The position numbers and the translations under genes are program-made. This document shows positions 1 through 64,000 of a stretch of DNA of 64,000 bases, in pieces. The first letter of the stretch is position 1. Each line of letters opens with the position of its first letter. Below the pieces are notes generated by a model, which saw only the letters and a list, made by a program, of their open reading frames with translations, made no database searches and had not been told where the DNA came from. This DNA is from an uncultured bacterium. GTDB lineage: Bacteria > Planctomycetota > UBA8108 > UBA1146. The stretch covers positions 3,025 through 67,024 of the forward strand of contig CALEHF010000263.1 of assembly GCA_937876125.1 (NCBI GenBank), read 5' to 3'.

Positions 1-138
1 GCGCCGCCCCGATCGCCCGAGCCGCTTTCAGAGCTTCGCCCGCTTTTCGTTCGGCCCGCCGCTCGAGGAGATCGAGCGGGGACTCGCGAGCTTGGGGCGG
101 GTGATCGCGAAGGATCGATAGCGGCAGGAGGACCAGGC

Positions 139-2313
139 CTAGGTCGCAGGCCGCAAGCTCATCCGCCACGCCCGGTGCACCCGCCGATCTCCGATATCCG
201 GCGGAATCGACCCCGGCGTGATCTCTTCTGCGAGCCACCCCGCCAGCTTCGCCATGTCGAGTTTGAACCGACGGAAGTTGGTCGAAAAGTACACGACGCC
301 ATCCGCGGCGAGGAGCGGGCGCAGGCGCTCGAACAATTCGAGGTAGTCCCTCTGCACATCCCAGATATGGGTCCCGCCGTGGCGGTTCGAGTGGGTCGGC
401 GGATCGACGACCACGATGTCGTAGCTCTCCTCCACCGCATGCGTGCGGAGGAACTCGAGCGCATCCGCACGAACCCACCGGTGCGCCTCACCCGCGAATT
501 CGTTCAACGCCAAGTTCTCGCGCGCCCAGTCCAGATAGGTCTGGGAAGTATCCACCGAGGTGGTCTCTTTCGCATTCCCCGCGATCGCCGCGACGGTGAA
601 CGCTCCCGTGTAGCAGAAGAGGTTGAGCAGGCGCTTGCCCGAGATCGCCTTCCGCACCAAATCGCGCGTGTCGCGATGATCGAGAAAGATGCCAGTGTCG
701 ACGTAGTCGGAGAGATTCGCGATCAACTGGAATCCACCCTCAGAGACGAGCGTTCTCGCACCCTCCCGCGCCTGCACTTCATGCTGCATGCCGCGCCCAC
801 GCTTCGCCTTTCGCTTCACGAAGACCCGCATCGGATCGACCCCGAGGGTCTCACCCGCCCGATGGATAAGGCGCGCCTCTCGGACCGGCTCTTGGATCTC
901 ATCCGGCGGATAGATCGTGATGTGGAGGGCATCCGCGTAGCGATCGACCACCATCGGGACCGAGGGGAGATCTCGGTCATAGAGGCGGTAGGCATCGGTT
1001 CCATACCGTGTGGGCCAACGCCGACGCAGCCGAGCATTCTCCGCCAAGATTTCGGCGAATGCTCGTTCATCGGGGTCCGTGATCTCGACGAGCGTTGCGT
1101 CCGAGCCCTCCCGCGCACGCAGCGCCGGTGCCGCGGGGGTCGCCCTCGTGCCGGCGAGCGCCTCCGGCTCCGAGATCGCGACGCACCACTCGCTTCCCTC
1201 GAACTCGAAGGTCTTCTTGCGCGCCGGCGTGCGGCCGATCCCCTCGAGGAGGTCTTCTCCCAGGCAGATGACCACATGGCGCGCTCGACGCGCCTTCCGC
1301 AGTCGCTCCGCGAGGCGCTCACGACTCCGCGCCCGTGTTTTCGGCTCGGGGTCGGCGAACAGGTGCACGATTGTCTCAGGCAGATCTGCCACCGAACCGG
1401 TGAGGAAGTCGGATTCGAAGTAGACGTCCAAGGCTTCGTCGCGACGTTCGCGAAAGTCCTCTCGTACGGTTGGATCATCCTCGAATGCGATCACTCGGGT
1501 CGCGGCGAGTTGCGCCGAGGCGGCCCCTTGCTCACTCTCCCCACTCCCAGCGAACGATCGCCAACGCGAGCCAGGGGCAAGCGACCCTCGCGGAGTCCCG
1601 CGCGCAAACACGGTCGCCTCCGCCACGATGGAACTCACTCCACCACCGAAGAGGGCGAGAGAAACTCCGGGCTCGAAACCGGCAAAGCGGAGCGCGAGCG
1701 CGGCGAGCGGATCGCCTTGCTCTCCGCGCTCGAACAGGAGGTCGAGGAGCAGCGCGACCGCCCCCTTGCGCTCATCGATGAGACAGAGGGTGCCGAGGCA
1801 CGTGGGATCTTCATCACTGGCCCGAGCCGCAATCTCGGGGATCGCCCCGAGAAGGTGCTCGGCGGAGGCATCGAGGGTGACCCCACACCCCGCGGGCAGC
1901 TGCTCTGTCCAGGGCACCGCCGCCGCGGCGCTCCGAACCTCATCCTCAGTCCCAGAGGTGATCCGCCACGCGAGCGAGGTCAGCGTTCGAGCGCGCGCGA
2001 AGACCTTCCCGATCGCCGAGGCGTCGGCGTGGAACCGAACCTGGGCAGGGCCGTGGATACGCGCGCGCGCACCGAGTTCGGTGAGTTCGCGCACTGCGAG
2101 AGATTCGCCTCCGACGGAAACCGTCGCGAGAAACAGCCACTCCGTCGGGCGCGGAGCTACGACAGCGGCTGCGGCGGGAGAGCCTTCAGTTCCGGCAGCG
2201 GGGTCTGTGCCCGCGACGGGGACTCCTTCGGACCCGTGCTCAGGGAGAGCCGCGCACTCCGGCTGGACCGTTGCGTCTTCTCGCCGCGCACGTTTGCGCC
2301 CTTGTTTGCTCAT
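139..2313 (-). CDS. 23S rRNA methyltransferase, RlmK (m7G2069)-type C-terminal SAM-MTase domain with atypical Arg/Ala-rich N-terminal region
   Basis: C-terminal region LLNLFCYTGAFTV...TSVDTSQTYLDWARENL...DIVVVDPPTHSNRHG closely matches the RlmK half of E. coli RlmKL (DPPTFSNS motif). ORF track start 2382 overlaps upstream gene; ATG at 2313 overlaps upstream TGA as ATGA. Confidence 0.7.
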   Translation of the reverse strand: MSKQGRKRARREDATVQPECAALPEHGSEGVPVAGTDPAAGTEGSPAAAAVVAPRPTEWLFLATVSVGGESLAVRELTELGARARIHGPAQVRFHADASAIGKVFARARTLTSLAWRITSGTEDEVRSAAAAVPWTEQLPAGCGVTLDASAEHLLGAIPEIAARASDEDPTCLGTLCLIDERKGAVALLLDLLFERGEQGDPLAALALRFAGFEPGVSLALFGGGVSSIVAEATVFARGTPRGSLAPGSRWRSFAGSGESEQGAASAQLAATRVIAFEDDPTVREDFRERRDEALDVYFESDFLTGSVADLPETIVHLFADPEPKTRARSRERLAERLRKARRARHVVICLGEDLLEGIGRTPARKKTFEFEGSEWCVAISEPEALAGTRATPAAPALRAREGSDATLVEITDPDERAFAEILAENARLRRRWPTRYGTDAYRLYDRDLPSVPMVVDRYADALHITIYPPDEIQEPVREARLIHRAGETLGVDPMRVFVKRKAKRGRGMQHEVQAREGARTLVSEGGFQLIANLSDYVDTGIFLDHRDTRDLVRKAISGKRLLNLFCYTGAFTVAAIAGNAKETTSVDTSQTYLDWARENLALNEFAGEAHRWVRADALEFLRTHAVEESYDIVVVDPPTHSNRHGGTHIWDVQRDYLELFERLRPLLAADGVVYFSTNFRRFKLDMAKLAGWLAEEITPGSIPPDIGDRRVHRAWRMSLRPAT

Positions 2314-3293
2314 GGTGTTCTCGTCTCCCGTCGCAGGCGCGCGACGAGTTTCTTCATGTCGCCGGGGAACGGCGCCACGCATTCGAGCGCGGAACCCAGG
2401 CGCGGATGTTCGAATCGAAGCCGCTCCGCATGCAGCGCCTGCCGGGGAAATTTGATCGGCTCGCCCACGCGTTTCGTCGTATAGAGCCGCTCGCCGACCA
2501 ATGGATGACCGCGCAGCGACGCTTGGATACGGATCTGATTGCGCTTGCCCGTCACGAGTTCGACCGCGAGAAGAGTTGCCCGATCACCAAACCGTTCGAC
2601 GACGCGGTAGCGGCTGATCGCCTCGACCCCGTCCTCACCCACCCGTGCGCGCCGCTGGACATGGGTTTTTTCATCGGCGAAGAGGCTGTCCTCCCACGTC
2701 CCCGAGTCTTCGACGACCAAGCCGTTCACGACGGCTCGGTAGCTGCGCTCTGGAAGTCGCCGGTAGAACTGGTCGCGGAGCTTTTCCTGCGCTTCGGTGC
2801 TGCGCGCGACAACGACCAGCCCCGTCGTCCAGCGATCGATGCGATGCACAATGAACAAGCGTCGACGCTGCTTTTGGTCCAGGGCGACTTCGAGCCGGGC
2901 CAGCACGGTGTCGTCTTGCCCCTCCGCACCATTGCGCGGCACCGTGAGCAGGCCCGCGGGCTTGTCGACCACGATCAAATCTTCGTCTTCATGAATGATC
3001 TGCATTTCACCGAGCACGCTTCGCGCCGCGCCGCCCGCGGCAAGGCCGGTCGGCTTGGCGGATCCGGGACGATCGAGCCAGATCCGAACCCGCTCTCCCT
3101 CCTTGAGAATTCGCCCCCCGTCGCGCACGCCCTGAAGAGCGTCGTTGACGAAGATCTTGCCCCGTTCGAGGGCCGTAGCGGCGCGCTTCCGTGACCCGAG
3201 GCGCTCGTGGGCCGCGAGCCACTTGTCGAGGCGCTCTCCGGCAGCACTGGCGTCGATCAGTTGCGTCTCGCGGTCGTGGGGGTCGGTATTCAT
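2310..3293 (-). CDS. RluA-family 23S rRNA pseudouridine synthase (RluC/RluD-like, N-terminal S4 domain)
   Basis: S4-like N-terminus (LDKWLAAH..RKRAATALERGKIFVND) and catalytic motif HRIDRWTTGLVVVARS (HRLDxxTSGL). Stop overlaps start of downstream methyltransferase. Confidence 0.8.
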   Translation of the reverse strand: MNTDPHDRETQLIDASAAGERLDKWLAAHERLGSRKRAATALERGKIFVNDALQGVRDGGRILKEGERVRIWLDRPGSAKPTGLAAGGAARSVLGEMQIIHEDEDLIVVDKPAGLLTVPRNGAEGQDDTVLARLEVALDQKQRRRLFIVHRIDRWTTGLVVVARSTEAQEKLRDQFYRRLPERSYRAVVNGLVVEDSGTWEDSLFADEKTHVQRRARVGEDGVEAISRYRVVERFGDRATLLAVELVTGKRNQIRIQASLRGHPLVGERLYTTKRVGEPIKFPRQALHAERLRFEHPRLGSALECVAPFPGDMKKLVARLRRETRTP

Positions 3294-3561
3294 CGGGACT
3301 CATCAGCAAGAAGGGACAGAGAAGACGCCCCCCGGACCATCCGAAGGAGGGGCGAGTATACAGAGCTCGACGCGCCGCGGCCTCGATCCGTGCGGTTCGA
3401 TACTGATTACCGGAAGTTGAAGAAAAATGTCCACACACCCTCCGTTCAGATCGCTGCCCCTTTGGGCCGACAATGACAAGACAGTGCCGGTCGTTCCGAG
3501 TCACTGTTGAGGGACACTCAATCTCGAGGACCAGGAACCCCAACCGGGAGAGAATGTAGGA

Positions 3562-6303
3562 ATGCGCAGCATCCGTCTCCTCATCCCGGTCCTGCTGGCC
3601 TTCGCGGTGGTCTTCGGTCTCGAGATGTACGAGAAGAAACGACGCGATTGCGACCACTGCCTCGAGCAGTTCTGCCGAGAATCGGCCTTGGAGGCGACCG
3701 CCACCGCCCAACGGATCGAGGGACTGTTCGGCCGGGCATACCACGGTATCCGCACCATTTCGCGCCTCCCCGGAGTCCGGCGTCTCTCTGCTGAGACCGG
3801 AACCGAGTTCAAGGGCGGGGGGGAGGCATTCGATGAAGATGCTCGCGCGACGGTGCAGGAGATTTACAACGACCTCGCCTCGACCGTGGCGGTCTCAGAG
3901 ATTTACATTGTTCCCGTCGGATTCGATCCCGATCGTGCCGTGGACTCGGGTGAGTCGGAACAGCCGCTCATCACTTTCGACGAGCTGATCGTCGGCCGCA
4001 CGGCCATGGGCGTGGGTCACGAACACGAGCATGACGAGATCGAAGAAATCGAGATCTTCGAGTACCGCCAAATGCGCGAGCAGCTCCTTTGGTTCGAGAC
4101 TTTCTACCCAACCGAATTCGTGGTCCAGGGCATCGACTATCCTGCTCTCCTGAGCGAGGAGGTCATCACTTGTGACAATTCGCGATTCCATCCCGATCAG
4201 CCGAACGATGCCGACCGCGCAGGCTTCGTCTACTCAACCCCCTTTTACGGAGACGATGGCAAACTGCGCGGGATCGTGTCGTGCGTGCTACTCACTCATC
4301 TGATCCGCGATCGTCTTCCGTCGGGAGACCTCGCGGTGATCGCACCCCACCTCGGGCTCGCCGCCTACGCCCACCTCGAGGGTGCAGCTCAACTCTCTCG
4401 AGCAGCTGTTGAACGCGGCCAGCCGGACTCCGCCCTTCCCTACTCCGAAGTCCAAGAGATGAACATCCGTGACGGCCGAGGCGGCTGGGATCTGTGGACG
4501 GGGAAGACCTCGAAGTACTACTTGGAGCATTCCGGTATCGCAGCGATCAAGCGCGCCGCCTTCTGGAACTACCTCGCTCTTGCGCTCACCACGATCTTCT
4601 TGGTGAGCTTGCTCGAGTTCTTCCGACGTCATGAGATGACCGATGAGCGTCGCCGACTCGCCCTCGAGCAGGCGGTCGAAAAGCGTACCCTAGAGCTGCG
4701 GATCGAGAGTGAACGAGCGCTCGCCGCCAACCGAGCGAAGAGTGAGTTCCTGGCCAATATGAGCCACGAGCTGCGTACTCCCCTCAACGGAGTGATCGGA
4801 ATGACCGAACTCCTGGCCCGCACGAACCTCGACGCGCGTCAGTCGGAGTTCGTGGAAACGACGCGCGTGTCGGCAGACGCGCTCCTCTCGCTCATCAACG
4901 ACGTTCTCGACCTTTCCAAGATCGAAGCTGGCAAACTCGACCTCGAGTCCCGCGACTTCGATCTCTCGAGCGTCGTCGAGCAGGTCGTCGACATCGTCGG
5001 CCACCGCGTCCATGCCAAGGGTCTCGAGCTCAGCTACTTCATCGAACCTGACGTCACCCTCGGCGTCCGCGGAGATGCTGGCCGCCTTCAGCAGGTGCTC
5101 CTCAACCTCGTCAACAACGCGATCAAGTTCACAGAGCGGGGAGAAATCTCGATCCTCATCGAATACCTCGAGCGCGAAACTGGCCCTTCTTGGGTGCGCT
5201 TCTCGGTGCGAGATACCGGGATCGGAATCGCACTCGAGAACCAAGATCGCTTGTTCCGTGCCTTCTCCCAGATCGACAGCTCGACAACCCGCAAATACGA
5301 CGGCACCGGGCTCGGCCTGCGCATCTCGAAACGCCTGGTCGCCCGGATGGGCGGGGACATCGGAGTGGAAAGTGAAGCGGGGGTTGGTTCCACCTTCTGG
5401 TTCCAGCTAGGCCTCGACCCCGCCGAGTCGGAGATCGCGCCGCCCGTCGATCCAGCCGCGATCGAAAGTTTGAGCGGCTCTCGCGTACTCGTCGTCGACG
5501 ACAACACGACCAACCGTCGCATCCTGTTCGAGCAACTGTCGAGTTGGGGACTCAGCGTCGAATGTGTCGATGGGCCCGCCGCGGCACTCGATCGACTGCA
5601 CGAGGAGAGCAACGGCGGAGACCCGTTCCAGCTCGGAATTCTCGACATGCAGATGCCGGGGATGAACGGCGAAGAGCTCGGCATCGCGATCAGTCAAGAC
5701 TCGAGCCTCACACAACTGCGACTGATCATGCTCACGTCACTCGGCGATGCTGGAGATTCGGATCGAATCCTGGAACATGGTTTCTCGGCTTACCTCACCA
5801 AGCCGGTCAAGAGTTCACGGCTTCTAGAAACGCTGGTAAAAGTACTCAACGGCGGCGATGGCACTCCCAACCCTGAAGTCGCGCGCGTTGCTCCCGCTCC
5901 GGTTCGCTCGCTCAAGATCCTGCTCGTCGACGACAACGAGATCAACCTGCTCGTCGCCCAGAGCATGCTGGAGAGCCTCGGCCATCGCGTCACCAGTGCA
6001 TTCGACGGCCACTCTGCGCTGATCGAGGTGCGGAGGAGTCGGTTCGATGTCATCTTGATGGACTGCCAAATGCCAGGGATGGACGGCTACGAGGCGACGC
6101 GCATCATTCGCAAGGAAGAGCGGGCGCGGACCGAACCGGAGCCGGTGCCGATCATCGCGCTCACGGCCAATGCGCTCACAGGCGCAAAGGAGGAGTGCCT
6201 CGCCGCAGGGATGACGGGCTATTTGCTGAAGCCGATCGGCATCGATCCCTTGAGTGACGCGATCTTCCAGGCGGTGCATCCGGAGCTCGACTCGCAGACC
6301 TAA
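3562..6303 (+). CDS. Hybrid sensor histidine kinase with periplasmic sensor domain, HisKA, HATPase and two C-terminal receiver domains
   Basis: TM helix at N-terminus, second TM ~aa 320-345. H-box [21 protein letters not shown], HATPase region (VRDTGIGI...GTGLGL). Two REC domains ([14 protein letters not shown]...[11 protein letters not shown]; [13 protein letters not shown]...[12 protein letters not shown]). GGAG-like RBS upstream. Confidence 0.85.
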
Positions 6304-6321
6304 CCGCCTGCCTGAGTTCCC

Positions 6322-7023
6322 TCAGTCGGGGCTAGCCTCACCCCTGCTCCCCACCCACTCATAACCGCGCCCCACCCTCGTCACGAGCTTGAGCGGCGCG
6401 GACGGGTCGGCTTCGATCTTCCGCCTCAGGTTCATCACGTGATAGTCGACGGTGCGCGCATCACTCGAGCCGGGATCATCCCAAACCGCGAGATGGATCC
6501 GATCGCGCGAGTGCACCTGAGCGGGGTGACGCAGGAAGAATGCGAGCAAGCGCCACTCTGTCTTCGAGAGATCGATCGGTGCTCCTCCACGCCCCACTTT
6601 CTCCGTCTCGAAGTCGATTTCGAGATCACCGACCCGCACGGTCTCGTCGACCGGGATCGCGCGTCTCAAAAGTGCATTGATGCGAGCGGAGAGCTCGTCG
6701 AGGCCAAAGGGCTTCGCCAAGTAGTCGTCCGCACCCGCCTTCAGTCCCTCGACCTTTTGGTCCTCGCGCCCTTTGGCGGACAAGATCAAGACCGGCAACT
6801 TGCGGTCGCGGCGACGCAGCCAGCGGAGCACCGAGAGACCATCGAGCCCGGGAATCATCAGATCGAGGAGGATGAGGTCCGGGGCCCAATCTTCGATGCG
6901 CGCCTGCGCTTCGAGCCCATCGACTGCCGCGGTGACGGTGTGCCCGTCGAGCTCGAGCTTAATGACGAGGCCGGTGCGGATCGCTTCGTCATCCTCGACG
7001 ACCAGTATGCGCGCAATGGTCAC
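6322..7023 (-). CDS. OmpR-family response regulator (REC + winged-helix DNA-binding)
   Basis: ILVVEDDEAIRTGL...LILLDLMIPGLDG...DDYLAKPF receiver; C-terminal winged helix (LSKTEWRLLAFFLRHPAQVHSRDRI). 4-nt overlap with upstream kinase gene. Confidence 0.85.
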   Translation of the reverse strand: MTIARILVVEDDEAIRTGLVIKLELDGHTVTAAVDGLEAQARIEDWAPDLILLDLMIPGLDGLSVLRWLRRRDRKLPVLILSAKGREDQKVEGLKAGADDYLAKPFGLDELSARINALLRRAIPVDETVRVGDLEIDFETEKVGRGGAPIDLSKTEWRLLAFFLRHPAQVHSRDRIHLAVWDDPGSSDARTVDYHVMNLRRKIEADPSAPLKLVTRVGRGYEWVGSRGEASPD

Positions 7024-8876
7024 GGCTTCTCTCCGTTCGGCGTGGCGGCTGGGGCAGATGCGATCCGTAAGGGCAGAGTCAGAGTGAATCGGCTCCCCCC
7101 CCCGGGGCGCGGCGAGTGGTCGAGGGAGCCGCCGAGGCGCTCTGCGAAGTTGCGTGAGATCGAGAGCCCGAGCCCCGTCCCCGACACCGAGAAGTCATCG
7201 TAACGCGCCCGATAGAACGGCTCGAAGATCCGAGCGCTCTGCCCGCTCGGCACGCCGGGGCCATCGTCTTCGACCACCACCTGCGCACTCTCGGCCTCCC
7301 CCAGGACGGTGACCGAGACCTTCGGTCCCTCTGGGCAGCCGGGACGCGTCCCGTACTTCAGCGCATTGTCGATGAGATTCTCGACGATGCGTTCGAGCGC
7401 GTCGCGGTTCGTCTCGACGGTCGCGACAGCGCCGCGGCAATCGAGTGAGAGCTCACCGTGGACCTCCGCGACCCGTGGCAGGAAGTGCCCCACAACCTCC
7501 TCGACCACACTCGGGAGCGCGAGGGACGACTGGGGGAGCGGCATGCGGTCCCGTTCCGATCGTGCGGTTTCGAGGATCTCCTCGATCCGCGTCCCGAGTC
7601 GCTGCGACTCGCGCATGATCAGCTTTCCGAACTCGCGCACGCGCTCCGGGGGCAGCGCTCCTTGTTCGAGCAGCTCACCGAGCATCCGGATCGAGGTGAC
7701 CGGGGTCTTCAATTCGTGGGAGACGTTCGCGAGAAGTCGCATGCGCAGCGCGGCAAGACGCCGCTGTCGATCGATCGCGAACCAGGTCGCGAGCACCGCG
7801 ATGCCGACGATCACAAGTACGGAGAGAAGCAACCAGCGCAGGCGTGCTGCGCGCACCTCGATCGCTTGGAGGCGCGCGGGCAGTTCGGGATCGTCGAGGA
7901 GAACGGACGCGACCGGCGTGCCTTCGACGTTGAGGAAGGGCTCCTCGGTCGGAGTGGAGAACTCGGCGACGAGGGGAAGCGCGGGGCGGGGGAGAGACGC
8001 GGCGATCGGTGCCACCGAGATCTCGATCGCTTGCGGATCCTCCTCCGCACGGCGGGGAAGGAGGAGCAGACCATCGACGAGTGTGGGCTCCCCCCGCCCG
8101 AGCCGTTCCGCGACGGCGGTGATGGCGAACGCCTCTCGTTGCCGCTCCGTGATCTCGGTCGTGAGGCGTGGATCGTCGATCCAGCCGGGCCGGCCCGCGA
8201 ACCGGGTTCCGAGGGCCGAAACCTGACTGGCGGGAAGTGTGTCGAGTCGCCGGAGGAGGTCCGCCGCGGTGACAACTCGCGCGGAGGCCGGAGCCTCTCG
8301 ATCGACCGGGATCGCCAAGAGTGCGAGCAGGTCGACTGGCAATTCTGTTCCGATCGATCCGGTGTCTTCCACCGAGAGCTGATCCAAAGTGGCGACCCCC
8401 CACGCCCGCATCGCATCGGTCTCGAGCGCGGTGATCGCCGCCCGGAGGCGCAACTGTGCGCGGGCGCGTGGGTCTTCGATCTTCGCGAGGAGGAAGGTGT
8501 AGGCATCGATGGCGCGGAGCGGCTCCCCCGCGACCGCGAGGCGATCTCCGCTGGCAAGAGCATGTTCGAACCGGGACCGATCTTCGGCGGCGAGCTCTTT
8601 CGGCGGAGACGGAAAGACCCTGACCTCTTCGAACCCGGCTCCCTGCGCGACAAGAAAGTGTCGCCGGCCGGCGCTCCCGTCGCGCAAACTCCGCGCGACG
8701 CTCGCGAGCACCGCCTCTCCCCCCAGAGCGAGGGCCCGCGCCTCGTCAACCAGGCCTGTGCGCGCTTCCTCGAGGAGAGCGTCGCGATCACGCGACACCC
8801 ATCCGCTGCCGAGGAGTGCCATGCAGCCGAGGCCGGTGACGACGACGAGGATCGGAAAGAGGCGGCGAAGGAACAC
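7020..8876 (-). CDS. Sensor histidine kinase (cognate of adjacent OmpR-type regulator)
   Basis: N-terminal TM, large periplasmic region, second TM. H-box LLANVSHELKTPVTSIRMLGELL; HATPase (VEDDGPGVP...GTGLGLSI). Confidence 0.85.
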   Translation of the reverse strand: MFLRRLFPILVVVTGLGCMALLGSGWVSRDRDALLEEARTGLVDEARALALGGEAVLASVARSLRDGSAGRRHFLVAQGAGFEEVRVFPSPPKELAAEDRSRFEHALASGDRLAVAGEPLRAIDAYTFLLAKIEDPRARAQLRLRAAITALETDAMRAWGVATLDQLSVEDTGSIGTELPVDLLALLAIPVDREAPASARVVTAADLLRRLDTLPASQVSALGTRFAGRPGWIDDPRLTTEITERQREAFAITAVAERLGRGEPTLVDGLLLLPRRAEEDPQAIEISVAPIAASLPRPALPLVAEFSTPTEEPFLNVEGTPVASVLLDDPELPARLQAIEVRAARLRWLLLSVLVIVGIAVLATWFAIDRQRRLAALRMRLLANVSHELKTPVTSIRMLGELLEQGALPPERVREFGKLIMRESQRLGTRIEEILETARSERDRMPLPQSSLALPSVVEEVVGHFLPRVAEVHGELSLDCRGAVATVETNRDALERIVENLIDNALKYGTRPGCPEGPKVSVTVLGEAESAQVVVEDDGPGVPSGQSARIFEPFYRARYDDFSVSGTGLGLSISRNFAERLGGSLDHSPRPGGGSRFTLTLPLRIASAPAATPNGEKP

Positions 8877-8877
8877 C

Positions 8878-11652
8878 CTAGTTGCCCCCCTCGGTGGATT
8901 TCGAAGGAGAGCGCCGACGCCACTTCTCGCGCTCGGCGCGGGTCTTCTCCATCTCCTCGAGGGACTCGAGGGCGCGCGTCTTGACGCTGAGAACCGGGTC
9001 GTCGAGCAACGACTGCATCACCGAGACGCTCTCGGTTTCCGCGAACCGAGTGATGCGCTCGATCGCCTGGAGGCGCTGATCGAGAAGGCGGCCTGCAATC
9101 GCGACTTCGTGGAGGAGCGGAAGTACCTCGACCGTCTCGGCTGCGAAGAGGAATCTCCCCACCGAGTGCAGGACCGCCGGATCAGTATCTGTGAGACCTG
9201 CGCGCAGCGCGTCGACCGATGGCTTCCCCTGGAAGTTCTTCCAAGCCCAGCTGCGCACTTTCGACTGCTCGGCACTCAGGCACGCTTCGCGCCATTCGCT
9301 TGTGATGGACTGGAACCAGCTGCTTCCGAGAATGTCGACTGCGAGCGGATCATCGCCAGTGAGGAACTCTTTCCAATTGAGAACGGAGGCAAGATTCTCC
9401 GGTGCGCGTTTGCCGAGCAACTCCAGTAGGTCTTTCCGTCGAGAATAATTGAGGCTTCGACTCGGGATCATCCGGATGAGCGCCTCGGTGGGAGAATCGT
9501 CGAGCGACTTCCGCTGGAGCTCCTGGCAGTATTCGACGGCGATTTCTGAGTCCGCGAAGCGGTGGAAGTTCGCCGGGATCAGCTCACTCAGCCCATGTCT
9601 TTTGATCGGTTGCGGAGGAACTAGGAACCGAATCAACTGCTGTCGCGCCCCATCGTAGATCGAGGGCTCGAGGAGCTTGGAGACATCTGCCATCCCGTCG
9701 GGGAGCGCTTGGAGCACCAAGGACTCGAGTAGCCCCGACTCCCCCCCTGTGGGAAGTAGGATCATTCGGCTTCCGAGCAGCAGATGCTCGCGTCCATAGC
9801 CGCCGTACCGTCGACCCAGGGGATCTGCGAGAATTTTCTCGCGGTCGATTCTCTCCAGGCAGCCGAGAATGTCCGCGCACTCCTTCTCACCTCCGACTAC
9901 CGGCACGCGATGGATTCCCCCTAGCGCCACCTGAAGTGTACTGATCAAGTCGAGTGACCCTTCACTTCCCCGCCCGAGCAACTCCCCCCAAAGCTCCTCG
10001 GTCTTCGGATCGGGATCAGCAGAGGCTCGGCTCAAGAGAGAGAGGGCAAACGAGCGAACCCAAGGATCGCTCGACTGCTGGTACAACTCGCGCATCGCCG
10101 CTTGAAAACTGTGACTGAAGTGCGCATCGAGCTGGACCTCCTCTCTCGCGGTGCGATACCTCGAGAGGTATCCAATCCAGTCCTCGGCACCAAAAACCGA
10201 GTTCAGGCTCAGAACCTCATCGCGCTCTGTCGACTCGAGCGTCACCGGTAGCGAGGCACTGAACTCCTCGATCCACAGAACGAACTCGGGGATCGCTCGG
10301 TCGTCGGTCAAGGCGAGGCGCAAGAGGAGCACCCCTTCGTTTGTTCGACGGAAAATTTTCGCCCGCCGGTCGACAGAAACCGGTTCAGGATAAAGAGTCC
10401 AGTCGAGAAAACTCCCCACTTTGCCCGTCGAAGTATTTCTCTGACTCAATCGGCGAGACAGACGATCCCCATTCGGCCCCTCGAGAAGGCCAAAGAGATC
10501 CTCGTATCGCTCGAGTTCATAGAGACGTTCGGTCACCAGCCTCCCTCGGTTACGCACGGGGAGCGGTAGCGGTGAGTCGGGATCGAGATAGGGCGCCAAG
10601 TCCTCGAACCGGACTCGATCGGGAGTGTCCTTGAGTAGGTACTCGATCCAAGATTGATACTTCGCGAAGTCAGTGCTCGCCAGCTGGCGCATGGCGTCTC
10701 GCAAGCGAGGAACGAGAGCCGGGTCCCCCCAATGCTTGTCGAGCAGGAAGTGGTAGTAGGAATCTATGGCCAGAATGTCAGCTTCGAGGCTCTTCGTCTC
10801 TCCGAGCACAATGCGAAGCAAAGCTCGATCGTCCACTGAGACTCCCGGCGGCAGCCCAGGTACCAAAGCGAGCCCTCGGGCCTGTACCTCGGGCTCGAGG
10901 CTGGAGAGAAGTTCGAAGAGCCCGCGCACCAGTCCACGGCTACTAGTCTCGAGCGAACTCTCGACGTACGCAGGCAACTGCTCGATGCGTCCGTTCGACA
11001 GGAGAATCCACGCGAGCTTACGTCGATGATCGTGATTCGAAGTGTTCTCGAGCATCGGCTCAAGAACCGGAATAACGCTCGAACCGAGCGCGAGCAACTT
11101 TCGGTTCGCGGCGATCGCGGCGGGGTCCGCTTTGTCTCCGGTGAAGTCCCCCACCAGCTGCATTCCCCACTCGAAGATCTGCGCCTGGATCTGCGGGTTC
11201 TGTTCGACTTGCGCCACCCAATCGAAGTCGGGGAGTTGGTTCGCACCCGCATCGATTTCAGCGACGTAGCGATGCGCAGCCTGCACCAGTCGCGCTTGTC
11301 CGGGGTGCATCGCGATCAACTCTTGGTAGCGCGCCTTCGCCGCCCCGAGCTCGCCGAGCTTGCGATGGGCACGGCCGATCGCGAACAAGGTGCGCGCGCG
11401 GACCGTCGTCTCGAGGTCGCTGGTTTCGAGCAGGCTCTGGTAGATCTTGAGCGCCGCCGCGATATCGCCCTCCCCGAGCTCGATCAGCTCCGCTTCGAGA
11501 AGGCGCGCTTCGGTGGTCTCGGCTTGCGCCGCGGGGGCAGGGGCAGAAACCCCTCCCGTGGCCACCAGGCTCAGCCCAAGTACCAATAGAGTGACTTGGA
11601 ACGCGACGCTCGCAGGCGGCACCAGGGATTGGAGACGTAGGAACCGGGTCAT
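8878..11652 (-). CDS. Large secreted TPR/HEAT-repeat protein, function unknown
   Basis: Signal peptide at internal Met (MTRFLRLQSLVPPASVAF...). TPR-like repeats (AIGRAHRKLGELGAAKARYQELIAMHPGQ); helical repeat architecture throughout. Confidence 0.55.
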   Translation of the reverse strand: MTRFLRLQSLVPPASVAFQVTLLVLGLSLVATGGVSAPAPAAQAETTEARLLEAELIELGEGDIAAALKIYQSLLETSDLETTVRARTLFAIGRAHRKLGELGAAKARYQELIAMHPGQARLVQAAHRYVAEIDAGANQLPDFDWVAQVEQNPQIQAQIFEWGMQLVGDFTGDKADPAAIAANRKLLALGSSVIPVLEPMLENTSNHDHRRKLAWILLSNGRIEQLPAYVESSLETSSRGLVRGLFELLSSLEPEVQARGLALVPGLPPGVSVDDRALLRIVLGETKSLEADILAIDSYYHFLLDKHWGDPALVPRLRDAMRQLASTDFAKYQSWIEYLLKDTPDRVRFEDLAPYLDPDSPLPLPVRNRGRLVTERLYELERYEDLFGLLEGPNGDRLSRRLSQRNTSTGKVGSFLDWTLYPEPVSVDRRAKIFRRTNEGVLLLRLALTDDRAIPEFVLWIEEFSASLPVTLESTERDEVLSLNSVFGAEDWIGYLSRYRTAREEVQLDAHFSHSFQAAMRELYQQSSDPWVRSFALSLLSRASADPDPKTEELWGELLGRGSEGSLDLISTLQVALGGIHRVPVVGGEKECADILGCLERIDREKILADPLGRRYGGYGREHLLLGSRMILLPTGGESGLLESLVLQALPDGMADVSKLLEPSIYDGARQQLIRFLVPPQPIKRHGLSELIPANFHRFADSEIAVEYCQELQRKSLDDSPTEALIRMIPSRSLNYSRRKDLLELLGKRAPENLASVLNWKEFLTGDDPLAVDILGSSWFQSITSEWREACLSAEQSKVRSWAWKNFQGKPSVDALRAGLTDTDPAVLHSVGRFLFAAETVEVLPLLHEVAIAGRLLDQRLQAIERITRFAETESVSVMQSLLDDPVLSVKTRALESLEEMEKTRAEREKWRRRSPSKSTEGGN

Positions 11653-11876
11653 CGAAACTCCCTTCGGGCCGAAGCGACCTCGCGGGGGATCCGCGCGTCG
11701 GTCTCGGCAACCAGGATGATCTTCGTGTGGTCGTGTTGGGAAGCTGTTGGTTCTGGAAAAATGGAAGATACCTGCTCGAAACCAACGCTTCTCGGTGCGG
11801 GCCGGACTCATTGCAGCGCTTCCAAGAGCGCTGCCCGCCCTTGTGCCCGGAGTCTGGAGGGGTAGCGTGGCACCTC

Positions 11877-13544
11877 ATGACACGCCGATCGGAGGCTTCT
11901 TTGATCACGCTCTCTCTGCTCGCCGCGCTGCTCGTGGGTCCGCTGGATCCCCCTCCTGACCCTGTGCGCTACCCGTGGCCCTTCGCACCCGCTTCGAGCG
12001 CCCACGAGATTTCGAATCACTTTTGCGCCCCGCTCATGTTTGACGAAACCCGGGGGTACCTGCACGGCGGCATCGACATTCGAAAGCCGGCGGGGACTCC
12101 GGTTCTTGCCGTAGCCGATGGCACGGTGTGGATCTACCGCGAGAGGCACCTCGACAACCTGGTCTTGACCGAAGCGACCGGCGCTAGCTGGGAGTACCGA
12201 CACCTGTGGGCCGATCACTTCTCCCCGGAGGTGCGCCGAGCGATGGAGCGGGGCCTTCGCGTCAAGGCGGGAACGGTCATCGGCGAGGTCGCGCCATGGG
12301 GAATCGGCTATTCCCACCTGCACTTCAATCGCCGGAGGGGGGACGGGACGATCGTCGATCCGCTTTCCGAGTTGATCGCGCTTCCCGACGGGAATCCGCC
12401 CACCATCCGATCGATCGACATCACTCCCGCACACGGCACCACCCCGTTTCTTCGCGACGACAAAGGTGCGATCGTGATTGCGGGCTCCGTGGATATTGTC
12501 GTCGATGCCTTCGATGGGAGCACGAGCGATCGGTGGATCCACCCCCCCCGCCGGGCTTCGGTCGCGCTCCTCTCGCCGAAGGGCGCGCGTACAGAGATCG
12601 CCTCGTGGCACCCCTTCGACCGCTCGCTTCCCCTCCCCGCGCGGTTACCGGTTCCCCGTTACCCACGCGGTGCTGGGCTCGAGGCCTACCAACGCTTCGG
12701 ACCCATCGCGACGAGCAATACGATCCCGGTCCCCTCCCCGCAACGCTTCTCGATCGTCGTGACCAATGGAATCGTGACTAAAGGAATCGGAGCGAGCGCA
12801 GCCGCAACCGGTGCGTGGGATACCACCACCGTCGCCGACGGGAAGTACACGATCGAAGTCGAGGTGCACGATGCCGCCGGGCTCCACTCAAAGAAAACGG
12901 CTGCGATCGTCATTCAGAACGCGTCGCCGCCCCCCCAGCGCTCTCCGGAATCTCCTTCGACCCTCGAACGCTCGCTCGGCGCTCACGCCTATGAAACTTG
13001 TTTCGCCGGAGATCGGGTCGAGCATACGTTTCGGGTCCCGAACGAATGGCTCGAGGCCGAACTTGTCGCCTCGCCGAGGGTCGAGATCATCGAGCGCAGC
13101 GCGAGTGAGGGGGGCTGCCTATTGACGGTGCGCGCCGAAACCGAGGGACTTTTGGGAAGCGAGACTTTTGAAATTCGGCGCCAGCAGGCGGATCTCGGGG
13201 GCAAAGGACTCACTCTCGAGGTCGAGATTCACCCGCTGTTCGAAGTCGCCCCGCGCCCGCGACTCCGGCGCGATCGGGAGGGGATCACCTTTCTTCACTT
13301 TCGTTTGCGCACGCCCGCCGAAGCCTCCTGCCTCGAGGTGACTTGGCAAAACGGAGAAGAGGCAGGCATTCTCAGAGCCACTCGCCATGGGCTCGGCGCG
13401 CAGGATCTGCACTGCATGACGATCGAGGTCGTCGTTCCAGAGGCTTCCCTCGGCGGAACGATGCAGTGCACCATGACCTCTCTCGATCGGGTGGGGAAAG
13501 TTGAGATCCCGATTCCCAAGGAAGTCTCGACGGAAGCGCTGTGA
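11877..13544 (+). CDS. Secreted M23-family metallopeptidase domain protein with C-terminal extension
   Basis: M23 signature YLHGGIDIRKPAGTPVLAVADGTV ... GYSHLHFN (HxxxD / HxH). Signal peptide at internal Met 11877 (MTRRSEASLITLSLLAALLVG). Confidence 0.7.
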   Translation: MTRRSEASLITLSLLAALLVGPLDPPPDPVRYPWPFAPASSAHEISNHFCAPLMFDETRGYLHGGIDIRKPAGTPVLAVADGTVWIYRERHLDNLVLTEATGASWEYRHLWADHFSPEVRRAMERGLRVKAGTVIGEVAPWGIGYSHLHFNRRRGDGTIVDPLSELIALPDGNPPTIRSIDITPAHGTTPFLRDDKGAIVIAGSVDIVVDAFDGSTSDRWIHPPRRASVALLSPKGARTEIASWHPFDRSLPLPARLPVPRYPRGAGLEAYQRFGPIATSNTIPVPSPQRFSIVVTNGIVTKGIGASAAATGAWDTTTVADGKYTIEVEVHDAAGLHSKKTAAIVIQNASPPPQRSPESPSTLERSLGAHAYETCFAGDRVEHTFRVPNEWLEAELVASPRVEIIERSASEGGCLLTVRAETEGLLGSETFEIRRQQADLGGKGLTLEVEIHPLFEVAPRPRLRRDREGITFLHFRLRTPAEASCLEVTWQNGEEAGILRATRHGLGAQDLHCMTIEVVVPEASLGGTMQCTMTSLDRVGKVEIPIPKEVSTEAL

Positions 13545-13872
13545 GCGCCCGAGGTTGGGCCCGAGCGTCCGCGGTCATCAAGTACGCCTCTCTCACCTCT
13601 TTGAGACCCGCCGCGAGTTTCGCTGATTGACACAGCCCCATCCGGCCGATAGCTTTGGAAGCTCGCCCGTTTCAGCGGGCAAGACTCGAAGCCGCAAGAC
13701 TCGTAAGGAAACCGACCCCATGCGTCATCTCGTATCCCTCACTGCTACGACCCTTCCGTGTCCGCGCCAAATGTGCGTGTGGCACCGTACGTTTATTCGT
13801 ACGTGGGGCCCCGGCAGGATCGAGGAGGCGAGACGATAACGCTTTGAGTTAACGTCGAAACCGTTTCGAAAA

Positions 13873-13907
13873 CCGCCGGGAGCCCCAAGGGCCCCCGGCG
13901 GTTTTTT
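13873..13907 (+). terminator. Rho-independent terminator (GC hairpin ccgccggg...cccggcgg followed by T7)
   Basis: Perfect 8-bp outer stem plus 4-bp inner stem, then TTTTTTT at 13901-13907. Lies 330 bp downstream of the M23 gene stop. Confidence 0.6.
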
Positions 13908-14141
13908 TCGTGCTGTGTTTCTTGGTTCCGCCGCTGGCGCGGATGAGACCTTGGAACTCGAGAGGTCTTGATACGGAGCGAGTCAGAAGTTTTTTCGTTG
14001 GCCGATGGGGCCTATCGGAAGGAGCGCTCGGAAAGGTCGCTCGCTTTCAGAAGACTGCCGTTGAGGTGAGACTCATCTTCGGCGCCCAGAGCGCCGAACA
14101 CCCGTGGTTGCTTCGCGCAGCCTCACTTGAAAGGAACTGTC

Positions 14142-14669
14142 ATGTCGGCTCGGACGACTGGATGTGAAGATTTGCCTTTGGCGGACCTCACCTCCGGAGA
14201 AAGCGCATCTTTGACAAGCACCCGCCTCTCTCCCGAGACGCATGCGGCGCCCCGCGCTCGCGTGTCGTCGGATGAGACTGTGGTTCTTCAGATGTGTCGT
14301 CCGAGCCCACAGATACCCGATCCACGCAACTCGAGTCGGTCGGCCGCAGGCTCGACCCCAACGGTCCAGGTCCTCGCGGATCGCGGCATCCCCTTCGTCA
14401 TCGTCGAGACTCAAGATCCGCCAGCACCGATCGAGTCGATCGCCGATCGCGGCATTTACTTCACGACGACCGGCCAGGAGGAAGCACCGGCTCCCTCCAA
14501 GGAGTCACGTCCGAATCCGATTCCACGGCGACAGCCGCGCCGGACAACTCTCTCGAGCGCCGACTGGTCCGCACTCCTCGGTGCACTGAGGGACAAGGCC
14601 GACCGCCTCGACCTCTCGAAATTCAAGCTCGAAACCGCTCCGACGGTCACCGAAGGAGCAACCCAGTGA
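14142..14669 (+). CDS. Hypothetical protein (internal direct repeat LADRGIPFVIVETQD / IADRGIYFTTTGQEE)
   Basis: ORF with AAGGA RBS 7 nt upstream of ATG 14142; no recognisable family; region has many competing ORFs. Confidence 0.3.
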   Translation: MSARTTGCEDLPLADLTSGESASLTSTRLSPETHAAPRARVSSDETVVLQMCRPSPQIPDPRNSSRSAAGSTPTVQVLADRGIPFVIVETQDPPAPIESIADRGIYFTTTGQEEAPAPSKESRPNPIPRRQPRRTTLSSADWSALLGALRDKADRLDLSKFKLETAPTVTEGATQ

Positions 14670-14925
14670 ACTCATCATCAGTGCCACCTCCCCCCCAAGT
14701 TTCCGCCGCCGGTTGGACTCACCATCCCATTCCGGTAGCGGGACTGTCCTTGAGCCTGCCGCCTCTACCGCGCCCCCTCTGGTGGAGGCGCGGGCCAAGG
14801 GTTTCCAATCGTACTTCCCCTTTCCCACGCAAAGCGCCTCGGCGACTCCACTGGAGCTGCCGAGGCGCGGCGATTTGAGTGAGAAGATGAGTGGGTGAGA
14901 GAGAGCCACCAGATCCCGGAGCGGG

Positions 14926-15513
14926 TTACCCCTTCGGGCGGCTCGCGGGCGCTTCGGACTTCACCTTCTTCGCGATCTTCAGCTCTCCGAGCTTCTTCGC
15001 GAGATCGCTCCCCGCGGTTTTGACACTCACTTTCGTATCGATCGCGATGAGCTTCCCGTCTTTACCGATGTAGACAGTGTGGCGATTCGAGTATCCCGCC
15101 AGAGAGAGTACGCCCATCGCGCGGGCAGCCTTCTTCTCGGGGTCCGCAAGGATCGGATAGGTGACGCCGAGCTCCTTGGCGAACTTCGTTTGGGTCAGGA
15201 CGTCGTCGACGCTCGCCGCAAAGAGCTTGACGTCGAACTCGGAGATTTTGGACTCGCTGTCACGCAGCGAGCGACACTCTGCCGTTCAGCCGCCGGTGAA
15301 GGACTTCGGGAACCAGGCGATGACGACCGCCTGCTTTCCGACGAAGTCGCGGAGCCGGTACTCTTTCCCGTCAGATCCCTTCAGTGTGACGTCTGGGACC
15401 ATGGCACCGACCTTCCACGGCTCTGCCGGTTTCGGGCGCGAGTCCTGAGCCAGAGCCACGGACCCCATGATCGTCATCAGCAACCCCAGGGTCGCGACGA
15501 GTATCCTCTGCAT
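14926..15513 (-). CDS. Secreted BCP/PrxQ-type peroxiredoxin (AhpC/TSA fold) with in-frame UGA at the peroxidatic Cys position - candidate selenoprotein
   Basis: Two ORF-track ORFs (15286..15513 and 14926..15117) are the same frame separated only by TGA at 15286-15288. Read-through gives WFPKSFTGG-U-TAEC...KFAKELGVTYPILADPEKKAARAMGV...TVYIGKDGKLIAID, i.e. the Prx motif FTxGC(T)xxxC with U replacing Cp and a resolving Cys 4 residues later. Signal peptide MQRILVATLGLLMTIMGSVALAQD. Hairpin 13 nt downstream of UGA. Confidence 0.7.
15252..15272 (-). promoter_or_regulatory. Putative bacterial SECIS-like hairpin downstream of in-frame UGA
   Basis: mRNA GCUCGCUG-CGUGA-CAGCGAGU: 8-bp stem (one G.U), 5-nt apical loop containing GU, beginning 13 nt 3' of the UGA. 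Confidence 0.45.
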
Positions 15514-15537
15514 CGTGTTTCCTCTCTCGAGTTCGAT

Positions 15538-16821
15538 TCAATTCGCGGGGTTCGTTTTTTTCAGCGAAGGGTACACAAGTTCAGCGGTGTGGATCCGCGG
15601 AGGCGCTGCCACCTCCCCCTCGCCCCCGAGAGCCTCGGTCCAGGCGATGATCACGCGCTTCCCGCGGGTCTCGATCCGAGGAAAGCCCGCGCTGCGCTCG
15701 GTCGAGGTCCTCGCGACGAGCAAACTCGCTTGAGGGGTGCCGTCGGACCCGATGGCGCGTACCCGAATCTCCCCGCCTTCATCGCCACGCTCGAGCCAGC
15801 ACGCGATCCAGCCGCCGTCGGGGCGCGAGACCAGATCGACTCGTCCGACGGGATTGCCATCGTCGATGGCGATCGGCTTCGAGAACTTGACGCCTCGATC
15901 TCCGGATGACGCGAACAGCACACGCGGCCGCTCCGCCTCGGTGTACCAGAGAGCGGCGACCCGTTTTCCAGCGACGGCGAGGGCGGGGCCATTGACCGGG
16001 CACCCTTCTTGGTTCCAACCGTCGTCGTGGATCATCGCCGGCGTGGAGAGAGACTTCTCGCCGACGCGCACCCACGCGATATCGCGCACTTCTTGGTCGG
16101 ACCGATCGCGCCAGGCAACGAAGACATCCTTGCCTGAAACGACCGCGGCGGTTTGACAACACTCGCAGGTGCGATCGTCGATCTCTTGCTCGCCGGTCAC
16201 CTGGCCGAGTCGATCGATCATCGCGGTTCGGATCGACATCCCTCCGCCGTGGCCATCCGCCTCGTCCAACGCCCCGTGTCCTCCCGCCATCGCGCGGCCA
16301 TCCAACCATACGGCGCGAAAGTGCTGCTCATCGAGGGGAACCAGGGACACGAAGCCGTGCTCGGTCGCCGAGCGATCGGAGTGCGGAGTAAACGGAGTCC
16401 CCCACGTCTTTCCATGATCGGATGAGATGCTCATCCGCACGCCGTAGGAGTAGCTCCCCGTCCCTAGGCGCCCGAGCCAGTGGGCAGCCAGAGTGCCGTC
16501 CTCGAGGGCCGCGAGCGAAGGGAAGTCGGCCCAATTCACGAACCAATCGCCGCCGGACGCGACGGTTCGAGGCTCGGTCCAACCACTGTCGGTGAGGCGG
16601 CAAAAGCGCAGTTGAGTCGCGCCCTTCTCGCCCGGTTCGACCCAACTGAGATACAACTCGCCGTCAGCTCCCAGCGCGAGATTCGGCAGTTGGCTCCGCT
16701 CGCCCGCCGGGTTCGAGAGTGGGCGAATGACGGGGCGAACGCTCGCGGGGGCCCCCTTCACCTTGGGATCAGCTTGGGCCGGAGACATCGAAGAAGAGAG
16801 GAGGAGGATCAGGCAGATCAT
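15538..16821 (-). CDS. Secreted BNR/sialidase-like repeat (exo-alpha-sialidase family) protein
   Basis: BNR Asp-box motifs SSDHGKTW, SGDRGVKF; signal peptide at internal Met (MICLILLLSSSMSPAQA). Confidence 0.65.
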   Translation of the reverse strand: MICLILLLSSSMSPAQADPKVKGAPASVRPVIRPLSNPAGERSQLPNLALGADGELYLSWVEPGEKGATQLRFCRLTDSGWTEPRTVASGGDWFVNWADFPSLAALEDGTLAAHWLGRLGTGSYSYGVRMSISSDHGKTWGTPFTPHSDRSATEHGFVSLVPLDEQHFRAVWLDGRAMAGGHGALDEADGHGGGMSIRTAMIDRLGQVTGEQEIDDRTCECCQTAAVVSGKDVFVAWRDRSDQEVRDIAWVRVGEKSLSTPAMIHDDGWNQEGCPVNGPALAVAGKRVAALWYTEAERPRVLFASSGDRGVKFSKPIAIDDGNPVGRVDLVSRPDGGWIACWLERGDEGGEIRVRAIGSDGTPQASLLVARTSTERSAGFPRIETRGKRVIIAWTEALGGEGEVAAPPRIHTAELVYPSLKKTNPAN

Positions 16822-16908
16822 GGTCGAGATCACAGGCGTTCCTTCCTCATTGGGCGGGTCCAAATCGTGACATTACATCGTGGCGGGTCGAGAGGGGGAT
16901 AACTCAAC

Positions 16909-18621
16909 TCAGTACCCCGCCGCCATCCCATCCTTCCGCGACTCCGACGCCCCCGAGTACACCCCCGTGAGCGGATCGCGCATGATCCCTTGGTAGCCAC
17001 CGAAGGCGCCATTTCCGGGCGTGAAACGATGGCCACGCTTCTTCAGTTCCGCGAGAACTTCTTCGCCGTAGCCTTGTTCGAGACTCACCAAGCCGCCATC
17101 GATCATCGTGGTACCGGTCGGTTGAGACGAACCTTGGTGGAGAATCCGCGACCAGTCCCCCGCCTCCTGCACGTTCATGCCGAAGTCGATGATGTTGATG
17201 ATCACTTGCGCCTGCGCTTGCGGCTGCGTCGCACCCCCCATCACTCCGAAGCTAAACCACGGCTCGCCATTCTTGGTGACGAAGCCAGGGATGATGGTGT
17301 GGAAGGGGCGTTTGCCGGGAGCGTAGACGTTCTGGTGTCCCTCTTCGAGGGCGAACAGCTCGCCCCGATCTTGCAGGCCGAAGCCGAGCCCCTCGGGGCA
17401 AACCCCGCTCCCCATGCCGCGGTAGTTGCTCTGAATGAGGGAGACCATATTGCCATGGCGATCAGCGACGGTGAGGTAAATCGTGTCGCCGTGCTCGAGG
17501 GCCGGGTTGCCGGCCTGAACGCGCATTTGCGCCTTCTTCGGGTCGATCAACTTCCGCCGCTCCGTCGCGTACTCCTTCGAAATGAGCGCCTCGACCGGCA
17601 CTTGGGCCATCGCCATGTCGGCGTAGTACCGTGCGCGATCTTCGAACACGAGCTTCTTCGCCTCGAGGAACGTGTGCACGTACTCGACGCTCTCAGGCCC
17701 CCACCCCGCGAGGTTGTATCCCTCGAGCAGATTGAGAATCTGGAGGACCGCGATCCCCTGCCCGTTCGGAGGAAGCTGCCAGACATCCACGCCGCGGTAG
17801 TTCGTCGATACCGGCTCGACCCACTCCGACTTGTGAGCGGCGAGGTCTTCGATCGACAGATAGCCGCCGTGCTTCTTCACGAACCCCGCGATCGTCTCGG
17901 CGATCTCTCCGCGGTAGAACGCGTCGCGCCCCCCCTCGGCGAGCGCTCGGTAGGTCTTCGCGAGTGCCGGGTTACGGAACATCTCGCCTTCGCGGGGAGC
18001 GCGCTTTCCGTCGACGGCAAAGGTCTCTAGGAAGCCGGGCTGGTTGCCGAGGCGCTTCACGCTGAGGTCCCAGTAGTGGGCGATCAATTCGGTGAGCGGG
18101 AAGCCCTCCTCGGCGTAGCTGATGGCAGGGGCGAGAACGTCTTTCATCGGGAGTGCACCGAAACGTTCGTGAAGCGTGAACCACCCATCGACCGCTCCGG
18201 GAACCGACACCGGGAGCACTCCGTACTTCGGGATCTCCGTCACGCCGAGTTTCTCGAGTTCGGCCTCTAGAATCTCGAGGGTGAGCGAGCGCGGCGATCG
18301 TCCCGAGCCATTCAGACCGTGGAGCTTCTTCGTCTTCGCGTCCCAAACGATGGCGTACATGTCGCCACCGATGCCACTCCCCGTCGGTTCCATCAAACCG
18401 AGACAAGCATTCGCTGCGATGGCGGCGTCGATCGCATTGCCGCCCCGCTTCAGAATGTCGAGCGCGGCTTGCGTCGCAAGGGGATGGCTCGTCGCGGCGA
18501 TCCCGTTCTTCGCGTGCACGACCGAACGCGTGGCGAAGGGACGTCCCGTGACGCGGTCAGCCCCGCCGAGTCGACTGCACACACCAAAGATGAGGAACAT
18601 GAGAATGGCGAGTTTCAACAT
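16909..18621 (-). CDS. ggt: Gamma-glutamyltranspeptidase
   Basis: GGT family hallmarks: TSHPLATQAALDILKRGGNAIDAAIAANACLGLMEPTGSGIGGD and autoprocessing-site region TIYLTVADRHGNMVSLIQSN...GLGFGLQDRG. Signal peptide at internal Met 18621. Confidence 0.85.
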   Translation of the reverse strand: MLKLAILMFLIFGVCSRLGGADRVTGRPFATRSVVHAKNGIAATSHPLATQAALDILKRGGNAIDAAIAANACLGLMEPTGSGIGGDMYAIVWDAKTKKLHGLNGSGRSPRSLTLEILEAELEKLGVTEIPKYGVLPVSVPGAVDGWFTLHERFGALPMKDVLAPAISYAEEGFPLTELIAHYWDLSVKRLGNQPGFLETFAVDGKRAPREGEMFRNPALAKTYRALAEGGRDAFYRGEIAETIAGFVKKHGGYLSIEDLAAHKSEWVEPVSTNYRGVDVWQLPPNGQGIAVLQILNLLEGYNLAGWGPESVEYVHTFLEAKKLVFEDRARYYADMAMAQVPVEALISKEYATERRKLIDPKKAQMRVQAGNPALEHGDTIYLTVADRHGNMVSLIQSNYRGMGSGVCPEGLGFGLQDRGELFALEEGHQNVYAPGKRPFHTIIPGFVTKNGEPWFSFGVMGGATQPQAQAQVIINIIDFGMNVQEAGDWSRILHQGSSQPTGTTMIDGGLVSLEQGYGEEVLAELKKRGHRFTPGNGAFGGYQGIMRDPLTGVYSGASESRKDGMAAGY

Positions 18622-18859
18622 CGGGGTCCTTCCGGGGTGGCCAAGCCCCGCCAGAGAGAGCGCGAGGGAGATCGAGTGGAAGGGATCGGGAGCGTCGTTG
18701 CAAGGATTGCAGAGATTGCGGGTCCGCAGGACCGTACGCCAACGACCCTCGGGGGCCCGCCACAGCGGTCCCACTGGCAATTCTGTCCGCTCCGCTCCAC
18801 CCCCGTCACCGATCGGCTATCCTCCCGGCTCCGACGCCTAGAGACGAAAAAGGAGCCCC

Positions 18860-20155
18860 ATGTCTTCCTCAACGACCACCAATGAAGCCCTCTTCGAGCG
18901 CGCCCAGCGCACCATCCCCGGCGGGGTCAACTCACCGGTCCGGGCGTTCGGTTCCGTGGGCGGCACGCCGCGGTTCATCGCAAGTGCGAAGGGGTGCCGG
19001 GTCACCGACACCGAGGGGAAGTCCTACATCGACTACATCGGATCGTGGGGGCCGATGATCCTCGGGCACGCCCATCCCGCGATCCTGCGCGCCATCGAAA
19101 AGAGTCTTCCCTTGGGAACGAGCTTCGGCGCGCCGACCGAGGGGGAAGTGCTCCTGGCAGAGCGACTGGTCGAGCGCGTCCCCCACGCCGAGATGGCACG
19201 CCTCACGACCAGCGGAACCGAAGCGACGATGACCGCGCTCCGTGTCGCGCGTGGCATCACCGGGCGCGACGCGTTCATCAAGTTCGAAGGGAACTACCAC
19301 GGCCATGCCGACAGCTTCCTCGTCGCTGCCGGTTCGGGCGCCGCGACCCACGGCCACCCCTCGAGCCCCGGGGTTCCCGCGGCGCTCGCCGATCTCACCC
19401 GGCTGGCACCGATCAATGATCTTCCCGCCGTCGAGAAGATCTTCCAGAACGAGGGAGAGACCATCGCCTGCGTGATCGTCGAACCGATCGCCGGCAATAT
19501 TGGCTGCGTGCCCCCGGTCCCCGGCTTCCTCGAAGGATTGCGGAGGCTCTGCACAGAGCATGGCGCACTGTTGATCTTCGACGAAGTGATGACTGGATTT
19601 CGCGTGCATCCGCGCTGCGCGCAGACGCTGTACGGCGTGACGCCGGACCTGACGACACTCGGGAAGATTGTCGGCGGCGGCATGCCGGTCGGCGCGGTGG
19701 TCGGACCGAGGGAAATGATGGAGCAGCTCTCCCCCACCGGCCCGATCTATCAGGCGGGCACGTTGTCGGGGAACCCCCTGTCGGTGGCGGCGGGGCTCGC
19801 CCTGCTCGACGAATTGGCGGAACGAGAGTCGGTGATCTATCCCACTCTCGAGGCATCGTCGGCCCGGCTGGTCGATGGGATCTCCGCCGCGTTCACCGAT
19901 CATGACATCGCCCACACCATCCCGCGGGTCGGCAGCATGTTCTCGATCTACTTTCGCGAAGAGGCGGTGCTCAACTTCGAGCACGCGAAGGAGTCGGACG
20001 CCGAGCGCTTCAAGATCTTCTTCCACGGCCTGCTCGATCGCGGAGTCAACCTCGCACCGAGTCCGTACGAAGCGGCGTTCGTGAGTGAATCCCACGACAA
20101 GGCCGCGATCGACGAAACGATCGCGGCGGTGCGGGAAGTGGCGGGGCTGTTGTAG
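18860..20155 (+). CDS. hemL: Glutamate-1-semialdehyde 2,1-aminomutase
   Basis: N-terminus LFERAQRTIPGGVNSPVRAF...YIDYIGSWGPMILGHAHPAI typical of HemL (class III aminotransferase); GGAG RBS 5 nt upstream of ATG. Confidence 0.9.
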   Translation: MSSSTTTNEALFERAQRTIPGGVNSPVRAFGSVGGTPRFIASAKGCRVTDTEGKSYIDYIGSWGPMILGHAHPAILRAIEKSLPLGTSFGAPTEGEVLLAERLVERVPHAEMARLTTSGTEATMTALRVARGITGRDAFIKFEGNYHGHADSFLVAAGSGAATHGHPSSPGVPAALADLTRLAPINDLPAVEKIFQNEGETIACVIVEPIAGNIGCVPPVPGFLEGLRRLCTEHGALLIFDEVMTGFRVHPRCAQTLYGVTPDLTTLGKIVGGGMPVGAVVGPREMMEQLSPTGPIYQAGTLSGNPLSVAAGLALLDELAERESVIYPTLEASSARLVDGISAAFTDHDIAHTIPRVGSMFSIYFREEAVLNFEHAKESDAERFKIFFHGLLDRGVNLAPSPYEAAFVSESHDKAAIDETIAAVREVAGLL

Positions 20156-20198
20156 GGGGCGCGGTCGGTGCTGGAAGCCTTCCTCTTGGCCAAAAAAA

Positions 20199-20236
20199 GA
20201 ACGACCCCCCGCGAGCTGAGCTCGCGGGGGGTCGTT
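20199..20236. terminator. Bidirectional intrinsic terminator between convergent hemL and dockerin-module gene
   Basis: Perfect 16-bp inverted repeat acgaccccccgcgagc/gctcgcggggggtcgt, flanked by A7 upstream and TTTC downstream. Confidence 0.6.
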
Positions 20237-20276
20237 TCAAATCGCCAGTTCGACGACTCGTAGAGCGACGAATCGC

Positions 20277-21533
20277 TTACGGCTGGTCGTCCGCGTCGTT
20301 GTCGCAACCGAGGCCGTCACCCGGGGTCGGATCGAGATCCGCGGTCGGGAACGGAGCGCTCGGCGGCGCACCTTCACTGAACTGGTAGAGGAAGATCAGA
20401 ATCGCGTCGTTCACCGCAAGGTCGGCATCGTCGTCGGTGTCACACGCGTCGTCGCACACCGGATCCGGGCCACCCTGGAACAGGAAGTTCAGGAGGTAGA
20501 TGCCGTCTGCAATGTTGACGAGAGCGTCGCTGTTGCAGTCGCTGCGCAGGAACGCGTTGAAGTTGACGATCGTCACGGCGCCATCGACCAGGCTCGGCGC
20601 GTAGAGGCCGGCTTGGCCGAAGACCACGCCGTTGTTCGCGGGCGGGCTTCCGAGGCCGTCCGTGAACGCGATCGCGCTCGAACCGACGCCAACGCCGTTC
20701 CAAGTGATCGTAGCGAGCGCGGTGCTCGCCGGCGAAGCGGCGATGAAGTTGTCGAGCGGCGACGTCGTGTCCATGATCAGACCGATGACGAGCTCGCCCG
20801 AGGCGGTGCCCGGCTGAACCTCGAAGAAGTCCGCGCCGGCGGAGTTCGCGACCGAGGCGATCGTGATGACGCTGTCGTCGTAGGTCACAGAGATCGAGGC
20901 CGCGTCGGCGGCACCGAGAGTCACGTTGTTGAAGGAGATCGTCGAGTCCACCGTGGCGCCGAGGAGACCCGTAGCCGAGCTCGCGACGAGCTGGTTCGGG
21001 TCGATGACGTCAATGTTGCCCGCAACTGAAACCGGCGCAATGCTGCTGCCGCCGACCACTACGACCATCGCGACCGGCGGGGTGCCGAGCGTGTCGCAGG
21101 GGGTCACCGGGGTATCCGCGGTTCCGAGGATCGTGTAGTCGACCGTCAAGATGTCGAGCGACGGGCTCGGCGGCAGGACGAGACAGCCGGTGAGGCACAT
21201 GACCACACCGAGGGTCGCTCCTCCGGGGTACGTGGCGAGGTCGATGAAACCATCCTCGTCCGCCAGGAAAGTATCGGCACCCACGGTTGCAAGATCGACT
21301 TGCAGTGCAAGAGGGTCGGAGCAGAGTCCGAAGGACCATCCCTGAAGATCTGCCCCCAAACTTGAGTCAAGGGTCACCGTCGAGGAGACCGGGTCTCCGG
21401 TCGAACCAGATCCGCTAGAGGCCGCCAGCACGTAGTTCGGATCTTGTCCGAATGCAGTCCCCGCCGTGAGAACCATCGCTAGGACAGTACTCGCTACGAG
21501 GCCGCCTGTTCCGAGTCCAAGCTTCATCGCCAT
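20277..21533 (-). CDS. Secreted protein with C-terminal double dockerin-like module (family member A)
   Basis: Signal peptide (MAMKLGLGTGGLVASTVLAMVLTAGTAFG). C-terminus SDCNSDALVNIADGIYLLNFLF...PVCDDACDTDDDADLAVNDAILIFLYQF...GCDNDADDQP. Confidence 0.65.
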   Translation of the reverse strand: MAMKLGLGTGGLVASTVLAMVLTAGTAFGQDPNYVLAASSGSGSTGDPVSSTVTLDSSLGADLQGWSFGLCSDPLALQVDLATVGADTFLADEDGFIDLATYPGGATLGVVMCLTGCLVLPPSPSLDILTVDYTILGTADTPVTPCDTLGTPPVAMVVVVGGSSIAPVSVAGNIDVIDPNQLVASSATGLLGATVDSTISFNNVTLGAADAASISVTYDDSVITIASVANSAGADFFEVQPGTASGELVIGLIMDTTSPLDNFIAASPASTALATITWNGVGVGSSAIAFTDGLGSPPANNGVVFGQAGLYAPSLVDGAVTIVNFNAFLRSDCNSDALVNIADGIYLLNFLFQGGPDPVCDDACDTDDDADLAVNDAILIFLYQFSEGAPPSAPFPTADLDPTPGDGLGCDNDADDQP

Positions 21534-22714
21534 CGTTCCTTTCAAACCGAACGGGGAGTGCAACCGGCACTCCTCCACCCCAGATTCCTCGCGCCCAGTG
21601 ATTTCATTAACGAGCCCGACCCCTCCGGTGAGAAGTGACCTGTCGCTGTGACACCATGTCACCGTGACACACCACCGACCGATGAGGTCAGTTCTCGAAT
21701 ATGGTCCCCACCCGCCAAACCGTCGTCACGAGGTAACAACGATCCGACACCACAGGAAGGACACCCGACGGTCCGGTCTGAGTCATCCCACCATGGGATG
21801 AGACTCGGTCCTAGGACCGCGTCGATAACTGTCAAAGGACAGCGCACACACGCCATCCCGTCTCGCTCGAGTCACCGTTGGCGTTCCCTTCGGAGCGCCT
21901 GGATCATCGAAGCAGAGTCGCATTCAAAAAGTGATTCAGCCCTTTTGAGTCAGCAGTCCCGTTGAGTCAGCCAAGACCCGATACTCCACCTCAGACCTGT
22001 ACCCATCGGCCGCTGCCCTTGGGAACACGCTGCCTTTGCAACGCTGTCCCGGTAAGCACTGCGGCCAGTGAGCACGAAATCCGAGCGGCGCGCCGCGCGG
22101 TTGCTGACAGTCCTCCTCGTTTCACCCCTCGAGACCGAGCCGACGGTCTCAGACCCTGGGGTCCACATAGCGATGGGCTGCACCGGAAGAGAGATCAATC
22201 TCTCGCCCCTCGGTACTGCGCGTGAGCCTCGCTCGTTCGCGAGAGAGTTCTCCCTCAGCCTGAGAGTTTCAGCGCGGGAGAGCCAGTACTGCACACACAT
22301 CTTTAAAACGGAAGGGCGTGACCCGATAGAGCCCAATCAGATGACGCAATGTTAGTGGATCCGAGGGGGAAAGCCAAGGGACTGTTCCCACACTGACACT
22401 GACAGTCGAGGGGGCTCGGGGGGATACGGCAGGAAGCAGGGGGGCATCCGGAGCAATTTGACGTGTGATTTTCTACGCTCGCCGCTTGGGGCTGAGACGA
22501 GATGAGCCATCTTAAAGGTCTACTGAGTTAAAACTTGCGACTCAGCACCCCTCGATCCGGGGCTGGGGAACCAGGTGGCGTTCGCAAGGTGACCCGGGGC
22601 CTCCTTGCCGCCCGCGGCGGCTGGCAGACCCTTCAATTTGAGATGGGGAAGGAGTGCGGAACGATCGACTGATGGTGGCTGAAGCCCGTGATTTCGGGGC
22701 CTCCAGGTCGATTG

Positions 22715-23893
22715 TTATCCCAAGATCCGAAAGGGTGCCCGCCCTCCAGCTGCCCGAACACCACAAAATCGATCGACGGAGAAGAACGCGGGATCGAACG
22801 GCCCGGTGTCTCCGCCCACGACCATTCCGGCGACACCCCGGCCCACCGCCGGCCCGAACTTGAAGTCGTGTCCCGATGCCCCGGCGACGACGGTGAGGCC
22901 TTCGACGCCAGGCACGGTTCCGACAATCGCCCGAGAGTCGGGAGTGACGGTGTAGAGCGCAGCACCCCCACCCTTCGAAGGACTGGCCCCGAGAGAAGGG
23001 AGCCGCTCCGAGATTCCGCGACGACACCGGTGGATGAACTCGCCTGCGATCCCTTCATCGAAGTGATCGGGATCGACTTCGGCAGCATCTTCGAAACTCA
23101 GCTGACCCACGCGGGTCCAGCCGGCGTCCTCAGGTTTCCAATAGAGGCCTGTGACAGTGTCGCAGAAGATCGTGCGACGCGCGGGCTCCGTGACTGGGGG
23201 CTCGAAGTAAGCCTGCTCGCGACGGATCGAACGCAACGGAAGATCCGGCGCGATGGTCTTCAGCAGTTGCTTTGCCCACGGCCCCGCGGCGTTGATCACG
23301 TGAGGACCAGAGACCTTCACTCCGTCTGAGAGACGCACACCGGTGACGCGCCCCCCTTCGACTTCGATCGCGCGCACCGCGACCCCGAACCGTGTCTCGA
23401 CTCCCTGGCGTCGCGCTGCTTCCAGGCACGCGTGGACGGTCTTCGCAGGCTGCACGGTTCCGGCATCGGGGTCCCACAACGCGCGGTCATCCGCATTGAA
23501 CACAGCTTCCGGCTCGAGCTCGCGGAGCTCATCGGGACCGATCACTGATGCCTGAACGTGGTTCTGATTTTGGAGGGTGACGCTTGCGCGGAGAGACGCC
23601 TCTTCGGAGGCATCCGCGATGCAGACCATGCCGACTCGGCGGAAGCCGATGTCGAGGCCATTCTCTGCTTGGAAACTGGCGTAGCGCTCCAGGCTGAAGC
23701 TCGCCATTCGGATCGGGATTTCATAGCAGTCGTCTTGGCTCAAGATTGCGCTCGAGTTGCCGGTCGACCCCGCGCCGGGAAAACTCTTCTCGATGAGGAG
23801 AACCCGATCAGCTCCCAGTCGGGCGAGTTCGAGGGAGATCCACGCCCCCGTGATCCCGCCGCCAATCACGATCGCATCGTAGTTCTGGGTCAA
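22715..23893 (-). CDS. FAD-dependent oxidoreductase (DAO/glycine-sarcosine oxidase family)
   Basis: N-terminal Rossmann YDAIVIGGGITGAWISLELARLG...VLLIEK; TTG start with purine-rich RBS. Confidence 0.75.
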   Translation of the reverse strand: MTQNYDAIVIGGGITGAWISLELARLGADRVLLIEKSFPGAGSTGNSSAILSQDDCYEIPIRMASFSLERYASFQAENGLDIGFRRVGMVCIADASEEASLRASVTLQNQNHVQASVIGPDELRELEPEAVFNADDRALWDPDAGTVQPAKTVHACLEAARRQGVETRFGVAVRAIEVEGGRVTGVRLSDGVKVSGPHVINAAGPWAKQLLKTIAPDLPLRSIRREQAYFEPPVTEPARRTIFCDTVTGLYWKPEDAGWTRVGQLSFEDAAEVDPDHFDEGIAGEFIHRCRRGISERLPSLGASPSKGGGAALYTVTPDSRAIVGTVPGVEGLTVVAGASGHDFKFGPAVGRGVAGMVVGGDTGPFDPAFFSVDRFCGVRAAGGRAPFRILG

Positions 23894-23914
23894 CGCCCCT
23901 CACCCTTCGTCGGG

Positions 23915-24937
23915 TCATGACGCGCGCTTGATCGACTCCTTCGCAAGCTCCCGGGCCAAGAACCCGCACAACTTCCCGAAAGCGTCGACACCTGCGGCGC
24001 GGCAGATGTCCTCGCGATAGACGCTGGTGGCGTTGATGTCGTAGAAGACCCGGCGGCCATCCGCCGTTTCGATGTACTCCACGCCGCCGACGTCCAGACG
24101 CGCTTCCCGAACGATCTCTCGGGCCTGGGCCACCGCTTCAGCCGGGATATCCGGGTACAGCTCGAAGCGGACCTCAGCGCGTCCATCGTTCTTATCGGCG
24201 TCTGCGGGGGATCTCTTGCATCCGTCTGCGGGGCAAAGATTGAATGTGTTCACCGGAGTGACCCGCATCGCGAAGATCAGCTCCCCATCCACGAACTCAG
24301 TTCGGATCACCGAACCGTCCACTGACGTGACAAATTCCTGCAGGAGCAGCAGGTGATCAGGACCGAACAGATCCTCCTCAGAGTCGAGGAGGTGCTCGAG
24401 CTCGGCGAAGGTTTCGACCTTGCGAATCAGCGCTCCGCTGCCGCCGGTGTCGGGCTTGATCATGACCGGGAAGGTGAGATCTCGGGCGAGGACTCGGACC
24501 TGGTCGCGGTTGTTGAAGACAATCGTTTTGGGGGTCGGAACGCCGAGCGATTCCATGAGGAGCTGTTGGCGTACTTTTGAGGTCTCGAGGGCAAAGCTCC
24601 CTGCCCCGTTGGCGACTCGGGTTCCGCCCGATTCGAGCGCCGTGAGGAACGCGTGGGCGTACTGGATCGCAGGTCCGTTGCCGCGCAGGTAGGAGCTGGG
24701 GGAGACGCGGTTCAGGTACATCGAGTGGCGATCGGCCTCGAGCAGAGAGAACGCGGCATCTTTCACTTCGATCGCGTCGAAGGGCACGCCTGCGCGGTTC
24801 AGCGATTCGAACAGGGGGGCGAGCCACTCCCGGTTCTCGTAGAGAATTCCCAGACGCGACGTGGTGGGTGTGTTTGGGCGGTTGACGTTCCGGCGATCGC
24901 GCCAAAGACCGTCCCCTCGGATGATGCGGCTCTGCAT
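23915..24937 (-). CDS. ATP-grasp family ligase (RimK/glutathione-synthetase-like)
   Basis: ATP-grasp features FPVMIKPDTGGSGALIRKV, LLLQEFV; 21 bp upstream of, and co-directional with, the FAD oxidoreductase gene. Confidence 0.6.
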   Translation of the reverse strand: MQSRIIRGDGLWRDRRNVNRPNTPTTSRLGILYENREWLAPLFESLNRAGVPFDAIEVKDAAFSLLEADRHSMYLNRVSPSSYLRGNGPAIQYAHAFLTALESGGTRVANGAGSFALETSKVRQQLLMESLGVPTPKTIVFNNRDQVRVLARDLTFPVMIKPDTGGSGALIRKVETFAELEHLLDSEEDLFGPDHLLLLQEFVTSVDGSVIRTEFVDGELIFAMRVTPVNTFNLCPADGCKRSPADADKNDGRAEVRFELYPDIPAEAVAQAREIVREARLDVGGVEYIETADGRRVFYDINATSVYREDICRAAGVDAFGKLCGFLARELAKESIKRAS

Positions 24938-25444
24938 CGTACGGTTCCCCTCAGATGATCAACGTGGGCGGAGTACAGGTGAAAGATGGTCGGGTGGGTA
25001 AAAAAACCCAGCCGCGCCGGCGAAAAAGGGCCCATCCGGAAAGGAGTGAGGAGTGAGGAGCAAACCGGGCCTTTGATCGTATTCCGAGCGCGACCGGGGA
25101 GAGATATCGACCTCAATGACACAGCCTACGAAGCGACCCGATCACCCAAAAGGAGCGATCCAGTCCCGCAGATTGTGGACGAATTCGGACCAGAGGAGCC
25201 GTGGGATGAGCAGGCTCCGGGAGAGACACACCTCCGGATACGGGGGGGATGAAGCCCGCCGCACGGTCCAAATTGTCGATGAGAAACCCGTTCTTACACC
25301 GATGGTATCACTCGATAGAGAACCGACTACCGGGCAGGCTAACTTTCAAGACATTTGTAAGGTCCGCAGTTTGCGCCTTCGTCAGCTTCGGTCGTCATGA
25401 CTGGAATGTCTATCCAACGGGTCGTTGTAGTGATCGCTCAGCCT

Positions 25445-28400
25445 TCACTTCAATCCGGCGAGGAATTCGAGCAGATCGCGGATCTCACAAGGCTCGAGCG
25501 CGAAGTGCACCTGGGGCATCGCGCTCGGGGTCGCCGTGTTTCCATAGCCCTCGACGATCTGAGCGTTCGGCAGAATGATCGACTCGAGAATCTGAGCGCG
25601 CGTCTGGCGACCTCCGATCCCCTCGAGGGAGGGGCCCGCCACGCCGCCATCTCCCGCGGCGATATGGCAGCGACTGCACTGGGCAACGATGTGCTCGCGA
25701 AACACCCGACCGCCCCGTTCGGCACTCCCCCCGACGAGCGCGACTCGATACGGGGCGAGCTCGTCCCCCTCCGGCAAAGATTCCCGGTAGCGCCCCAAGC
25801 GATCGGCGAGCGCCTCCCCCCGGACCTCTCCTGCACGCGTGATCTCGAGTCCGAGCTCAGGAGGGAGCGTGCCCGCGAGGAACTGATCGAAGAGCGGAAC
25901 CAGGCGGTGATCGGCGGCGCGACTTTTCATCGCCGCGAGCGACGCGATCGTCCCCTGACGCTCGGCGATCGGCCCCTCGGCGAGGACGGCGTCGATCTCG
26001 GCGAATCTCGCTTCCACGTCAGCCATGAGCTCACGCGCGCGCACGCGAAGGAGCGGCGCCTCGCTCTGCCGGGCGGCAAGAATGGCCTCCGCGCGCTCAG
26101 AATCCATCCCGACCAGTTGCTCGAGCGCGACGATCCGAGACTCGACCGACTCCACGGAGCTCGAGAGAATCGAACGGTTCAATGCGACGGGGAGCGGCAC
26201 GCGCAATGCCACGGCGAGACGACGCGCAGCGGCTCCGATATCGCCCCTAGAGTGAGTCGCGATGGCGGCGAGGGTCTCTCCGATGGCGGGCACAAGGGTC
26301 TCGACGCCGCGCTCCCCCTCGAGGACCTCGCGCACCTCTCCCTGCACCCGTTCACGCGGTTCGGGCTCGCTCCACTGGGCGAGGGTCGCGAGCGCCTCTC
26401 GGCGAGCAAGGCTCGGAACGCCCGGATCGGCGGCGAGCGCGCAGAGCGCACTGGCGTTTTCTGCCCCCCCCACCTCGAGGGCGGCGGCGATCACTCGACG
26501 CAGGAGCGGGAGATTCCCTTCCGGCTCCCTCCCGCCGCCGATCGGCTTCTCCCACGTGCCATCGGGGAGTTGCCAAGCAATCTGCAGATGGTCGCCGCCG
26601 GTGCCTTCGATCTGGCGTGCGTCGAGGTGGATCTCCATTCCGGCGCGCAGGGGGATCACCGCGGAGACCTGGCCTGGCTTCCCCTCGAACACATCGCGTC
26701 CGACCCAACCATCGATCTTCGCGATCTCCCGTCGTTTTGCTTCGACCCCGCGCACCGAGAAGAACAGCACCGATTGGTCATCGCTCGCCAGTGCGAAACG
26801 GTAGTCGCCGTCGGCGGGCACGAGAACGGTGCCGGTGAGACGACAGGCGTAACGGTCGCCGATCTCAGAGCCGGTGTCGGCACGGGTGAGCGGTGTACGA
26901 TCCGCGGGCTCACCACGAAAGAGAGCGTCATCGCGCGGATCGGCCGACGTGGGGACGATCGTGGGAGAGAGTGGGTAGATCTCGCGGGTAAATGTAACGG
27001 CGGTCTCCGACCGCGCATCCGAGAGGGACTGACCTGTGCCGAGCTTCCTCGCGAGCCCCGCGAGAGCGGGGCGTGCGGCCACGATCGGAACGTCGTAGAT
27101 CGCGCGGGCGCACTCGGTGACGATGCGCGGATCGGCATCGTCGAGGTAGCGAGCGATCCTCGCATCCCCGAGACGGCGCAGAGCGAGCAGGCACACCATC
27201 CGGGCCGAGGGATGCGGATCGTCAGCGGCATTCACCAACAACTGTGGGGAGGCAACTCGTGCCAAGGCGATCGCGATCAACTGGCGAAGCGTAGGATCCA
27301 TCGCCCCGGGCTGATCCCCGATCGCGCGAGCGCACTCGAGCAGCGGCCCGGTCGCGTGGGTCCCCCCCACCTTCCCGAGCGCTTCGATCGCCCGGGCGAT
27401 GACTCGGCCGCTCTGGTCGCCGAGACGTGCGGTCAGGTCGGGAATCGTCGCGGGATCACGGATTTCTCCTGCCACCTGGCACGCCACCGCCCGTACGCGA
27501 GGATCGTCGTCTGAGATCAACGATTGGACCGTATCGCGCCCCTTCTGGGTGAGTTTCCCCGAACGACCGAGCTGCCCCAGTCCCCACAACCCATGCAGAC
27601 GCGGAAGGGGGTCACCGTGCTCTCGGGCGTAGGCGCAGAAGAGTCCCTCGCCCGACGCACCCCGCGTCGCGAGCTCCCACTGCGCTTCGAAGCGAACCCG
27701 GCGATCGCGATGACGGAGCAGCATCGCAAGCTCGATGGCCGGCCGTTCGAATCCACCGCGAAACAGCTCGGCGACGCGCAACGCCGCCTCAGTGTCGATC
27801 CAATTCGGGTCAGAGATCGCGTACAGCCGCCCCTCCCCGTTCTGCACCCACCCCGCGCCCCAATCGGCCACATACACCCGACCGTCGTAGCCGAACTCCA
27901 CATCGGTGCAGAGAACGTGGTCGATGAATTTGTGTTCGTCAACCATGGCGAAGCCGCCGCCGACCTCCGTCACCGCGAAGCTGCGCACCGAAGAACTCGC
28001 GGCACCGCCGGTGAAGTCACAGACGAAGAAGTGGTTCTGGTAGCGCGGCGGAAGCCCTTGGCCGGGGTAGTGCGTCAAGCCGGAGGGTCCGCTGGTGATG
28101 TGCGCAATCGGCGGCACGACCCAGGCCGGTTGGGCATCGTGCTCTGTCCACCAGATTCCCTCTTGGATCCACGGCCCGCGACGGTTCGACCCCTCGAGGG
28201 TCTGATACTCCATCTGCCAGCCGCTCTCTCCCCCTTCGATGATGTGCACCAGGCGCGCGCGGTCGCCGCCGTCGGAATTGTTGTCGACAGAGAACAGATT
28301 GCCGTCGTCATCAAAGGCGAGCTCTTGGGGATTGCGCAGGCCATGGTGGACCACTTCGAGGTTCGATCCGTCGAGCTCACAGCGCAGCACCGCCCCGGCG

Positions 28401-29173
28401 TTCGGGGAGTCGAGCACCTCCCCATAGGCGGGTTCGACATGGAATCCGCGATCGCCGATCGACCAGTACAGCCGTCGATCCGGGCCGATGACGAGCCCAT
28501 GCATGTCGTGGCCACGGAGTGCGGTCCGGATGCCGTACCCGGTCGACATCACTTCTTTCGAATCGGCACGACCGTCGTCATCGGTGTCGCGCAGGAGATA
28601 GAGGCTCGGAATGTTGGTGTAGAAGAGATCGCCGCGATCGAAGAGCACCCCAGAGCCGGTGCCGTCGAGCGGAGCGCGATAGTTGTCTGAGAAGATGGTC
28701 ACGGTATCGGCGACACCGTCGCCGTCGGTATCCGCGACACGACGGATACGATCTTCAAACTCGCGGTAGTACTCCATCCCACCGACCCGTCGGTCCTGCC
28801 ACTTCTCGTACATGGCGAGACGATCGTCGATCGTTTGCAGCGAGAGGTCATCGAGGAGCCAGTAACTCGAGGATCGGTTGTCTTCGACGCCGCGCTCTTG
28901 CCGGAACGTCTCGGCAACATAGACGCGCCCCTTGCCGTCGAAACAGAACGCGACCGGGTCGGTGACGAGAGGCTCGGCGGCGAAGATCTCCTTGGTGAGC
29001 CCGACCGGGATGGCGAGCGCATCAAATGCGCGCAGTGCAGAGGCGGACCAGGGGAGGCGCGCTTTGCCAAGGGGCGGGGCGTCTCCTGGCTCATCCGCGG
29101 GAAGGGACAGCGTCGACGCGAGCAAGAGAAGAGTGGCGAGAGCGCAGATTTGCGTCGAGGAGCGAGCGAGCAT
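25445..29173 (-). CDS. PVC-type giant membrane-bound dehydrogenase-domain / HEAT-repeat / PA14-like protein with C-terminal cytochrome c (CxxCH) domain
   Basis: N-terminal signal peptide, beta-propeller region (GSGVLFDRGDLFYT..., DDGNLFSVDNNSDGGDRARLVHI), HEAT repeats (DPRVRAVACQVAGEI...). PA14-like segment (DRYACRLTGTVLVPADGDYRFALASDDQSVLF). C-terminal heme motif CSRCH. Confidence 0.7.
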   Translation of the reverse strand: MLARSSTQICALATLLLLASTLSLPADEPGDAPPLGKARLPWSASALRAFDALAIPVGLTKEIFAAEPLVTDPVAFCFDGKGRVYVAETFRQERGVEDNRSSSYWLLDDLSLQTIDDRLAMYEKWQDRRVGGMEYYREFEDRIRRVADTDGDGVADTVTIFSDNYRAPLDGTGSGVLFDRGDLFYTNIPSLYLLRDTDDDGRADSKEVMSTGYGIRTALRGHDMHGLVIGPDRRLYWSIGDRGFHVEPAYGEVLDSPNAGAVLRCELDGSNLEVVHHGLRNPQELAFDDDGNLFSVDNNSDGGDRARLVHIIEGGESGWQMEYQTLEGSNRRGPWIQEGIWWTEHDAQPAWVVPPIAHITSGPSGLTHYPGQGLPPRYQNHFFVCDFTGGAASSSVRSFAVTEVGGGFAMVDEHKFIDHVLCTDVEFGYDGRVYVADWGAGWVQNGEGRLYAISDPNWIDTEAALRVAELFRGGFERPAIELAMLLRHRDRRVRFEAQWELATRGASGEGLFCAYAREHGDPLPRLHGLWGLGQLGRSGKLTQKGRDTVQSLISDDDPRVRAVACQVAGEIRDPATIPDLTARLGDQSGRVIARAIEALGKVGGTHATGPLLECARAIGDQPGAMDPTLRQLIAIALARVASPQLLVNAADDPHPSARMVCLLALRRLGDARIARYLDDADPRIVTECARAIYDVPIVAARPALAGLARKLGTGQSLSDARSETAVTFTREIYPLSPTIVPTSADPRDDALFRGEPADRTPLTRADTGSEIGDRYACRLTGTVLVPADGDYRFALASDDQSVLFFSVRGVEAKRREIAKIDGWVGRDVFEGKPGQVSAVIPLRAGMEIHLDARQIEGTGGDHLQIAWQLPDGTWEKPIGGGREPEGNLPLLRRVIAAALEVGGAENASALCALAADPGVPSLARREALATLAQWSEPEPRERVQGEVREVLEGERGVETLVPAIGETLAAIATHSRGDIGAAARRLAVALRVPLPVALNRSILSSSVESVESRIVALEQLVGMDSERAEAILAARQSEAPLLRVRARELMADVEARFAEIDAVLAEGPIAERQGTIASLAAMKSRAADHRLVPLFDQFLAGTLPPELGLEITRAGEVRGEALADRLGRYRESLPEGDELAPYRVALVGGSAERGGRVFREHIVAQCSRCHIAAGDGGVAGPSLEGIGGRQTRAQILESIILPNAQIVEGYGNTATPSAMPQVHFALEPCEIRDLLEFLAGLK

Positions 29174-29265
29174 GGCGGCCGTCCTTCTGAGTGGGAGAGT
29201 GAAGCTGGACTCTACCTGCTCTTCGGTCGCGCTTGCAACGACGGGCGTGCCAACTCGCGTCCCCC

Positions 29266-29313
29266 GTCAAGTTGCATCCCAGTCAAGTTGCGTCCCAGTC
29301 AAGTTTCGCAGAC
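29266..29313 (+). repeat. Three contiguous 16-bp direct repeats (GTCAAGTTGCATCCCA / GTCAAGTTGCGTCCCA / GTCAAGTTTCGCAGAC) in divergent promoter region
   Basis: Perfect/near-perfect tandem units at 29266-29281, 29282-29297, 29298-29313. They lie between the divergent start codons at 29173 (-) and 29383 (+). Confidence 0.8.
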
Positions 29314-29382
29314 GATAGGCGCCGATCGCTCACCTGTGCGCCTACCGCCGGGGCACTCCCACTCCGTCGAAGGGTCCGACTC

Positions 29383-31116
29383 ATGCGAATCCCCATCTGG
29401 CTCGTCCTCGCGCTCTCGAGTTCTCTCCTTCTCCTCCCCAGTTGCGGGGACGAAAAGAGATCTGGCTCGAAGTCGAGTTCGAAATTCAAGGCGCCCGTCG
29501 CCGAGGCCCCGGCAATGGTGACTCTTCCCGCAGAGATCGCCGCACTCCTGCCGAAGGATTGCTGCGCAATTCTGTACGTCCCATCCGCGCGCGATGCGCG
29601 CACGCAGCTCGCTCCCTTGATGACCGCGACCGGCGAGAGCAAGTTTGATCCGCACGAGCCGATCAGAGAACACCCCTATGCCGACTACCTACTCAATGCG
29701 GGTCTCGTCATCGAGACACGCCCCTACGTGATCGCGTTCTCGATCCAGCAAGGGGGCATGCCGCGGCCGGTCTCGACGATTCTCGTGCCGGTCGAGAATG
29801 CAGAGGACTTGGTCGCAGCCACTCCAGATATGAAAATGATGGCCCCCGCGATCGCAGCCCCGGGCTACATCCTCCTCAGCGACCTCCCCAACAACGTCCC
29901 CCGCGGCATCGAGCCAGTCACTTTCCCCGCCGGCCTCTACTCGGTTCACTGCGATCTCGCCGCGCTGGTCCTTGCGACCCGCCCGTTGATCGAGATGGGG
30001 CTTGCCGGACTCGAGAGCGGAATGATCGGAGGAGCCCCCGGCATCAATCCTGAGATGGGGCAGGAACTCGCGGCAGCGTATGTCACGCCGATTCGCAAGT
30101 TCCTCGACTCGGCAAACACCTTCGCTGCCGGACTCGTCCACTCGAGCGGCGGCTACGAGCTTCACGCCGCCCTCACCGTTCGCGACGGAAGCCCGCTCGC
30201 GCGAACGTCTACCAAGAAGGGCGAAGACCTGTGGGAGATCGCGGGGACCGTCGATCCGAAGGCTCCATTTGCTGTCGTGCTCGGCGGTGACGCGGCCGAG
30301 GGCTTCAACCTCACGCGACCGCTTTGGGGAGCAGCGCTGAGCATGTATCCCCCCGCTCTCTCGGTGAAGCTCCGCATGTGGATGGACGAGTTCATGCCGG
30401 TCATCGAACGCCTCGATGGCGCCTTTTCGATGTCCGGGGGCTTCGGTCCTGGCGGCATGGAGGTCGCGACCTACGGCACCGTTTCGAAGGAGAAGAAGTT
30501 CCTCGAGGAGTACCTGGCGCTACTTTCAGAGAGCCCGGTCCAAGGGGAGGGAGTCGATCTCTCTGAGCCCACCGTGCGGGAGAGCGGAAAGGCCAAGGTC
30601 TATGACTTCACCACCGAGTACGACTTCGAAAAGCTCCTCGGAGCCGAGGGCATGCCGGGGGCCAGCACCGAAGAGGCCGAGCGCATGATGCGCGCCGTGT
30701 ATGGAGACGAAGGCCTCCGGATGAGCCTCGCCGCCCACGATGGAATCTTCGCATTCTTCATGGGCCGCGATCGGGCGGCGGTGGACGCAGCGATCGAGAC
30801 TATGCATCAATCTCCCTCCATCCTCGACGATGAGATGCAACTCGCCATCGCGCGAGTGAATCGCGCTCCGATGGCGATGGCGGGCCAGGTCGACATCACT
30901 GCGTTCCTGCGGTCGGTCGGTCAAATGCAAGCGGCCACCACGGGTCAGAGACAAGATCGAGATCTTTCCGCCTTGCAGTCGGTGGGCCCCACAACCCTCT
31001 ACGGTTGGGGCAGCGTCGAACGGAACACCTGGACGCTCGGGCTCTCGCTCCCGGCGCAAAGCGTAGCGAATCTATTGATGCTAGAGAGTGCGATGAAATC
31101 GTCGGGAGGCTTCTGA
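29383..31116 (+). CDS. Lipoprotein of unknown function (first gene of 4-gene operon)
   Basis: Signal peptide with lipobox MRIPIWLVLALSSSLLLLPSCG; no recognisable family; stop overlaps next start (TGATG). Confidence 0.6.
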   Translation: MRIPIWLVLALSSSLLLLPSCGDEKRSGSKSSSKFKAPVAEAPAMVTLPAEIAALLPKDCCAILYVPSARDARTQLAPLMTATGESKFDPHEPIREHPYADYLLNAGLVIETRPYVIAFSIQQGGMPRPVSTILVPVENAEDLVAATPDMKMMAPAIAAPGYILLSDLPNNVPRGIEPVTFPAGLYSVHCDLAALVLATRPLIEMGLAGLESGMIGGAPGINPEMGQELAAAYVTPIRKFLDSANTFAAGLVHSSGGYELHAALTVRDGSPLARTSTKKGEDLWEIAGTVDPKAPFAVVLGGDAAEGFNLTRPLWGAALSMYPPALSVKLRMWMDEFMPVIERLDGAFSMSGGFGPGGMEVATYGTVSKEKKFLEEYLALLSESPVQGEGVDLSEPTVRESGKAKVYDFTTEYDFEKLLGAEGMPGASTEEAERMMRAVYGDEGLRMSLAAHDGIFAFFMGRDRAAVDAAIETMHQSPSILDDEMQLAIARVNRAPMAMAGQVDITAFLRSVGQMQAATTGQRQDRDLSALQSVGPTTLYGWGSVERNTWTLGLSLPAQSVANLLMLESAMKSSGGF

Positions 31117-31622
31117 TGTCGCGCGCAGTCGTCGAAACACTGCTCATGGCGCTCGAGCATGCGTGGGACCATACGTGGGAAGCGCTCGTCGGCGTGCTCG
31201 CCGGGGTCGAGGAGAACGAGGCAGCCTGGAGCGCGCCCGCCTACGATGACGTCGAGCGAAGAGACGGCGCCCCGAAGCCGGGCAGCATTCACTGGCACGT
31301 GAATCACCTCGCAGGGTGCAAGCTGTACTACATCTCGAGGCTCGCCAACATCCTCGACCCGGGGTCTCCTCCCCGTGAGAACGACCTGCTCGAACCGGAG
31401 GCGACCTACGCCGAGGAGCGCGCGCGACTCGAGTCGATTCTGAAGGATGAGGTCAACCAGATTGCAAGCCTCGAGGACGATGACCTCGAGCGCCCCGTCT
31501 CGGCGGAAAAGAGTCTGACCGAGTTCATCGTCGCGACCACGCGTCACGATACCTGGCACGCAGGCCAGATCGCGGTCGCCCGCCGCCTGTACGCCCGAGC
31601 GAAGAGCGAGGCGAACCAGTGA
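31116..31622 (+). CDS. DinB/YfiT-like (DinB_2 superfamily) metal-dependent protein
   Basis: Conserved His triad pattern (WHVNHL...HDTWHAGQI) typical of DinB_2 four-helix bundle; translationally coupled on both sides. Confidence 0.55.
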   Translation: MSRAVVETLLMALEHAWDHTWEALVGVLAGVEENEAAWSAPAYDDVERRDGAPKPGSIHWHVNHLAGCKLYYISRLANILDPGSPPRENDLLEPEATYAEERARLESILKDEVNQIASLEDDDLERPVSAEKSLTEFIVATTRHDTWHAGQIAVARRLYARAKSEANQ

Positions 31623-32146
31623 CAGAATCTCCGAGCGATCAGTCTCCAGAAGAGACCCACGATTCCCCCAGCGCGGACACCGCCGACCCGATGGATCCCG
31701 CCGGGCCCATCACTTCTTCGCGCTTCCACTGGAACCGCGGGGGTTGGATCGGCGCGCAATTCGGCGTGAGCTGCTGGCTGCTCCCGTTTGGGATCTTGGT
31801 CGGCAGGACCGATCTGCTCGTCGGAACTGTCGCGGTGATCTCCTGCGTCGGAATCAATGCGCTCGGAGTGTTTCTTTGGAGCAAGCGCAGCACCCTCTCT
31901 GCCTACACCGGGATTCAGGTTCTGGTGGGCGCCACCGCGATCGTGAACGCGGTGGTGGTCGTGCTCACGCGGAGCAGTGTGAAGCTCGACCAACTGCCGA
32001 AGGGTGGACCCGTCTCAGCCGAGGTGCCCTACGCCATGATGGGGCTCGCGCCGATGCTCATGCTGATGTTCTTCCTGCAGAAGCTCTCACAGGATCGGCA
32101 TAATGCGAAACTGAAGAATGACCCCGTCGATCCGAGTGAGGGTTGA
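31619..32146 (+). CDS. Integral membrane protein, unknown function
   Basis: Acidic N-terminus then about 4 predicted TM helices (WIGAQFGVSCWLLPFGILVG..., LVGTVAVISCVGINALGVFLW...). Confidence 0.5.
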   Translation: MTESPSDQSPEETHDSPSADTADPMDPAGPITSSRFHWNRGGWIGAQFGVSCWLLPFGILVGRTDLLVGTVAVISCVGINALGVFLWSKRSTLSAYTGIQVLVGATAIVNAVVVVLTRSSVKLDQLPKGGPVSAEVPYAMMGLAPMLMLMFFLQKLSQDRHNAKLKNDPVDPSEG

Positions 32147-32213
32147 CGCAGACGCCGGGTCCGTGACGATAGAGCGACACCGATGGTTCGACAGAGAGAA
32201 GGGGCTCGTTCTG

Positions 32214-32654
32214 ATGCACCCACCAGGGACTAAGTCACAAGCCGCCGCGTTTCTGCTTTCATATTTCCTCGGCATTTTCGGTATCGATCGCTTCTACCTG
32301 GGACAGCCGCTCCTCGGAGTTCTCAAACTCCTCACTCTCGGTGGCTTCGGCGTTTGGTACCTCATCGACCTGCTCCTGATCGGCATGGGTGTCGCTCGGG
32401 ATGGGGACGGCCAGACCTTGCAGGTCTCAGAGTCTCCCTACGGTCCATCCGACAAGCCGCAGTCGGTCGCGTTCATCTTGTCGTACTTTCTCGGAGTGTT
32501 CGCCATCGATCGCTTCTACCTCGGGTACGTCGGTCTCGGCCTCCTCAAGCTATTCACTCTGGGAGGACTCGGCATTTGGGCGGTCATCGATACGTTCATG
32601 ATCGGTTGCGGCGCGATGCGCGACAGGGAAGGGCGTACTCTCGGGATCGGATAA
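32214..32654 (+). CDS. TM2-domain (NINE) membrane protein, tandem TM2 repeats
   Basis: Two copies of TM2 signature (KSQAAAFLLSYFLGIFGIDRFYLGQPLLGVLKLLTLGGFGVWYLIDL; KPQSVAFILSYFLGVFAIDRFYLGYVGLGLLKLFTLGGLGIWAVID). Confidence 0.75.
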   Translation: MHPPGTKSQAAAFLLSYFLGIFGIDRFYLGQPLLGVLKLLTLGGFGVWYLIDLLLIGMGVARDGDGQTLQVSESPYGPSDKPQSVAFILSYFLGVFAIDRFYLGYVGLGLLKLFTLGGLGIWAVIDTFMIGCGAMRDREGRTLGIG

Positions 32655-32668
32655 CGCACCCTACTTTT

Positions 32669-33337
32669 TCAAGGCGCGAGCCGCTCGATCCGCCACTCCT
32701 GATCTCCAGCCCGGTAGCGCACTCGGTCGTGTAATCGATGCCGACGCCCCTGCCAGAACTCCATGGTGTGGGGCCGCACCAAGAAGCCCCCCCACGATGA
32801 AGGGCGAGGGATCGGCGCACTCTCCCCGGCGATCGCGGCCGCATCTGCATAGAGGTGATCGAGGGTCGCCCGGGTAGAGATGACCTGAGATTGCGGGCTC
32901 GCGATGGCGGCGATCTGACTGGCGCGTGGACGTGATTCAAAGTAGCGATCACTCTCCTCGGGCGAGATCGGAGTGGCCACGCCGACGATGCGCACCTGCC
33001 GCTCGAGGCGATCCCAGTGGAAGCTGAGAGCGGCGTGGGGATGCGCGCGAAGCTCTGTCCCCTTCGCCGACTCGTAGTTGGTGAAGAAGACGAACCCCGT
33101 CGGGCGGACCTCGCGCAACAGCACCATGCGCACTTGCGGGTGCCCCTGTGCATCGACGGTCCCGAGCGCCATCGCCGCGGGCTCAACGAGATCGGCCTCC
33201 CGCGCGACGTCGAACCACTGCCGGAATTGAGCGATGGGATCCGGATCGAACCCCCGGACGACGAGAGGCGCCTGCGGGTCGTTGAAACGCTCCTCGACGC
33301 CGGAAGAAGCATCTGCGGAAGGTGGCTCGTCGGACAT
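32669..33337 (-). CDS. pdxH: Pyridoxamine 5'-phosphate oxidase
   Basis: PdxH motifs LREVRPTGFVFFTNYESAKG, ...SFHWDRLERQVRIVG..., C-terminal WGGFLVRPHTMEFWQGRRHRLHDRVRY. Confidence 0.85.
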   Translation of the reverse strand: MSDEPPSADASSGVEERFNDPQAPLVVRGFDPDPIAQFRQWFDVAREADLVEPAAMALGTVDAQGHPQVRMVLLREVRPTGFVFFTNYESAKGTELRAHPHAALSFHWDRLERQVRIVGVATPISPEESDRYFESRPRASQIAAIASPQSQVISTRATLDHLYADAAAIAGESAPIPRPSSWGGFLVRPHTMEFWQGRRHRLHDRVRYRAGDQEWRIERLAP

Positions 33338-33370
33338 GGTTCTCCTCGGGTCAGCTCGCTTCTATCCCGC

Positions 33371-34804
33371 TCAGCAAGCCGGATTCGAAGCGTCGCACGT
33401 GACTGCATCGGCATCGGTATCGGCTCCGCAGCTTCCGGTCGGCGGCGGAAGCGGCGGGGCACTCGGAACGAACAACGATCCCAACAAGAAGATCGCATCG
33501 GCGATGTTGATGCTGCCGTCGTTGTTCCCGTCGAGTGCCTCGTCACAAGGGATGAAGAGCCCCGTCGTGAAGAGGGCGTTCAGTTGGAAGATCGCATCCG
33601 CGATGTTCACCCCGCCATCGGAGTTCGCGTCGCCGCGCTCGAACAACGCGCCACCCACCGGTGGACAGTTGTCATAAAGAGCCAACCGCGCCGCTGCCGC
33701 TCCTCCCGCCGCTGCGAACGACCCTCCGGTGTAGAGCCCGGCATCCAAGCCACCTGCCGGGGCAGGAAGAAACGTCAGTGTCCGCACATCGGCATCGGTC
33801 CCCGCGCCGAGTGTAGAGAATCCGATGCCATCCCAGGTCGCGATGTGGGAGGCCGCCATCCCGCCCACCGACGTGAACGAGCCGCCGAAAGCCAGGCGCG
33901 GGACGCCGTCGATCGTTACCGAGCTCGCCAGACTGAACACGGTCGCGTCGGCTCCGCTCCCACTGCCCGCGATCGCGGACCAACCGAAGGTGTCCCAACG
34001 GGCGATGTGAAGAGCAGACTCGATGTCCGCGGCGGTGAAGTCGCCCCCGACGATCAGACTGGACTCGAAGTTGGAAATTGTCCAGACCGTGTTGTTCACA
34101 CCGAGGCCGAGAGGGAAGAAGTTCGTCCCGTCGAAGCGCGCGATGTGAGAAGCGCCGACCGATCCGATGGTGTTGAAGAAGCCCCCGATGTAGAGGGAAG
34201 GGCCGTTGCCGTCGCCGAGATCGTGAGTGTGGAGGGCGAACAGTTCACCGCCGACATTGCCGTTTCCCGCCGAGAGCCAGGTCGACCCGTTCCACGCCGC
34301 GAGACCCTCGGCGAAGTTGCCGCCGGCGGTCTGGAAGGATCCAGCGGCGTACAGTCGCGGTCCCGTCCCCGCATCGAAGGCGGCGAACGAGAACACGCCC
34401 GCCCCTTCCATTCCCCCTCCGAGATCGGACCAGCTGGTCCCGTTGTATGCCGCCACCCGAGCGACAACGGACCCGCCGACGCCGCCGAATTGCCCGCCGA
34501 CAAAGAGTCGCGGCCCGAAGCCGTCGTTGTGAACCGTCAGCGCCCGGACCGAGCCATTGGCGAACACTCCGGTGCCGACCGCGCTCCACGAGGTGCCGTC
34601 GAAACGCGCGAGGCGAGACGGGGTCGAGACTCCGCCGATCGAGGTGAAGGAGCCTCCGACGTAGAGGGCCGGCCCGGCCCCGTAGTCGTAGACCGCGGTC
34701 GCGAACACGTCGCCGTTCGCGCCCGGATTTCCGAGAGCGACGTCCCACGAGGGAGTGCACTGGGCGGCGGCCGATGGAGCCAGCAGAAGGAGCAGGGTCG
34801 CCAT
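33371..34804 (-). CDS. Secreted beta-propeller-repeat protein with C-terminal double dockerin-like module (family member B)
   Basis: Signal peptide MATLLLLLAPSAAAQ. ~10 repeats of GxFTxIGGxxxxxIARFDGTxWSxLG. C-terminus GDANSDGGVNIADAIFQLNALF...PCDEALDGNNDGSINIADAIFLLGSLF...PPLPPPTGSCGADTDADAVTC. Confidence 0.65.
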   Translation of the reverse strand: MATLLLLLAPSAAAQCTPSWDVALGNPGANGDVFATAVYDYGAGPALYVGGSFTSIGGVSTPSRLARFDGTSWSAVGTGVFANGSVRALTVHNDGFGPRLFVGGQFGGVGGSVVARVAAYNGTSWSDLGGGMEGAGVFSFAAFDAGTGPRLYAAGSFQTAGGNFAEGLAAWNGSTWLSAGNGNVGGELFALHTHDLGDGNGPSLYIGGFFNTIGSVGASHIARFDGTNFFPLGLGVNNTVWTISNFESSLIVGGDFTAADIESALHIARWDTFGWSAIAGSGSGADATVFSLASSVTIDGVPRLAFGGSFTSVGGMAASHIATWDGIGFSTLGAGTDADVRTLTFLPAPAGGLDAGLYTGGSFAAAGGAAAARLALYDNCPPVGGALFERGDANSDGGVNIADAIFQLNALFTTGLFIPCDEALDGNNDGSINIADAIFLLGSLFVPSAPPLPPPTGSCGADTDADAVTCDASNPAC

Positions 34805-35039
34805 CCCTGGGAGGGCGAGTGCAAATCGGCGCTGACTGAACGGACGATGGCTGTTCTGGATAGTGGACCTCGTTCCTGCGGGAGAGCCGTGACCGAGGGC
34901 TCGATGCTACTTCGGGATCGAGTGAGGGCCAAGTCTCGCGTGCTCGACCCTTGGGGAGCCATGCGTCCCCGGCGAGCACTCGCCATTATCGGTCGGTGCC
35001 GTCACGAGTCGCCGATTCCGCATTCAGCCCCGCCACTCT

Positions 35040-36215
35040 TTGGACGATCTAAAGAAAGGAGCTGAAAGGACTGGGTCTGTGGCAGAACTGAACACCCACG
35101 CGGTACGCCCCACCCATCTTCCGGCCCTCGACGGCGTCCGTGGCCTCGCGGCGCTCCTCGTTCTCTGGTGCCACTTCCCCTACATTCAAGGATCGATCGT
35201 CACCCGGACCCTCTCCGAATTCGCCTCATACGCCCAGGTTGGATACTTCGGGGTCGACCTCTTCTTCGTCCTCAGCGGATTCCTCATCACCCGCATCCTT
35301 CTCGCCGAGAGACGTGCCGGCAAGGTTCGCATCGGCCGCTTCTTTCTCCGGAGAACGCTCCGCATCTTCCCGATCTACTACCTGACCGTCGCGTTCTGCG
35401 CGATCTGGTTCGGGGCCGCGTGTCTCGACCTCATCCCCGCGACCTTCTACGTCACGAACATCGCCGCGCTCTTACGGGACTTCAGAGGCACCGGTCCTCT
35501 CTCGCACACTTGGAGCCTCGCGGTCGAGGAGCAGTTCTATCTGATCTGGCCGTTCCTCCTCGGCGGCCTCGCGCTGGCAAGGATCCGCAGTACCCTGGTG
35601 TGGATCTTGCCCGTGGTCGCGATCGTCACGTTCATCCTCATCGAATACGGCTTCGGTCGCCCCGCGATCGCACAGATGCCGGTGCGCATGCTCTCTCTCT
35701 CTCTGGGAGCGGGGCTCGCCGTCCGTGAAGGGGAGATCCGAAACTGGCGTGGCAGCTGGCTCGTCGTCGGATTCTTCGTCGCAGCTCTGGCCCTGTTCAT
35801 CAACCAGCGTTTGGCGAAGCGCGAACTGCTCACGCCCGCTCAGCTCCGCACGATCCAGTACTTCGGATTTGCCGCCGCTTCCACCTGCTTCTTGGCGATC
35901 GTCATCGGGGTCGAGGGGAGGCTCGCGGATGCGCTGAGAACCGTCTTCTCGGGCAGGTGGATCCGAGGGGTCGGAGCGATCTCGTACGGTATCTACCTCT
36001 ATCACATCGTGATCATGCACGTGCTCGGCCTGGAGTACGCGAACTGGATCGGAACCGGCATCACCACCACGAGGTGGGCGCTCGCCCTCGCGCTCGTGTT
36101 CCTCGTCCCGACCGTGAGCTACTGGTGCATCGAGAAACCGATCTTGGGGCTTCGCCACCGCTTCGATCGGCCGCGCACCCCCCGCGCTCCGGCGAGGGCG
36201 TCGCAGCCCGCTTGA
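35040..36215 (+). CDS. Acyltransferase family 3 (OafA/YrhL-like) membrane protein
   Basis: LDGVRGLAALLVLWCHFPY...VGYFGVDLFFVLSGFLITRIL; multiple TM helices. Confidence 0.8.
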   Translation: MDDLKKGAERTGSVAELNTHAVRPTHLPALDGVRGLAALLVLWCHFPYIQGSIVTRTLSEFASYAQVGYFGVDLFFVLSGFLITRILLAERRAGKVRIGRFFLRRTLRIFPIYYLTVAFCAIWFGAACLDLIPATFYVTNIAALLRDFRGTGPLSHTWSLAVEEQFYLIWPFLLGGLALARIRSTLVWILPVVAIVTFILIEYGFGRPAIAQMPVRMLSLSLGAGLAVREGEIRNWRGSWLVVGFFVAALALFINQRLAKRELLTPAQLRTIQYFGFAAASTCFLAIVIGVEGRLADALRTVFSGRWIRGVGAISYGIYLYHIVIMHVLGLEYANWIGTGITTTRWALALALVFLVPTVSYWCIEKPILGLRHRFDRPRTPRAPARASQPA

Positions 36216-36231
36216 GAATCGCCGGCGAGAC

Positions 36232-37785
36232 TCAACGAGCCTCGGAGGCCTGGGTCCGCTTCTCGATCTTCTTCCCGGTGATCGCGAGGTTTCTCTTCGG
36301 GATCGAATAGATCAGCGCTGTCACCGCGGTCGCCGAAATTCTCGAGTCACGACCGTAGCCCGCGTTGTCGCGGTTCGGTTGGTAGTAGAAGCTGCCGTCG
36401 GAGCACTGCGCGAGGATGAACCACCAACGGTTCAGGTCCATCAATCGACGAAACGCAGCCGGTTCGACAGCGGCTGCAAGCGCCGCGTAGCCCATTCCCA
36501 TCACTGGCGAGCCGTGGGTGTCGGGGAAGCTTTCGGGGTGCTCCCCGATCAACTTCGCATGGTCGCGCGCGCGCTTCGCATACTTCTCGTCGGCGTAGGG
36601 GCTGAGGAAGTTCGCGACGCCGGCGGCTCCGGTGCGGCCCATGTCGGCCCAGTCGCGCGCCCCCGCCACTTGATCCTCGTACCAGACATATCCGTTCGGT
36701 CCGGTTCCGCGGTCGAGGAAGTGGTAGGCGAAGTCGTGGCGCTCGCGATCGACCGCGATCCCACAGTGACTCAAGAGCGAAAACGCGAGTGCGCCCTGCC
36801 CCGTCAACATGCTGATCGGCCCATACCCCTCGAAGCCCGGGTTGTGCCCCCAACCGCCGTGGGAATCTAATGCGTCCTTCGGCAAGTCTTCGGGGCGATC
36901 CTCCTTCGTCTTCGGAGCGACCTGCGAGGCATCGATGAACTGGCTCGAGATCAGAAAGTCGTAGACCTCTTGGAGCTCGGGGAGCAGCCAATCTTCGCCG
37001 GTGGCGAGGTAGTACTCGCTCATCACGATCGCGGCGGCCATGTAGCGCCAGTTGATGAGCCATGAGGAGTCCTTGGCTTTGGTGGTGCGCGCATGCATGC
37101 GCACGTTCTTCTCGACCAAGGGGAGATAACGCGCATCGCCGCTCGCCAGAAGCGCGAGCGGGGCGAAGGTGTCGTGTGGTGGGCTGCCCCAAGAACCGTC
37201 CTCTTGCTGGTGGCGCGCGAGGTACTCGAGCAGCTCGGAGTAGATGAGATCAGACTTCGCGCAGCTCTTCGGAAAGCCCTTTGCGTACTGTCCGTACTTC
37301 GTGCCGACGTCGAGAATGACATCGAGCTTCTTCTCGTCGCGGACCAAGTCGAGGCGCAGCTTGCCGCGATTGGTTTTCTTGTTCTTGCCCTGGCACGCTT
37401 CAAGGGCGACGGCGAAGTCGAGAACGGGGCCCGCCGCTCCAAACTTGTCCATCCCGTAGCCGTTTCGGTGCGGGGTCACGAACAGTCGGCCCCCCGCCCC
37501 GACGATCCAATCCCCCACCTCTACCTTGCCGTGCGCGGGACTCGCTTCGAACACGTACCGGACCGCAAGAACGGTCGGTTGGTCGGCAAGCAGCTCGACT
37601 CGTAACCCGGTGATCCCGAGGTTGTAGAACCACCCCGGCACGACTGCGTCAGGCCCACCGTCGGCGCGGTCGTTCCAGGGACGCCCGTCTTTGTGATGGT
37701 GAACCTGCGCGGAGAGTGAGTTCGTCACGGACAGGAGGAGAAGGGCGATCCAGACCCCCATGCGTTTTCGTTCCACGATCGACAT
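36232..37785 (-). CDS. Secreted prenyltransferase/squalene-oxidase-repeat (alpha-alpha toroid) protein
   Basis: Signal peptide (MGVWIALLLLSVTNSLSAQ); QxxDGSWG / HGGWGHNPGFEGYGP repeats typical of terpenoid cyclase/prenyltransferase repeat proteins; GAGGAG RBS. Confidence 0.5.
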   Translation of the reverse strand: MSIVERKRMGVWIALLLLSVTNSLSAQVHHHKDGRPWNDRADGGPDAVVPGWFYNLGITGLRVELLADQPTVLAVRYVFEASPAHGKVEVGDWIVGAGGRLFVTPHRNGYGMDKFGAAGPVLDFAVALEACQGKNKKTNRGKLRLDLVRDEKKLDVILDVGTKYGQYAKGFPKSCAKSDLIYSELLEYLARHQQEDGSWGSPPHDTFAPLALLASGDARYLPLVEKNVRMHARTTKAKDSSWLINWRYMAAAIVMSEYYLATGEDWLLPELQEVYDFLISSQFIDASQVAPKTKEDRPEDLPKDALDSHGGWGHNPGFEGYGPISMLTGQGALAFSLLSHCGIAVDRERHDFAYHFLDRGTGPNGYVWYEDQVAGARDWADMGRTGAAGVANFLSPYADEKYAKRARDHAKLIGEHPESFPDTHGSPVMGMGYAALAAAVEPAAFRRLMDLNRWWFILAQCSDGSFYYQPNRDNAGYGRDSRISATAVTALIYSIPKRNLAITGKKIEKRTQASEAR

Positions 37786-37911
37786 CTTCTCCTCAATTCT
37801 GTGGTGGTCAGCCGGTGAGAGCGCGACTGAACCGTGATCGCTCTGGCACCTAATTCGATCAACAATCGCGAGTGGCCTCGCTCGGGGCCACCCCTGACGA
37901 AGGGAGTCTCG

Positions 37912-39060
37912 ATGTCTCGTCACGGATCCCAGCCTCGTACCGGATCACATCTAGGTCTCGAAGAGAAGCGCTGGCTCCTGGGGATCGGTCTCAGCATCGG
38001 CATCGGTGCAGTCCTGCTCGCACCGGAAAAGCTTGATGCGCAGGTCCCGTTTCGACGTGGCGACCTCGATGGCGATGGGCAAGTGGGGACGATGGCGGAC
38101 GTCTTGCTGGCGATCAACCCGTTCGCCATCTTCCCCTGTTCCGATGCCGGTGATGTGAACGACGACGGCCTCAAGAACATCCTCGATGGTGTCCACCTGG
38201 TGAACTTCCTCATCGGGGACGTGCCCGAGCTCCCCTTACCGGGGACCTTTGGCTGTGGGCTCGACCCGACCGACTTCGACGTGCTCGACTGCCATGCCTA
38301 CTCTACCTGCGCTCTGGTGACGGGCCTCCCCGCCTCACCCGATCACTCACTGCGGATCGAATCGGCGGAGGGAATCGTGGGCACGCAGATCGAGGTCTCC
38401 GTGCGATACGACAACCTATTCAATGAGCCCACTCAGGGGATCGCCCTCGGAGTCTGCCACGATGCCGGCCTCGCGACCCTCGTCAGCGTCGGGTTCGGTT
38501 CCGCGTTTTCTGAGCTCCCCGATGTATTCCTGATTCAGCAGTTTGCCGACGGTTGGACCGGGATGGCGATTTCCAGCGTCACAGGGATCGAGTTCATCAT
38601 GGGAGTCGATCAAGAGCTCTTTGTCGCCACGTACGAAACCGCAGCCAGCGGCGATCTCTCCCTCACAATCTGCGAAGGACTCGCGACGCCAGAGACGTAC
38701 ATTTCCCTCGCTGTGTCGACCTTTAGCGGGGTCGATGGCTTCGTGCCCCACATCGAGAACGGTGTGCTCACTTCGATCCCTGACCCACAGTTCAGGCGTG
38801 GTGATGCGAACGACGACGGAACGACGAACATCGCGGATGCCGTGTCCCTCCTCACCGAATTGTTCGGGAACGGCCCTGCCTCGCCCTGCGCCGATGCGGC
38901 GGACGCGAACGACGACGGCGCCCTCGACATCGGCGATCCGATCGCGGTCCTCAACACCCTTTTCGGCGGGAGCGGGCCGCCGTTGCCGGAGCCGGGATCC
39001 TCGACGTGCGGTGTCGATCCGACCGCCGATGATCTCCGATGTGCGGCGCTCTGCCCCTAG
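37912..39060 (+). CDS. Secreted protein with N- and C-terminal double dockerin-like modules (family member C)
   Basis: N-term FRRGDLDGDGQVGTMADVLLAINPF...PCSDAGDVNDDGLKNILDGVHLVNFL...PLPGTFGCGLDPTDFDVLDC; C-term FRRGDANDDGTTNIADAVSLLTELF...PCADAADANDDGALDIGDPIAVLNTLF...PPLPEPGSSTCGVDPTADDLRC. Confidence 0.65.
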   Translation: MSRHGSQPRTGSHLGLEEKRWLLGIGLSIGIGAVLLAPEKLDAQVPFRRGDLDGDGQVGTMADVLLAINPFAIFPCSDAGDVNDDGLKNILDGVHLVNFLIGDVPELPLPGTFGCGLDPTDFDVLDCHAYSTCALVTGLPASPDHSLRIESAEGIVGTQIEVSVRYDNLFNEPTQGIALGVCHDAGLATLVSVGFGSAFSELPDVFLIQQFADGWTGMAISSVTGIEFIMGVDQELFVATYETAASGDLSLTICEGLATPETYISLAVSTFSGVDGFVPHIENGVLTSIPDPQFRRGDANDDGTTNIADAVSLLTELFGNGPASPCADAADANDDGALDIGDPIAVLNTLFGGSGPPLPEPGSSTCGVDPTADDLRCAALCP

Positions 39061-39526
39061 CAGTCTCGGGTGAAGTGACGACGTAAACTTGAAACCACAG
39101 CACTTCACCCGAGCCTGCAGGTCTTGCGGCGAATCGGCAAGCCGTAGCCGTGATCAGTTGCTTATTCTAGGCCTAGGAGGCTGTCGGAGAACTGCTTTCG
39201 AACCGAGGGTTGTAGATTTCGGTGGCCTGTGCCCTCGGCAGAGCGCAGTCATACTGCTTTGTACGTCGAGTTCTGCCGAGGGTGCAGGGTGCCGGAAGCT
39301 CAAATCGTCGGTCGGAATGAGTTCTCCGACAGCCTCCTAGTGTGGTGTTCGAGCAGGAGAGAGTGATCAAGGTCTTCGAGCAAACTCGGTGAGCTTGCTC
39401 CAGAATCGCGGATCGGTCATGCTCTCGGGCTCCAAGATCGATTCCGATCCCACCCAGAACTCTCGCTCGCGCGCATGGCCTCGGTGCGTGCCGCGGACTC
39501 ATTGAAGTGATGACAATAGCGTCGGT

Positions 39527-39600
39527 GCCCCGTTAGCTCAGCTGGATAGAGCAGCCGCTTCCTAAGCGGCAGGTCACAGGTTCGAATCCTGTACGGGGTA
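39527..39600 (+). tRNA. tRNA-Arg (anticodon CCT)
   Basis: Cloverleaf: acceptor GCCCCGT/ACGGGGT, D-arm AGCTCAGCTGGATAGAGC, anticodon loop TTCCTAA (CCT), T-arm GGTTCGAATCC; discriminator A; CCA not encoded. Confidence 0.85.
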
Positions 39601-39603
39601 CTT
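39559..39603 (+). repeat. attL-like core: 45-bp 3' portion of tRNA-Arg repeated at 47360-47404
   Basis: Identical 45-mer ttcctaagcggcaggtcacaggttcgaatcctgtacggggtactt present at both sites. Confidence 0.8.
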
Positions 39604-39831
39604 CAACCTAAAGCTGAGGGCTCTTGCGGGTCAGGTTCGGTGCGGGACGTACGTGGACGCTGCGCGGAGGGGTTACTTCGTGGCTTCATGGAACGTCGGG
39701 GTGAGGGGGCGTTCGGGGGGGCTCGGGAACGGATCCGAGAAAGCAGCGGAGCACGGAAGTGCTGCGGCTGTGGGGAGGTCCGGAGTCTCTGTGACCGTGT
39801 CACCCTTGACTCCACCCTCTGACCCAGGTCA

Positions 39832-40749
39832 CTAGCCCTCGCTCGCATCACAGACGATCAGCGGAACCGTGCCGATCAAGGCGTCGAGCGCATCCGAGAC
39901 AGGCCCCTCGATGGTGGGCAGGATCGGGGCGAGGGCGTCCTCGATGATCGTTGCGAAGATCCCGTTGAGAATTCCGGAGATCAATCCGAGACCGGGACAG
40001 CGGGAGAAGTCGGCGACCGGGTTGGTCACCGCCGGGACGACCGATCCCGGGGTGACCCCGATGATCTCTGACGCCCCCGGCGCGACCGAGATCGTGTCGA
40101 AAGACCCTGTGAGGGACCAGTCGACCGTGATCGCGACATTGCAGCTCACGTTGATCGTGAATGCGGTGATCGTCACGGGGACCACCGGCGCACCGGCGCT
40201 GCCGGTGACCGTGAAGGTGTGAGTCGCGGCGTCGTACGTGACCGCATCCACGGACAGTTCGGCATCCGCCGCAGAGGTCTCGATGGTGACCCCCGATTGC
40301 TCGAACATCTGCGCCGGAATCACGCCGGGGAGCGGCACGGTTCCCGTGATGATCGAAAGACCCGCCGCCACGACCGTCTCGTCCACGCACGTCACCGTGC
40401 CACAGCCGATGAGGTCGAAGGTCGGATCTTCTCCGAGTTCGCCGTACGGCGGCGGGATGGGGTTGGTGCTGTCGAGGAAGAGGAAGATCAACGTGAAGAT
40501 GGTGTCGGCGCAGTCGATCGTCCCGTCATCGTTCGCGTCCGCGGCGTCATCGCAGGGGAGCGGTGCAGATCCGGGCAAGAAGAGGAAATTGAGCGTCGCG
40601 ATCGGGTCCGCGAGGTCCAGGTCACCGTCTTGATTCACGTCCCCGCGAAGAAAGGGTTGGTCGATCAGACCCGCGGTCAGCGCGGGAGTGAATCCGGTGA
40701 GAAGCGTGGCGATGGACAAGATCAGGACACGTCGCATGATCGGCTCCAA
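39832..40749 (-). CDS. Secreted protein with N-terminal double dockerin-like module (family member D); first gene inside tRNA-Arg island
   Basis: Signal peptide MRRVLILSIATLLTG; FLRGDVNQDGDLDLADPIATLNFLF...PCDDAADANDDGTIDCADTIFTLIFLF...PIPPPYGELGEDPTFDLIGC. Confidence 0.6.
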   Translation of the reverse strand: MEPIMRRVLILSIATLLTGFTPALTAGLIDQPFLRGDVNQDGDLDLADPIATLNFLFLPGSAPLPCDDAADANDDGTIDCADTIFTLIFLFLDSTNPIPPPYGELGEDPTFDLIGCGTVTCVDETVVAAGLSIITGTVPLPGVIPAQMFEQSGVTIETSAADAELSVDAVTYDAATHTFTVTGSAGAPVVPVTITAFTINVSCNVAITVDWSLTGSFDTISVAPGASEIIGVTPGSVVPAVTNPVADFSRCPGLGLISGILNGIFATIIEDALAPILPTIEGPVSDALDALIGTVPLIVCDASEG

Positions 40750-41537
40750 TGCTCGGTCGGCGTAGGGAGAACGTTAGTCGCAGACAATAGCGGCGTCGTC
40801 AGGATCAAGGCAGCGACCGCGTCGCTCACTTTGGTTTCGAGTCCGGCAAGTATCGGATCGATCGCGTCGGTTAACCTGACCGCGCCCACCGTCAATTCGG
40901 CGTCCGCCGTCATGATACCGACCGTCACTCCCGATTGCGTAATCGTTTGGGCGAGGACCGCACGGGAAGAAGAAGGGCTGAGACAGTCACAGGGGCCCCC
41001 GAAGGTCTTCGCATGAGGGGCTTTGCGACTTCCCAACGGCACAGTGAGAGCCCGGTGGTTGCGCACGTCTTAAGTCCACCAACGTCCGCAAGATTCCCGG
41101 CAAGCGGTCTCGCAAGCGCGCTCGAGACAAGGGAGGCAGCTTTCCCCCGCGCGGCGCGGATCACCCATTGCGGAAAGAGTCTTGAGATTTTTGGTGTCTC
41201 GCTAGGAGATGGAATCGAGCTGGATGGGTCGGTAAGGTCCTCATTCAGATACGTGAGTCGATCAAGGATGGAAAAGTTCAAACGCGCGCTGATGCCCTCG
41301 CCCTGATTGAGGAGCTTACTCAGAAGGTCCGGACTGATTCTTGTATGACTGAACTCTGGGTCCGGGTTGTCGAGTTCGTGAGCGACTCAGAGCTTCGTCG
41401 CTCACCCTGTTCCGATCTCGCTGAGAGGGTGGTCGGCGCAAGGCCAGTGGTGCCTCGCGAATCTGGGGGAATACGATTCGACATTGAAGTGATGGCGTGG
41501 ACACGAGCATCCAAGTGAAGCGATGACAGGAGGCCAA

Positions 41538-42380
41538 ATGAAGTGGTTCTGGGTGGGTCTCCTGTGGGGACTCCTCGTTCCCGGGAGTGCACGATCTGCT
41601 GAGCTCGACATCTGGACGTTCAACCTACGTTACGCGAGCACGTCGAATCCCAACTCGTGGGAGGCGCGGCGTCCCGTCGTGAAGGCGCTCTTGAGCTTCG
41701 AACAGCCTGACATCATCGGGACTCAGGAGGGACTGTACGCTCAGGTGCGGGACATCGACGCGGACCTTCCCGCGTACGACTGGATCGGGACGGGTCGAGA
41801 AGGGGGAAGCCGCGGAGAATTCATGGCGATCTTCTACCGCGCGGAACGGTTCGAGCCGATCGCGTTCGACCATCGCTGGCTCTCGAACACGCCCCGCGTG
41901 GTCGGCTCCAAGAGTTGGGGCAACTCCGTCGTGCGCATGGTCACGTGGGTCGAGTTTCGAGATCGCCGCGACGGGACGCGCTTCATCGTCGTCAACACCC
42001 ACTTCGACCACGAGAGCGAAATCTCCAGAATGAAGAGTGCGGAATTTCTGGCCCAACTCGTGGGCGAGCTCGACCCGAAGCTGCCGGTGCTCATCACCGG
42101 GGACTTCAACGCTCCCGCGATGACGAGTGCCACATACCAAGCCCTCGTGAACCACGACGTCATCGACACCTGGACCGAAGCCACATCGAAGTCCGAAGTC
42201 TACGCGACCTATCACGGTTACCGGGGCCCGAAGAAGGACGGCGCGCGCATCGACTGGGTGCTCGCTCGCGGCGTCGCTTCCGTCACGAGCGCGAAGATCC
42301 ATACGGACTCGAAGGACGGCCAGTACCCGAGCGACCATTTCCCGGTATCGGCCGCGGTGCGGCTCACCGCACCGCGGTAG
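41538..42380 (+). CDS. Secreted endonuclease/exonuclease/phosphatase (EEP) family protein
   Basis: EEP motifs LDIWTFNLRY..., IIGTQE, VVNTHFDHES, ITGDFNA, SDHFPV; signal peptide; AGGAGG RBS. Confidence 0.8.
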   Translation: MKWFWVGLLWGLLVPGSARSAELDIWTFNLRYASTSNPNSWEARRPVVKALLSFEQPDIIGTQEGLYAQVRDIDADLPAYDWIGTGREGGSRGEFMAIFYRAERFEPIAFDHRWLSNTPRVVGSKSWGNSVVRMVTWVEFRDRRDGTRFIVVNTHFDHESEISRMKSAEFLAQLVGELDPKLPVLITGDFNAPAMTSATYQALVNHDVIDTWTEATSKSEVYATYHGYRGPKKDGARIDWVLARGVASVTSAKIHTDSKDGQYPSDHFPVSAAVRLTAPR

Positions 42381-42840
42381 CCAACAGGAAGCCGATCCGA
42401 ACGAACTCAGCGAGCGGCCAATCCCACCACCCCGGGACCACAGACAGGTGCTGTCACCACTCGCCAGTTCGAAACCTTCGCTGAAATTGCTCCAGCAAGG
42501 CCGATTCTTCCCCGAGGCGTGGAGCCTTCAGTTCTCAGGAGTGATCTGCTCTTTCTCCAAGCCCTCCGCTTCTTCCCGGTGCTTCAGTACTGACCAAGCA
42601 AGATCAGGCCCAAGGCGGCGCCGCTCCGTCTCGATGGCGCCACTCTGAACTCCACTCTGCCCCCCACGCCCCTCCCGCCCTGCCCCCTGCACGTTCGCAA
42701 CGAGACATCGCACACACTCGGCGGCCTCGGCGTAGAAGCCGCGCGACGCCCAGGGCGATCGTCAGCAACCCAAGTCGACCCTGGAAGGAGCCCATCATCG
42801 ATTGCGGAAGCAGCGAACGCTCTGCTAAAGTCCCTCCGCA

Positions 42841-43344
42841 ATGTCCAAGTCACTCGAACTCCATCGAAGACCGCCGCAAGCGCGCCCTCTGTTTTGCCAG
42901 CTGTTCGCACTCTTGCTGATCGGGTCGAACCTCCTCGTCCCGATCCTGCACGGCTTAGCGCACACCCACTCTCCTGAGTTCATCGCGTCCGGCCCCACCG
43001 CACGCGCCTCTCACTCTCACTCTCACTCTCACTCGCACGCTCACGCGCATGTGCGAGACGGGGCATATCACCATTCGCGCTCTCCTTCCCACGCTTGTTC
43101 TGCCGCTACCAGCAGAGCAAAGCTCGCAAGCCGCGACCCAGCAAATGCGCCGGATCACGACCATCGCACCTGCCTGGTCTGCCAAGCGTTGGCGGGATCA
43201 TGGACTTGGGAACGGCCCGCTCCATCGGCGCTGTTGTGCTCCGCGAGCGGAATCACAGCCCCCACTCGCCACTCATCGGTTTCTCTTCACCGACGTCTCG
43301 ATCTCAGCGCGCGAGCGTCGCGCGCCCCACCTCTCTGGGGATAG
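42841..43344 (+). CDS. Small His-rich (HSHSHSHSHAHAH) putative metal-binding protein
   Basis: N-terminal hydrophobic segment then H-x-H repeat encoded by (CACTCT)4 hexanucleotide tandem repeat at 43011-43034; remaining sequence low complexity. Gene call moderate. Confidence 0.4.
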   Translation: MSKSLELHRRPPQARPLFCQLFALLLIGSNLLVPILHGLAHTHSPEFIASGPTARASHSHSHSHSHAHAHVRDGAYHHSRSPSHACSAATSRAKLASRDPANAPDHDHRTCLVCQALAGSWTWERPAPSALLCSASGITAPTRHSSVSLHRRLDLSARASRAPPLWG

Positions 43345-43494
43345 CGCCTCGCCGCAGTTTCTGCGGCCAGAAGCACATCGTGGCATTCTGAATAGGCCTT
43401 CCTTCGAAGGCCGGTCGATCCCCCACCATCGCCTTCGCTGCGCCCTTTCGATCGGAAGGTCGATCCGCAGCGCCGTGCGCCCAGAGGAGAAAAC

Positions 43495-44925
43495 ATGAAC
43501 AGCTCCCTCAGCCCCTGCGGCGAGTTCTCTGCCCGAATTCGTTGCCTGCTCACCGTCGCGGTCTTGACGCTCCCGTCCCTCTCTGCGATTGCCCAAGATC
43601 ACGATCACTCGAGTGAGAGCCCAGCCGATGCCCCGCAAGTGCTCGCTGGGCCACTGCTCGATTCGTCACAGCTCGATACGTCACTGGTCGATCAATCCAG
43701 GGGTCTCGAACTGGACCAGGACCACTCCCACGAAGCGCAGAGCGATGACCTCGCTTCGCACGAAGCGGGACCGGTCACCTTGCGGCTCACCGACCTCTCG
43801 CTCAATCTGCTTCTCGCCCTGGGCACCTCGACCGAGCGCGATGCCTCTCTCGAGTCTCTCCAAGGAGGGGGCCACGATCCGCGCAAGCGCGGGATCACGC
43901 TGCAGAATCTCGAGTTCTCCATCGCCGGTGCTGTCGACCCGTACTTCTCGGCCGAGACGCACCTCATCTTCTTCGTCGACCCGATCGAGGGAGAATCGAT
44001 CTTCGAAGTCGAGGAGGCCTTTCTCACGACGCAGCAGCTCCCTTTCCATCTCGAAGAACACGGACTCGAGCTCGAACTCGGGCAGATGTTCACGGAGTTC
44101 GGATTGCTGAACCCCCGCCACCCCCACACTTGGGATTGGCTGGACCAGCCGATCATCAACTCGCGGCTCTTCGGACCCGATGGGATGCGGAGCCCGGGGG
44201 TGCGCCTCGAATGGCAAACGCCACTTTCTTGGTACTCGGCGGTTCACGTCGGCATGCAGAACGCCAACGGCGAATCTATGGCGAGCTTTCTCGCCTCCGA
44301 TGAGTTCTTTGGAGAGCGGCCGATCGGCGGGGTGGGGTTCGAGGATCGAGAAGTGCGGTCGCTGCGCGACTTCGTCTACCTCACGCGGTGGCAGAACGCT
44401 GGGTCACTTTCTCCCGAGGTCTCGGGAAAGATTGGAATCTCCGGCCTCATCGGTCCCAATGCGAGTGGGGCAGATGGCCAAACGATCGTCGCCGGAGGAG
44501 ATCTCCTGATCGAGTGGCGCCCCCAACGTGAGGACTCTGCCCCCTTGGTCACCTGGCAGACCGAAGTCATGCAGCGGGACTATGAGGTCGATGACCAAGC
44601 CGCGCTCTTGCCGGGGGAAGATCTCGGGGACTGGGGGATGTACTCGCAGCTCCTCTGGAGTTTCCACCCCAATTGGGCTGCGGGTCTCCGCTATGAGTTT
44701 GTGTCGGGGAGCGGCAGCAGTGTCGGGGGGCGTGACGCCGATCCATTCCGCGACGATCGTCAGCGCATCGCACCGCTGATCGCGTGGGAAGCGAGCCACT
44801 TCTCGCGCGTGCGATTCCAGTACAACTACGACCAGGCCGAACACCTCGAGGACTCCGCCCACTCATTCTGGATCGGGTTCGAGGTGATGTTGGGGACGCA
44901 CCGGCAGCATGAGACAAGGAGGTAA
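43495..44925 (+). CDS. Outer-membrane beta-barrel protein with His/Asp-rich N-terminal region (CopB/PcoB-like metal-resistance porin candidate)
   Basis: Signal peptide (AVLTLPSLSAIAQD). N-terminal DHDHSSES...DQDHSHEAQSDD His-rich region. C-terminal ~330 aa with alternating amphipathic strands ending RVRFQYNYDQ; GAGGAG RBS. Confidence 0.45.
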   Translation: MNSSLSPCGEFSARIRCLLTVAVLTLPSLSAIAQDHDHSSESPADAPQVLAGPLLDSSQLDTSLVDQSRGLELDQDHSHEAQSDDLASHEAGPVTLRLTDLSLNLLLALGTSTERDASLESLQGGGHDPRKRGITLQNLEFSIAGAVDPYFSAETHLIFFVDPIEGESIFEVEEAFLTTQQLPFHLEEHGLELELGQMFTEFGLLNPRHPHTWDWLDQPIINSRLFGPDGMRSPGVRLEWQTPLSWYSAVHVGMQNANGESMASFLASDEFFGERPIGGVGFEDREVRSLRDFVYLTRWQNAGSLSPEVSGKIGISGLIGPNASGADGQTIVAGGDLLIEWRPQREDSAPLVTWQTEVMQRDYEVDDQAALLPGEDLGDWGMYSQLLWSFHPNWAAGLRYEFVSGSGSSVGGRDADPFRDDRQRIAPLIAWEASHFSRVRFQYNYDQAEHLEDSAHSFWIGFEVMLGTHRQHETRR

Positions 44926-45306
44926 CGCGCGCGCGGAGACTGGTCGCCGGAAGGAGGAAGTTCAGCGATCTCGACGTCGAGCCAAGACCGAGTCGATCGC
45001 GTGGACCACATTCTCGAGTTTGGGTGGATTGAGCGCGTCAGGATGCGACGAAGCGCACCGGCGTGAGTCATTGTCGAGGTACTGACCGGAAGCGGCAGCG
45101 AAGCATGGTGACGGATGCACAGGTAGCTGGACTCGGCTGGGGCGGACATCGCCTCCCCCTTCGCGCAATTGTGACGACTGCGGCCGCGCGCCGGGGGGCG
45201 AATTGAAAATCTTGGTTGGCGTCATGCGATCCACCGCCTACCCTCGCAACACTGATCGGGGTGCCGACGAAGCACTCCGGACCCTCCATCCAAGAGAGGA
45301 CATCGG

Positions 45307-46128
45307 GTGCCACGCATGAAGTTGCTGATTTGTTTTGCTGCCATACTTCACCTCACTCTTCCCTTGATCGGTCAGACCGGTGGTCAGTTTCAGGACTGGA
45401 AACGTGACGCTGCGAAGGCAGAGACTTCAGAGGATCGAATCGGGGCCCTCAACCGTATTGCGTGCGCGTCAGCTGAGGAGGCCAAAGCCTCCGAGATCGT
45501 GCGAGCGATCGCGGCCTCGCTGAAGGACGTCAATACCGGCGTTCGCGTACATGCCGCTTGATTACTCGGACAGTGCGAGGACCAGAACGATGCGCTGAGG
45601 AAACTAAAGTCGGCCCTCACCAGTGGCCGCAGTTCATTCCTCAAGGCACAGAAGGTCTTGAGAGTGACGGAGGACCAACGCTTTGCCACGATTCTCCGCT
45701 GGTGGGACATCAAGAACGACCCAAAGTCGGAGAGCGCGGCGGAGTCGGGGTCGTACCTCGCGGTTCTCGCGGCTGAACTCGCTCTCCTTGAAGACTACCT
45801 GGCCGCGCAGCGCAGACGAGACCGCGGACGAGAGTTCTGTCTCGCGATTTGCGAGAGCCTCTCGAAGCTGGAACAGGAGGCGGCTGCCGCCGAGGCCGCG
45901 GTCCTCAAGTTCTATGAAAAAGTCGCCGCGAAGTCGGTCGATCAGTGTGCCCCGTTCGCGCCGATTCTGCTCTCCTTCGGAACGCGACCCTGCTGGGCTG
46001 CGGTCGCAGAGTGCATCGAGGAGAACGATGCGCTTCTTCGCACCTGGAAAACGCGCCGCGAGCTCATAGACTCGTACGAGGCCAGGCGCGCCGAGGGCTC
46101 GCCGACAAAGCCTTCTCCATTCGAGTGA
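45307..46128 (+). pseudogene. Secreted HEAT-repeat protein interrupted by in-frame TGA at 45559-45561
   Basis: ORFs 45307..45561 and 45658..46128 share one frame; only stop between them is TGA at the variable position of a HEAT repeat (VRVHAA-*-LLGQ). No SECIS-like hairpin. Confidence 0.4.
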
Positions 46129-47206
46129 CCTTGTGGTCAAGAAGTAGACAAGCTTCGGAATCGGAGACACTCACCATCTTGGCAACAGTGCGGTGAGTGC
46201 GTCGGAGCAAGTGGCCGGTCTCTGAGGGCAGCGACTTCTCGCGCCACGTGGCGGTGGCGATCACCTTCTTCCCGTCATTCGACCGCGACGGGAATAAGTA
46301 GGGGTTGGGTCCGAAGAGAGCCTCTCCGACTCGAAGTGCTTCCTCGACGATCTCGATCATGGTGTCAGACAACGGCAGGTCGAAGCTACGGCCGCTCTTC
46401 ATGCGAGGTATCCGGATCGCGCGATTCTCCAGGTCGACTCAGTCTCGCCTCAGGCTCACCAGAGTCCCCGGGCGTAAACCTGAGAACAGCCCAAGCTGGT
46501 GCATGCAGCGACGAATCGGATTGTTCAACGCGACAACCTTTGCCAACCAACCGGGGAGATCCTCGGGCAAGATCACCTTGTCGGAGATTCTCTCCTTGTG
46601 ACGCGTCACGGCTGCCGTCGGGTTGGCGGGCAGGGAATCCGGGTCGTCTACCACTCGGAGTGCGAAGTCGTAGGCACTCCGCAATGCCGCCATAGACCGA
46701 TTCGCGGGGTACTTCCCGTGGTCCTTGGTGAGCTGCTCGTGGCGTGCTCGGCATGTGCTCCGTTTCAGCTCGGTGATCGGGAGCTCCGCCCAGTCCGCGA
46801 GGTACTTCGTGAGCATGTAGCGGAATCCGTCGATCGACCGGGGCGACAACTATCGCTTCGTAATGTCCGCTTCGTACTCGTCCCAGAGCCGAGCGACCGT
46901 CCAGGCCTCGGCGTGCTGAGAAGGGGCGTTGGGATCGATCCCACGCTTGATGTCAGCAAGCAGGGTCATGGCTTGTGACCGAGCGTCGTCGAGGATGATC
47001 TCCCCGACCCGGCCGAGCGTTCTCCGCACAGTCCGAACGAGCCTTCGTCGAGGCCGCTCCCCGGTGTAGAGATCAGCCTGGATCTTGAAGGACTTGGACT
47101 TCTGATTCACTTGGACGAAAAAGCCAGGGAGGGCGGAGTCGCGAAGCTGGTACGGCTTCCCGTTGAACTTGGCGTCTCGTATCTTGGCGTCGGTGAGTCG
47201 TGGCAT
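46064..47206 (-). pseudogene. Degenerate P4-type tyrosine integrase (three same-frame fragments separated by TAG and TGA, C-terminus lacking catalytic Tyr)
   Basis: N-terminal Arm-binding domain LTDAKIRDAKFNGKPYQLRDSALPGFFVQV. Core-binding fragment, then catalytic fragment with HLLRRTHRTVA / LLLDHK box II-like motifs. In-frame stops at 46850-46852 (TAG) and 46439-46441 (TGA). Confidence 0.7.
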
Positions 47207-47359
47207 GGCAGCTTCCTCTCGCGAACCGTGTGCGTGGGAAGCCCGAACCGTGTGCGAACCGTGGCACTAGCCGGTTGGCGAAGGTTCCTGTAGAAGTATT
47301 CGATACTAAGTGCTTATAGGCAAGGGACCTGACGGTCTGGGACGCGTAAGCCCTTGCGA

Positions 47360-47404
47360 TTCCTAAGCGGCAGGTCACAGGTTCGAATCCTGTACGGGGT
47401 ACTT
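47360..47404 (+). repeat. attR-like 45-bp direct repeat of tRNA-Arg 3' end
   Basis: Exact copy of 39559-39603 with no upstream D-arm/acceptor, so a fragment rather than a tRNA gene. Together with the integrase remnant at 46064-47206 it defines a ~7.8-kb integrated element (39604-47359). Confidence 0.8.
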
Positions 47405-47605
47405 TCACAGCTTGGCGGCCCAGCTCACAACCGTCCGTTCCACAAAGCAACGGGCTGGAGGTGCTCCCCCATCCACTCTGGAAGGTGATGTCCGGCGAAG
47501 AGCCAGTGCCCGACGGGAAGAGCACGCATTGCTCTCCGTTCATGTACCTTTGCCGCGCTCGCTCGTGGCTCGCGAGGAATGACTTTTCGCCTTGGATCGT
47601 AGCGA

Positions 47606-47674
47606 GCAGCCGCTCGAGGGGGTGCCTCGCGGATCGTGCGGAAGACCTTTGTGGATTAGGGGCTTGAGGGGGGT
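47606..47674 (+). repeat. 65-bp direct repeat R1 (partner at 51631-51697), contains GTCTGTGACCG core motif
   Basis: First 26 nt ggatcgtgcggaagacctttgtggat identical in both copies, remainder ~80% identical. Confidence 0.75.
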
Positions 47675-47740
47675 CTGTGACCGTCCCTTGGTCCCATGAC
47701 CGCGAGGCTCTCCGGAGAAAGTCTACTGTCCCGCCCTTCC

Positions 47741-48994
47741 TTATTCAGCGGCGTGCCCGAAAACGACGACGAAGGCGAGGATCAGAATGAGACCACCAAA
47801 TCGGATTCTCTCGAAGAAACAGCGCCAGCCACTCGTGCACTCTCCGGCGGCGAGCCAAGCATTGATACCCTGCAGCAAGTAGTAGAAGGCGAAGGCGCGC
47901 GAGGCGATGCTGATGATCTCAAAAATTTCGGCGAACCAAACGAGAGCGATCGCAGCGGCAGTGATGACGAGATAGCTGCGACGCACGTCGAGTTTTTGCT
48001 CGGTGTTCTCCGCCATGAGACCGCCGCCGCCCACGGTGTCGGCGACCGCGGCGCTGAACTGGCTCATAACTGCGGCGATGACGAGCATTGCAGGAAGCAC
48101 GGGAGAAACTTGGCGCGTGAGTTCGATGATGGCGGTCTCATCGGGATCGGTTCCTTTGAGATGAGCAAGGAGAGGGAGAGCGAGAAGAACGAAAACCACG
48201 TAGATGACGCCCGACACGAACTGCGCTTGGCGCATGCTGCTGATGCGAGTCTCGACGTCGTATCCCTCACCGAGATAGCGCGAAGTTTCGAACCCCTGCA
48301 CGATGAGGAGCAATCCAGCGAGAAGGCGGACCTGATGAAAGGGGTCATGATCCTTGATCGGGATGGTGTTCGCGAAGACTTCGCCTCCAGAACCGAGGTC
48401 GAACATGCCGAGACCGAGGAGGACCGCGGCGATGATCGCCAGCTTCACGGTGACAGAGAACGCTTCGAGCCGTTCGAGGGCGTGCAGTCCGCGGGTGAAC
48501 CCGGTGAAGCCGATGAAGACAAGGATCGAAGTGGTGAGGAGTTTTGCGTAGGCGCCGACGTCTTGACTGGTTCCATAGAGAAGGAACGAGGCGAGAAGCC
48601 GGACATAAAACGTGACCGAAACGATGTAGGCGGCGGACAGAGCAAGTCCCGAGACCTTCTCGACCAGCCAAATGCTGCGCGGGGGGATGACGTGGTTGAC
48701 AACGAGGGGTTCGACGTGGCGGATATTGAATCGAATGATGCCACCAATGCCGTAGGCGAACAGAACGATCGCAATCATCGCCACCGGGGCGGCATTTCCC
48801 ACGATCACGGCGACGAGAGGCGCCGCAACGAGAAATCCGCTTCCGATGATCGATGCCAACGGTGTGACGGTGGCCTGCCATCGGGCAGACCTCCGCACCT
48901 GGGGTGAGAACAGCCACGCGGCAGTCGCGGCCGCGGCGCCAAGGATGCCGAAGTCGATCAGGGACATAGGGTTGAGTCTACCCCTTTCCGCCAC
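47741..48994 (-). CDS. Polytopic membrane protein (transporter-like), unknown function
   Basis: About 10-12 predicted TM helices, no clear family signature. Confidence 0.5.
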   Translation of the reverse strand: MAERGRLNPMSLIDFGILGAAAATAAWLFSPQVRRSARWQATVTPLASIIGSGFLVAAPLVAVIVGNAAPVAMIAIVLFAYGIGGIIRFNIRHVEPLVVNHVIPPRSIWLVEKVSGLALSAAYIVSVTFYVRLLASFLLYGTSQDVGAYAKLLTTSILVFIGFTGFTRGLHALERLEAFSVTVKLAIIAAVLLGLGMFDLGSGGEVFANTIPIKDHDPFHQVRLLAGLLLIVQGFETSRYLGEGYDVETRISSMRQAQFVSGVIYVVFVLLALPLLAHLKGTDPDETAIIELTRQVSPVLPAMLVIAAVMSQFSAAVADTVGGGGLMAENTEQKLDVRRSYLVITAAAIALVWFAEIFEIISIASRAFAFYYLLQGINAWLAAGECTSGWRCFFERIRFGGLILILAFVVVFGHAAE

Positions 48995-49374
48995 TCGCCA
49001 GCACCGCGAATGCGAGAGCCGGGTGAGTCAATGTTGGCAACCGACGATCCTACCAGCCTCCCTCAAACTTCGAGGCTGGCGAAGACGCTGACCCCAGCCT
49101 TGTCGAGCTTCTGCTGGATGCGCGCCAGCGCCCCGAGCTTATCGTCTCCCCGAACGCGGAGAGCGGGGTGGGGCTCGTCCCCAGCATGCCCCCCCGCTTC
49201 GACGAGATCAGGCTTGTCGGACGTCCCGAGCACCGCGGTGATCTTACGCTCACGCGCGTCGTAAACTTCTTCATCGTCAGCAGGCTCTTCCCTGGATTCG
49301 TTTGGGGAATGGCTGCATTCCTCGCGATGCTCGAGTAGTCCCTGGAAGCACGGAACGGGTGTCCGCACCCGCCT

Positions 49375-49845
49375 CTACCCCCACCTCAACGCGAGAGCGA
49401 AGAGAGCCGCGGCCGCGAGTGGCGCGGCGGTCCTCACGTGATTCCAACGAGTCCATCGAGCGAGATAATGAGTCCAAAACTCGGCAGCGTCCTCCTCATG
49501 CGCTTCAACAGCTGCCAATCGGTTGTTCAGCGGCACGTTGAAGGCGATGGTCACGAGCAGACAGCCGATCAGGTAGAGGCCACTCCCCACGAGCGTCAGG
49601 ATGAGCGGAACACCGATGGCCTGACCGAGAGCGACGATGACCAAGGCGATACACACGACCCCCGTTCCGAAGAAAGCCCCGAGGAACCAAGGGTTCAGGA
49701 CCGTGATGTTGATCGCTTGCATGGCACGCACTCCCGATTTTTCTGGGAGTTGACCGAGAGCGCGCAACACGAAGGTGGAGGACGCAAAGAAGATCCCGGC
49801 GACCAAACCGGAGCCGAGCAGGGCAACGAAGGTCAAAATTTTGCC
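49375..49845 (-). CDS. DUF1772-like small membrane protein
   Basis: Four hydrophobic helices, pattern similar to anthrone oxygenase-like/DUF1772 proteins; ORF-track 5' end overlaps transposase stop, true start likely internal. Confidence 0.4.
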   Translation of the reverse strand, partial: GKILTFVALLGSGLVAGIFFASSTFVLRALGQLPEKSGVRAMQAINITVLNPWFLGAFFGTGVVCIALVIVALGQAIGVPLILTLVGSGLYLIGCLLVTIAFNVPLNNRLAAVEAHEEDAAEFWTHYLARWTRWNHVRTAAPLAAAALFALALRWG

Positions 49846-49850
49846 TCTCC

Positions 49851-51083
49851 TCACACATCTGTGGGTCCCGGCAGAGGCGGATCCAGCTCGATTCCACCAC
49901 GACACAGGTACATGAGCGCGATCAGCGGCTGCGGGCCGTGGAAGCCGAACGCGCGTCGCGCGATCATCCGAAGACGCGTGTTCATCTCTTCGACGATCCC
50001 GTTCGTGAGTCTCTCGTCCACGTACGCCAACACTCCGTCAAGGTGCTTCCGAATCGTTCGCGCTGTCTTCACGAACGGTTTTAGTTTCGACCGTGACGCC
50101 CAAGCTAACCAATCCCTCAATGCTCGCTCTGCCCGCCATCTTTGTTTGTACTCGAGCGCCTTTGCCAGCGTCTCTTTCAACAAGTATGCACGGAAGAGCG
50201 GCGCGTTCGACTTCTCAATCTCCCGCAGCTTCTTCTTCTCTCCGTCGTTGAGGCTCCATGGGTTCTTCAGCACGACGAAACGGCTGCGGAACAGGTCCTT
50301 GCCCTCGGGCGTGCCACGCAACTCTCGAAGCTCCTCACGTCGCACCGCATCGAAGGCGTCACTGGCCAGTCGTTGCACGTGAAAGCGGTCGAAGACCACC
50401 TGGGCATTGGGAAGATGCTCGCGAATCGCTTTGTGATAACCGGCGGACATATCGATCTTCGCCGCTTCGATCTCAGCACATCGCCTCGGTCCGAGTTCCT
50501 CGAAGAAGGAGGCGAGCGTTGTCGCTCTCGCACCAGGCCCAGCCCAGACGATGCGTCGACGGTCGTGATCCACGACAACGGTCAAGTACTTGTGTCGTCG
50601 ACGGTAACTGAACTCGTCGACTCCGATTCGTTTCAGGCCGTTGAGGCGCTCTGGATCGAGTCGATAGCCGACGACCCGATCCACGATCCGGCCCACTGTC
50701 GCCCAGGAGATCCCCATCAACTTTTGAACGGAAGTCTTGTCGGTTGACTGGGCGAGGTAAGCAGTGAGCCCCTCGAAATCGTGAGTGAAGCCGCTGTTGT
50801 GTGCAGCCCAAGGAACCGACTCCACGCGAACTCCACAGGTCGGGCAGCTCACGCGACGAGGGGCGTAGACGAGCCAGACTCGCGGGCGCCCGAGGCCGAG
50901 GTGGCGCCAACGTCGAGAGGAGACCGAGTCGAAGCCCGGCGCGGGAGCCCGACAAACGCCGCAACGAGGCAACTTGGCCCTCGGTCGCACGAAGACCAAG
51001 AGGTCCCCAGAGGAGAAGTCGAATCCCTGAACAAAGAGAGTAGTGATGCCGAGAAGTCGACGAAGTAGAGTCTTGGTGCGCAC
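49851..51083 (-). CDS. ISL3-family transposase
   Basis: N-terminal zinc-finger/HTH region (RCGVCRAPAP...CPTCGVRVESVPWA) and DDE_Tnp_ISL3 core (VDEFSYRRRHKYLTVVVDHDRRRIVW..., KIDMSAGYHKAIREHLPNAQVVFDRFHV). Confidence 0.8.
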   Translation of the reverse strand: MRTKTLLRRLLGITTLFVQGFDFSSGDLLVFVRPRAKLPRCGVCRAPAPGFDSVSSRRWRHLGLGRPRVWLVYAPRRVSCPTCGVRVESVPWAAHNSGFTHDFEGLTAYLAQSTDKTSVQKLMGISWATVGRIVDRVVGYRLDPERLNGLKRIGVDEFSYRRRHKYLTVVVDHDRRRIVWAGPGARATTLASFFEELGPRRCAEIEAAKIDMSAGYHKAIREHLPNAQVVFDRFHVQRLASDAFDAVRREELRELRGTPEGKDLFRSRFVVLKNPWSLNDGEKKKLREIEKSNAPLFRAYLLKETLAKALEYKQRWRAERALRDWLAWASRSKLKPFVKTARTIRKHLDGVLAYVDERLTNGIVEEMNTRLRMIARRAFGFHGPQPLIALMYLCRGGIELDPPLPGPTDV

Positions 51084-51306
51084 GGGACCTCCGCGATCTT
51101 GTGGTTGTGGTTAACAACAAGAAAGCACGGTCTCGTGCCGTTTTCACATCTCTCTCCATCACAAATTCCTGGTGTCCCCCGGAGCTCCGTCGCCCTCGGC
51201 GTCGGTCGCGCCCTGCCCTCGCGAAGCGAGCTTGGGCCGATGCCGAGGGCGGCGGTGCGGAGGGGCCCGGCAGCTCCCGAGCTCGAGGTTGAGTGGGCGA
51301 GGTTTC

Positions 51307-51564
51307 TCACCTACGATCTACCCACTGAGGTGTGAGGAGAGGCCGGTTATTCTCGTTCGATTCGCAACTTGTATCGCGGGTTGGGTCGAAACCGCAATCG
51401 AGCGGCGCGGGGGGCTCTGATCCCATCTGGAACAAGGAGTTCAGCAGGTTGATCGGATCCGCGAGGTCGACGTTGCCATCGTCGTTGGAATCGGATCCGC
51501 TCTGACAGGTGCTCTGGGGATCATTGAAGAGAATGATCCCGAGGAGTGTCAGAGGATCACCCAC
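51307..51564 (-). pseudogene. Truncated dockerin-like module remnant (family member E)
   Basis: Only a single repeat plus terminal Cys motif (SDSNDDGNVDLADPINLLNSLF...PPAPLDCGFDPTRDTSC); upstream body absent; lies between ISL3 and repeat R2. Confidence 0.45.
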
Positions 51565-51630
51565 ATCGACCCCGCCGTCGAGATTGGTATCACCGCGGCG
51601 GAACTGAATCTGTTCGAAGGGGGGCGGCGT

Positions 51631-51697
51631 GGATCGTGCGGAAGACCTTTGTGGATGAGGGCTTGTGGGGTGTCTGTGACCGCCTGTTGGTCAAGCC
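51631..51697 (+). repeat. 65-bp direct repeat R2 (partner of 47606-47674)
   Basis: See R1. Confidence 0.75.
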
Positions 51698-51810
51698 ATC
51701 AAACGACAATCCGAAGATCATCAGGCAACGCACTCCTGTATCGTGTCGATACGAGAAATGTACGTGCCCCAAGAAGAGCGCTGGCCCGATGGATCAGAGG
51801 AGTCGAACGC

Positions 51811-52716
51811 ATGCGTGGCTGGATCATCTATCATCGTCCTGTCGACAAGAACGACGTGAGATCTCACGGGTGCCGCCGCTTCTTGGAGTCGGCGGAGAAG
51901 AACGGAGTCGAGCTTGATGTCGTCTCCCCCGAAGAGATCGATCTGGTCGTCACCCGTGAAGATCGCAAGGGGATCCTGCTCCGAGGCAAGACGACGTCAC
52001 TCCCCGATTTCGTGCTCCCGCGCACCGGCTCTGCAACGACCTACTTCACACTGGCCGTGATTCGCCACCTCGAGCGACTCGGCGTCACCTCATTCAACGG
52101 GTCCCACGCTATCGAAATCGTCAAGGACAAGCTCTACAGCCAGCAGATTCTCGCCCAGAGCAACTTCCCTGTACCGCGAACAATGCTAGGACGGCCACCG
52201 GTCAACCTCGACGTCGTTGAGGCCCAGATACGGTTCCCAGTCATCGCAAAGACGATCAGTGGATCCCAGGGAAAAGGAGTGTATCTCTGCCCCGATCGGG
52301 AAAGTCTGAACGCCACGATGGAAGAGATCAGCGCTCTCAAGCACTCACCGAACGTCATCTTCCAGGAGTTCATCGAAGCAAGCTACGGCCAGGACTTGCG
52401 GGTGTTCATCATCGGGGGACGGGCGATCGGCGCGATTCGGCGGGTAGCAAACGATGGATCGTTCAAGGCGAACATTTCACTCGGGGCGAGGGCAGAACCA
52501 TACGAGTTGACCCCCGAGGCTGAGTGGCTCGCTTCCGAAGTCGCTCGCCTCCTCGGCCTCGAGATCGCGGGAATCGACCTGCTGTTCGATACCGACGGTC
52601 TCAAGATCTGCGAAGCGAACTCCTCACCCGGGTTCAAGGGAATCGAGATGGCCTACGATATCGACGTTCCGAGTGAAATTTTCCGGTTCATCAGAGTCCG
52701 GCTGGGGCTCCTCTGA
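51811..52716 (+). CDS. rimK: RimK-family ATP-grasp alpha-L-glutamate ligase
   Basis: Strong RimK similarity (ATP-grasp motifs FPVIAKTISGSQGKGVYLC, IFQEFIEASYGQDLRVFIIGGRAIGAIRR, EANSSPGFKGIE); ATG 51811 chosen over upstream TTG/ATG. Confidence 0.75.
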   Translation: MRGWIIYHRPVDKNDVRSHGCRRFLESAEKNGVELDVVSPEEIDLVVTREDRKGILLRGKTTSLPDFVLPRTGSATTYFTLAVIRHLERLGVTSFNGSHAIEIVKDKLYSQQILAQSNFPVPRTMLGRPPVNLDVVEAQIRFPVIAKTISGSQGKGVYLCPDRESLNATMEEISALKHSPNVIFQEFIEASYGQDLRVFIIGGRAIGAIRRVANDGSFKANISLGARAEPYELTPEAEWLASEVARLLGLEIAGIDLLFDTDGLKICEANSSPGFKGIEMAYDIDVPSEIFRFIRVRLGLL

Positions 52717-52765
52717 TCCGATCGAAGGAGGGCTGGCAGTGATCCGAGGGGGCGTCACGAGCGCG

Positions 52766-53278
52766 TCATGAACCGGCCTCGTCGAGAACAGAGGCCAGTA
52801 GATCAGCCAACGCTCTCCGCTCGCTGGCCTTGAGAGCAGAGACCGATTCGGCAGCATCCTGAACCCTGGCCCCGATCGCTCGATCGACGAGCAGGCGTCC
52901 TTTCCGCGTGAGGACGACGAGCCAGCTCCGTCCATCCGCCTCGTCCGCTTCTCGCCTGACGAGGCTCCGTTCCTCGAGACGATCGATTCGATTCGTCATC
53001 GCACCAGAGGTCAAATGTGCCGAAGAACAGAGTTCTGTTGGGGTCAGTTCAAACGGTTCCCCCACTCGGCGCAGCGCTGAAAGAACGTCGAACTCCCACG
53101 GCTGCAATTCAAAAGGCTGCAGGGTCTCCTTCAAGCGCCGACCCAAATCTTGCGCCAGGATGAGAACCCTGAGAACAACCGCCATGCCAGTGAGATCGAG
53201 ATCGGGGCGCTCACCCCGCCACTGCTCCAGCATCTCATGTACGACATCACCGGCCGGCTTCTTCTTTGCGCTGTGCAT
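52766..53278 (-). CDS. MarR-family transcriptional regulator
   Basis: wHTH region LQPWEFDVLSALRRVGEPFELTPTELCSSAHLTSGAMTNRIDRLEERSLVRR. Confidence 0.75.
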   Translation of the reverse strand: MHSAKKKPAGDVVHEMLEQWRGERPDLDLTGMAVVLRVLILAQDLGRRLKETLQPFELQPWEFDVLSALRRVGEPFELTPTELCSSAHLTSGAMTNRIDRLEERSLVRREADEADGRSWLVVLTRKGRLLVDRAIGARVQDAAESVSALKASERRALADLLASVLDEAGS

Positions 53279-53288
53279 GGTCCATCTT

Positions 53289-53749
53289 TCAACGAAGGTC
53301 AGTGAGTCGATCCATCGCGTTGTGAGATTTTCTCGATCTTTGAACTCTTGCCCAAGCGGAGGTCTCGAATGCCTCCCCCCGGCGGGAGCGATCTGCGAGG
53401 GGATCTGCGGCCGCCGTCGCGCAATCGATACAATAACGCACGTAGGGGATCGCCTCCAGGCGGGCGCGGCTGATCCCATGGCCGCACATTTCGCACTCGC
53501 CGAAAATCCCGTACTCGATCTTGTCGATCGCCGCATCGATCTCCTTCAGCGCTTCGAAGTCTCGAGCGTACACCCCAAGGGCGAACTCCTCCAATGAGCT
53601 GGTCGAAGCGAGATCGTCGTTCTGATCCTCTCTGGAAAGGGATGTCTCGGTCGCCACTTGGTCATGAAGCTGGGCACGATGCACGAGAATAGCGCGAAGC
53701 TGGTTCAGTCGCCGTTCAAAGTGCCGGGTGTGTTTCGCGCTAAGTGTCA
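53289..53749 (-). CDS. DksA/TraR-family C4 zinc-finger regulator
   Basis: C-terminal CxxC-N17-CxxC zinc finger (CEMCGHGISRARLEAIPYVRYCIDC) after coiled-coil; start approximate. Confidence 0.6.
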
Positions 53750-54094
53750 TGTCTGTCGTCCCTTCCAAATACCTCGCCATTGCCCGCCGGGCAACAATCC
53801 CCCGAAGCACCCCTTCAGGTGGACATCCCGACGTCCGATACCTTCACATGAACGGATGTACCTTCGCGTCAAGGTAAAGTCACCTTCTTTTTCCGGCTCC
53901 TCGGAATTGGCTTGAGCGGCCTGAGCGGATTCGAAAGTAAAGGTTGAAATTGAGTCAACGTGGAGATACATAGCTCGACATCGAGATAGTTTCTCCCCAC
54001 GGCATTCCCCCCCGCGGTGCGCTCCAGGAGCACCTGGGACGTTTCGAGGAGCGCATCGAGTGATCGATGCCAATCAGACTGAGAAGGAGCACGG

Positions 54095-54571
54095 ATGTAC
54101 CCAGAGCACTACGGAACTCACGAGTTCTTTCCCCGCTCCAGTGACTTTGAAGTCGTCCGCCTCGACGACTTTCAGGGACTGGGGGTCCGGTCGCTCAGGC
54201 AGTTCCGCCCGGGTGACCTTGTGGCTGAGTTCACCGGCGAGCTCGTCCTCGAACGCACGCAGCACAGCCTGCAAGTCGACTCGAACCTTCACCTCGAAGA
54301 CCTCTACTTCGTGGGGTACTTCCTCCACTCGTGCGCGCCCAACGTCACCGTCGATATGACGCGAAGGCTTGTTCACGCTGCGGATTGGATCGAGCCGGAA
54401 CAGTTCCTCCGCATGGACTACGCTGAGACAGAGGACATGCTCTACAAGCAGTTTCCCTGTCGTTGCGGCGCCCCGCAGTGCCGCCGGTGGATCACTGGAC
54501 GTCGAGAAGCACCGAACATGTCTCAACCCATCCTGAGCGAAACGTCTGCGCACCAGGACCAAGTCGCGTGA
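54095..54571 (+). CDS. SET-domain protein (putative protein-lysine methyltransferase)
   Basis: SET signatures GxG (GLGVRSL), LHSCAPN (NHSCxPN), post-SET Cys cluster CRCGAPQC; stop overlaps next start (GTGA). Confidence 0.7.
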   Translation: MYPEHYGTHEFFPRSSDFEVVRLDDFQGLGVRSLRQFRPGDLVAEFTGELVLERTQHSLQVDSNLHLEDLYFVGYFLHSCAPNVTVDMTRRLVHAADWIEPEQFLRMDYAETEDMLYKQFPCRCGAPQCRRWITGRREAPNMSQPILSETSAHQDQVA

Positions 54572-55788
54572 CCGTGTTGAACGCTGCTCAATGGTGGGCG
54601 AGGGAGGACCTTCGCATCGATGGCGATCGGCTGGTCTTCGCGGGCCGTCCCGTAGCTGATCTCGTGCGACAGTTCGGGAGTCCGACCTTCTTCTACTCCG
54701 CAAAGCGCGTTCTCTCCAACGCCGAGCGCCTGCACTCGTGCTTTCGAGACGCCGGCCTAGAGGGACGCTCCCGCATCCACTACGCGATGAAGGCGAATCG
54801 ATTTGCCCCGTTGTTGACCTTCCTCAAAGGGACCGGTCTGGTCGGAATCGATGCGTGTTCCCCCAACGAGGTGGAGCACGCCATCGCCTGCGGTTTTCGT
54901 GCGGAAGAGATTTCCTTCACCAATACCAGCCTCTCACCGAGGGATTTGCGACGCCTGGCGGGAATTGATGGCCTGCGCATCAACCTGGATTCCATTGGGG
55001 CGATTCGAAGTTGGGGGACGCTCGCGCCCGGCTCTCGCATTGGAATCCGCGTCAATCCGGGGCTTGGGATCGGCCGCACTTCGAACGACAAACTCAGCTA
55101 CAGCGGCGATCAAACCACTAAGTTCGGAATCTACCGCGAGCAGTTCGATGACGCTCTCGAGATGGCGGACCGTCACAACCTCACCGTCGACACGATTCAC
55201 TTTCATTGCGGCTGCGGATATCTGACGCCGCAGCTGGAAGCACTCGACCGCATTCTCGAAGAGGCCAACTGGTTCGTGCGCCGCTGCCCGACCACCCGTT
55301 CGGTCAATCTCGGAGGCGGACTCGGGGTACCCCACCAGGCGACGGACGAACCGCTCGACTTGCACCGCTGGGCTTCGCTCCTCGTCCAGCACTTCGGTTC
55401 CACCGAATTGGCGCTGGAAATCGAGCCGGGGGACTACCTGGTCAAGGACGCGGGAATCTTGGCCCTGAGTGTTTGCGGGAACGAGGTGAAACGCAGAACG
55501 CGCTTCGTTTCCGTGGATGCCGGATTCAATGTGGCGATCGAGCCCGCGATGTACGGTCTCCCCTTCGAACCGGTCCCAGCCCTTTGGCGTCGGGGTCCGC
55601 TCGAGTTGGTGACGGTGGTCGGCAACATCAACGAGGCGCTCGATGTCTGGGCCACAGACGTGCCGCTGCCATCACTCGAGGAGGGGGACTGCCTCGCACT
55701 GATCAATGCCGGAGCGTACTCGAGCTCGATGGCCTCGAACCATTGCATGCGGGGGGATTGGAAGGAGTTCCTGCTCTTCGATGAGTAG
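54568..55788 (+). CDS. PLP-dependent Orn/DAP/Arg decarboxylase-family enzyme (LysA/NspC-like)
   Basis: TIM-barrel PLP region IHYAMKANRFAPLLTFL (Lys-PLP), C-terminal beta-domain with GEPGDYL-like EPGDYLV motif; translationally coupled to SET gene. Confidence 0.7.
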   Translation: MTVLNAAQWWAREDLRIDGDRLVFAGRPVADLVRQFGSPTFFYSAKRVLSNAERLHSCFRDAGLEGRSRIHYAMKANRFAPLLTFLKGTGLVGIDACSPNEVEHAIACGFRAEEISFTNTSLSPRDLRRLAGIDGLRINLDSIGAIRSWGTLAPGSRIGIRVNPGLGIGRTSNDKLSYSGDQTTKFGIYREQFDDALEMADRHNLTVDTIHFHCGCGYLTPQLEALDRILEEANWFVRRCPTTRSVNLGGGLGVPHQATDEPLDLHRWASLLVQHFGSTELALEIEPGDYLVKDAGILALSVCGNEVKRRTRFVSVDAGFNVAIEPAMYGLPFEPVPALWRRGPLELVTVVGNINEALDVWATDVPLPSLEEGDCLALINAGAYSSSMASNHCMRGDWKEFLLFDE

Positions 55789-55795
55789 GAGCGAC

Positions 55796-56388
55796 TCAAC
55801 GACGCTCGCCGCGCTCCTTTTCCGCGAGCGTGCTGCGCAGCAAGGGGAGCACCGCGAGGTCCTTCGGCGATCCCAGGAGTTCCTTGACTCGATTCAAGCT
55901 CGGTAGGTCCTGCGCACACAGCTCCCGTTCATCCAGGAGCATTCGGTCGCAGGTGGCGAGAAGGTCGGGGTAGCTCTGGCCGCTCGCGAGCTTCCCCAGA
56001 ACGTCGAGCGGACCACACTCCGTGCTCAGCAGGTGGTGCCTTTCCCCGGCAAGATCCTCTGCGCTGGGGCGTCGGCTGAGTTCCGGGCGGATCCGATAGA
56101 GCGCATCGATCTCGACCAGGACGCGACACAACCGCTCGATGTTCCCAGCTTCCCGAGCGTGAACCACGTCCAGGTCGACGGTCGTGATCGGCGCACCCTC
56201 AAGCAGGGCGCCACCCCTCCGACAACAACGAAGTCCACCTCGCTGTCGGCCAACGTGCGCAATAGCTTTCGGAAATCAGCGTGCACGATCCCCGCTCCTC
56301 GGGGTGAAGCCTGGACTTCTCGGGCATCAGCGACAGCGCATCCTGAAGGACCTGAAGTCGCTGCCCCGGCTCGAGGCTGAGCATCCAC
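55796..56388 (-). pseudogene. MNT-type nucleotidyltransferase (AbiEii/KNTase-like) disrupted by -1 frameshift in a G-run
   Basis: Frame 1 gives ...EVDFVVVGG then diverges. An extra G in the GGGG run at ~56214-56217 would restore GGGGALLEGAPITTVDLDVV (GGxAL...R.T.DLD NTase motif) continuing into ORF 55796..56167. Confidence 0.4.
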
Positions 56389-56887
56389 CGGATGGGGCTG
56401 CGGTCGACGCCGTTCGAATCGTAGACGACATCGGTCGAGACCGGTCCGGCGAGGGCGGGAGTTTCTTGTGGGGGCACAGTGTGTTGTGGGGGCACAGGTG
56501 GGTTCTTCATGGCTGCAGTTTTCCGCCCCCGGCTGAACCCGACCAGACGCGGGCGCTCGGGGATGCCTCGAATTGGAATCGCTGAGCCGGCGACGACCGA
56601 CCGATATTCAACCTCCAGGGGCTCCGTCGACCACTCCGAAGTCACCGATCGGTTAGGACCACAACCAGCGAACTGACGTATCCCGATCGTCTCGGACCGC
56701 TTCGATCTAGTGAACAACCCCTCCGCTGCCGCCGCTGCCAAGCATCGGGCGTTTCCAGAGTCTCCCACAGATTTTCCAAGATTCCTCTGCAGGGTCGGTC
56801 CCGCGATCTCGCGGTAGTGGCTGAAGGGGAGTTCGCGCAGTGGGTGCGAGCCCCGAAACCCCGACTGACCTTTGGAAAGGCAGTTCC

Positions 56888-59497
56888 ATGACCAGCACTC
56901 GTCGCACCGCTCTTGTTCTCATTCTTTGCGTCCTCTTCAGCCAAGCCACGATCACCTCGTTCGCCCAATGCGGTGGTTCAGTGGATTTCCCATCGGCGCC
57001 GCTCCCGCTCGATCCGGGCGTCACCGCACACACCGAAGTCGCGGGGAACGCGCTCGTCCTCGAGTCGCCCCTCCTCGTCTGTCACCCGACCGCGTCCCCG
57101 ATCGCGGGAGTGAACCAGATCAGCGTCGACGGGGCGGATCAAACGGTTGTCTTCTCGTCCCCGACCCTGGCAATTCCGGGAGACGCTCCCGCGATCGATG
57201 TGATTCGCGGCGATCAGGTCTTTACCCGGGCGCTGAGCGGGGCCTTCCTGCACGCCGCCGGCGGGCTCTGCACTTCGGCCGCCGGCTACTCGGTCGGCAT
57301 TACCGATGCGGCGATCGCCGTCGTGGTCGGAGATCGGTTCGAGGAACACCCCCTCCCCCCCGGGGAACTCCCTTTGAGTGCTGCGGCGATCGGAGTCTGC
57401 CCGCAGAACGGTTCGTTCATCTTCATCTGCGTCGAGACGACGCTCCCGAGCCTCGAGTTCGTCCTCGGTTCTGAACACGAATCGGTACCGCTCTCCTCGG
57501 CGGGCGCTGCAATTCCCGACAGCTACTCGAACGGTGCGACCGGCGGCGTGCTCTACTACTCCGCGACCGAGGTCCTCTCGATCACGGCGGGAGACGCGAG
57601 CACGACTGCGCTGCCCGGCACGTACGTTTCCCACGCACCGAGCCCTGGTGGAGTGCTCGTCACGACCACCGCGGGTCCCGTTCTGATCCCGCTCCCCACC
57701 GGCTCGATCGTGCTCCCGTTCGCTCCCTGCGACGTGCCGCTCGACTCTTCGGGGCCGGACGCGACCGGCTCGGCGATCGCTATCAACACCGACGCGTGCC
57801 CCGGCGTCGACGGTTCGACCGCGACCTGGCCCGCCCTGACGGCGGTCTGCGGTGGCGGACCCTCCTTCGGATTCTGCGCCTATCCGACGATCTCGGGTCT
57901 GCGGGCGAAGGTCGCGAGTGTGCATGCGTACGCTTCGACCACCCTCGGAGGATCGATGGCTCAGAACATCACCGGTAACATTTGGACTCCGATCGGGCTC
58001 GGCCCGGGGGCTCCGGGAACGGGGAAGACGATCGTCGCGAACGCGATGGTCGGAAATCTCAACGGCGACTTCGCGTGGGCATGGGCGTTCGCTCGTGCGG
58101 CCCTCGCTTCCGCAATTCCCGTCCCGTGCATCCGCATCACTCAGGGTGTTGCCGGCGGCCACGGACTCATCCATAACGAAGGTCACCAGGCGAGCTGGGC
58201 CGCGAGGGTGAAGGATCCGCTGCGCTTCGAGGGGTGGAACGACGCCGACGATCTCAACTTGGTGATCGAACTCTCCGAAGAGATCTTCCTCCCGATCGAC
58301 CCGACCACGCACATCTTCTCCGAGACCGAATACAAGTTCGACATGGGGAGCACATTGCCCGGTCTCCCGGAGCTCTGGCAAGGAACGATCACGGCGGATC
58401 ACAATGGCGTCGATCCCCAGCTGACCGTCGAGTTCTCGAGCAATCCAGCCCTCGGTCTCGACGACAACACAATCGCCCTACTGATCGAAGCCGCGTTCTT
58501 CTACGATGTGGTCCGCGCCGGTTATGCGCTCTCGAGTGCGCTCACGATCCTCACGACGGCGATCGACGTCCCGGCGGGCGTGACCGCGGTCGACATCAAG
58601 TGCGACAGCTCGATCGCGGGCAACCACTTCGAGTCGAGCTACAACGGTCCTCCGATCACCTCGATCTGCGGCGACGGCATCGTCGAAGAAACGGAAGAGT
58701 GCGATCAGACGGGCCAACTCAGCTGCAACCCGAACTGCCAGCTGACCCCCGACAACACGATCTTGATCCTCGACGTCCCCGCGCAGCCCGGTTTCCACCA
58801 GCTGCCGGTGTTCCTCAGCAACCCGGTGCCGAGCTCTCAGTTCTCCCTCGCCATTTGCGCCCCGGGGAACGACTTCGTCGGCCTCTCCTTCCAGGGCACG
58901 ATTACAGAGCTCGTGAACCCCGAACTCGTCCTTCAACAGTTCTTCCCCGGGCAAGGGATGACCCTGCAAGTGGTCTGCGACGCGCTGCCGCCCTACAACG
59001 CTCAAATGCTGCCGCCCGGTCCGTTCGAGCCGATCGTGATCCTCGACGTCTTCGTCAACAATCCGTTCAGCTTCCAGTTCTGCGACGACGCGCTCGGACA
59101 GCAAGGTCAGCCGACCGTGCAGAACTCAGTCATGAACTTCGGTGACCAACTCGTGCTCCAAGATGGCTTCGGATTGATCACCGACGTGCACGTGGTCGGC
59201 GGACCCCAGGTGCAATTCGTGCGGGGCGACGCGAACGCCGACGGCCAGCTCGATATCAGCGATCCGATCTCGACCCTGCTCTTCCTCTTCCCGCCGACCC
59301 CGTTCGGAGCGTTCTTGCCGTGCATGAATGCGGCAGACGTGAACGTCGATGGTCTGATCGATATCGGAGATCCGATCGGCCTCCTCGGACACCTTTTCGA
59401 TCCGCTGGCGCCGCCGATGCCACAACCGTTCCCGCTCTGCGCGCCCGATCCGTTCTTGTCCGGTCTCGAGTGCCAAGTCCAGGCGCTCTGCCCGTAG
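56888..59497 (+). CDS. Large secreted protein with Myxococcus-type Cys-rich repeat and C-terminal double dockerin-like module (family member F)
   Basis: Signal peptide MTSTRRTALVLILCVLFSQATITSFAQ. CGDGIVEETEECDQTGQLSCNPNCQ repeat. C-term FVRGDANADGQLDISDPISTLLFLF...PCMNAADVNVDGLIDIGDPIGLLGHLF...PPMPQPFPLCAPDPFLSGLEC. Confidence 0.65.
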   Translation: MTSTRRTALVLILCVLFSQATITSFAQCGGSVDFPSAPLPLDPGVTAHTEVAGNALVLESPLLVCHPTASPIAGVNQISVDGADQTVVFSSPTLAIPGDAPAIDVIRGDQVFTRALSGAFLHAAGGLCTSAAGYSVGITDAAIAVVVGDRFEEHPLPPGELPLSAAAIGVCPQNGSFIFICVETTLPSLEFVLGSEHESVPLSSAGAAIPDSYSNGATGGVLYYSATEVLSITAGDASTTALPGTYVSHAPSPGGVLVTTTAGPVLIPLPTGSIVLPFAPCDVPLDSSGPDATGSAIAINTDACPGVDGSTATWPALTAVCGGGPSFGFCAYPTISGLRAKVASVHAYASTTLGGSMAQNITGNIWTPIGLGPGAPGTGKTIVANAMVGNLNGDFAWAWAFARAALASAIPVPCIRITQGVAGGHGLIHNEGHQASWAARVKDPLRFEGWNDADDLNLVIELSEEIFLPIDPTTHIFSETEYKFDMGSTLPGLPELWQGTITADHNGVDPQLTVEFSSNPALGLDDNTIALLIEAAFFYDVVRAGYALSSALTILTTAIDVPAGVTAVDIKCDSSIAGNHFESSYNGPPITSICGDGIVEETEECDQTGQLSCNPNCQLTPDNTILILDVPAQPGFHQLPVFLSNPVPSSQFSLAICAPGNDFVGLSFQGTITELVNPELVLQQFFPGQGMTLQVVCDALPPYNAQMLPPGPFEPIVILDVFVNNPFSFQFCDDALGQQGQPTVQNSVMNFGDQLVLQDGFGLITDVHVVGGPQVQFVRGDANADGQLDISDPISTLLFLFPPTPFGAFLPCMNAADVNVDGLIDIGDPIGLLGHLFDPLAPPMPQPFPLCAPDPFLSGLECQVQALCP

Positions 59498-59549
59498 TCG
59501 TCTGGCGAGAAGATCGACTCCGGCACTCTGATTTGACATCCGAATAAAG

Positions 59550-59584
59550 CGGCCGGGGCGTGAGAGCGTCCCGGCCGTTTTTTT
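59550..59584 (+). terminator. Rho-independent terminator after family member F
   Basis: ggccgggg-cgtgagagcgt-cccggcc hairpin followed by T7. Confidence 0.6.
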
Positions 59585-59778
59585 GAGTCAAGATGCTCCG
59601 TTTGCTAGCGACCGTCCTCCAAAGACCTGAAGAGGCGCGCGCCCCGGGAGAAAATCCGGCTGACCTTCAACGACTTGGATTTGCGGAGTCTTTGTGACCG
59701 TCTTCCCGTGACCTTCTTCCCCCAGATTCCCGGCCCGAACTCTTGAACTTGTCCAGAATCAGATCTACTCTGCGACCC

Positions 59779-60228
59779 ATGGACAAAGACCCCGCAAACC
59801 TCCTCAGAGAACACGGTCTCCAAGTGACGGCCCAGCGCCTGGCCGTGCTGCGGGCGGTCTCGGGCCGACCCCACTGCACAGCCGATGAGGTCGCCGAGGA
59901 CGTGCGCGCCGAGATCGGCGCCATCTCTCGCCAAGCGGTGTACGACGCGCTCCGGGTGCTCGCGGAAAAGCAGCTCATCGGGCGCGTCCAGCCCGCCGGG
60001 TCCCCCGCCCTCTTCGACCCCAGGGTCGGGGACAACCACCATCACGTCATCTGCCGCACCTGTGGGAAGGTCGTCGATGTCGACTGCGCCGTCGGCGAAA
60101 CCCCCTGCTTGACCGCCGCCGATCACTCCGGCTACCAGATCGATGAGGCGCAGGTGATCTATTGGGGCCATTGCCCCGAGTGTCTCTCGGAAAAGTCAGA
60201 GTCGGAGCCTTCGAGAACAGGAGCCTGA
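59779..60228 (+). CDS. Fur-family transcriptional regulator (FurA/PerR-like, upstream of katG)
   Basis: Fur fold: HTH ([19 protein letters not shown]), metal sites [12 protein letters not shown]...CPEC; furA-katG arrangement. Confidence 0.8.
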
Positions 60229-62490
<2,262 letters not shown>

Positions 62491-62550
62491 TCGCGCGGAG
62501 TGATCTCTTGAACTCAGGGATCCGCCATGGGGCGGGCCCTTGAAAGCGCA

Positions 62551-62583
62551 GCGGGCCCGCGTCCCTCATGGACGCGGGCCCGC
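62551..62583. terminator. Inverted-repeat terminator between convergent katG and downstream gene
   Basis: 14-15-bp perfect inverted repeat gcgggcccgcgtcc/ggacgcgggcccgc with short loop, followed by TGTTTGTT. Confidence 0.5.
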
Positions 62584-62619
62584 TGTTTGTTCTCTCGGGT
62601 TCACCGCGTCGACTCGCTG

Positions 62620-63468
62620 TCAGGAGTCTCCACCGAGCATGTGCTCGTGCCCAGCCGCGAGCAGTCCGCGCCACCAACCGAGAAGGAAGGTCGCTGGATC
62701 GGGAGTCTCGAGCAGATCGTGGTAGTGCAGTAACGCGCCAGAAAAGCCCGTCGTGTTCCACGACGTCCCCTCGGGCACCGGCAGTTCTGGCAGTGCATCT
62801 GGCAGCGGGTAGGCCGTCACGTAGAAGTAAGGGTTGGGGATCGCGTCGTCCCCCAGGGTGAATCCGAAATTCATTTGCTTGTCGGCGTTCTCTCCATCGG
62901 CCGGATCCTGACCTGGAATCCGCTCTCCCGGTAGCCATACCATCGAGAGATCGAAGTGATGGGGCCAGACTTGGATCGGGCTGGTCTCTTCCCGAATGCC
63001 AGATCGGAACTCGACCATCGAGGCGTTCACAGCACCGAACGACTCGCCGATCTGCTGCGCCGCTTCGGCAGAATAGCCGGGGTGCTCGGGTGCAGGCGCT
63101 TCACCGCCTCCTCGAGCCGCATTCCCACCCGACTCGATTCCCAGCGCGGTCAGAAACTCGCGGACAGACTCGCGGATCGACTGCGCAGACTGTCCACGCA
63201 ACGGCTCTGACGACCGCGCATCCGTCGCCGCCCGCATCTCGAGCAGACTGTTCCGGAGATCGAGTTCGAGCTCGAAATCGACTGCGGCGCTGACGACCCC
63301 TGTCGTGAGACCGTTCAGCGACGGGCGCAGGCTCGCGTGCCACCAATGCTTGCGTTGCGTCCGGCACTCCTTCAGAAGGTCGCCGAGCACGCGCGCGTAG
63401 TCATGGAGCGCGGCGCGGGTGGTATCGATGTGCGCGGGGTCCAGAGTCGAGAATCGGTTTGTGCTCAT
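62620..63468 (-). CDS. Hypothetical protein, unknown function
   Basis: Long ORF with ordinary composition, no recognisable motif. Confidence 0.4.
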   Translation of the reverse strand: MSTNRFSTLDPAHIDTTRAALHDYARVLGDLLKECRTQRKHWWHASLRPSLNGLTTGVVSAAVDFELELDLRNSLLEMRAATDARSSEPLRGQSAQSIRESVREFLTALGIESGGNAARGGGEAPAPEHPGYSAEAAQQIGESFGAVNASMVEFRSGIREETSPIQVWPHHFDLSMVWLPGERIPGQDPADGENADKQMNFGFTLGDDAIPNPYFYVTAYPLPDALPELPVPEGTSWNTTGFSGALLHYHDLLETPDPATFLLGWWRGLLAAGHEHMLGGDS

Positions 63469-63650
63469 GTTGTTCTCATTCTGACCGTCGTGAAGCACTT
63501 CTCATCATCCCGGACGCCCTCCAGCCACATGAGCACTCGCCGGCAGACTCCGCCGAGCGCTCGGACTCAGTTTCGCCGCGGGAGTTGCAAGCCAAGCCGC
63601 AACACGTAACTCTTGCCGTGGGGCGAGCTTCGGGTGTCCCTGTGACCGTG

Positions 63651-63920
63651 CTACTGGAGCAGCACCACTCCGATAATCACGGCCAATAAGACCGCTCCCG
63701 TGACGAGCCCCGCGCCCGCGCCCGCCGCGAGGAACACGCTGCCGCTGATCGCGCAGGCGGCCACCACCGCTCCCCCGAGGAGCACCCAGAAGAGCGGCTC
63801 CGGGCCCCCTGCGACCGGGACCGCCTTCTCGCAAGCCGGGCAGTTCGCGATCCCCCCCTTCAGCGAACGAGGGACCTCGAACTGGTGCCCGCACTCGGAG
63901 CAGTCGACGTTGACCGTCAA
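63651..63920 (-). CDS. Small zinc-ribbon membrane protein
   Basis: N-terminal CxxC...CxxC (CSECGHQFEV...CPACEK) then two hydrophobic helices. Confidence 0.45.
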   Translation of the reverse strand: MTVNVDCSECGHQFEVPRSLKGGIANCPACEKAVPVAGGPEPLFWVLLGGAVVAACAISGSVFLAAGAGAGLVTGAVLLAVIIGVVLLQ

Positions 63921-64000
63921 CGATCAGCCCTTCTGGCGTCCCTCGACCGCGGCGAGCAAGATCCCGCCGGCGAGCACCAAACGAGAATCGATGGCATCTT

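Follow-up and report, generated by a model that had tools for sequence, protein, structure and literature searches.

A coupled BurB/BurI-type gene pair predicted to begin a methionine-methylation route to DMSP in Planctomycetota and other bacteria

Described routes from methionine to DMSP

DMSP, from which the climate-active gas DMS derives, is one of the main organosulfur compounds of the sea. The known marker genes for DMSP are missing from many DMSP producers (PMC11306096). Among the systems described so far, the one closest to the locus analysed here is the bur (malleicyprol) cluster of Burkholderia thailandensis (PMC7496086; PMC12542666), where a polyketide virulence factor is built by way of DMSP. 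BurB, a minimal single-domain SET protein of 172 aa, converts methionine to S-methylmethionine (SMM) in vitro and has no activity on MTHB or MMPA (PMC12542666; PMC7496086). BurI and SMMDC are DAPDC-like enzymes that catalyse the decarboxylation of SMM (PMC11464771), and a burI deletion mutant of B. thailandensis accumulates SMM (PMC7496086). In reviews as late as 2026, burB is said to occur only in Burkholderia, and PMC9135737 agrees.

The same methylation pathway is represented by MmtN, SMMDC, DMSPAAT and DMSPADH in Streptomyces mobaraensis and mmtN bacteria (Liao & Seebeck 2019 and Williams et al. 2019, as related in PMC12542666 and PMC9135737); the mmtN-type clusters, in so far as these accounts portray them, include downstream pathway genes, unlike the locus considered here. 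S. mobaraensis is listed among the mmtN-containing bacteria (PMC9135737). SMMDC is reported to be 48% identical to BurI and DAPDC-like (PMC11464771; PMC7496086), and no significant similarity is reported between MmtN and BurB (PMC12542666). The MMT/SDC/DOX route of Spartina anglica likewise goes from Met through SMM to DMSP-amine, and its SMM decarboxylase is also a neofunctionalised fold-type III enzyme, but one derived from ODC and not from a DAPDC-like ancestor (PMC11464771). Its MMT is a large bifunctional class-I enzyme, and a copper amine oxidase oxidises the DMSP-amine (PMC11464771).

Two further gene clusters serve as references. An Aquabacterium bur-like cluster has the order PKS/NRPS-SET-TauD-aminotransferase-ALDH...decarboxylase, and its SET protein is 70% identical to BurB. 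Desulfatibacillum aliphaticivorans has an operon metK-SET-DC-Aminotran_3-Aldedh, with the same five genes in Desulfobacterales HSG17; no description of this metK-SET-decarboxylase-aminotransferase-aldehyde dehydrogenase operon was found in the literature searched.

The gene pair and its surroundings

The window, i.e. the whole stretch of 64,000 nucleotides that was analysed, contains a SET gene followed on the same strand by a decarboxylase gene. These and the adjacent features are as follows.

51811-52716, plus strand: RimK-family ATP-grasp ligase (TIGR00768, 240.6 bits versus a cut-off of 143.4); local context
52766-53284, minus strand: MarR-family gene (Pfam, NCBIfam); local context
53289-53810, minus strand: DksA/TraR-family gene (Pfam, NCBIfam); local context
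53811-54094, no strand: divergent intergenic region from the DksA/TraR-like gene to the SET gene, presumably with the promoter of the gene pair
54084-54089, plus strand: Shine-Dalgarno sequence AAGGAG, 5 nt ahead of the SET ATG, read directly from the sequence
54095-54571, plus strand: SET open reading frame, ATG start, 158 aa, BurB-type SET-domain methyltransferase, predicted L-methionine S-methyltransferase
54568-54571, plus strand: GTGA, where the SET stop TGA (54569-54571) overlaps the decarboxylase GTG (54568-54570)
54568-55788, plus strand: decarboxylase open reading frame, GTG start, 406 aa, BurI-type fold-type III PLP enzyme, predicted SMM decarboxylase (SMM to DMSP-amine and CO2)

The overlap at GTGA, which the original prediction had pointed out, is seen as described. 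An identical SET protein occurs on four metagenome contigs, three of which hold the whole 406-aa decarboxylase gene while the fourth ends inside it, and independent gene calls give the same decarboxylase start with its 4-nt overlap. Such an overlap of start and stop would keep both enzymes co-expressed, so that SMM would be consumed as it is made. This arrangement differs from that of the bur clusters, where burB and burI lie apart. It resembles the D. aliphaticivorans operon, where SET likewise precedes the decarboxylase with a 4-nt overlap; there the two proteins are 45% (SET) and 52% (decarboxylase, E 3e-151) identical to those of the window.

Homologous SET proteins make up 59 clusters, and relatives are encoded in 315 GTDB species genomes, of which the 80 closest species-level loci were compared. 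The decarboxylase gene lies directly 3' of the SET gene in 78 of these 80, across several phyla; at one locus (L030) the SET gene has no decarboxylase. Of the 76 loci that could be scored, 43 allow a 4-nt start/stop overlap and 7 others one of 1 nt (50/76 overlapping), and 71 have the two genes within 27 nt of each other. Two proteins (P0112 and P0197) are SET-decarboxylase fusions, and a third (P0114) joins an ODC-like decarboxylase to a BurB-like SET domain in the reverse order. All-against-all clustering of 2,556 open reading frames from 83 loci leaves SET and decarboxylase as the only universal families; the next clusters are alternative-frame open reading frames inside the decarboxylase gene, or lineage-specific genes (sigma-54 activator, agmatinase, CASDH, SpeA and GNAT). 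The viral collection yields two distant lone SET genes only, neither with a decarboxylase. The idea of a functional pair, already contained in the original prediction, survives because the pair is conserved elsewhere, and these comparisons support the view that the two genes form a coupled functional unit.

The 80 closest loci belong to Desulfobulbales, including Candidatus Electrothrix, to Pseudohongiellaceae and other Gammaproteobacteria, and to Planctomycetota, together with one Spirochaetia MAG and one Bdellovibrionaceae MAG. Carriers in culture include Desulfobulbus rhabdoformis DSM 8777 (L077), Desulfoprunum benzoelyticum DSM 28570 (L046) and Sphingomonas paeninsulae YZ-8, and the cassette is also present in complete genomes of Pseudohongiella (OZ245763.1) and Candidatus Electrothrix laxa (OW818652.1). 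The nearest MAG (L012, Planctomycetota) encodes a SET protein 64% and a decarboxylase 75% identical to those of the window. The window sequence sits in a sister clade distinct from bur, made up of marine and sediment Planctomycetota, Desulfobulbales and Gammaproteobacteria and not of Burkholderiales.

The genes around the pair are placed as the original prediction had them, with MarR and DksA/TraR upstream on the opposite strand; the compact neighbourhood for amino-acid or polyamine modification that it had drawn from them did not hold. When the window's neighbour genes were compared by tblastn with 91 loci, the only loci with MarR and DksA/TraR beside the pair were contigs of this organism itself (L008-L011), and 80 other species lacked them there; these two may possibly be lineage-specific regulators. 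RimK recurs only in the lineage of L004 and L059, at 31% identity and in variable positions, and the closest relative, L012, has wholly different genes around the pair. RimK, MarR and DksA were therefore rejected as parts of the system, not being conserved partners.

A consensus scan of the intergenic region (53811-54094) found neither a sigma-70 consensus site nor a terminator. A riboswitch/RNA search gave no Rfam match at E<=0.1 in 51000-57000, and in nine diverse loci the upstream regions gave nothing relevant at the Rfam gathering score. The GC minimum of the window (0.569) falls in 53001-54000.

The SET-domain protein and the decarboxylase

The features within the two genes on which the comparison with characterised enzymes relies are listed below.

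54323-54343, plus strand: LHSCAPN motif (aa 77-83), the SET 'NHSC' signature; H78, C80 and P82 invariant across the family
54458-54481, plus strand: post-SET Cys cluster C122-R-C124-GAPQ-C129, presumed Zn site together with C80
54790-54792, plus strand: codon of K75, the PLP-binding lysine (AMKAN motif), equivalent to E. coli LysA K54; kept in at least 97% of 74 family members
55423-55434, plus strand: EPGD (E286-D289), with D289 in place of the Arg of LysA EPGR (E. coli R271, T. maritima R249)
55540-55542, plus strand: codon of E325, in place of the second DAP-carboxylate-binding Arg (E. coli R307, T. maritima R285)
55624-55635, plus strand: NINE (N353-E356), with N355 in place of LysA C342 and E356 equivalent to the acidic residue E315 of T. 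maritima

The NHSC-like motif and the post-SET Cys cluster that had marked the first gene as a SET gene are both present, as LHSCAPN and C122/C124/C129. C80, C122, C124 and C129 are invariant in the family alignments (n=26 and n=40 sequences) and align with C95, C137, C139 and C144 of BurB. A phmmer search of the PDB with the window protein puts BurB (9l4t/9l4v) first with E 1.6e-34 and 122.5 bits; the runners-up are histone KMTs at ~1e-06, the best of them EHMT1 at 1.1e-06. The alignment with BurB is gapless, with 41% identity over BurB residues 23-163, and the 158-aa clade as a whole is 41-45% identical to BurB. Seven SAM-contact and active-site residues are named in BurB, R42, A44, H72, H93, Y124, R133 and H138 (PMC12542666). 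Among these, H72, H93 and Y124 are kept as H57, H78 and Y109, and R133 is replaced by K118 in a column that holds K or R across the family. Two SAM contacts are not kept (R42 to Q27 and H138 to R123), both in columns that vary within the family. An AF2 model of the SET protein (pLDDT 90.9, pTM 0.83) superimposes in Foldseek on the BurB-SMM-SAM complex 9l4v with TM 0.86 and rmsd 1.6 A over 146 columns, and on histone KMTs with TM 0.53-0.64. The window protein is thus most likely a BurB-type small-molecule methyltransferase, predicted from sequence and model to convert Met and SAM to SMM and SAH.

The original prediction had considered methylation of a lysine-derived product or of a protein; among characterised proteins, however, a methionine S-methyltransferase is nearest in both sequence and fold. 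That the first gene encodes a protein-lysine (or lysine-metabolite) SET methyltransferase, acting with a LysA-, ODC- or NspC-type decarboxylase and with RimK in lysine or polyamine metabolism, is very improbable. It would agree with the SET signature motifs and with the PGAP labels of the same pair in Sphingomonas paeninsulae, 'SET domain-containing protein-lysine N-methyltransferase' and 'diaminopimelate decarboxylase'. Against it, the Pfam SET match (PF00856) is weak, at 20.9 bits under a gathering score of 22.4, BurB is far nearer than any KMT in both searches, and RimK is not a conserved neighbour. The second gene bears on this possibility as well. The LysA model TIGR01048 is the top NCBIfam model for the decarboxylase, but its 233.1 bits lie under the equivalog cut-off of 297.9, as do those of the BurI-like reference decarboxylases (205.8 and 217.7 bits), and the NspC model scores 36.5 versus a cut-off of 409.

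Assignment of the second gene to the PLP-dependent Orn/DAP decarboxylases stands, both domains being present in the 406-aa protein (PF02784, 2.4e-29; PF00278, 2.3e-14) with a fold-type III architecture; its placement as LysA, NspC or ODC does not, since it groups with BurI-type enzymes, lacks the DAP-binding Arg residues and falls under the LysA cut-off. It is 32% identical to E. coli LysA, with which it shares the fold and the PLP-binding residues. The PLP site is intact, K75, H213, G249-G251, E286 and Y384 corresponding to K54, H191, G225-G227, E268 and Y378 of E. coli LysA, and these residues are kept in at least 97% of the family (n=74). No second decarboxylase or lysA paralogue was found within the 64-kb window.

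The differences from LysA lie in the distal pocket. In T. maritima DAPDC, R249 and R285 bind the distal carboxylate of DAP, and E315 reads the distal positive group (PMC8277567). In the family of the window enzyme, the column of D289 holds D in 57 of 74 members, E in 17 and R in none, and that of E325 holds E in all 74, so that both DAP-carboxylate arginines are acidic throughout, which speaks against a lysine-pathway enzyme. N355, which takes the place of C342, and E356 are invariant (74/74). With both arginines replaced by D/E289 and E325 and with E356 kept, the pocket would be acidic and suited to a cationic sulfonium.

The closest relatives point the same way. The window decarboxylase is 54% identical over its full length (E 1e-142) to the enzyme at the BurI position of the Aquabacterium bur-like cluster, through which, rather than through authentic B. 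thailandensis BurI, the orthology was drawn; this cluster was taken as reference because the B. ubonensis bur locus (L092) ends before burI. In simple neighbour-joining trees, computed without support values, the window enzyme clusters with BurI-like sequences and is separated from LysA by a long branch. Orthology, operon context and the charge-reversed distal pocket make it most likely that the decarboxylase is a DAPDC-like enzyme of the BurI/SMMDC type, with predicted conversion of SMM to DMSP-amine.

The same folds could also serve other substrates or another order of steps: Met would be decarboxylated to 3-methylthiopropylamine, to be S-methylated by the SET enzyme afterwards, or the substrate would be another thioether, a selenoether or a basic amino acid. 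This appears improbable, though less so than the lysine-methyltransferase reading. Methionine in BurB is held mostly through main-chain atoms (PMC12542666), so that substrate specificity is unreadable from side chains, and the clade is just 41-45% identical to that enzyme. In addition, 3-methylthiopropylamine is outside the substrates tried on BurB (PMC12542666), and BurB-like SET domains are partnered by three decarboxylase types, namely the BurI type, the ODC-like fusion and an AdoMetDC-like gene that neighbours such a SET gene in a Rhizobium plasmid. On the other side, the order is established in B. thailandensis, where BurB takes Met directly and loss of burI leaves SMM behind (PMC7496086). 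Decarboxylase active-site residues are identical between the cassette-only clade and the clades with full DMSP operons, and a sulfonium suits an acidic distal pocket better than an uncharged thioether would.

Later steps, end product and wider meaning

The homology, the fold and the active-site substitutions, together with the conserved pairing, the fusion proteins and the complete-pathway operons of sister clades, suggest that the two genes quite probably form a translationally coupled operon whose products catalyse the first two steps from methionine, by methylation, towards DMSP. By homology to the crystallised and assayed BurB, the 158-aa SET protein would transfer the methyl group of SAM to the sulfur of free L-methionine, giving SMM. 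The 406-aa decarboxylase would then remove the alpha-carboxyl group of SMM to give DMSP-amine (3-dimethylsulfoniopropylamine). This is the chemistry, Met to SMM to DMSP-amine, of the bur cluster. In the weakest step of the proposal, unlinked enzymes would transaminate or oxidise DMSP-amine and dehydrogenate the product to DMSP; alternatively, DMSP-amine itself would be the product.

The later genes of the known clusters are missing nearby. Queries from the two reference clusters found no BurD-type aminotransferase or BurE-type aldehyde dehydrogenase at any of the 80 GTDB loci, up to 8 kb on either side. None was found in the 64-kb window either, where the sole hit, and the only class-III aminotransferase, is HemL (18860-20155; 599.4 bits versus a cut-off of 527.3). 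Unlike the bur cluster, the window locus also has no PKS/NRPS and no TauD, and where the D. aliphaticivorans and HSG17 operons hold all four pathway enzymes plus SAM synthetase, it holds the first two only. DMSP as the end product is therefore putative. However, B. thailandensis with burD or burE deleted still gives a DMSP-derived product, which the authors credit to housekeeping enzymes (PMC7496086), so that the absence of linked genes does not mean the absence of the steps.

It is possible, although doubtful, that after the same two-step chemistry the pathway of hundreds of cassette-only species goes no further than DMSP-amine or a simple derivative of it, for example N-acetyl-DMSP-amine. 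DMSP-amine, as a sulfonium dication, would then act as a compatible solute or polyamine analogue. The lack of a linked aminotransferase or aldehyde dehydrogenase in all 80 loci fits such an ending; as sister clades hold all four or five genes in one operon, either the genes need not be linked here or the later steps are missing. Two kinds of neighbours fit as well. Five related loci of Pseudomonadales/Pseudohongiellaceae type (L061, L068, L071, L072 and L081) have a GNAT acetyltransferase gene 3' of the decarboxylase and in the same orientation, and in ~8-10 loci of Desulfobulbales the pair borders on genes of polyamine metabolism (SpeA, agmatinase and a saccharopine-dehydrogenase-like carboxyspermidine dehydrogenase). 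Yet each of these is limited to one lineage and may be synteny kept by descent, no specific family could be assigned to the GNAT (best match AAC(3)-I, 28.6-40.6 bits versus a cut-off of 200), and the outcome in the burD and burE mutants also counts against such an ending.

Many bacteria of sediments and seawater carry the coupled two-gene module, over a taxonomic breadth (Planctomycetota, Desulfobulbales including cable bacteria, and Pseudohongiellaceae) that appears unreported; the literature searched gave no report of the SET-decarboxylase pair outside Burkholderia or of DMSP synthesis in these taxa. RefSeq names the same pair 'protein-lysine N-methyltransferase' and 'diaminopimelate decarboxylase, lysine biosynthesis', a systematic error that can be corrected. 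If the genes are active, synthesis of DMSP or DMSP-amine would reach abundant lineages of sediments and deep water, anaerobes included, and the BurB/BurI-type pair would be a new gene marker for 'omics surveys. Should the pathway indeed stop at DMSP-amine or a simple derivative, bacteria would have in this compound a sulfonium metabolite not recognised before, serving as an osmolyte or in place of polyamines, and anoxic sediments would have a hidden source of DMS precursors; the lineages concerned include cable bacteria, further Desulfobulbales, Planctomycetota and Pseudohongiellaceae. With either end product, genes of the burB/burI type would be overlooked markers of organosulfur production, since reviews confine burB to Burkholderia.

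Layout of the SET–decarboxylase locus

The SET gene, the decarboxylase gene and the RimK, MarR and DksA/TraR genes lie where the original prediction put them, the pair being borne out by both the ORF table and the raw sequence.

Features of the locus and its flanks
49851-51083, minus strand: intact ISL3-family transposase, just upstream of RimK
51811-52716: RimK
52766-53284, minus strand: MarR
53289-53810, minus strand: DksA/TraR
54084-54089: AAGGAG ahead of the SET ATG (raw sequence)
54095-54571, plus strand: SET gene, 158-aa ORF (ATG at 54095, TGA at 54569-54571)
54568-55788, plus strand: decarboxylase gene, 406-aa ORF (GTG at 54568-54570)
55796-56167, minus strand: 123-aa ORF
56840-59497, plus strand: 885-aa ORF
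59743-60228: Fur-family regulator
60274-62490: 738-aa ORF

The claimed GTGA overlap is present, the decarboxylase GTG sharing nucleotides with the SET stop codon. The SET protein carries the expected motifs, LHSCAPN (aa 77-83) and the cysteine cluster C122-x-C124-x4-C129, and scores 20.9 bits against the Pfam SET model, below the threshold of 22.4. Its partner matches both domains of the Orn/DAP/Arg decarboxylases.

On L008, a near-identical metagenome contig of the same organism, the ISL3 transposase is called as two fragments, and an Arm-DNA-binding (integrase N-terminal) fragment lies farther upstream (~46.8-47.2 kb) on the same near-identical contigs. GC content between 47 and 54 kb is 0.57-0.62 per 1-kb window, slightly below most of the window. 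The 123-aa ORF, convergent with the decarboxylase gene and ending 8 nt from its stop, has no family match and is a gene call on some matching contigs. The 885-aa ORF matches neither Pfam nor NCBIfam; its C-terminal part contains repeated D-x-D-G/dockerin-like motifs (DANADGQLDISDP, DVNVDGLIDIGDP), as in planctomycete surface proteins. The 738-aa ORF corresponds to a 730-aa catalase-peroxidase (PF00141) in gene calls on matching contigs and, with the Fur-family gene, would make up an apparent oxidative-stress unit some 4 kb away from the pair.

Relationship to BurB and BurI

A PDB sequence search with the SET protein returns a single outstanding match, BurB of Burkholderia thailandensis (9l4t/9l4v, E 1.6e-34), followed by histone methyltransferases near 1e-06. 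BurB is a 172-aa SET enzyme that converts free L-methionine to S-methylmethionine (SMM), as first shown in PMC7496086; it shows no activity towards MTHB or MMPA, and structures of it bound to Met and to SMM plus SAM have been published (PMC12542666). The SET protein aligns without gaps to BurB residues 23-163. BurB H72, H93 and Y124 correspond to H57, H78 and Y109, and four cysteines are invariant; R133 is replaced by K118, and R42 and H138 are not kept. Comparison of the AlphaFold2 model (pLDDT 90.9) with the BurB-SMM-SAM complex gives TM 0.86 and rmsd 1.6 Å; for lysine methyltransferases, TM is only 0.53-0.64. In a neighbour-joining (NJ) tree without support values, the protein falls inside a 'pair-only' clade, sister to a clade formed by BurB (bur clusters) and a five-gene-operon group.

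For the decarboxylase, the best NCBIfam model is LysA (233.1 bits, under the cut-off of 297.9), with NspC, SpeA and DokD far below, and the PDB matches, all of modest score (130 bits for E. coli LysA), are DAP decarboxylases only. BurI and SMMDC, which are bacterial SMM decarboxylases, are themselves described as DAPDC-like (PMC11464771), and SMM builds up in a burI deletion mutant (PMC7496086). BurI-like references, found through the BurB-sequence search and the genomic context of relatives, stand in for authentic BurI: the window decarboxylase is identical over its full length at 54% to that of an Aquabacterium bur-like cluster (E 1e-142) and at 52% to that of a Desulfatibacillum aliphaticivorans operon (E 3e-151), versus 32% for E. 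coli LysA. In a 75-sequence alignment, the family and the BurI-like sequences form one cluster on a long branch from LysA (NJ, no support values).

The PLP site is intact (K75, H213, GGG, E286, Y384). In Thermotoga maritima, R249 and R285 salt-bridge the distal carboxylate of DAP (PMC8277567); at these positions (E. coli R271 and R307) the family has D or E in 74/74 sequences and E in 74/74, respectively. E356, the glutamate that senses the positive group at the distal end, is retained, and N replaces LysA C342. Such a charge reversal in the distal pocket speaks against DAP as substrate and suits a cationic dimethylsulfonium side chain. The predicted pair is real and coupled, but the chemistry proposed for it is very probably wrong. 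In RefSeq/PGAP, an overlapping pair on Sphingomonas paeninsulae plasmid NZ_CP032828.1 (locus L100, 5899-7637), its decarboxylase 53% identical to the window's, goes under the names 'SET domain-containing protein-lysine N-methyltransferase' and 'diaminopimelate decarboxylase' and carries a GO term for lysine biosynthesis. These names are probably a systematic misannotation.

Conservation of the pair and its surroundings

The SET family comprises 59 clusters at 90% identity, mostly of 150-165 aa, and 175 representatives at 50% identity with a score <=1e-10. With each GTDB species represented by a single genome, 315 genomes carry a relative. The 80 best, counted from record titles, divide into 34 Gammaproteobacteria (Pseudohongiella, Pseudomonadales, OM182 and others), 29 Desulfobulbales and related 'delta' lineages (including Candidatus Electrothrix, Desulfobulbus rhabdoformis and Desulfoprunum benzoelyticum), 8 Planctomycetota (Pirellulaceae, Mariniblastus), 6 unclassified Proteobacteria, and one each of Spirochaetia, Bdellovibrionaceae and an unclassified bacterium. 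The pair is conserved well beyond the window: a decarboxylase lies directly downstream in 78 of these 80 loci (52-75% identity, tblastn). One exception is a contig that stops right after the SET gene. The other, L030 (7983-11568, a Pirellula sp. MAG), is the only one of the 80 with a SET gene and no decarboxylase; phosphonate-biosynthesis genes follow instead, namely a PEP mutase-nucleotidyltransferase fusion and a phosphonopyruvate decarboxylase. Among 76 scorable loci, an available decarboxylase start allows the two genes to overlap by 4 nt at the SET stop in 43 and by 1 nt in 7 more. In 21, the closest start in frame is placed anywhere from 16 nt ahead of the stop codon's end to 27 nt beyond it, and in 5 the gap is 93-119 nt.

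Fusions of SET and BurI-type decarboxylase also occur (P0112, 575 aa; P0197, 545 aa), possibly as artefacts in which an indel has joined two overlapping genes. This cannot apply to P0114 (560 aa), in which an ODC-like decarboxylase (EPGR and CDSND motifs) precedes a C-terminal BurB-like SET domain; here a second decarboxylase lineage has been recruited independently. Other BurB-like SET genes have different neighbours. On the phage-plasmid-like p7 of Rhizobium bangladeshense (NZ_CP071625.1; RuvC, ribonucleotide reductase, ParB), one (L101, 5995-6864; 42% identical) is flanked by an asparagine-synthase-related gene and a small 'S-adenosylmethionine decarboxylase' gene, a third decarboxylase type; SMM, like SAM, is a sulfonium amino acid. 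Lone BurB-like proteins with the family motifs (34-37% identical) are encoded among replication genes on the viral IMG/VR contigs L097 (4944-5429) and L098 (5001-5402), with no decarboxylase nearby.

Beyond the pair, little is shared. Clustering of 2,556 ORFs from 83 non-redundant loci leaves SET and decarboxylase as the only universal families. The compact neighbourhood originally proposed is not conserved: MarR and DksA adjoin the pair in the window's organism only, and RimK recurs, with an AstE/AspA-like gene, only in one gammaproteobacterial lineage (31% identity). In the nearest relative, a Planctomycetota MAG (L012), the pair has a DUF1080-type gene and a PPIase gene for neighbours.

Proposed pathway and end product

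The window pair is quite probably a BurB/BurI-type module for the route from Met through SMM to 3-dimethylsulfoniopropylamine (DMSP-amine). Homology, the chemistry of the pocket and the logic of the operon suggest, as the likeliest mechanism, that the SET enzyme would use SAM to turn Met into SMM and that its coupled decarboxylase would carry SMM on to DMSP-amine.

Longer sets of genes surround related genes elsewhere. The Aquabacterium cluster, whose SET is 70% identical to BurB, is ordered PKS/NRPS, SET, TauD, class-III aminotransferase, aldehyde dehydrogenase and decarboxylase, and those of B. ubonensis and Eleftheria terrae start in the same way. In D. aliphaticivorans (L093, 6710-12487) and again in Desulfobacterales HSG17 (L096, 1-5133), an operon comprises metK, BurB-like SET, BurI-like decarboxylase, class-III aminotransferase (Aminotran_3) and aminobutyraldehyde-dehydrogenase-like Aldedh genes. 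By its gene content, this set matches the DMSP methylation pathway plus SAM supply, a candidate complete pathway in sulfate-reducing bacteria; no description of it was found in the literature searched. No BurD-like aminotransferase or BurE-like dehydrogenase occurs within 8 kb in the 80 GTDB loci or in the 64-kb window, whose class-III aminotransferase is HemL. B. thailandensis lacking burD or burE still makes the DMSP-derived product, which the authors credit to housekeeping enzymes (PMC7496086); by analogy, two genes may suffice for DMSP.

DMSP-amine or a derivative may equally be the end product. In five related Pseudomonadales/Pseudohongiellaceae-type loci (L061, L068, L071, L072, L081), a same-strand GNAT acetyltransferase gene, without specific family assignment, follows the decarboxylase by ~50-100 nt and could acetylate DMSP-amine; all but L061 have an unusually long SET-decarboxylase spacer (27-119 nt). 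In ~8-10 Desulfobulbales loci, polyamine genes adjoin the pair (agmatinase, saccharopine-dehydrogenase-like carboxyspermidine dehydrogenase, SpeA), and a convergent sigma-54 activator follows it in 19 (neighbour genes at L064 10832-11722, L038 11867-13057, L057 11066-13039 and L070 4564-6081). The GNAT and polyamine patterns are each restricted to particular lineages, and the Desulfobulbales neighbours may be inherited synteny only.

The enzymology of BurB/BurI, MmtN/SMMDC and plant MMT/SDC is already known; to these families the window pair adds a further member, which belongs to a separate clade and has a minimal architecture. In the literature searched, BurB is restricted to Burkholderia or to a narrow set of taxa (PMC13360808; PMC9135737). 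No description of the pair in Planctomycetota, Desulfobulbales or Pseudohongiellaceae was found in the literature searched, the coverage of which was incomplete, so that an earlier description elsewhere is possible. The interest of the finding lies mainly in how widely the module occurs, which appears to be unreported, and in what its end product may be.
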